Virus record (IMG/VR): IMGVR_UViG_3300034041_000023
DNA length: 6,076 nucleotides
Reading direction: 5' to 3' (one strand)
Origin: a virus
Positions 1-6,076 of this stretch are shown here, one piece after another. Both the position numbers and the translations under genes were made by a program. Position 1 is the stretch's first letter, and every line of letters begins with the position of its first letter. The notes below the pieces were generated by a model. That model worked only from the letters and a program-made list of their open reading frames with translations. It searched no databases and was not told the DNA's origin.

Positions 1-94
1 CAGTTCTAAGGCCTTTTGCTCGGCCGCTTTGCGTCCGGTTAATACATCGTCTAATTGGTCGAATGTATTGGTCATAGCCGTTTGAGACATTAGA
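1..94. repeat. Terminal direct repeat, copy A. Identical to 5983..6076. Overlap produced by linearising a circular genome (unit length 5,982 nt).
   Basis: Read directly: bases 1-94 (cagttctaaggcc...gagacattaga) recur base for base at 5983-6076. The repeat lies inside a reading frame that stays open across the junction. Confidence 0.97.
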
Positions 95-285
95 GGCGGG
101 CGAGTAGCGCCAGCATATCCACCCCGAATGACTTCGAGAGGATTTATGCCAGCTTCGCGCGCCTGTCTCACGGCATCTTTAATTCGGTTGTCAAAAGCGT
201 CTTGCTTTTGCTTGCCCGAAAGCAAGTTGCCGATCAATCCAAGAACCGGACTAATCGGCAAGCCGAATAGAGTTTCAATAGCCAT
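1..285 (-). CDS. VP2: DNA pilot / minor capsid protein (VP2/H-like), N-terminal part. The true start codon is at 285. The gene crosses the circular junction (5506..6076 then 95..285 in circular terms, 253 aa in total).
   Basis: ATG at 285..283 with GGAAG 8 nt upstream. Hand translation gives MAIETLFGLPISPVLGLIGNLLSGKQKQDAFDNRIKDAVRQAREAGINPLEVIRGGYAGATRPPL, which runs without a stop into the MSQTAMTN... ORF of the track (195 nt = 65 codons, same frame). A Gly/Leu-rich hydrophobic N-terminus followed by an AGINPL-type motif resembles microvirus pilot proteins as I remember them. The gene sits directly upstream of the capsid gene. Confidence 0.8.
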   Translation of the reverse strand, partial: MAIETLFGLPISPVLGLIGNLLSGKQKQDAFDNRIKDAVRQAREAGINPLEVIRGGYAGATRPPLMSQTAMTNTFDQLDDVLTGRKAAEQKALEL

Positions 286-458
286 TAAAGCAGCTTCCGA
301 ACAAAGAGATCGAAAACAATACCGACCGCAAGCGGAACGGCATTTACGACCAAGTTAACGTCGTGCTCGACGTAGCCGAGCGTTGCGATATATGCGCCCG
401 CCATCGTTCCGAGGCGGTGCGACATAGGTTTAACAATCTGTTCCAAAATCCAATACAT
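285..458 (-). CDS. Small hydrophobic protein, 57 aa (hypothetical; possible membrane or lysis accessory protein)
   Basis: ATG at 458 preceded by AGAAAGGG (SD-like) 4-5 nt upstream, lying in the last codons of the upstream ORF. Product: MYWILEQIVKPMSHRLGTMAGAYIATLGYVEHDVNLVVNAVPLAVGIVFDLFVRKLL. It has one clear hydrophobic stretch of about 20 aa (VNLVVNAVPLAVGIVFDLFV) and a weaker one (LGTMAGAYIATLGYV). Its TAA stop (287..285) overlaps the VP2 ATG (285..283) as TAATG. Confidence 0.55.
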   Translation of the reverse strand: MYWILEQIVKPMSHRLGTMAGAYIATLGYVEHDVNLVVNAVPLAVGIVFDLFVRKLL

Positions 459-460
459 GC

Positions 461-790
461 TTACCCTTTCTTCGTGCAGTAAGGAATGAAGCGGCGGGAA
501 TTCCCGCCTTTGCTTCGGTTGTCTTTGGGACGTTGTTTGCACGTCTCACGCCTCAAAGGCTCGGGAGGCGGCCTTTCTGGATTGCGTGCCTCAACAACGT
601 CCCGCGAACGGTTCACGAGTGACCCGTCCGCTACCGAATTATCAACGCGACCAATGCGTTGATAATCGGAAAAGGTATCAATCAGACCCCGACGACGCCT
701 AGAAGCTATGACCCTTCGGTCATAAGCTGGACGCGGTGCCAAGTTACTTGGGGTATCGTCGCGGGTGCGTGATCGTGATTTTCTGGCCAT
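461..790 (-). CDS. Arg-rich basic protein, 109 aa (hypothetical; possible ssDNA-binding or packaging protein, J/ORF8/VP5-like role)
   Basis: ATG at 790 with AGGGGG 6-7 nt upstream, 23 nt after the rep stop. By hand count it has about 23 Arg and 6 Lys against 13 Asp/Glu. N-terminus is MARKSRSRTRDD..., with an internal RRRR. Same strand and tight spacing with neighbours. No recognisable catalytic motif. Confidence 0.55.
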   Translation of the reverse strand: MARKSRSRTRDDTPSNLAPRPAYDRRVIASRRRRGLIDTFSDYQRIGRVDNSVADGSLVNRSRDVVEARNPERPPPEPLRRETCKQRPKDNRSKGGNSRRFIPYCTKKG

Positions 791-813
791 AGTAGCCCCC
801 TGATGCTGTTAGC

Positions 814-1773
814 CTATTTTAAGACATAGTTTTGCGCCGCGCGCAAGTCTCTTAACAGAAGTTCGTTTTTGTAATCCGCCATCTCCCTATCGGTCATGGG
901 CGGCTGTTCGAACCGTCGGGTGCCCTGCTGATCTTCGTAATATTCGAATATATGCGCATAGTGGCCCTTGTCGAAATCATCTTTCAACTTTTTCAGGATG
1001 TAGCGCCGATAGGCGTTTTCCATCCATTCAGTCTTCACAGCGTTGCGACCTTCCGGCCAGAGCTCAAAGAGCCGGTCGAAATATTCCTCTTGGGCTTTGC
1101 CTTGCAAAGTGTATCGCCAGCCGGACCGATGCGCAAACGGCGGTGTATAGTTGAAATTGCGCGGAAACACTCGCATTTCTGCTTGTCTTTCCGCTAGTTG
1201 ACGCACCATCGCTTGCCCTAAAATCGGGCGCTTTGAGTATCCTATCCACTCGGATAGGTGCTGCGTCTTATCGCGCTTTTTCTTGCGCTCTTGTTCTTTG
1301 GCTTTCACCAGATATTTGACAATATATCTGATTTTCGCCTCAGAGGCCCCGTAATCTGCGTAGACATAGCCCCAAGGCCAATGCTTCCAGCTTACGTAGG
1401 GTTTTTTTTCTGGTATGTCGGGCGGTAGCCCTTGCCCCATGAGGAGGCAATGAAAATGGGTGCGACCCTTTCTTTCGCCATATTCCCCAGCGGCAACATA
1501 CTTAAACTGCCAGTGCCGCCTTAAACGACGTTGGAATTTTTGGAAATCTTCGACGTTAACCACCTTTGTTTGCAAAGGGTTTATGATCTTTCGGTCATCG
1601 TAGGTCAGTGTTAGGGCTAGCGTCCAATCGCTGTCAGCAGCTTCCATTAATGTTCGACCAATTAGGTCAAACATTTTGTTTTTGTTGCAAGCGTAACAGT
1701 GGTTGCACGGAACCAACACTTTTTCAAAGGAAGGCCCGACGGGCTTCCAGATAGGTTGAGGGTTAACGCACAT
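814..1773 (-). CDS. VP4: Replication initiation protein (Microviridae VP4 / gene A-like HUH endonuclease), 319 aa
   Basis: ATG at 1773 with GAGGT 8 nt upstream (1786..1782). N-terminal Cys cluster PCNHCYACNKNK. HUH superfamily motifs are in the right order: motif I LTLTY (aa 54-58), motif II HFHCLL (aa 106-111), motif III with paired tyrosines YIVKY (Y150/Y154). Confidence 0.95.
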   Translation of the reverse strand: MCVNPQPIWKPVGPSFEKVLVPCNHCYACNKNKMFDLIGRTLMEAADSDWTLALTLTYDDRKIINPLQTKVVNVEDFQKFQRRLRRHWQFKYVAAGEYGERKGRTHFHCLLMGQGLPPDIPEKKPYVSWKHWPWGYVYADYGASEAKIRYIVKYLVKAKEQERKKKRDKTQHLSEWIGYSKRPILGQAMVRQLAERQAEMRVFPRNFNYTPPFAHRSGWRYTLQGKAQEEYFDRLFELWPEGRNAVKTEWMENAYRRYILKKLKDDFDKGHYAHIFEYYEDQQGTRRFEQPPMTDREMADYKNELLLRDLRAAQNYVLK

Positions 1774-1798
1774 GTATTTTTACCTCGTTAGGCGTGAC

Positions 1799-1840
1799 GG
1801 CAGTTAGAATACGGTATCAAGTAGGTGTATTCTAACGGCC
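1799..1840 (-). promoter_or_regulatory. Hairpin with a phiX174-origin-like decamer in its loop: candidate viral-strand replication origin (Rep nick site)
   Basis: Perfect 10-bp stem 1803-1812 (gttagaatac) / 1827-1836 (gtattctaac). It extends to 14 bp (1799-1840) with one mismatch at 1802/1837. The 14-nt loop reads ACCTACTTGATACC on the coding strand. CTACTTGATA (complement of 1815-1824) matches the phiX174 ori decamer CAACTTGATA at 9/10 positions. The structure is certain; the function is inferred. Confidence 0.5.
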
Positions 1841-1858
1841 CGCAAATTTACAAGTAAA
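1829..1858 (-). promoter_or_regulatory. Possible sigma70-type promoter for rep and the downstream gene train
   Basis: On the minus strand: TTTACT (1858..1853), an 18-nt spacer, then TAGAAT (1834..1829), about 55 nt upstream of the rep ATG. Hexamer matches are 4/6 and 5/6. The host is unknown, so this is weak. Confidence 0.25.
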
Positions 1859-1873
1859 TTTGCGGGCCGTTAG
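1832..1873. repeat. Perfect palindrome (20-nt arms) that overlaps the candidate ori hairpin by 5 nt
   Basis: ctaacggcccgcaaatttac (1832-1851), aa, gtaaatttgcgggccgttag (1854-1873). The arms are exact reverse complements. It shares CTAAC 1832-1836 with the right arm of the 1803-1836 hairpin, so the two folds exclude each other. Confidence 0.9.
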
Positions 1874-1881
1874 AGTTTTCG

Positions 1882-1906
1882 TCGCTTCGCTCCGTTCGCT
1901 TCGCTC
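1882..1906. repeat. Direct repeat TCGCTTCGCTC x2 (1882-1892, 1896-1906). A third 10-nt copy lies at 2177-2186.
   Basis: Read directly. The third copy sits in the loop of hairpin unit 1 of the tandem repeat. Unit 2 carries the variant TCGCTGCGCT (2243-2252). Confidence 0.85.
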
Positions 1907-1923
1907 ATTTTGTCGCGCTAACG

Positions 1924-2013
1924 CGCGGCTTTGTTCGCACCACGCCCAGACAGCGCGCACGTAGTGACCCTTCGGGGCTGACTGTCTCGGCGTGGTGCCT
2001 GCGCCGCGTTTTT
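1924..2013. other. Long compound hairpin followed by T5 on the + strand
   Basis: Base stem cgcggc (1924-1929) / gccgcg (2003-2008). Main stem 1937-1953 / 1982-1998 is 17 bp with one C-C mismatch (1947/1988). Apical CCC-TTCG-GGG sits at 1968-1977. TTTTT at 2009-2013. Confidence 0.8.
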
Positions 2014-2084
2014 GGGTTAGCGCATTTTTAGTTAGATCGTTTGCGTGTAACCTGCTGCGATCCGGCTAAAGCCCATTCTGATAG

Positions 2085-2110
2085 GCAAATTCGGCGAATT
2101 TGCTTTTCTG
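2085..2110. other. Small AT-rich hairpin GCAAATT-cggcg-AATTTGC followed by TTTTCTG on the + strand
   Basis: Stem 2085-2091 / 2097-2103, loop 2092-2096, T4 at 2104-2107. The same GCAAATT/AATTTGC arms occur within the 1832-1873 palindrome (1842-1848 / 1857-1863). Confidence 0.7.
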
Positions 2111-2127
2111 CTTGACTACCGTTGGTT

Positions 2128-2300
2128 CGGGGGGCGGTGCCCACCCATCGCTTTTACCCGTGTTCTTGGTCAATGCTCGCTTCGCTGCGCGTTGACCAGG
2201 AACACTTCTGTTGCGTTCGGTAATCGTGTTCTTGGTCAATGCTCGCTGCGCTGTGCGTTGACCAGGAACACTTGCGTTGTGGTAGCGATGGCCCACCCCC
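2128..2300. repeat. Composite structured element: two tandem 66-nt hairpin units enclosed by an 8-bp stem and G6/C6 runs
   Basis: Unit 1 stem is gtgttcttggtcaa 2160-2173 / ttgaccaggaacac 2192-2205. Unit 2 stem is 2226-2239 / 2258-2271. Each stem is 14 bp with the same single T-G position, and each loop is 18 nt. The unit cores differ at only 2 loop positions. Flanks: ccatcgct 2144-2151 pairs with agcgatgg 2284-2291, and cgggggg (2128-2134) pairs with ccccccg (2296-2302 approx). Confidence 0.9.
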
Positions 2301-2405
2301 CGTTTTCTGAGGGCGTAACGCCTCTTTCTTTGCTATGAAGGGGGTAAGGCCGATTTAATCGTTTCACCCCCGCCTTGAGGCTATTTTGGGGGTTAGAAAC
2401 GAATT

Positions 2406-2426
2406 GGGGGCGCAGTTAGCGCCCCC
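2406..2426 (-). terminator. GC-rich hairpin immediately after the last minus-strand ORF: candidate terminator of the gene train (possibly bidirectional)
   Basis: gggggcgc (2406-2413), agtta, gcgccccc (2419-2426): a perfect 8-bp stem. On the minus strand it begins 5 nt after the TAA of the 49-aa ORF and is followed by AATTCGTTTCT, which is only moderately U-rich. On the + strand it is followed by TTGTTTAGTT. Confidence 0.5.
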
Positions 2427-2430
2427 TTGT

Positions 2431-2580
2431 TTAGTTCTGTGGTCCAATGTGAGACTTTTGGACCTTTTGCCTATCCTCAACATGGTTCCAAACGTTGGAG
2501 ATATGCTCGCTCAAATGAGCATTGAGCGTTATCAACTGTTTGAAGTCGAGGCGGCATATAGCGTCAATGGCATCAGCCAT
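2431..2580 (-). CDS. Small hydrophilic protein, 49 aa (hypothetical), not in the supplied ORF track
   Basis: Hand translation from ATG 2580 gives MADAIDAICRLDFKQLITLNAHLSEHISNVWNHVEDRQKVQKSHIGPQN, stop TAA at 2433..2431. The ATG lies 10 nt after the peptidase stop, and the spacer AGAAAAGGCA contains AAGG. It is on the same strand as all other genes and is followed at once by the 2406-2426 hairpin. Confidence 0.45.
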   Translation of the reverse strand: MADAIDAICRLDFKQLITLNAHLSEHISNVWNHVEDRQKVQKSHIGPQN

Positions 2581-2590
2581 TGCCTTTTCT

Positions 2591-3298
2591 TTATTGATCA
2601 TGATTGTAATTCCCTGTGGTAATTCGAGTTGCCGAATAAGGAGTGCTTACCTCGTGGAAGCCATCAGGAAGCACTTTAGCGCGGTTGATCCAATCGCTTA
2701 ACTGCCAGTGGGCAGGATCCCATTTAAACCGATCGTTAGGATCACGAAGGGAAGCAGCGAATTGGTTGCCGCTTTCATCGCCGCCCCAAACGATTTTGGT
2801 TCCATTGCCCAAGCGCATTTGCTTGGCAATGCGTTTGCCGGTCATGCCGACATAAAGCCAAAACTCTTTGGGGCAATCCCAATGGTGGTAGGCGTGAACA
2901 ATATCAAGAGCGCAAGAGCGCTGATGAGGTCCGCTCAGAACCTTAGAGAAACCGGCAGAAGCCAGTTCATACTGAAGTTCTGGCGAACGATAGACTGTAT
3001 GAACATACATGGGCACACCGTCCTTGCGGAATTGCCGAAACAGTTTTTCGGCGAATTCTCGCAATTCAGGAGGACAGCCAACCCAGTTGGCTTTGGCATG
3101 TAGTTTCAACATGTAGTCGCTATTGAAAGCGTCAGGTTCCGCTTTCAAATATTGAAGTTGCTTTGCAACGTCAGTTGGGAACCACTTTTCAAAGGGATCA
3201 ATCGGAAAGTTAACTTTCCGGCCTCGTGCCTTTTCAAAGAGTTCGCGGATTGTCGAAACGACATATCCAGCTTTTAACAGATCCAATTTCCAGTTCAT
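2591..3298 (-). CDS. Zinc metallopeptidase of the LAS / peptidase M15 (VanY / L-Ala-D-Glu peptidase-like) type, 235 aa: probable peptidoglycan hydrolase (endolysin)
   Basis: ATG at 3298 with AAAGG 7 nt upstream. Motifs are in canonical order: YRSPELQ (aa 103-109); SGPHQRSCALD with H125 and D132, matching the H-x6-D part of the S-x-H-x-x-G-x-A-x-D signature (A and D in register); WGGD (aa 171-174); and DPAHW with H197 (the D-x-x-H motif). Codons were checked on the sequence: H125 = 2924-2926, D132 = 2903-2905, H197 = 2708-2710. No signal peptide or TM segment at the N-terminus. Confidence 0.8.
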   Translation of the reverse strand: MNWKLDLLKAGYVVSTIRELFEKARGRKVNFPIDPFEKWFPTDVAKQLQYLKAEPDAFNSDYMLKLHAKANWVGCPPELREFAEKLFRQFRKDGVPMYVHTVYRSPELQYELASAGFSKVLSGPHQRSCALDIVHAYHHWDCPKEFWLYVGMTGKRIAKQMRLGNGTKIVWGGDESGNQFAASLRDPNDRFKWDPAHWQLSDWINRAKVLPDGFHEVSTPYSATRITTGNYNHDQ

Positions 3299-3319
3299 TT
3301 TGAGCCTTTCAGATGTAGT

Positions 3320-3341
3320 GGAAGGGCGAGACCGCCCTTCC
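3320..3341. other. Intercistronic hairpin between the 169-aa gene and the peptidase gene
   Basis: ggaagggcg (3320-3328), agac, cgcccttcc (3333-3341): a perfect 9-bp stem in a 58-nt spacer. The T-rich run (tattattt) follows it on the + strand only. Confidence 0.8.
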
Positions 3342-3356
3342 TATTATTTGCCGCAG

Positions 3357-3866
3357 CTACACTTCTTTTTCTGCGGTTGTCGGTTCTGCGGCTTCCGGTT
3401 CGATTGCGTCCGGTTCCGCTTCGGCGGGAGTTTCTTCTTCGAGTGTTTCAAAGTCTAGGTCCTGATCTTTGCGGCGTTTGGCCAGCATTTTTTCAAATTC
3501 CAATTTCTGCTGACGCTTTTCAGCGAGTTGCTTCAACTGAATTTGGCGCAACGCCTGTTTGACATACTGTTCAGCGGGGCTATCCATCGGTTTCTTTTCG
3601 GCATTGGTAAAAACCTCACCGACAGATTGAGCAGCCTTAGGAGCGTCACGAATGACGCAAATTTCGGCTGTGGATGTGAAATGGTGGTGATCGTCAGGGC
3701 CGACGATATGGAAATAACTTCCATAACCCAGCAAGGACTTTGCAGCCCCAACATGGATATACAACGGCGCCTCAGCAGAAAGACGTAGGCGCGTTGTTCC
3801 ATAGGCGGGCACTTTCGCGCCCGCTTTGAACATTTCGGTGTTTGGGTTGTATTTGATCGTTTGCAT
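3357..3866 (-). CDS. Hypothetical 169-aa protein; possible internal scaffolding protein (VP3-like) by position and composition
   Basis: ATG at 3866..3864 overlaps the VP1 stop TAA (3868..3866) as TAATG. The N-terminal ~90 aa look beta-rich and contain a DDHHHF patch. These are followed by a charged helical segment (LRQIQLKQLAEKRQQKLEFEKMLAKRRK) and an acidic Pro/Glu/Ala tail. I recognise no diagnostic motif. Confidence 0.7.
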   Translation of the reverse strand: MQTIKYNPNTEMFKAGAKVPAYGTTRLRLSAEAPLYIHVGAAKSLLGYGSYFHIVGPDDHHHFTSTAEICVIRDAPKAAQSVGEVFTNAEKKPMDSPAEQYVKQALRQIQLKQLAEKRQQKLEFEKMLAKRRKDQDLDFETLEEETPAEAEPDAIEPEAAEPTTAEKEV

Positions 3867-5488
3867 TAGATTTGCTCCGCTTCGACTGCCAAGAATTCGG
3901 CGTTATCTTCGACGAGCGCGTCGCCGAATTGAGTAATCCCAACAATAGAAATCTGTTGGAGAACTGAAATGTTCACGCAGTGGTTCGAAGGAACACTGAA
4001 CACATCTTGAGGGAAAGGCGAAGGGCAAAGCCAATGATCCGAAGTAAAGACAGGATCAACAATGTCAGCTTGCCAAAGGCCAGTTCGTGCAGTGGTCGAC
4101 GGCGTTCCCGGCGTGGACTGGATAAATTCACCGCCAAGGCGGGTGTATTCGCGTTTCCACTTAGAATTCATTGGCTCATAGCCAAACGTCCCATCAGGGG
4201 TAGAATGCGCCGTATCAAGACGCCGGTTAATAACCGTGTCAACCGGTTCAATCCGCTGAATGTCGCGCATAGCGTTCGGAAGATCGTCAACGTCCGTGAC
4301 ATAAAGATATTCATCAGATTGACGCTCATAAAGCCGTTCAGGCATAACCTCGACCGTCGCCATAATCACGCCGCCATAATCCGACGTTGGGACGTTGACG
4401 TTCAAAGACATTTGAGCACGGCCCGTAGTAATACTGTCATCCAGATTTGCCGCGTCTGTCGCGTGACGCTCTTGCATACCGAAAACAACAGTTTTGCTAT
4501 CCAGCAACCAAGGGCGCTGAAGAAGTTCGTTTGGAACGGTAAAGCCTTGCATAAGTTCGGCCATAACTACGTCATCGTTATTGAACCCGCTAAAATCGCT
4601 ACCGTCATAGGCCGCGACACGTTTAGCAAAGGCTTGCGTAGTGCGCGCCTTGTCAACGTTTGCAAGAGTGGTAGTGATGGTCGTTCCGGCAAGTTCTGTA
4701 AACACTTCGTTGGATTGGTAATAATCGCCAACATCTGTCACAGTGCCCGAGGCACGAATAGCCAAATTATTGTGCGGCTGATCCAAAGAAGCACGATAAT
4801 TAGCAGTTCCGGGATTGACAGTTTCGGCGAAGGACAAGGGAACCTGTCCCGCCGAAACGTCGAGATCAAGAGCACCTGTTACGAGTGCCTGTTCATAATC
4901 CGGCACGATGTCGTGCATACGGTTGCGCGGCCAAAAGGCCTGTTTCAATTTACGCGCTTCACTCGCGTTCTCCGACCAATACTCGTTACGGGGCAATTTC
5001 GATGAATGCGATGCCAATCGGAAATTGTGAATATGATTGTAAACGTCGATATACTCATGGTTGATCACCTGAGAAGCGACACCATGAATTCCCAAAGTTT
5101 TATAAATTTCAGACGCCAAATCGGCACTCACCGAGCCTGACGGCGTTGTTTCAAACAACGCTGGCGGCGTTCGCGTCGAACTGTTCAACGCAGTAATGCT
5201 TTTGCCATGATATGCGTGCGTGTATTCATCAAGGCCTGAATAGTATGGAAGCGACGGACGAGGCACAAACCAGACTTGCCCACGGGCAATGACAGCGTTT
5301 TCCAATGGTTTTGGCATTTCTGCCAATTCCATTTGAATTGCAATGCGCCCGCTGGCGCTATCCTTGCGAAGCAATGGCGCTACGGCGACAGGGATAACAA
5401 CGCCAGCGTTGCCAGACGTGCGAAGAGCGACGTTATCCATGCGGCGTGTCATGCCATACTGAAGAGGTTCTGCGTTTTGTTTGATCAT
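3866..5488 (-). CDS. VP1: Major capsid protein (Microviridae VP1 / F-like), 540 aa
   Basis: Largest ORF. ATG at 5488 with AAGGA about 9 nt upstream, 17 nt after the VP2 stop. The size is typical of gokushovirus-like capsid proteins. The N-terminal pattern NAGVVIPVAVAPLLRKDS resembles the conserved G-x-hydrophobic-IP...LPGD region of VP1 proteins. Genome context: rep, pilot and capsid on a 6-kb circle. Confidence 0.88.
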   Translation of the reverse strand: MIKQNAEPLQYGMTRRMDNVALRTSGNAGVVIPVAVAPLLRKDSASGRIAIQMELAEMPKPLENAVIARGQVWFVPRPSLPYYSGLDEYTHAYHGKSITALNSSTRTPPALFETTPSGSVSADLASEIYKTLGIHGVASQVINHEYIDVYNHIHNFRLASHSSKLPRNEYWSENASEARKLKQAFWPRNRMHDIVPDYEQALVTGALDLDVSAGQVPLSFAETVNPGTANYRASLDQPHNNLAIRASGTVTDVGDYYQSNEVFTELAGTTITTTLANVDKARTTQAFAKRVAAYDGSDFSGFNNDDVVMAELMQGFTVPNELLQRPWLLDSKTVVFGMQERHATDAANLDDSITTGRAQMSLNVNVPTSDYGGVIMATVEVMPERLYERQSDEYLYVTDVDDLPNAMRDIQRIEPVDTVINRRLDTAHSTPDGTFGYEPMNSKWKREYTRLGGEFIQSTPGTPSTTARTGLWQADIVDPVFTSDHWLCPSPFPQDVFSVPSNHCVNISVLQQISIVGITQFGDALVEDNAEFLAVEAEQI

Positions 5489-5505
5489 TGGTTTTGTTCC
5501 TTTAT

Positions 5506-6076
5506 TTACTTGTTTTTCCAGTTTTCATCAACTGGAACACCAGATGCACGCTGCACATCGTTATACGAGCGATTAATTGCATCCGATACTGTGGACTTAA
5601 GCTGAGGCAAACCGCCCCAAGACTTAAATTGAAGATATTTGTTGATGAAGAAGCCAGAGGCCATTTCATCCAAATCAGGGCCAACCGGCACTTGCGCGGT
5701 TAGTCCGTCCTTACCAACATAAGTTTGCGTTGGGCTTTCAACCATATCCGAAACAATTTCGCCGGTGCTGTTATAGGACAGTCCCAGCTTTGGCGAAGGC
5801 AAAGAAGGGGAATTGATTGCTCGAAGAGCAGTTGTAGTAATGAAATCTGGTTCAGGAACACCTTTCATTTGAGGAGTTGGAAATCTTGCCGGTATCACAG
5901 AACCGGCAAGAGAAGGGCTAGCAAGGCCAGCGGTGCTATTTGCCTTAGCTGCGTCAATCTCAATTTTCATGAGATCATTGCGCAGTTCTAAGGCCTTTTG
6001 CTCGGCCGCTTTGCGTCCGGTTAATACATCGTCTAATTGGTCGAATGTATTGGTCATAGCCGTTTGAGACATTAGA
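5506..6076 (-). CDS. VP2: DNA pilot / minor capsid protein VP2, C-terminal 188+ aa. The frame is open to the window end and continues at 94..285 of the circular map.
   Basis: The ORF track entry 5506..6072 starts at an internal Met. The preceding codon (CTA, 6075..6073) and the duplicated copy at 1..94 show that the frame continues upstream to the ATG at 285. Stop TAA is at 5508..5506. Confidence 0.8.
   Translation of the reverse strand, partial: LMSQTAMTNTFDQLDDVLTGRKAAEQKALELRNDLMKIEIDAAKANSTAGLASPSLAGSVIPARFPTPQMKGVPEPDFITTTALRAINSPSLPSPKLGLSYNSTGEIVSDMVESPTQTYVGKDGLTAQVPVGPDLDEMASGFFINKYLQFKSWGGLPQLKSTVSDAINRSYNDVQRASGVPVDENWKNK
5983..6076. repeat. Terminal direct repeat, copy B (identical to 1..94)
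   Basis: Same 94-nt string as 1..94. 5983-1 = 5982 gives the unit length. Confidence 0.97.

Follow-up and report, generated by a model that had tools for sequence, protein, structure and literature searches.

A hairpin-associated CTTG↓AT motif upstream of rep as a likely viral-strand replication origin in an Occultatumvirinae-like microvirus genome

The intergenic segment at 1799-1840 of the analysed DNA, together with the conserved block that continues from it down to 1787, is very likely the viral-strand (plus) origin of rolling-circle replication of this microvirus, as judged from its sequence and from those of its relatives. The element appears to be a CTTG↓AT nick site (the arrow marks the cut) of the phiX174/pC194 type, set in an intergenic stem-loop and accompanied by lineage-specific accessory parts. 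The cut itself is likely to fall at the G1818/A1817 bond, and the origin region probably also takes in an adjacent 21-bp hairpin at 1831-1874. The sequence, structure, conservation, strand and position of the element, and the motifs of the neighbouring Rep protein, are direct observations of the present analysis. The coordinates are collected in Table 1, where they refer to the window, i.e., the whole stretch of 6,076 nt that was analysed.

Table 1. Features of the putative origin region and of the adjoining rep gene in the window
Feature	Coordinates	Strand	Description
21-bp hairpin	1831..1874	-	Perfect, GC-rich; arms 1874..1854 and 1851..1831; directly 5' of the nick region
5' arm of small hairpin	1827..1840	-	GGCCGTTAGAATAC; contiguous core GTTAGAATAC = 1836..1827; 1831-1840 common to the 3' arm of the 21-bp hairpin
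Loop of small hairpin	1813..1826	-	14 nt, ACCTACTTGATACC; bases unpaired with p >= 0.73 in the ssDNA ensemble
Putative nick-site motif CTACTTG↓ATA	1815..1824	-	Predicted cut of the viral (gene-sense) strand at G1818/A1817
3' arm of small hairpin	1799..1812	-	GTATTCTAACTGCC; core GTATTCTAAC = 1812..1803
35-nt invariant block	1787..1821	-	CTTGATACCGTATTCTAACTGCCGTCACGCCTAAC; nick core and 3' box; 100% identical in the window, L091 and L002
Shine-Dalgarno-like GAGG	1783..1786	-	9 nt 5' of the rep ATG; suggested by reading of the sequence
rep	814..1773	-	319-aa HUH rolling-circle initiator; PF23343, E = 1.9e-16; phrog_942

The window represents a circular genome of 5982 nt and includes a terminal overlap of 94 nt. 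All of its long ORFs lie on the minus strand; from what is known of the family, we take the gene-sense strand, and hence the minus strand of the window, to be the one that is packaged. In addition to rep, the genome codes for a 540-aa capsid protein (with a weak match to phrog_514 only), an endolysin-like protein and small ORFs. The Rep protein contains an HFH motif at H106/H108 and the segment RYIVKY with Y150 and Y154, and these four residues are invariant among 23 Rep homologues. The start codon is the ATG at 1773, and the N-terminal MCV is kept in the homologues. PF23343 was the only family recovered in a Pfam scan of the protein, which falls within the Microviridae and shows 34% identity to its top GenBank phage counterpart (tblastn). 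The wider clade includes the Roseobacter phages CRPss-151 to -155, which belong to the Occultatumvirinae or "Family 7", phages of Alphaproteobacteria (PMC11499846). One genome-contig scan with a single peptide pattern, which is weak evidence, revealed no integrated copies or hosts.

The sequence and coordinates of the original prediction proved exact: the reverse complement of 1799..1840 reads GGCCGTTAGAATAC-ACCTACTTGATACC-GTATTCTAACTGCC. In a repeat search, the arms of this small hairpin (1799-1812 and 1827-1840) were recovered as two 14-nt segments with 93% (13/14) complementarity and a gap of 14 nt, and 10 of the pairs are contiguous (GTTAGAATAC/GTATTCTAAC). The element is located 25-66 nt 5' of the rep ATG, the hairpin ending 25 nt before this codon, and is intergenic, as proposed. 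Its loop harbors CTACTTGATA at 1824..1815 (minus strand), which agrees with the phiX174 decamer CAACTTGATA at 9 of 10 positions, as had been claimed, and is the sole match to this decamer in the window when up to one mismatch is allowed; the heptamer CTTGATA at 1821..1815 (minus strand) is exact. The phiX174 origin given in the prediction is indeed present in NC_001422 as CAACTTGATATTAATAACACTATAGACCAC, with rep_origin annotated at A4306 within gene A, and cleavage has been placed at G4305/A4306 (bioRxiv 10.64898/2026.07.25.740675). Given the verified decamer and cut position of phiX174, the nick in the window is predicted between 1818 (G) and 1817 (A). The rough chance estimate that accompanied the prediction (0.35 matches over the window) is near the computed expectation of 0.29 per window, and at least one match occurred in 50 of 200 shuffled sequences. 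The decamer match by itself is therefore not significant, which agrees with the earlier view that the context, and not the match alone, carries the argument.

This context contains a second structure that the prediction had missed. The perfect 21-bp hairpin (1831-1851/1854-1874) overlaps one arm of the small hairpin by 10 nt (1831-1840), carries ACTTGT at its tip (1855..1850) and ends 11 nt before the putative nick. It dominates the minimum-free-energy fold of the region, at -23.7 kcal/mol. In the ssDNA ensemble, the inner pairs of the small hairpin have a probability of ~0.35 and the outer pairs of 0.02-0.09; competition from the 21-bp hairpin leaves the small hairpin only partially formed in ssDNA. 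Forcing the small hairpin to form costs just 1.6 kcal/mol, and the alternative fold holds both hairpins (14 bp and 10 bp). The bases of the motif are unpaired in either conformer. The description of the motif as displayed in a hairpin loop thus stands insofar as the hairpin is real and carries the motif in its loop, and has to be narrowed insofar as this is only one of two competing conformers. A search of Rfam returned sub-threshold matches to hairpin-like miRNA and CopA families only, and these were rejected as non-specific matches to palindromes.

Conservation was assessed in two sets of relatives. Close relatives were defined as those with Rep homologues at 36-84% identity, and their contigs were fetched individually; a search of metagenomes with the Rep alignment yielded mainly relatives of ~30% identity. 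The comparative set comprised 39 non-redundant, Occultatumvirinae-like relatives, and the long hairpin was scored in 37 non-redundant relatives. In the rep sense, all of the fetched close relatives contain a long GC-rich hairpin, followed within ~10-14 nt by CTTGAT, with the variants CTTGTT in L095 and CTTGAC in L105. GTAT or GTGT occurs 2-3 nt 3' of this hexamer, an ACTG/AGTG box follows ~11-14 nt further on, and the distance from CTTGAT to the rep ATG is 28-55 nt. The GTAT/GTGT at the position of the 3' arm is kept clade-wide, even where it has no pairing partner. The original prediction had proposed conservation upstream of rep in related genomes as a check; the motif is indeed kept in every relative that was fetched, and the small hairpin is enriched in the clade and not universal.

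The closest relatives, L091 and L002, have Reps that are 84% and 79% identical to that of the window. Outside the invariant 35-nt block, the 650-nt non-coding region is unalignable among the three genomes, and rep itself has many synonymous changes. The stems of the long hairpin vary in sequence among these close relatives with preservation of the pairing; a change of GTTAG to GTTTG in both L091 and L002 leaves the long hairpin paired and removes one pair of the small hairpin. The 3' box within the invariant block is a putative Rep-binding "key" and would be the equivalent, in the window's clade, of the box TATGCATTTAGTGACAC of marine relatives. The latter group (~30% identity), together with CRPss-151, Tortoise microvirus 38 and a microvirus from bat faeces, has CTTG(A/T)T at the homologous place, and the order of elements is a long hairpin, (T)CTTG(A/T)T, the highly conserved box TATGCATTTAGTGACAC and rep. 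The window's version of the box, TCTAACTGCCGTCAC, sits inside the invariant block, and the box is kept across the 39 non-redundant loci. An nhmmer profile built from the 40-column core of the clade's element gave exactly one match per locus in ~80 loci, in each case in the rep sense and 5' of the gene, and these included loci outside the training set in which the element is located ~200 nt upstream of rep. The sole match in the window (1827..1794, minus strand) is weak (7.6 bits, E = 3.6) because its box is divergent. The window contains all parts of the Occultatumvirinae-type module (long GC hairpin, CYYG↓W, 3' box and rep), in order, on the sense strand and as a unique occurrence.

The two hairpins differ in their conservation. 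A long hairpin of at least 11 pairs is present in 35 of the 37 scored relatives, as opposed to 0.9% of random 110-nt windows, and the distance from its 3' end to the putative nick is 8-14 nt in the non-marine group and mostly 15-25 nt in the marine group. Perfect stems of 6 bp or more around the putative nick were found in 33% of the 39 loci (5.2% of random positions), those of 7 bp or more in 18% (1.5% of random positions), and the putative nick falls inside the loop of a minimum-free-energy hairpin in 54% versus 14%, using DNA energy parameters. The stems of the small hairpin differ by lineage, e.g., GCATATG/CATATGC, GTATAC/GTATAC, GGACAC/GTGTCC and GCAACAC/GTGTTGC, compared to GTTAGAATAC/GTATTCTAAC in the window, which is the strongest example in the clade; the hairpin is weak or absent in L098, L099, L107 and L108. 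Since stems around the nick are enriched and differ in sequence among lineages, the small hairpin is under selection, although it is weak and dispensable in some of them. The invariant parts of the element in the window's clade comprise the motif, the long hairpin upstream of it and the 3' box, and the small hairpin is not among them.

A motif-bearing hairpin is also found well beyond this clade. Chp2 (CTAGCGTATAACAG[TCTACTTGAT]CTGTTATACGCTAG, non-coding, between VP3 and ORF8), phiMH2K (GTTCGGCTAC[GGACCCTACTTGTTGTAA]GTAGCCGAAC, likewise non-coding) and SpV4 (TGGGGCATAT[ATTACTTGTTATA]ATATGCCCCA) all carry YTACTTG↓AT in the loop of a hairpin 5' of rep, and other clades among the loci do likewise, e.g., with CAGCCATATGAC[CCTACTTGAT]GTCATATGGCTG. 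Among 80 gokushovirus-like IMG/VR genomes collected with a Rep alignment, there are 72 (90%) in which the loop of a perfect sense-strand hairpin of at least 7 bp contains CTTG[AT]. With stems of at least 9 bp the figure is 75% of the 80, compared to 3.8% for the antisense strand and 0-7.5% when one of eleven permuted tetramers replaces the motif; as the hairpins were chosen for perfect stems, this enrichment over controls is the unbiased statistic. Stems have a median length of 11 bp and loops one of 11 nt, and the hairpin is located a median of 208 nt upstream of rep. The loop consensus is Y-T-A-C-T-T-G↓A-T-G-T-A-A, with T at position +2 in 71 of 72 cases, and by RNAalifold each of the 7 outer pairs in the hairpin alignment shows compensatory changes. 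The 9-mer CTACTTGAT of the window matches the consensus YTACTTG↓AT and is also present in Chp2.

The small hairpin of the window falls within the gokushovirus-type definition (stem of ~9-14 bp and loop of 8-15 nt, on the sense strand, in non-coding DNA 5' of rep). A covariance model was built from 36 gokushovirus-type hairpins, none of them from the window's clade, and was run without filters on both strands of the window. Its best match, at 1836..1803 on the minus strand (15.3 bits, E ~0.06 by a rough calibration), is the small hairpin, and the second is the tip of the long hairpin (12.6 bits). When 18 further loci from the wider clade of the window were scanned with the same model, again unfiltered, the element was not recovered. 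Neither Chp1 nor Ruegeria phage DSS3-P22, both of which were searched, has a clear equivalent of the hairpin; the element is therefore widespread and not universal. Since the motif is common to phages of unrelated hosts (Chlamydia, Spiroplasma, Bdellovibrio and Roseobacter), it would be recognised by the shared phage Rep and not by a host factor.

These features suggest a mechanism of the following kind. HUH enzymes act on single-stranded DNA, which a hairpin loop, or the stretch beside an extruded hairpin, provides. The host would convert the packaged strand into a supercoiled duplex, and the phage Rep, an HUH protein with Y150 and Y154, would bind the conserved block. Extrusion of the AT-rich inverted repeat, of the neighbouring GC hairpin or of both would leave CTACTTGATA single-stranded, whereupon Rep would cut the gene-sense strand between G1818 and A1817 and hold on to the 5' A by one of its tyrosines, with the 3'-OH of the G as primer for the host polymerase. 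After one round, the second tyrosine would cut the regenerated site and the first would join the ends, to release a circular viral strand. We infer this course by homology with phiX174 protein A and the pC194-type Reps, which applies to the binding and cleavage steps as much as to the precise phosphodiester bond and the part played by each hairpin. The 21-bp hairpin is probably an accessory element of the origin, either as a recognition hairpin 5' of the nick or as a complementary-strand origin; the latter role is plausible for this hairpin and not for the motif. The competition of the two hairpins for 10 nt could provide a conformational switch from one replication state to another.

Taken together, the data for the window and for the family lead us to favour, on balance, a broader reading, in which most Microviridae outside the phiX174 group share a single hairpin-presented nick site, YTACTTG↓(A/T)T, as their viral-strand origin, among them the gokushoviruses of Chlamydia, Spiroplasma and Bdellovibrio, the Occultatumvirinae of Alphaproteobacteria, and others. 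As part of this reading, the cleavage core would have been retained and be the same as that of phiX174 protein A and the pC194-type plasmid Reps, and in the lineage of the window the ancestral single hairpin would have been remodelled into a composite origin, consisting of a long recognition hairpin set at a fixed distance, a weak hairpin that displays the nick site and a conserved 3' box.

Several other explanations of the element were weighed. Its location directly 5' of rep would suit a rep promoter or operator, with TTGATA as the -35 hexamer or the TAGAAT of the 5' arm as the -10, and a promoter scan placed a sigma-70-like TTTACT-18-TAGAAT on the gene-sense strand at 1858..1829, overlapping the region. 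However, neither TAGAAT nor TTTACT is conserved, L091 and L002 as the closest relatives already having GTTTGAATAC, nine relatives examined by eye have no -10-like hexamer 16-18 nt after CTTGAT, the rep ATG of L099 follows just 28 nt past CTTGAT, and the gokushovirus-type hairpin is located ~200 nt upstream of rep. The stems vary by lineage around a fixed loop, which argues for a structure rather than for two hexamers, and the motif is a known nick site. We consider a promoter in place of an origin quite improbable; overlap of the origin with the rep promoter is common in rolling-circle replicons, and a promoter role alongside that of origin could exist here. A little less credible still is the proposal that the true nick lies in the second TACTTG, which the 21-bp hairpin carries at its tip (TTTACTTG↓TAAA, with the C at 1854), the small hairpin being a site of Rep binding or termination. 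The tip is one of the two among seven sense-strand CTTG[AT] of the window that occur in strong hairpins, it ranks second with the covariance model at 12.6 bits, and CTTG-type motifs occur in the loop of the large hairpin in L091, L102, L105, L014, L096 and L099. Most relatives lack such a motif there, including L002 (79% Rep identity) and all marine genomes, whereas the downstream CTTG(A/T)T is present in all; moreover, the loop at the tip is just 4-6 nt and position +2 is A, in contrast to the consensus T (71/72).

Intergenic ssDNA hairpins act as the complementary-strand origin in phiX174 and G4, and in G4 such an origin is annotated in an intergenic region. By this analogy, the hairpins of the window could be a priming signal for host primase, PriA or RNA polymerase as the ssDNA enters the cell, and the similarity to CTTGAT would be coincidental. 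A parallel is found in the conserved hairpins between Cap and Rep of roodoodoo- and reekeekeeviruses, which were tentatively linked to complementary-strand priming, a link that its authors say cannot be certified (PMC9865509). A signal read by the host, however, would not be expected to hold one loop across phages of Chlamydia, Spiroplasma, Bdellovibrio and Alphaproteobacteria, and the conserved loop is the exact nick motif of related HUH initiators; we therefore place this explanation for the element as a whole lower again. The most improbable account is that a chance inverted repeat coincides with a chance near-match, or that the element is a terminator, a packaging signal or a XerCD/dif-like site. 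The decamer expectation of 0.29 per window and the richness of the non-coding region in inverted repeats would allow for chance, but conservation across hundreds of genomes excludes it. A terminator was rejected, as the sense strand has no T-run 3' of the hairpin. Sites of the dif type are 28 bp in length, with two 11-bp arms and a 6-bp spacer (PMC7062461), and the 14-nt separation of the small-hairpin arms led to rejection of this candidate on geometry. The viral-strand origin is thus the reading that we retain.

In searchable open-access papers we found no replication origin mapped outside the phiX174 group. The searchable literature contained no paper in which CTACTTGAT appears together with microvirus terms and none that describes a hairpin with YTACTTG↓AT as an origin, the older genome papers of Chp2, phiMH2K and SpV4 being outside its reach, and the main papers on diversity and taxonomy, as well as those on the window's clade, make no mention of intergenic elements, hairpins or origins. 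In the viromes of gut and ocean, microviruses rank with the most abundant ssDNA phages. A conserved and readily recognised origin would fix a natural zero coordinate in thousands of metagenomic genomes, offer the Rep (VP4) proteins a substrate that can be tested directly, and provide the cis element for phagemids and reverse genetics of uncultured microviruses. The conservation points to an ancient CTTG↓AT cleavage specificity, common to phage and plasmid HUH initiators, and presentation in a hairpin is a mechanistic link between the microviruses of bacteria and eukaryotic CRESS-DNA viruses with their stem-loop origins. To a specialist in rolling-circle replication the mechanism itself would not be surprising; the value of the finding is in the family-wide conservation and testability of an unmapped origin.

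The element can be compared with several known systems. Like the CRESS-DNA origins of geminiviruses, circoviruses and nanoviruses, it has a putative nick site in the loop of an intergenic hairpin beside a gene for an HUH Rep, and would function in a similar way. Unlike them, its loop ACCTACTTGATACC does not contain the nonanucleotide TAATATT↓AC (NANTATT↓AC), its Rep is of another lineage, and the elements are non-homologous. CRESS Reps have a single catalytic tyrosine and a fused SF3 helicase. At oriT sites, the spacing from inverted repeat to nick is fixed. The long GC hairpin at a tight 8-14 nt before the putative nick, as found in the window's group, resembles the sites of oriT relaxases and of IS200/IS605-type HUH enzymes; the window contains no relaxase or transposase, and this likeness is one of analogy only. 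The nick heptamer CTTGATA is identical to that in the double-strand origins of the pC194/pUB110 plasmid family (Rep_1, PF01446). Rep_1 plasmids of the pC194 type conserve this heptamer as their nick site (PMC10378824), and the pC194 origin reads TTCTTATCTTGATAATAAGG (PMC7072734). The window differs from these plasmids in that its Rep belongs to PF23343 and not PF01446, it is a phage genome with capsid genes, and the flanking sequences are unrelated.

The phiX174 (Bullavirinae) origin, a 30-nt sequence CAACTTG↓ATATTAATAACACTATAGACCAC cut by protein A, belongs to the same virus family as the window. CTTG↓ATA is the cleavage core established by experiment for protein A. The packaged strand of both carries the nick core CTTG↓AT(A), with 9/10 agreement over the decamer, and the two share the polarity, in which the nick motif is 5' and is followed by ~23-30 nt of conserved sequence that could be a "key", an order that parallels the recognition, AT spacer and key parts of the phiX174 origin, and an HUH initiator with a YxxxY motif (YVAKY in protein A, RYIVKY in the window Rep). 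As the original prediction had pointed out, the phiX174 origin at 4306 is inside gene A (3981..136) with no enclosing inverted repeat, whereas the element of the window is intergenic and in or beside hairpins; in addition, the window Rep belongs to PF23343 and protein A to PF05840 (PMC5714925). The clade's nhmmer profile gave no matches in phiX174 or G4 (E up to 10), phiMH2K or Chp2, and since it is blank in phiX174 and G4, extended homology to the 30-nt phiX174 origin was dropped. That both the clade's element and the phiX174 origin end in CAC, 23 nt after the nick, was noted by eye and is statistically unsupported. With the gokushovirus-type hairpin, the small hairpin shares the loop sequence CTACTTGAT, a stem of ~10-11 bp, a loop of ~11-14 nt, and a gene-sense, non-coding position 5' of rep. 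The gokushovirus stems differ in being longer and conserved in sequence (AGCACAGTTAC/GTAACTGTGCT) and in their location ~200 nt from rep. In the window's clade, by contrast, the small hairpin is weak or variable, and is accompanied by a conserved 3' box and by a separate, universal long GC hairpin 8-25 nt before the nick.

The small hairpin upstream of rep, which displays the candidate viral-strand origin in its loop, and the adjoining long hairpin with its perfect 21-bp stem have 10 nucleotides in common that can pair within either structure. Because the two folds lie only 1.6 kcal/mol apart, a conformational switch is possible; in the relatives L091 and L002 the nucleotides common to both hairpins are reduced to 4. 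A sigma-70-like site also covers part of both structures and may represent a promoter for rep that coincides in part with the origin; the site shows no conservation among the relatives.

The tip of the long hairpin carries a second CTTG-type motif, TTTACTTGTAAA. Such a motif also occupies the tip in L091, L102 and L014 (TCTTGAC in the latter two), L105 (GCTTGTC), L096 and L099. Its occurrence among the relatives is sporadic, and in the marine group (relatives of about 30% Rep identity) the tip is without a CTTG-type motif. The motif could represent a relic or a secondary Rep site, a TTGACA -35 box when the DNA is duplex, or a priming signal.

Other repeats and hairpins populate the non-coding DNA. 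The two tandem copies of a 55-nt repeat, D1, are offset by 66 nt, have the inverted repeat GTGTTCTTGGTCAA...TTGACCAGGAACAC as their core and occupy the exact tip of a G-rich hairpin, the counterpart of which in L091 is intact and uninterrupted. The D1 copies look like an insertion or duplication within a conserved hairpin. Tortoise microvirus 38 has a hairpin in which the loop ACGCGCAGCGAAGCGAGCAT is found again. On the sense strand, the non-coding region holds three copies of the octamer GCGAAGCG, with zero copies on the antisense strand of the whole genome, and the octamer reappears in the non-coding DNA of L092, L107 and L108; these copies may be iteron-like repeats or a complementary-strand origin signal. 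Terminator-like hairpins are also abundant between 1700 and 2650 (11 observed vs 1.4 expected), their T-run being mostly on the plus (antisense) strand, and therefore A-runs precede the hairpins on the viral strand.

The exact 94-nt repeat at the two ends of the window indicates a circular genome of 5982 nt. Its capsid protein is divergent among those of microviruses, with no Pfam match at E-values up to 0.01 and a single, marginal PHROG match (phrog_514, E = 0.002). The capsid gene contains a further hairpin with CTTGT in its 20-nt loop (the C at 4838), which is probably coincidental.

Positions of the features (window coordinates, unless another genome is named)
Feature	Genome	Position	Strand	Remark
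Segment common to both hairpins	window	1831-1840		partners 1865-1874 (long hairpin) or 1803-1812 (small hairpin)
TTTACT-18-TAGAAT, sigma-70-like	window	1829-1858	minus	overlaps long-hairpin loop and small-hairpin 5' arm
CTTG-type motif, tip of long hairpin (1831-1874)	window	1850-1855	minus	
Octamer	window	2185, 1904, 1890	minus	
D1 copies	window	2159-2213, 2225-2279		region 2152-2284; 93% identical
G-rich hairpin	window	2128-2151 / 2285-2302		
Terminal repeat	window	1-94 = 5983-6076		
Capsid protein, 540 aa	window	3866-5488	minus	
9-bp hairpin GTTTCGGCG[...CCCTTGTCCTT]CGCCGAAAC	window	~4806-4843	minus	within capsid gene
YTACTTG/AT hairpin	Chp2	~2903-2940		
YTACTTG/AT hairpin	phiMH2K	~3297-3335		
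YTACTTG/AT hairpin	SpV4	~510-545		

Chp1 and Ruegeria phage DSS3-P22 are without a clear equivalent of the YTACTTG/AT hairpin. The motif lies in a hairpin loop in type gokushoviruses and in 72 of the 80 gokushovirus-like genomes from IMG/VR, with a stem of 7-14 bp (median 11 bp), and in the IMG/VR genomes the hairpin sits upstream of rep. The gokushovirus subfamily probably has its unmapped viral-strand origin in this hairpin.

What the first reader, a model, noticed from the sequence alone, without database searches (positions are those of the whole stretch)
2128..2300. Two tandem 66-nt hairpin units inside a closing stem: a cruciform module of about 170 nt in a 6-kb genome
Units at 2160-2205 and 2226-2271 each fold into a 14-bp stem with an 18-nt loop. 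Both keep the same T-G position in the stem and differ only at two loop bases. That pattern fits selection on structure or very recent duplication. The pair is bracketed by ccatcgct/agcgatgg (2144-2151 / 2284-2291) and by G6/C6 runs, giving a multi-branched junction in ssDNA. The stems contain TTGACC on both strands, which resembles a -35 hexamer. This recalls the f1 minus-strand origin, where hairpins mimic a promoter for RNA polymerase priming. Candidate roles are a complementary-strand origin, a packaging or Rep accessory site, or a captured miniature inverted-repeat element. Compact microviruses rarely carry this much repeated non-coding DNA.
Basis: partly seen in the sequence, partly recalled or inferred. 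Interest (0 to 1): 0.7.

Follow-up and report, generated by a model that had tools for sequence, protein, structure and literature searches.

The report
Palindromic insertion at a phage hairpin tip
The two tandem hairpins are real, but they are a recent 132-base insertion into the tip of an older conserved hairpin in a small single-stranded DNA phage; the nearest relatives lack them, so they are probably a dispensable add-on, not a replication origin.

Summary
The window is a circular 5,982-nt microvirus with all genes on the window's minus strand. Two near-identical 46-nt hairpins lie 66 nt apart (2160-2205 and 2226-2271) inside a GC-clamped stem (2128-2152 / 2284-2302). The stems are 17 bp with two T·G pairs and 12-nt loops, not 14 bp with 18-nt loops.

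The deciding evidence is comparative. The nearest relative (capsid 79%, Rep 84% identity, two independent assemblies) has the same clamp as a simple hairpin, ccatcgcT-Tgcgatgg. The window carries 132 nt (2 x 66) in place of one T at that tip. A third lineage keeps the clamp with another tip.

So the clamp is conserved, and the units are a lineage-specific apical insertion that was then duplicated. The unit has no match in viral, genome, plasmid or phage collections. No sigma-70-like promoter pair lies in it.

The elements conserved across the clade lie elsewhere: a core loop closed by covarying arms (1937-1998) and a CTTGATACCGT nick-like motif beside a perfect hairpin (1799-1874).

The most likely reading is a tolerated, self-folding insertion of unknown source. 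An accessory priming role or a mobile-element origin is not excluded.

The parts
2128..2152 (.). Left half of the conserved GC-clamped base hairpin (c-G6-cggtgcccacc-catcgct on the + strand). On the gene-sense strand this is the 3' half, GCGATGGGTGGGCACCGCCCCCCG.
   Evidence: 26 of 26 nt are identical to the nearest relative L142/L154. It is conserved in L020/L155. It is paired in all folds.
2284..2302 (.). Right half of the conserved base hairpin (agcgatgg-ccca-C6-g on the + strand). On the gene-sense strand this is the 5' half, CGGGGGGTGGGCCATCGCT.
   Evidence: 19 of 19 nt are identical to L142/L154. The alignment fold of three lineages shows an invariant stem with one compensatory outer pair, C-G to U-A.
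2152..2283 (.). The 132-nt lineage-specific insertion (two 66-nt periods), occupying the place of a single T in the apical loop of the relative's hairpin.
   Evidence: Direct comparison of the window's gene-sense strand with L142 4252-4294 and L154 105-147.
2160..2205 (.). Unit A hairpin: 17-bp stem with two T·G pairs on the + strand and a 12-nt loop. On the gene-sense strand the loop reads GCAGCGAAGCGA, which contains GCGAAGC.
2206..2225 (.). 20-nt linker between the units (ttctgttgcgttcggtaatc). Its core TTGCGTT-GGTA recurs after unit B.
   Evidence: Read; repeat D2.
2226..2271 (.). Unit B hairpin. It has the same stem as unit A and two loop substitutions (T to G, C to T on the + strand). 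The gene-sense loop reads ACAGCGCAGCGA.
2406..2426 (-). Context: terminator-like hairpin GGGGGCGC-taact-GCGCCCCC followed by AATTCGTTTC, just after the last late gene (56-aa ORF, 2601..2431).
   Evidence: It is conserved in L020/L155.
2367..2392 (-). Context: conserved C5...G5 hairpin with a TAGCC-N-CAAGGC loop, upstream (gene sense) of the base hairpin.
   Evidence: an outer pair changes C-G to G-C in L020.
1937..1998 (-). Context: hairpin conserved across the clade. Its loop reads TCAGCCCCGAAGGGTCACTACGTGCGCG, and it is closed by a 17-bp stem whose sequence covaries among nine genomes.
   Evidence: (I3).
1799..1874 (-). Context: perfect 21-bp hairpin (1831-1874) overlapping a 14-bp hairpin (1799-1840). 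The loop of the latter carries CTTGATACCGT (1811-1821). All of this lies immediately upstream of the rep start codon (1773). A promoter-like TTTACT-18-TAGAAT sits at 1858-1829.
   Evidence: (I1, I9).

Best explanation
The module has two layers of different age.

The outer 'closing stem' is an older, conserved GC-clamped hairpin. It sits in the structured non-coding region between the last late gene and rep of an approximately 6-kb microvirus.

The two 66-nt units are a 132-nt insertion specific to this lineage, placed exactly in the apical loop of that hairpin. The most likely history is that one palindromic unit of unknown source entered the single-stranded tip and was then duplicated in tandem by slipped-strand replication (both steps inferred).

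The insertion is self-complementary and apical. It therefore folds on itself, either as two local 17-bp hairpins or as one long nested hairpin, and leaves the conserved base stem intact. That is why it is tolerated.

It is probably dispensable. Whatever the base hairpin does, the function belongs to the clamp and not to the units. The better candidates for the replication signals of this clade are the conserved core-loop hairpin (1937-1998) and the CTTGATA-type nick motif beside the perfect hairpin (1799-1874).

Shown here: the insertion point, its absence from relatives, conservation of the clamp, and the orphan status of the unit. Inferred: the mechanism of origin and the dispensability.
For: 1. 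Empty site. L142 and L154 are two independent assemblies of the nearest relative (capsid 79%, Rep 84% identity). Both read GGGGGGTGGGCCATCGC-TT-GCGATGGGTGGGCACCGCCCCCC. The flanks are 19/19 and 26/26 identical to the window, where 132 nt replace one T.
2. A third lineage (L020, L155, L156; three assemblies) keeps the same clamp with a different tip, GAGCGAAGCGAG. So the tip is the variable part, and parsimony places the gain on the window's branch.
3. The clamp is invariant in the three lineages, with one compensatory outer pair.
4. The two copies differ at only 2 of 46 hairpin positions, whereas the flanking non-coding DNA of window and relative is 79-86% identical. The duplication is therefore younger than the split from the relative.
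5. No other copy of the unit was found. The exact 17-nt arm and two looser hairpin patterns hit only this contig or chance coding matches in IMG/VR. The 120 genome-contig hits all carry a single arm. Nothing was found in the plasmid or phage collections.
6. Elements conserved across nine genomes lie elsewhere in the region.
7. Hairpin growth recurs in this region. The core-loop stem is 17 bp in the window, 4+5 bp in L154, and more than 100 nt per arm in L145. A 14-nt tandem duplication lies at 1882-1909 (D4).
Against: - Only three lineages carry the clamp, and no genome closer than 79%/84% identity exists in the searched collections. Copy-number variation and covariation of the units cannot be assessed.
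- Absence from relatives does not prove that the units have no function in this lineage.
- The source of the unit is unknown.
A host-borne family could have been missed.
- On the gene-sense (presumed packaged) strand, the loop of unit A contains GCGAAGC. The same 11-mer, AGCGAAGCGAG, forms the tip of the homologous hairpin in L020. This hints that the tips may be under some constraint.
Confidence: 0.6

Rival explanations
1. Accessory complementary-strand initiation signal. On the packaged ssDNA the two stable hairpins resist SSB and recruit host primase or RNA polymerase. This would add to or reinforce a minus-strand origin, as the hairpins of phage G4 or f1 do.
For: - The module lies in the structured non-coding region upstream of rep. 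Hairpins at that position have been proposed as minus-strand origin candidates in other microviruses (PMC9865509).
- The unit loops carry GCGAAGC and GCGCAGC on the gene-sense strand. Mini-hairpin motifs of this GCGNAGC/GCGNNAGC kind occur at the G4, St-1 and alpha3 primase origins and at RSF1010 ssiA (PMC13037366).
- The fold is strong on both strands.
Against: - The units are absent from the nearest relatives, which must still convert ssDNA to dsDNA.
- The hairpins are less stable on the gene-sense strand, where they carry C·A mismatches (-12 vs -15 kcal/mol as DNA).
- The GCGNAGC motif is not general in the clade's non-coding regions.
- The element that is conserved and covaries is a different hairpin.
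- There is no -35/-10 pair for an f1-type mechanism.
Confidence: 0.14
2. Non-autonomous mobile palindromic element (REP/BIME-like, or a MITE derived from IS200/IS605). It would be mobilised in trans by a host Y1/HUH transposase that acts on single-stranded DNA and inserts into exposed loops.
For: - The insertion is clean, sits in a single-stranded hairpin loop, and has no target-site duplication and no terminal inverted repeats.
- Two similar hairpins lie in the same orientation, as at the two ends of IS200/IS605 elements (my knowledge of that family; abstract of PMC6006769).
- The T·G pairs sit on the strand opposite to the one that carries the T·G pairs of the base hairpin. This is compatible with a foreign origin.
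Against: - No second copy was found anywhere searched.
- No GTAG or CGTC tag is present (the flank reads CGTG).
- The 46-nt palindrome is longer than the 20-40 nt typical of REPs.
- The units are in direct rather than alternating orientation, unlike REPs in BIMEs (abstracts of PMC3733652 and PMC2817692).
- The two halves are tandem repeats that include their linkers, which fits slippage duplication better than distinct left and right ends.
Confidence: 0.12
3. RNA-level element. The hairpins would act as transcription terminators or insulators, or as 3'-end stabilisers, either between the late operon and rep or against antisense transcription.
For: - As RNA, the window + strand forms perfect 17-bp stems with G·U pairs (-29 kcal/mol). 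The stems are followed by UUCUGUUG or UUGCGUUG (sequence).
- 10 of 11 terminator-like sites in 1700-2650 lie on the + strand, against 1.4 expected in total.
- Clusters of hairpins have been proposed to terminate transcription (abstract of PMC8355165).
Against: - No gene or convincing promoter requires termination on the + strand.
- On the gene-sense strand there is no U tract after either hairpin, and the stems carry C·A mismatches.
- The units lie between a terminator-like hairpin (2426-2406) and the promoter-like site for rep (1858-1829). They may therefore be little transcribed.
- They are absent from relatives.
Confidence: 0.08
4. Assembly or amplification artefact, such as a chimeric join or duplicated read.
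For: Only one contig from one metagenome carries the insertion. Viromes are often amplified by methods that create hairpin-mediated chimeras (my knowledge).
Against: - The insertion sits exactly at the apex and preserves the stem.
- The two copies differ by substitutions and indels, so this is not a duplicated read.
- The inserted sequence has no match elsewhere in the genome, unlike self-templated amplification chimeras.
- The longest exact repeat is about 23 nt, too short to confuse an assembler that produced a 94-nt terminal overlap.
Confidence: 0.04

Closest known systems
Hairpins upstream of rep in small microviruses (reekeekee- and roodoodooviruses), proposed as candidate minus-strand origins (PMC9865509)
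   Same: Same virus family and the same position, in the non-coding DNA before rep. In both cases ssDNA hairpins are predicted with DNA folding parameters, with compensatory changes in conserved stems (here for the base clamp and the core-loop hairpin).
   Different: Those hairpins are conserved within their clades. The two units here are confined to one genome and are inserted into a conserved hairpin. The function is unproven in both cases.
Complementary-strand origins of phage G4/St-1/alpha3 (primase-recognised hairpins) and the phiX174 PriA (n') site
   Same: A cluster of stable hairpins in an intergenic region of a microvirus ssDNA genome. GCGNAGC-type mini-hairpin motifs sit at hairpin tips (PMC13037366).
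   Different: There is no sequence similarity and no conservation of the units among relatives. The units are less stable on the presumed packaged strand. No biochemical data exist.
f1/M13 minus-strand origin (hairpins that mimic a sigma-70 promoter)
   Same: Two adjacent hairpins in ssDNA, and a TTGACC hexamer inside the duplex stems.
   Different: There is no -10 partner at promoter spacing. The phage family is different.
REP/BIME elements and IS200/IS605-derived MITEs (PATEs)
   Same: Short imperfect palindromes with G·T pairs on one strand. Insertion leaves no target duplication. The mobilising enzymes prefer single-stranded DNA.
   Different: There is no GTAG or CGTC tag. The palindrome is 46 nt rather than 20-40 nt. 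The units are in direct tandem orientation. No other copies were found, and no associated transposase is known.
T-shaped terminal hairpin of adeno-associated virus (two small palindromes inside a larger one)
   Same: The same topology: two internal hairpins closed by an outer stem in a ssDNA virus.
   Different: The AAV hairpin is the end of a linear genome and primes replication there. This genome is circular (94-nt terminal overlap) and replicates by a rolling-circle Rep.

Membership tests
Essential complementary-strand origin of a microvirus (G4/phiX174-type ssDNA initiation signal) | Conserved among related phages that share the replication strategy | tested here: not met
   The units are absent from L142/L154 and from L020/L155/L156. 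Only the base clamp is shared.
Essential complementary-strand origin of a microvirus (G4/phiX174-type ssDNA initiation signal) | Stable, SSB-resistant hairpin on the packaged (gene-sense) strand | tested here: inconclusive
   It folds on the gene-sense strand (-11.9 and -12.4 kcal/mol per unit) but with two C·A mismatches, and it is more stable on the complementary strand. SSB resistance cannot be tested here.
Essential complementary-strand origin of a microvirus (G4/phiX174-type ssDNA initiation signal) | Primase, PriA or RNA polymerase starts a primer at the site | not testable with these tools
   Needs in vitro priming on ssDNA.
f1/M13-type promoter-mimic origin | -35-like and -10-like hexamers at 16-18 nt spacing within the hairpin duplex | tested here: not met
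   No promoter-like site was called in 2128-2300 on either strand. By eye, the best -10 candidate after TTGACC is GGTAAT at a 20-nt spacing.
REP/BIME | 20-40 nt imperfect palindrome with a GTAG or CGTC tag at one end (PMC3733652) | tested here: not met
   The palindrome is 46 nt. The flanking bases read C-GTGTTC (CGTG), with no GTAG or CGTC.
REP/BIME | High copy number in a bacterial chromosome, more than 100 per genome (PMC2817692) | tested here: inconclusive
   Each of the 120 genome-contig loci carries a single arm, which fits chance hits.
REP/BIME | Neighbouring REPs in alternating orientation within a BIME | tested here: not met
   The two units are direct tandem copies (D2).
IS200/IS605-derived MITE (PATE) | Subterminal hairpins at both ends in the same orientation, with no terminal inverted repeats and no target-site duplication | tested here: met
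   Two like-oriented hairpins. The flanks ccatcgc/gcgatgg show no duplication compared with the empty site.
IS200/IS605-derived MITE (PATE) | Further copies elsewhere, and a cognate TnpA with a conserved target tetra- or pentanucleotide | tested here: not met
   No other copy was found in the viral, genome, plasmid or phage collections. Target and guide pairing cannot be judged from one copy.
Intrinsic (rho-independent) terminator | GC-rich stem, 3-8 nt loop, then a U tract | tested here: not met
   Not called by the scan. The loop is 12 nt. The gene-sense strand has no T run after either hairpin. The + strand has only 5 T in 8 nt after each one.
Microviridae genome (context) | Circular genome of about 4-7 kb with a microvirus major capsid protein and an HUH rolling-circle Rep | tested here: met
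   A 94-nt terminal overlap gives a 5,982-nt circle. Rep matches PF23343 at 1.9e-16 and phrog_942. The capsid has hundreds of homologues on 4-7 kb contigs, including proteins named microvirus major capsid protein.

The most novel reading that the evidence does not exclude
The 66-nt unit may be a new kind of hairpin element that enters exposed loops of single-stranded DNA. That would make a microvirus genome a natural target and vehicle for ssDNA-specific mobile DNA. Alternatively, it may be a lineage-specific auxiliary priming signal built around the clade's recurrent AGCGAAGCGAG mini-hairpin tip.
Probability: 0.12. Interest if true: 0.6.

Novelty: new variant of a known kind. Interest (0 to 1): 0.33.

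Why it matters
If this reading is right, the finding is a clean natural example of how the hairpin-rich non-coding region of a small ssDNA phage grows. Foreign or newly made palindromic DNA is accepted at a hairpin apex because it folds on itself and leaves the functional stem intact.

The comparison also separates the parts that are likely to carry function from the part that looked most striking but is probably dispensable. The likely functional parts are the GC clamp, the core-loop hairpin with covarying arms, and the CTTGATA-type nick motif.

This tells an experimenter where to look for the still unknown minus-strand and plus-strand origins of non-phiX microviruses.

Tried and rejected
- **Known RNA families and tRNAs.** Rfam at a permissive threshold gave only sub-threshold miRNA-model hits, which reflect generic hairpins. 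No tRNA or tmRNA was found.
- **Coding potential.** The 76-aa ORF 2296..2066 on the gene-sense strand spans the units. The net 131-nt insertion shifts its frame relative to L154, and no Pfam or PHROG family matches it. It was rejected as a gene.
- **Promoter mimic.** No -35/-10 pair was found.
- **Phage attachment site.** In the only prophage relative found (Pseudogemmobacter humi contig, L165), the junction lies after rep and not in the non-coding region before it. The units resemble no dif-type site that I know.
- **Host or mobile-element source.** The exact arm and two looser hairpin patterns were searched in IMG/VR (the extra hits are chance matches in coding DNA). The arm was searched in 185,579 genomes (single arms only). 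blastn was run against plasmids and phages. Nothing was found.
- **Internal source.** blastn-short of the insertion against the rest of the genome and 15 related loci gave only 9-12-mers.
- **Strand of action, from folding energy and G·T counts.** The results were inconsistent across seven non-coding regions, so no inference was drawn.
- **GCGNAGC mini-hairpin enrichment as a clade signature.** It is present in the window and in L020 but is not general.
- **Selection on stems versus loops, or on hairpins versus linkers.** With 2 substitutions and 3 linker events, the counts are too small to be significant.
- **Independent assembly of the same virus.** Looking up the identical Rep returned only the same contig.
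- **More relatives.** The metagenome-contig scan with a capsid profile gave only two distant loci.

Full report
**What the window is.** The 6,076-nt window has a 94-nt exact terminal overlap, so it is a 5,982-nt circle. It is IMG/VR contig 3300034040_000029.

All credible genes lie on the window's minus strand.
- The Rep gene runs 1773..814. It matches PF23343 at E = 1.9e-16 and phrog_942 at 3e-32.
- The 540-aa capsid gene runs 5488..3866. It has weak DNA similarity to annotated microvirus capsid genes. It has hundreds of protein homologues on 4-7 kb contigs, some named microvirus major capsid protein.
- A 235-aa endolysin-like gene and a 56-aa ORF (2601..2431) follow.

About 657 nt, from 2430 down to 1774 in gene sense, are non-coding. 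I take the gene-sense strand to be the packaged strand, as in known Microviridae (established knowledge).

**Checking the observation.** The two units are real.
- A 55-nt direct repeat has 66-nt spacing and 93% identity (D2).
- The arm GTGTTCYTGGTCAAYGC occurs four times against 0.04 expected.
- The fold z-scores are -7.4 and -5.4 on the two strands.

Several details need correction.
- The stems extend to 17 bp with two T·G pairs on the + strand, which are C·A mismatches on the gene-sense strand. The loops are 12 nt.
- The left closing arm is at 2145-2152.
- The minimum-energy fold is one long nested hairpin. The 'two hairpins in a closing stem' fold is 3-4 kcal/mol worse.
- Each unit is more stable on the + strand: -14.4 and -15.1 vs -12.4 and -11.9 kcal/mol as DNA, and about -29 vs -21 kcal/mol as RNA.

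**The decisive comparison.** Protein searches found no genome closer than 79% capsid identity and 84% Rep identity. That nearest relative was assembled independently from two runs, L142 from SRR17267544 and L154 from SRR17267536.

The flanks are identical to the window over 19 and 26 nt. The window has 132 nt (2152-2283, exactly 2 x 66) where the relative has one T.

The next lineage (L020, L155, L156; three assemblies; capsid 73%, Rep 78%) keeps the same clamp, GGGGGGTGGGC...GGTGGGTACCGCCCCCC, with yet another tip, GAGCGAAGCGAG.

An alignment fold of the three lineages, with the insertion removed, gives an invariant clamp with one compensatory outer pair.

The clamp is therefore the conserved feature and the apex is the variable part. 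Parsimony places the gain of the units on the window's own branch. The two copies differ at 2 of 46 hairpin positions, whereas the flanking non-coding DNA is 79-86% identical between the window and its relatives. The duplication is therefore recent. The shared T·G positions are inherited and are not evidence of selection.

**Where the unit comes from.** I could not find a source.
- The exact arm and two looser hairpin patterns hit only this contig in IMG/VR, apart from chance matches inside coding DNA.
That fits the number expected by chance for a 17-mer in 596 Gb.
- blastn against plasmids and phages found nothing.
- The rest of the genome and 15 related loci share only 9-12-mers with the insertion.

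One of those short matches is suggestive. The unit A loop on the gene-sense strand contains AGCGAAGCGAG, which is the very tip of the homologous hairpin in L020. The 10-mer AGCGAAGCGA (TCGCTTCGCT on the + strand) also occurs twice at 1882-1909.

**What is conserved in the region instead.** Two other elements are shared far more widely.

The first is a loop reading TCAGC-(small hairpin)-TCAC-N-GTGCGCG. It is closed by arms that differ in sequence and length but stay paired in most of nine genomes, down to 50% capsid identity (window 1937-1998).

The second is a perfect 18-21-bp hairpin immediately upstream of rep in every genome examined.
- In five of the thirteen genomes checked it is followed by CTTGATACCGT or CTTGTTACCGT (window 1811-1821).
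- That motif sits in the loop of a second hairpin (1799-1840).
- It matches the CTTGATA nick-site core of the phiX174/pC194 class of rolling-circle initiators (my knowledge; not tested here).

These two elements are the better candidates for the minus-strand and plus-strand origins.

A terminator-like hairpin follows the last late gene (2426-2406). A promoter-like TTTACT-18-TAGAAT site lies in the perfect hairpin (1858-1829). No promoter-like site lies in 2128-2300. The units therefore sit between a likely terminator and the likely rep promoter.

**Interpretation.** The most likely account (confidence about 0.6) is as follows. A palindromic segment of unknown origin entered the single-stranded apex of a conserved hairpin and was duplicated by slippage. 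It persists because it is self-folding and leaves the clamp intact.

The region is prone to such changes. The core-loop stem has grown from 4+5 bp in L154 to 17 bp in the window and to more than 100 nt per arm in L145. A 14-nt tandem duplication lies at 1882-1909.

Long, hairpin-rich non-coding DNA before rep is normal for this clade. The regions are 370-1,400 nt long and fold at -0.17 to -0.27 kcal/mol per nt.

**Rivals.**
- *Accessory priming signal (0.14).* This is kept alive by the position, by precedent for hairpins upstream of rep as origin candidates (PMC9865509), and by GCGNAGC mini-hairpin motifs at known ssDNA priming sites (PMC13037366). It is weakened by the absence from relatives, by lower stability on the packaged strand, and by the motif not being general.
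- *Mobile REP- or IS200/IS605-like element (0.12).* This fits the clean loop insertion without target duplication and the like-oriented hairpins. It fails the REP tag, size and orientation criteria (abstracts of PMC3733652 and PMC2817692), and no second copy is known.
- *RNA-level terminator or insulator (0.08).* This fits the G·U-compatible stems and T-rich tails on the + strand. However, there is nothing known to terminate there.
- *Artefact (0.04).* This is unlikely given the exact apical placement, the differences between the copies and the lack of self-homology. Only one contig exists, though.

**Verdict.** The finding is a new variant of a known kind of feature, namely structured non-coding DNA of ssDNA phages with a lineage-specific palindromic expansion. 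It is of modest interest in itself. The conserved core-loop hairpin and the nick-like motif nearby are probably the more useful leads.

Noticed in passing
window 1937-1998 (gene-sense = minus strand); also L154 ~205-250, L155 ~3735-3770, L021 6060-6101, L148 5632-5687, L149 1314-1479, L151 6014-6069, L145 6116-6357, L147 3184-3338: A loop conserved across the clade, reading TCAGC-(small hairpin)-TCAC-N-GTGCGCG. It is closed by arms that differ in sequence and length (from 9 bp to more than 100 nt) but stay paired in most of the nine genomes. It has no Rfam match and is a strong candidate for a replication signal.
   Followed up: partly
window 1799-1874 (minus strand), motif at 1811-1821: A perfect 21-bp hairpin lies directly upstream of rep in all relatives. 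In the window it overlaps a 14-bp hairpin whose loop reads ACTTGATACCGT. CTTGATA is the nick-site core of phiX174/pC194-type Rep proteins (from memory). A promoter-like TTTACT-18-TAGAAT lies in the same hairpin.
   Followed up: partly
window 1882-1909, 2177-2190, 2243-2256; L020 4300-4310 and 4467-4476: The motif AGCGAAGCGA, which contains the very stable GCGAAGC DNA mini-hairpin, recurs on the gene-sense strand of the non-coding region. It appears five times as GCGNAGC there and never on the other strand of that region. It also forms the tip of the homologous hairpin in L020. It is not general in more distant relatives.
   Followed up: partly
window 2128-2152 and 2284-2302 (gene-sense strand); L154 105-147; L155 3486-3524: Inside the conserved clamp, the heptamer GGTGGGC/T occurs as a direct repeat on both sides of the apex. 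Together with the G6 run this gives four G tracts (GGG-GGG-T-GGG ... GGG-T-GGG). It could be an iteron-like protein site or a quadruplex that competes with the hairpin. Neither idea was examined.
   Followed up: no
window 1700-2650: Ten of eleven terminator-like sites (hairpin followed by a T run) lie on the + strand, antisense to all genes, against 1.4 expected in total. On the gene-sense strand, nearly every hairpin is preceded by an A run. This is unexplained.
   Followed up: no
L149 525-1317 and L150 5506-6332: In two relatives the gene caller places two or three consecutive ORFs (59-93 aa) on the strand opposite to all other genes, within the long non-coding region before rep. That would be unusual for a microvirus if the ORFs are real.
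   Followed up: no
L165 3328-14319 (Pseudogemmobacter humi UXAW01000089.1): Two microvirus-like prophages lie head to head next to rpsB-tsf and a LuxR-type gene. Each runs from small ORFs through capsid to Rep. The junctions therefore lie after rep and not in the non-coding region before it. This points to Alphaproteobacteria as hosts for the wider clade.
   Followed up: partly
window 3866-5488 (minus strand): The 540-aa capsid protein gets no Pfam hit at E <= 0.01 and only a weak PHROG hit (phrog_514, E = 0.002). Only three of the 120 listed homologues carry a precomputed PF02305 hit. This capsid clade is poorly covered by current profiles.
   Followed up: no
L021 4490-4601: Seven tandem copies of a 12-nt unit (ACCAACACCGGA) lie near the 3' end of the 155-aa ORF that follows the capsid gene (4125-4592) and run slightly past its stop codon. 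This gives a short peptide repeat. The homologous ORF in L020 (3065-3133) has similar GAGGAAACA repeats.
   Followed up: no

Follow-up and report, generated by a model that had tools for sequence, protein, structure and literature searches.

The window analysed here (IMG/VR record IMGVR_UViG_3300034041_000023; 6,076 nt) carries a terminal direct repeat of 94 nt, from which a circular genome of 5,982 nt is obtained. ORF and similarity analysis of the window places all of its genes on a single coding strand, the minus strand, on which every feature described below lies, in the order VP2-VP1-(~165 aa)-peptidase-Rep. The major capsid protein VP1 (3866-5488) is followed by a gene for a 169-aa protein with an acidic tail (3357-3866), which sits directly upstream of the peptidase gene (2591..3298). 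The 58-nt spacer between the latter two contains a GC-rich stem-loop of 9 bp (3320..3341). Behind the peptidase lies a helical ORF of 56 aa, g56 (2431..2601), which shares its first 11 nt, ATG included, with the end of the peptidase gene, and a terminator-like stem-loop of 8 bp, all of them GC (2406..2426), closes the peptidase-g56 unit 5 nt past the g56 stop. g56 is 67% identical to a 60-aa ORF found at the same place in the relatives L003 and L008, and a homologous 57-aa ORF lies behind the peptidase in L013 and L037. Elsewhere on the circle, a small ORF of 57 aa, g57 (285..458), shows two hydrophobic segments by hydropathy and 49% identity to its L008 equivalent; it begins 2 nt past the gene of an arginine-rich protein (g109) and overlaps by 1 nt the start of the gene for the pilot protein VP2, which has a hydrophobic segment at its N-terminus.

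An earlier note on this DNA, made from the letters alone, had taken the genome for that of an ssDNA microvirus. This was upheld by VP1, which has 49% identity to the capsid protein of Tortoise microvirus 38, and by Rep, which matches PF23343. VP1 is also 49% identical to unclassified Tortoise/Flyfo microviruses, 73% identical to L008, 44-48% to prophages in Rhodobacterales and ~33% to Roseobacter and Rhizobium microviruses. The genome is related to the Occultatumvirinae, and the virus, known from its genes and placed by them rather than by a phylogeny, is a microvirus of the alphaproteobacterial clade made up of this subfamily and its allies, with a host clade within the Alphaproteobacteria. 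Relatives were gathered with a VP1 alignment, after an alignment of five peptidase sequences had retrieved too few of them (none in genome contigs and, in IMG/VR, only the window and one relative). The order VP2-VP1-(~165 aa)-peptidase-Rep is established as a conserved trait of these genomes, being found in all 15 circular relatives and in 18 of 19 alphaproteobacterial prophages, and the order VP2-VP1-peptidase-VP4 has already been published for alphaproteobacterial microviruses (PMC11499846).

The peptidase gene runs from an ATG at 3298 to a TAA at 2593-2591 and encodes a protein of 235 aa, with a mass of 27.3 kDa and a pI of 9.0. Its position and length are those given in the earlier note, which left the minus strand unmentioned, and its share of the genome, put there at about 12%, was computed as 708/5982 nt, or 11.8% of the circle. 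The motifs were likewise found at the residues claimed: YRSPELQ at 103, SGPHQRSCALD at 122 (H125-x6-D132), WGGD at 171 and DPAH at 194 (D194-x-x-H197). The codons of the core residues lie at 2987-2989 (R104), 2924-2926 (H125), 2903-2905 (D132), 2717-2719 (D194) and 2708-2710 (H197). Such short motifs are by themselves poorly informative; the family signal, as described below, is far above chance. In a Kyte-Doolittle scan with 19-residue windows the highest mean of the whole protein is 0.49 and, therefore, no signal peptide, SAR or TM segment is present, in agreement with what had been noticed before. The N-terminal signal-anchor or signal peptide typical of SAR and signal-peptide endolysins is absent, and codons 1-61 encode a hydrophilic, helical stretch whose net charge is +1. 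The protein thus has the character of the soluble endolysins without export signal of tailed-phage lysis cassettes.

A Pfam scan, which the earlier note had put forward as a check able to overturn its M15/LAS zinc-peptidase reading, gave no family for the peptidase at E≤0.1, formally a result against that reading; a NCBIfam scan gave none at E≤1, and phmmer of the single sequence against the PDB found nothing significant (E = 0.78 for the Serratia enzyme ChiX). The lack of Pfam and NCBIfam matches is explained by sequence divergence and not by a missing domain. The single sequence does match PHROG 465, annotated as endolysin (E = 9e-9), and among its 139 homologues 105 match PF13539 (Peptidase_M15_4), with 27 also matching Pfam VanY. 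A profile of the five closest relatives matches ChiX at E = 3.2e-7, and when all 139 sequences are used, the profile matches RB49 endolysin, ChiX, Ply500, LysB4 and LysECD7 in the PDB at 1.3e-16 to 5.5e-16, and T5 EndoT5 at E = 3e-6. The structural check gave the same answer: the AlphaFold2 (AF2) model of the peptidase (pLDDT 87.2, pTM 0.80) has as its best Foldseek match in the PDB ChiX (E = 3.6e-5, TM-score on target 0.69), followed by LysECD7 (6e-5, 0.70) and then by RB49 endolysin and Ply500, all with probability 1.0. Residues R104, H125, G172, D194 and H197 are invariant in the 139 homologues, D132 and Q109 are each conserved in 99% of them, and H125, D132 and H197 align with the equivalent His, Asp and His in ChiX and RB49 endolysin. 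The zinc-peptidase reading of the earlier note is sustained by these profile and model matches, and the protein is, very probably, a metallopeptidase of the M15C fold (LAS, clan MD).

The alignments also define the layout of the protein. An M15C catalytic core (codons 62-205, 2684..3115) contains the invariant residues and aligns with the HxxxxxxD and DxxH motifs of ChiX and RB49 endolysin. It is preceded by a helical, family-specific N-terminal extension (codons 1-61, 3116..3298), since solved M15C chains align only from about residue 62; in the RB49 and LysECD7 structures, it is residue 4 that pairs with the LKLHAKANWVG segment of the peptidase. The first ~100 aa had been described in the earlier note as lacking any recognised motif, a statement that holds for the first ~60 aa, whereas the remainder belongs to the core. 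Across the 139 homologues a median of 69 residues precedes the equivalent of A70, and in none of them does the extension contain a Pfam domain; in the AF2 model it consists of short helices, whose pLDDT is 71-78 up to residue 30 and 86-96 from residue 31 to 60, and it has no TM or strongly amphipathic helix. Within the core, WGGD and DPAH are separated by an insertion loop of 20 residues, DESGNQFAASLRDPNDRFKW (codons 174-193, 2720..2779), compared with 5-6 residues in 96 of the 139 homologues. This loop is the sole part of the core predicted with low confidence (pLDDT below 50 at residues 177-181). Conserved residues specific to the family of microvirus homologues are H135, W140 and W147.

The solved M15C enzymes, which include Serratia ChiX (5OPZ), RB49 endolysin (23RI), LysECD7 (8Q2G), T5 EndoT5 (2MXZ), Listeria Ply500 (2VO9) and Bacillus LysB4 (6AKV), share with the protein of the window the catalytic core, the order of the motifs and, as predicted for the latter, the fold. 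They differ in being single domains of ~130-140 aa, to which the window protein adds ~60 N-terminal and ~30 C-terminal residues besides the family-specific H135, W140 and W147, and in an overall identity of only ~20%. Closer counterparts occur in the Occultatumvirinae, in the Roseobacter phages CRPss-151/152/153/155/251 and in Rhizobium phages such as RHph_TM24, TM23 and Y2 (tblastn, 2e-10 to 5e-13), and in Ascunsovirus ICBM5, an ORF of which matches the family profile at 2.4e-33. In all these viruses of Alphaproteobacteria the gene occupies the same locus, preceded by VP1 and the ~165-aa gene and followed by Rep, and encodes the same catalytic residues. The Occultatumvirinae homologues are nevertheless only ~31-32% identical over 60-73% of the length, and with 173-180 aa, as compared to 235 aa, they lack the fuller N-terminal extension and the 20-residue loop insertion; unlike them, the window protein is too divergent for a direct Pfam match. 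The homologues carry GenBank labels of endolysin (Rhizobium phages) or M15 family metallopeptidase (CRPss phages), and that of ICBM5 is named lysis protein.

Taken together, these data suggest that a soluble, zinc-dependent M15C peptidase, made in the cytoplasm, serves as the endolysin of this microvirus. The zinc ion would be held by H125, D132 and H197, with D194 acting as the catalytic acid/base and R104 stabilizing the transition state, the last two roles being assigned by analogy with T5 EndoT5 and VanX. By analogy with the closest solved relatives, the bond cut would be that between L-Ala and D-Glu in the peptidoglycan stem peptide, a specificity that is somewhat favoured over others, and this cleavage would weaken the wall late in infection. 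The lytic role itself is well supported, and quite probable, given that homologues at the same locus are present in lytic isolates (Rhizobium phages, Roseobacter CRPss phages and ICBM5); published work takes the gene as a lysis gene (PMC11499846, PMC9753089, PMC9512667, PMC3394797). Further points in its favour are the occurrence of the gene in all 15 circular relatives and in 18 of 19 prophages, the lack of a conserved embedded ORF like phiX174 E and the degradation of peptidoglycan in vitro by a different microvirus lysin, Gp7 of Ebor. The combined reading, that of an M15C-type metallopeptidase acting as a phage endolysin, is likely as well, if slightly less so. Ebor is a Rhodobacter capsulatus microvirus of the 'Tainavirinae', and its Gp7 was the first peptidoglycan hydrolase of an ssDNA phage to be verified experimentally (PMC11980548). 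Ebor resembles the virus of the window in being an alphaproteobacterial microvirus with a muralytic enzyme and, ahead of its pilot gene, a gene for a small putative membrane protein of 45 aa (Gp1). However, Gp7, the sole microvirus lysin so far assayed, has 146 aa and, as a point against the endolysin reading, a different best template (HHpred, 6SSC_A), which is not among the PDB matches of the profile of the window family; Ebor is also not among the tblastn matches of the peptidase, and Gp7 probably has a different lysin fold.

Because the peptidase lacks an export signal, its access to the wall would need a lesion in the inner membrane, for which g57 (285-458) would be the likeliest source. 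ChiX and T5 endolysin likewise have no signal peptide. Both of them rely on a separate holin, which in the case of ChiX is ChiW. Lysis would thus follow the holin-endolysin strategy of tailed phages, with its two genes set apart in a 6-kb ssDNA genome, and read-through from the capsid genes may be restricted by the stem-loop in the spacer before the peptidase gene. A hairpin of different sequence is found at the same position in L008 and L013, where it is followed by a T-run; in the coding strand of the window no T-run follows the hairpin at 3320..3341, which counts against such a role.

The link between g57 and known holins is transitive and modest. g57 itself has no match in Pfam, PHROG or NCBIfam, and a word-based homologue search with g57 alone returned only g57; its homologues were recovered with an alignment built from related loci. 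Rhizobium members of the g57 family match PF23987 (Phage_holin_10) with 25.6-28.6 bits against a cut-off of 27, hhalign relates the g57 group to the PF23987 group with a probability of 71% (E = 3.8e-5), in a class, that of TM proteins, prone to compositional matches, and the two groups are connected by prophage sequences with matches to both profiles. Among 65 loci that have the peptidase and a length of 5.2 kb or more, the g57 family was detected in 36, the remainder (~45%) having either a different small single-TM protein or none detected. As all 15 circular relatives carry the peptidase, there are almost no negatives with which the co-occurrence of the peptidase and small TM ORFs could be compared; no small hydrophobic ORF is present in the only two peptidase-less genomes available (CRPss-154 and a Ciona microvirus), which is suggestive only. 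A literature search found no paper on the Pam3 gp28 holin. The ORF g57 is a candidate holin of the peptidase, with a chance that falls a little short of even, and the route to the periplasm, which the earlier note had called unknown, is partly answered by a conserved gene of holin-like character at another place in the genome. As for the outer membrane step, no spanin was detected: a lipobox scan of the coding strand gave only a match at ~343-278, rejected because it falls in a mini-ORF of 22 codons with a mature part of 5 residues, and g56 has neither a TM segment nor a lipobox.

The strongest of the alternatives keeps the peptidase as the endolysin and denies g57 the part of holin, the membrane step being provided instead by the hydrophobic N-terminus of VP2, by some other small protein, by collapse of the envelope or, in one variant, by the N-terminal extension itself mediating translocation. 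That g57 finds no holin model directly, that it maps 2.1 kb away from the peptidase gene on the circle, that ~45% of the peptidase-bearing relatives have no match to its family and that VP2 does offer a hydrophobic segment would all fit with this proposal. The variant based on the extension has to contend with a segment that is neither hydrophobic nor strongly amphipathic and whose net charge is just +1, and the proposal as a whole with the other small TM ORF that most relatives without the g57 family have at the same position, with the Rhizobium members that approximately reach the Pfam cut-off for Phage_holin_10 and with the existence of bridging sequences. It is regarded as rather unlikely.

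A different question is whether lysis is the main function of the protein. Five complete sister genomes, among them IMGVR_UViG_3300030243_000845 and 3300030412_000614, encode peptidase homologues in which all the catalytic residues are lost while the extension at the N-terminus and an (R)LTP motif at the C-terminus persist, which is hard to square with a purely enzymatic role of the family and indicates that a non-catalytic role can be selected for. The protein could then be associated, mainly or additionally, with the virion or its assembly, its extension and C-terminal tail tethering it to the capsid or the pilot machinery and its peptidase domain opening the wall locally at genome entry. 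The location of the gene within the structural block, right behind VP1 and the ~165-aa gene, the lack of an export signal and the traces of Gp7 found in Ebor virions after purification (PMC11980548, Table 1) would be in keeping with this; Gp7, however, is there at trace level only and is an enzyme of a different type, there is little space to spare in a T=1 microvirus capsid, no further lysis gene can be recognised in the clade's lytic isolates, and a holin-like gene co-occurs with the peptidase. This role is, on balance, improbable.

Regarding the bond cut, the protein might be a stem-peptide-trimming carboxypeptidase (D-Ala-D-Ala or L,D) of the VanY/LdcB type instead of an L-Ala-D-Glu endopeptidase, as could be read from the 27 of 139 homologues matching Pfam VanY and from the LdcB, VanY and VanXY structures also present in the Foldseek list (E = 5e-3 to 1e-1). 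But the best matches in both sequence and fold are all M15C L-Ala-D-Glu endopeptidases, the catalytic acid of T5 EndoT5 is the Asp of a D-x-x-H motif, as in the window protein, whereas VanX and VanY have E-x-x-H, and trimming by itself would not lyse the cell, all of which makes this alternative highly unlikely. Finally, a lysis protein like phiX174 E, embedded in another gene and with the peptidase as an accessory, can be dismissed as extremely improbable, as the out-of-frame hydrophobic ORFs seen inside VP1 (4875-4738 and 4137-3973) and inside the peptidase gene (2829-2698) are neither open nor conserved in L008, despite the 73% identity of its VP1, and g57 is the sole small hydrophobic ORF common to both genomes. 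One further hydrophobic ORF of L008 (1861-2043) has no counterpart in the window.

phiX174 protein E and the peptidase would both provide a lysis function for a member of the Microviridae; E does so as a single gene by inhibiting MraY, whereas here there is no conserved embedded TM ORF and the proposed mode is enzymatic degradation of the wall instead of inhibition of its synthesis. M15_3 (PF08291) peptidases, proposed as endolysins, were described in human-gut Gokushovirinae and Alpavirinae (Roux et al. 2012, PMC3394797), which would be other cases of LAS/M15-clan peptidases acquired by microviruses. These gut enzymes belong to another Pfam subfamily, occupy other genome positions and are sporadic (11 genomes, through several independent transfers), whereas in the clade of the window the peptidase is a clade-wide core gene. 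The earlier note had called the domain not unprecedented, which is true but understated: the gene is a core, already annotated gene of the whole clade, and a standard component of this alphaproteobacterial microvirus group, described in papers from 2012 to 2025. As one more divergent, unannotated member of a recognised family of lysis genes, it changes little by itself.

What is new are the boundary between the core and the N-terminal extension, a candidate for a conserved holin-like partner and the natural, catalytically dead variants; a literature search found no description of a microvirus holin or of such pseudo-peptidases. Lysis by microviruses outside the phiX174 group is poorly documented by experiment, and a holin-like partner would give an ssDNA phage of 6 kb the means of bringing a signal-less endolysin to the wall. 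Small M15C-like enzymes directed at Gram-negative bacteria are, moreover, of the type explored as enzybiotics, LysECD7 being an example. The dead variants hint at a second role of the protein, and a more speculative possibility, rather less likely than not, is that the clade runs a complete, split holin-endolysin system, with a Phage_holin_10-like protein of two segments encoded before the pilot gene and an M15C endolysin encoded behind a leaky stem-loop, in which the endolysin would have a second, non-catalytic function. The ~60-aa extension and the C-terminal tail would serve this function through association with the capsid or the pilot protein, partnership with the holin or sequestration of the substrate. 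If this were the case, the second function would be of such importance that sister lineages have kept the protein even though the whole active site was deleted.

The 235-aa product of the target ORF (3298-2591, minus strand; ATG start, TAA stop), which occupies 11.8% of the genome, close to the 12% given in the earlier note, carries the motifs that had been read in it: YRSPELQ at residue 103, SGPHQRSCALD at 122, WGGD at 171 and DPAH at 194. Direct scans of this protein against Pfam (E ≤ 0.1) and NCBIfam (E ≤ 1) gave no match, and a single-sequence phmmer search of the PDB found nothing significant. The direct Pfam match suggested as a check of the M15/LAS assignment is therefore absent, formally one of the results named as counting against it, yet the more sensitive tests all point to an M15/LAS enzyme. 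The single sequence matches PHROG 465 'endolysin' (9e-9), and searching exhaustively by HMM from the five closest sequences yielded 725 cluster representatives at E ≤ 1e-3, 89 of them at E ≤ 1e-30. PF13539 (Peptidase_M15_4) is matched by 105 of 139 aligned homologues, and VanY by 27 of them. Against the PDB, the profile of these 139 sequences found the endolysin of RB49 (1.3e-16), Serratia ChiX (1.5e-16), Listeria Ply500 (2e-16), LysB4 (3e-16), LysECD7 (5.5e-16) and T5 EndoT5 (3e-6), ChiX being matched at 3.2e-7 by the 5-sequence profile as well. A confident AlphaFold2 model on the 139-sequence alignment (pLDDT 87.2, pTM 0.80) gave the same picture when compared with solved structures, as had been proposed: the best Foldseek match in the PDB was ChiX (E = 3.6e-5, TM-score on target 0.69), followed by LysECD7, the RB49 endolysin and Ply500, then by LdcB and VanY. 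Residues R104, H125, G172, D194 and H197 are invariant in the 139 homologues, and conservation reaches at least 97% for D132, Q109, W171 and A196. From the roles of their counterparts in T5 EndoT5 and VanX, we take H125, D132 and H197 to be the LAS/M15 zinc ligands, D194 the catalytic Asp three residues ahead of the last His, and R104 the upstream Arg; the catalytic residues are intact in the window copy. Since the closest enzymes of solved structure all cleave the L-Ala-D-Glu bond, this would most likely be the target here as well. An endolysin-type M15/LAS peptidase is thus supported by the PHROG match, the family profiles, the predicted fold and the residue invariance.

The first ~100 residues had been described as free of recognisable motifs. 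M15C enzymes of known structure have about 130-140 aa, with residue 4 aligning at 'LKLHAKANWVG', around residue 62 of the window protein, so that only some 60 N-terminal residues lie outside the core, the remainder of that stretch being M15C domain. A C-terminal tail of ~30 residues also extends beyond the core. The N-terminal extension is a family trait (a median of 69 residues ahead of the A70 equivalent in the 139 homologues), which AlphaFold2 predicts to consist of short helices, confidently so over residues 31-76; it shows no Pfam domain in any homologue scanned, is not hydrophobic and has no marked amphipathic or cationic character. The loop between WGGD and DPAH, which is the sole poorly predicted part of the core, spans 20 residues in the window, as compared to 5-6 in most homologues, and is formed by the Asp/Asn-rich insertion DESGNQFAASLRDPNDRFKW (residues 174-193; 2720-2779, minus strand). 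Other long-loop homologues show DEDG- or NADG-like motifs, and the window loop may be analogous to the Ca2+-binding regulatory loop that T5 EndoT5 has in this region. Within the microviral family, H135, W140 and W147 (nt 2896-2894, 2881-2879 and 2860-2858) show 92-96% conservation. In ChiX and the RB49 endolysin, H135 is not conserved and the aligned segment reads 'VDVVAM' or 'VDVVAY'; this His may be a family-specific addition to the active site.

An identical stretch of 94 nt at positions 1-94 and 5983-6076 forms a terminal direct repeat, which indicates that the window is a circularly permuted complete microvirus genome, a circle of 5,982 nt. Every credible gene is encoded on the minus strand: Rep/VP4 (1773-814; PF23343 1.9e-16, PHROG 942 3e-32), an Arg-rich 109-aa gene (790-461), the 57-aa hydrophobic gene g57 (458-285), the pilot protein VP2 (253 aa, starting at 285 and ending, across the circle junction, at 5506, so that an ORF listing of the linear window gives a partial 5506-6072), the major capsid protein VP1 (5488-3866), a 169-aa gene (3866-3357) whose product has an acidic tail, the peptidase, and g56, a 56-aa helical ORF (2601-2431) whose ATG overlaps the final 11 nt of the peptidase gene. 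This last ORF, with no TM segment and no database match, is kept in the related genomes L008 (67% identity), L013 and L037. VP1 has no Pfam match at E ≤ 0.1, Phage_F included, matches PHROG 514 weakly (0.002) and is 49% identical to annotated microvirus capsid proteins, a pattern that illustrates the distance of this clade from the phiX174 and gokushovirus models. A non-coding region of ~650 nt (1774-2430), which may be an origin, a dif-like site or a regulatory region, shows a strong T-over-A skew on the plus strand, two 66-nt tandem copies of a 55-nt internally palindromic unit (2159-2213 and 2225-2279, 93% identical), a perfect 21-bp inverted repeat at 1831-1874 and additional hairpins at 1937-1998 and 2080-2108. 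Another IMG/VR copy, IMGVR_UViG_3300034040_000029, differs from the window at 17 nt within 590-4804; one difference, at 2789-2790, gives V170D in the peptidase, directly before WGGD, and the JGI protein P0001 has the sequence encoded by the window.

A tblastn search with the peptidase (E ≤ 0.01) matched 64 of 50,697 phage records, all of them microviruses. The homologue is labelled 'hypothetical' in Tortoise, Flyfo and Rattus microviruses, 'endolysin protein' in 27 Rhizobium phages and 'M15 family metallopeptidase' in five Roseobacter CRPss phages, and an ORF of Ascunsovirus ICBM5 (3437-4063) matches the family profile at 2.4e-33. The order VP2-VP1-(150-230 aa)-peptidase-(small ORF)-Rep is common to the GenBank genomes examined and to every sampled homologue contig, as well as to 15/15 circular IMG/VR relatives. 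Of 19 prophage-like loci, 18 share it too, 17 having the peptidase at that position; the nineteenth is truncated. These loci occur in Rhodobacterales (Paracoccus, Rhodobacter capsulatus, Pseudogemmobacter, Cypionkella and others; VP1 44-48% identical) and Hyphomicrobiales (Rhizobium, Mesorhizobium, Devosia, Aminobacter), which, together with the related phages, makes the host very probably an alphaproteobacterium.

As the earlier note had stated, the peptidase has no export signal or TM segment, and it shows no hydrophobic stretch (maximum KD19 0.49). A plausible, if still tentative, holin is g57, which has two hydrophobic segments, is 49% identical in L008, and has clear homologues at this place, directly ahead of VP2, in L013, CRPss-151, Tortoise microvirus 82, RHph_TM24 and many IMG/VR genomes, with the family motif K-P-x3-R-x-G-T-x2-G ... 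D-L. A profile search gathered 84 clusters, whose Rhizobium members carry PF23987 (Phage_holin_10, the Pam3 gp28 family; 25.6-28.6 bits on rescan, cut-off 27), one of them being named 'Pam3-gp28 family putative phage holin' in UniRef. Marine members match PF23987 weakly and the window g57 does not match it. The non-Rhizobium g57 group aligns with the PF23987 group in hhalign (probability 71%, E = 3.8e-5, 55 columns), and both profiles find small ORFs in prophages of Devosia, Stappiaceae, Rhizobium and Mesorhizobium. The two available relatives without the peptidase (CRPss-154 and a Ciona microvirus) also lack any small hydrophobic ORF, which fits a holin, with n = 2. Against this role, TM proteins align easily, the gene is not adjacent to that of the peptidase, and a g57-family match is present in only 36 of the 65 loci that carry a peptidase and span at least 5.2 kb. 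Moreover, genomes of the Tortoise microvirus 38, Flyfo Tbat2_93 and ICBM5 type encode at this spot a different, single-TM mini-protein (...AIRTxLPALMGxVGALxAT...; L009:5030-5245, L012:5113-5247 and L018:359-484, respectively), which probably corresponds to the Ebor Gp1 'membrane protein'. No microvirus-encoded holin is described in the literature searched. In ICBM5, a very hydrophobic ORF of 34 codons (L018:3340-3444; KD17 2.41) overlapping the upstream-gene end and the peptidase start is a possible holin-like candidate. No spanin candidate was found in the window, and its candidates for an embedded lysis ORF of the phiX174 E type, in VP1 and the peptidase gene, were rejected, being absent from L008 (73% VP1 identity). 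A GC-rich stem-loop (3341-3320) that separates the ~165-aa gene from the peptidase start may attenuate read-through into the lysis gene; its position, not its sequence, is kept in L008 and L013, where it is followed by a T-run absent in the window.

A purely enzymatic role of the family meets one complication. Five complete circular sister genomes contain at the peptidase locus a homologue of 170-195 aa (L020:528-1064, L023:908-1459, L030:~3858-4394, L033:~3596-4168 and L037:1682-2194), which keeps the N-terminal extension, ADWQ, RKxGIPxYV, the H135-equivalent His and the C-terminal (R)LTP motif, but lacks the R104 segment, H125-x6-D132, WGGD and D194-x-x-H197. Judging from these missing residues, such proteins are catalytically dead 'pseudo-peptidases', and their retention in 6-kb genomes would imply a second, non-catalytic function of the family. 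The likelihood that the peptidase is also a virion- or assembly-associated factor is modestly raised by these five copies; Ebor Gp7 was detected in virions, in trace amounts (PMC11980548).

M15_3 peptidases were reported in 11 gokusho- and alpaviruses and proposed as endolysins by Roux et al. 2012 (PMC3394797), and a lysis protein was counted by Zucker et al. 2022 among the usual proteins of Tainavirinae and Occultatumvirinae genomes (PMC9753089). The basic gene set in a 2022 paper on Rhizobium microviruses is mcp, rep and lys (PMC9512667), most Occultatumvirinae carry an M15 peptidase in the order VP2-VP1-peptidase-VP4 according to a 2024 roseophage paper (PMC11499846), and the 2025 Ebor paper showed that a microvirus lysin degrades peptidoglycan in vitro, although that enzyme has a different HHpred template (PMC11980548). 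The window peptidase is, then, a divergent and unannotated member of an already described kind of enzyme, the expected lysis gene of its clade, already annotated in cultured relatives. The only less ordinary elements, all of them hypotheses, would be the candidate holin, the N-terminal extension and the pseudo-peptidase relatives.
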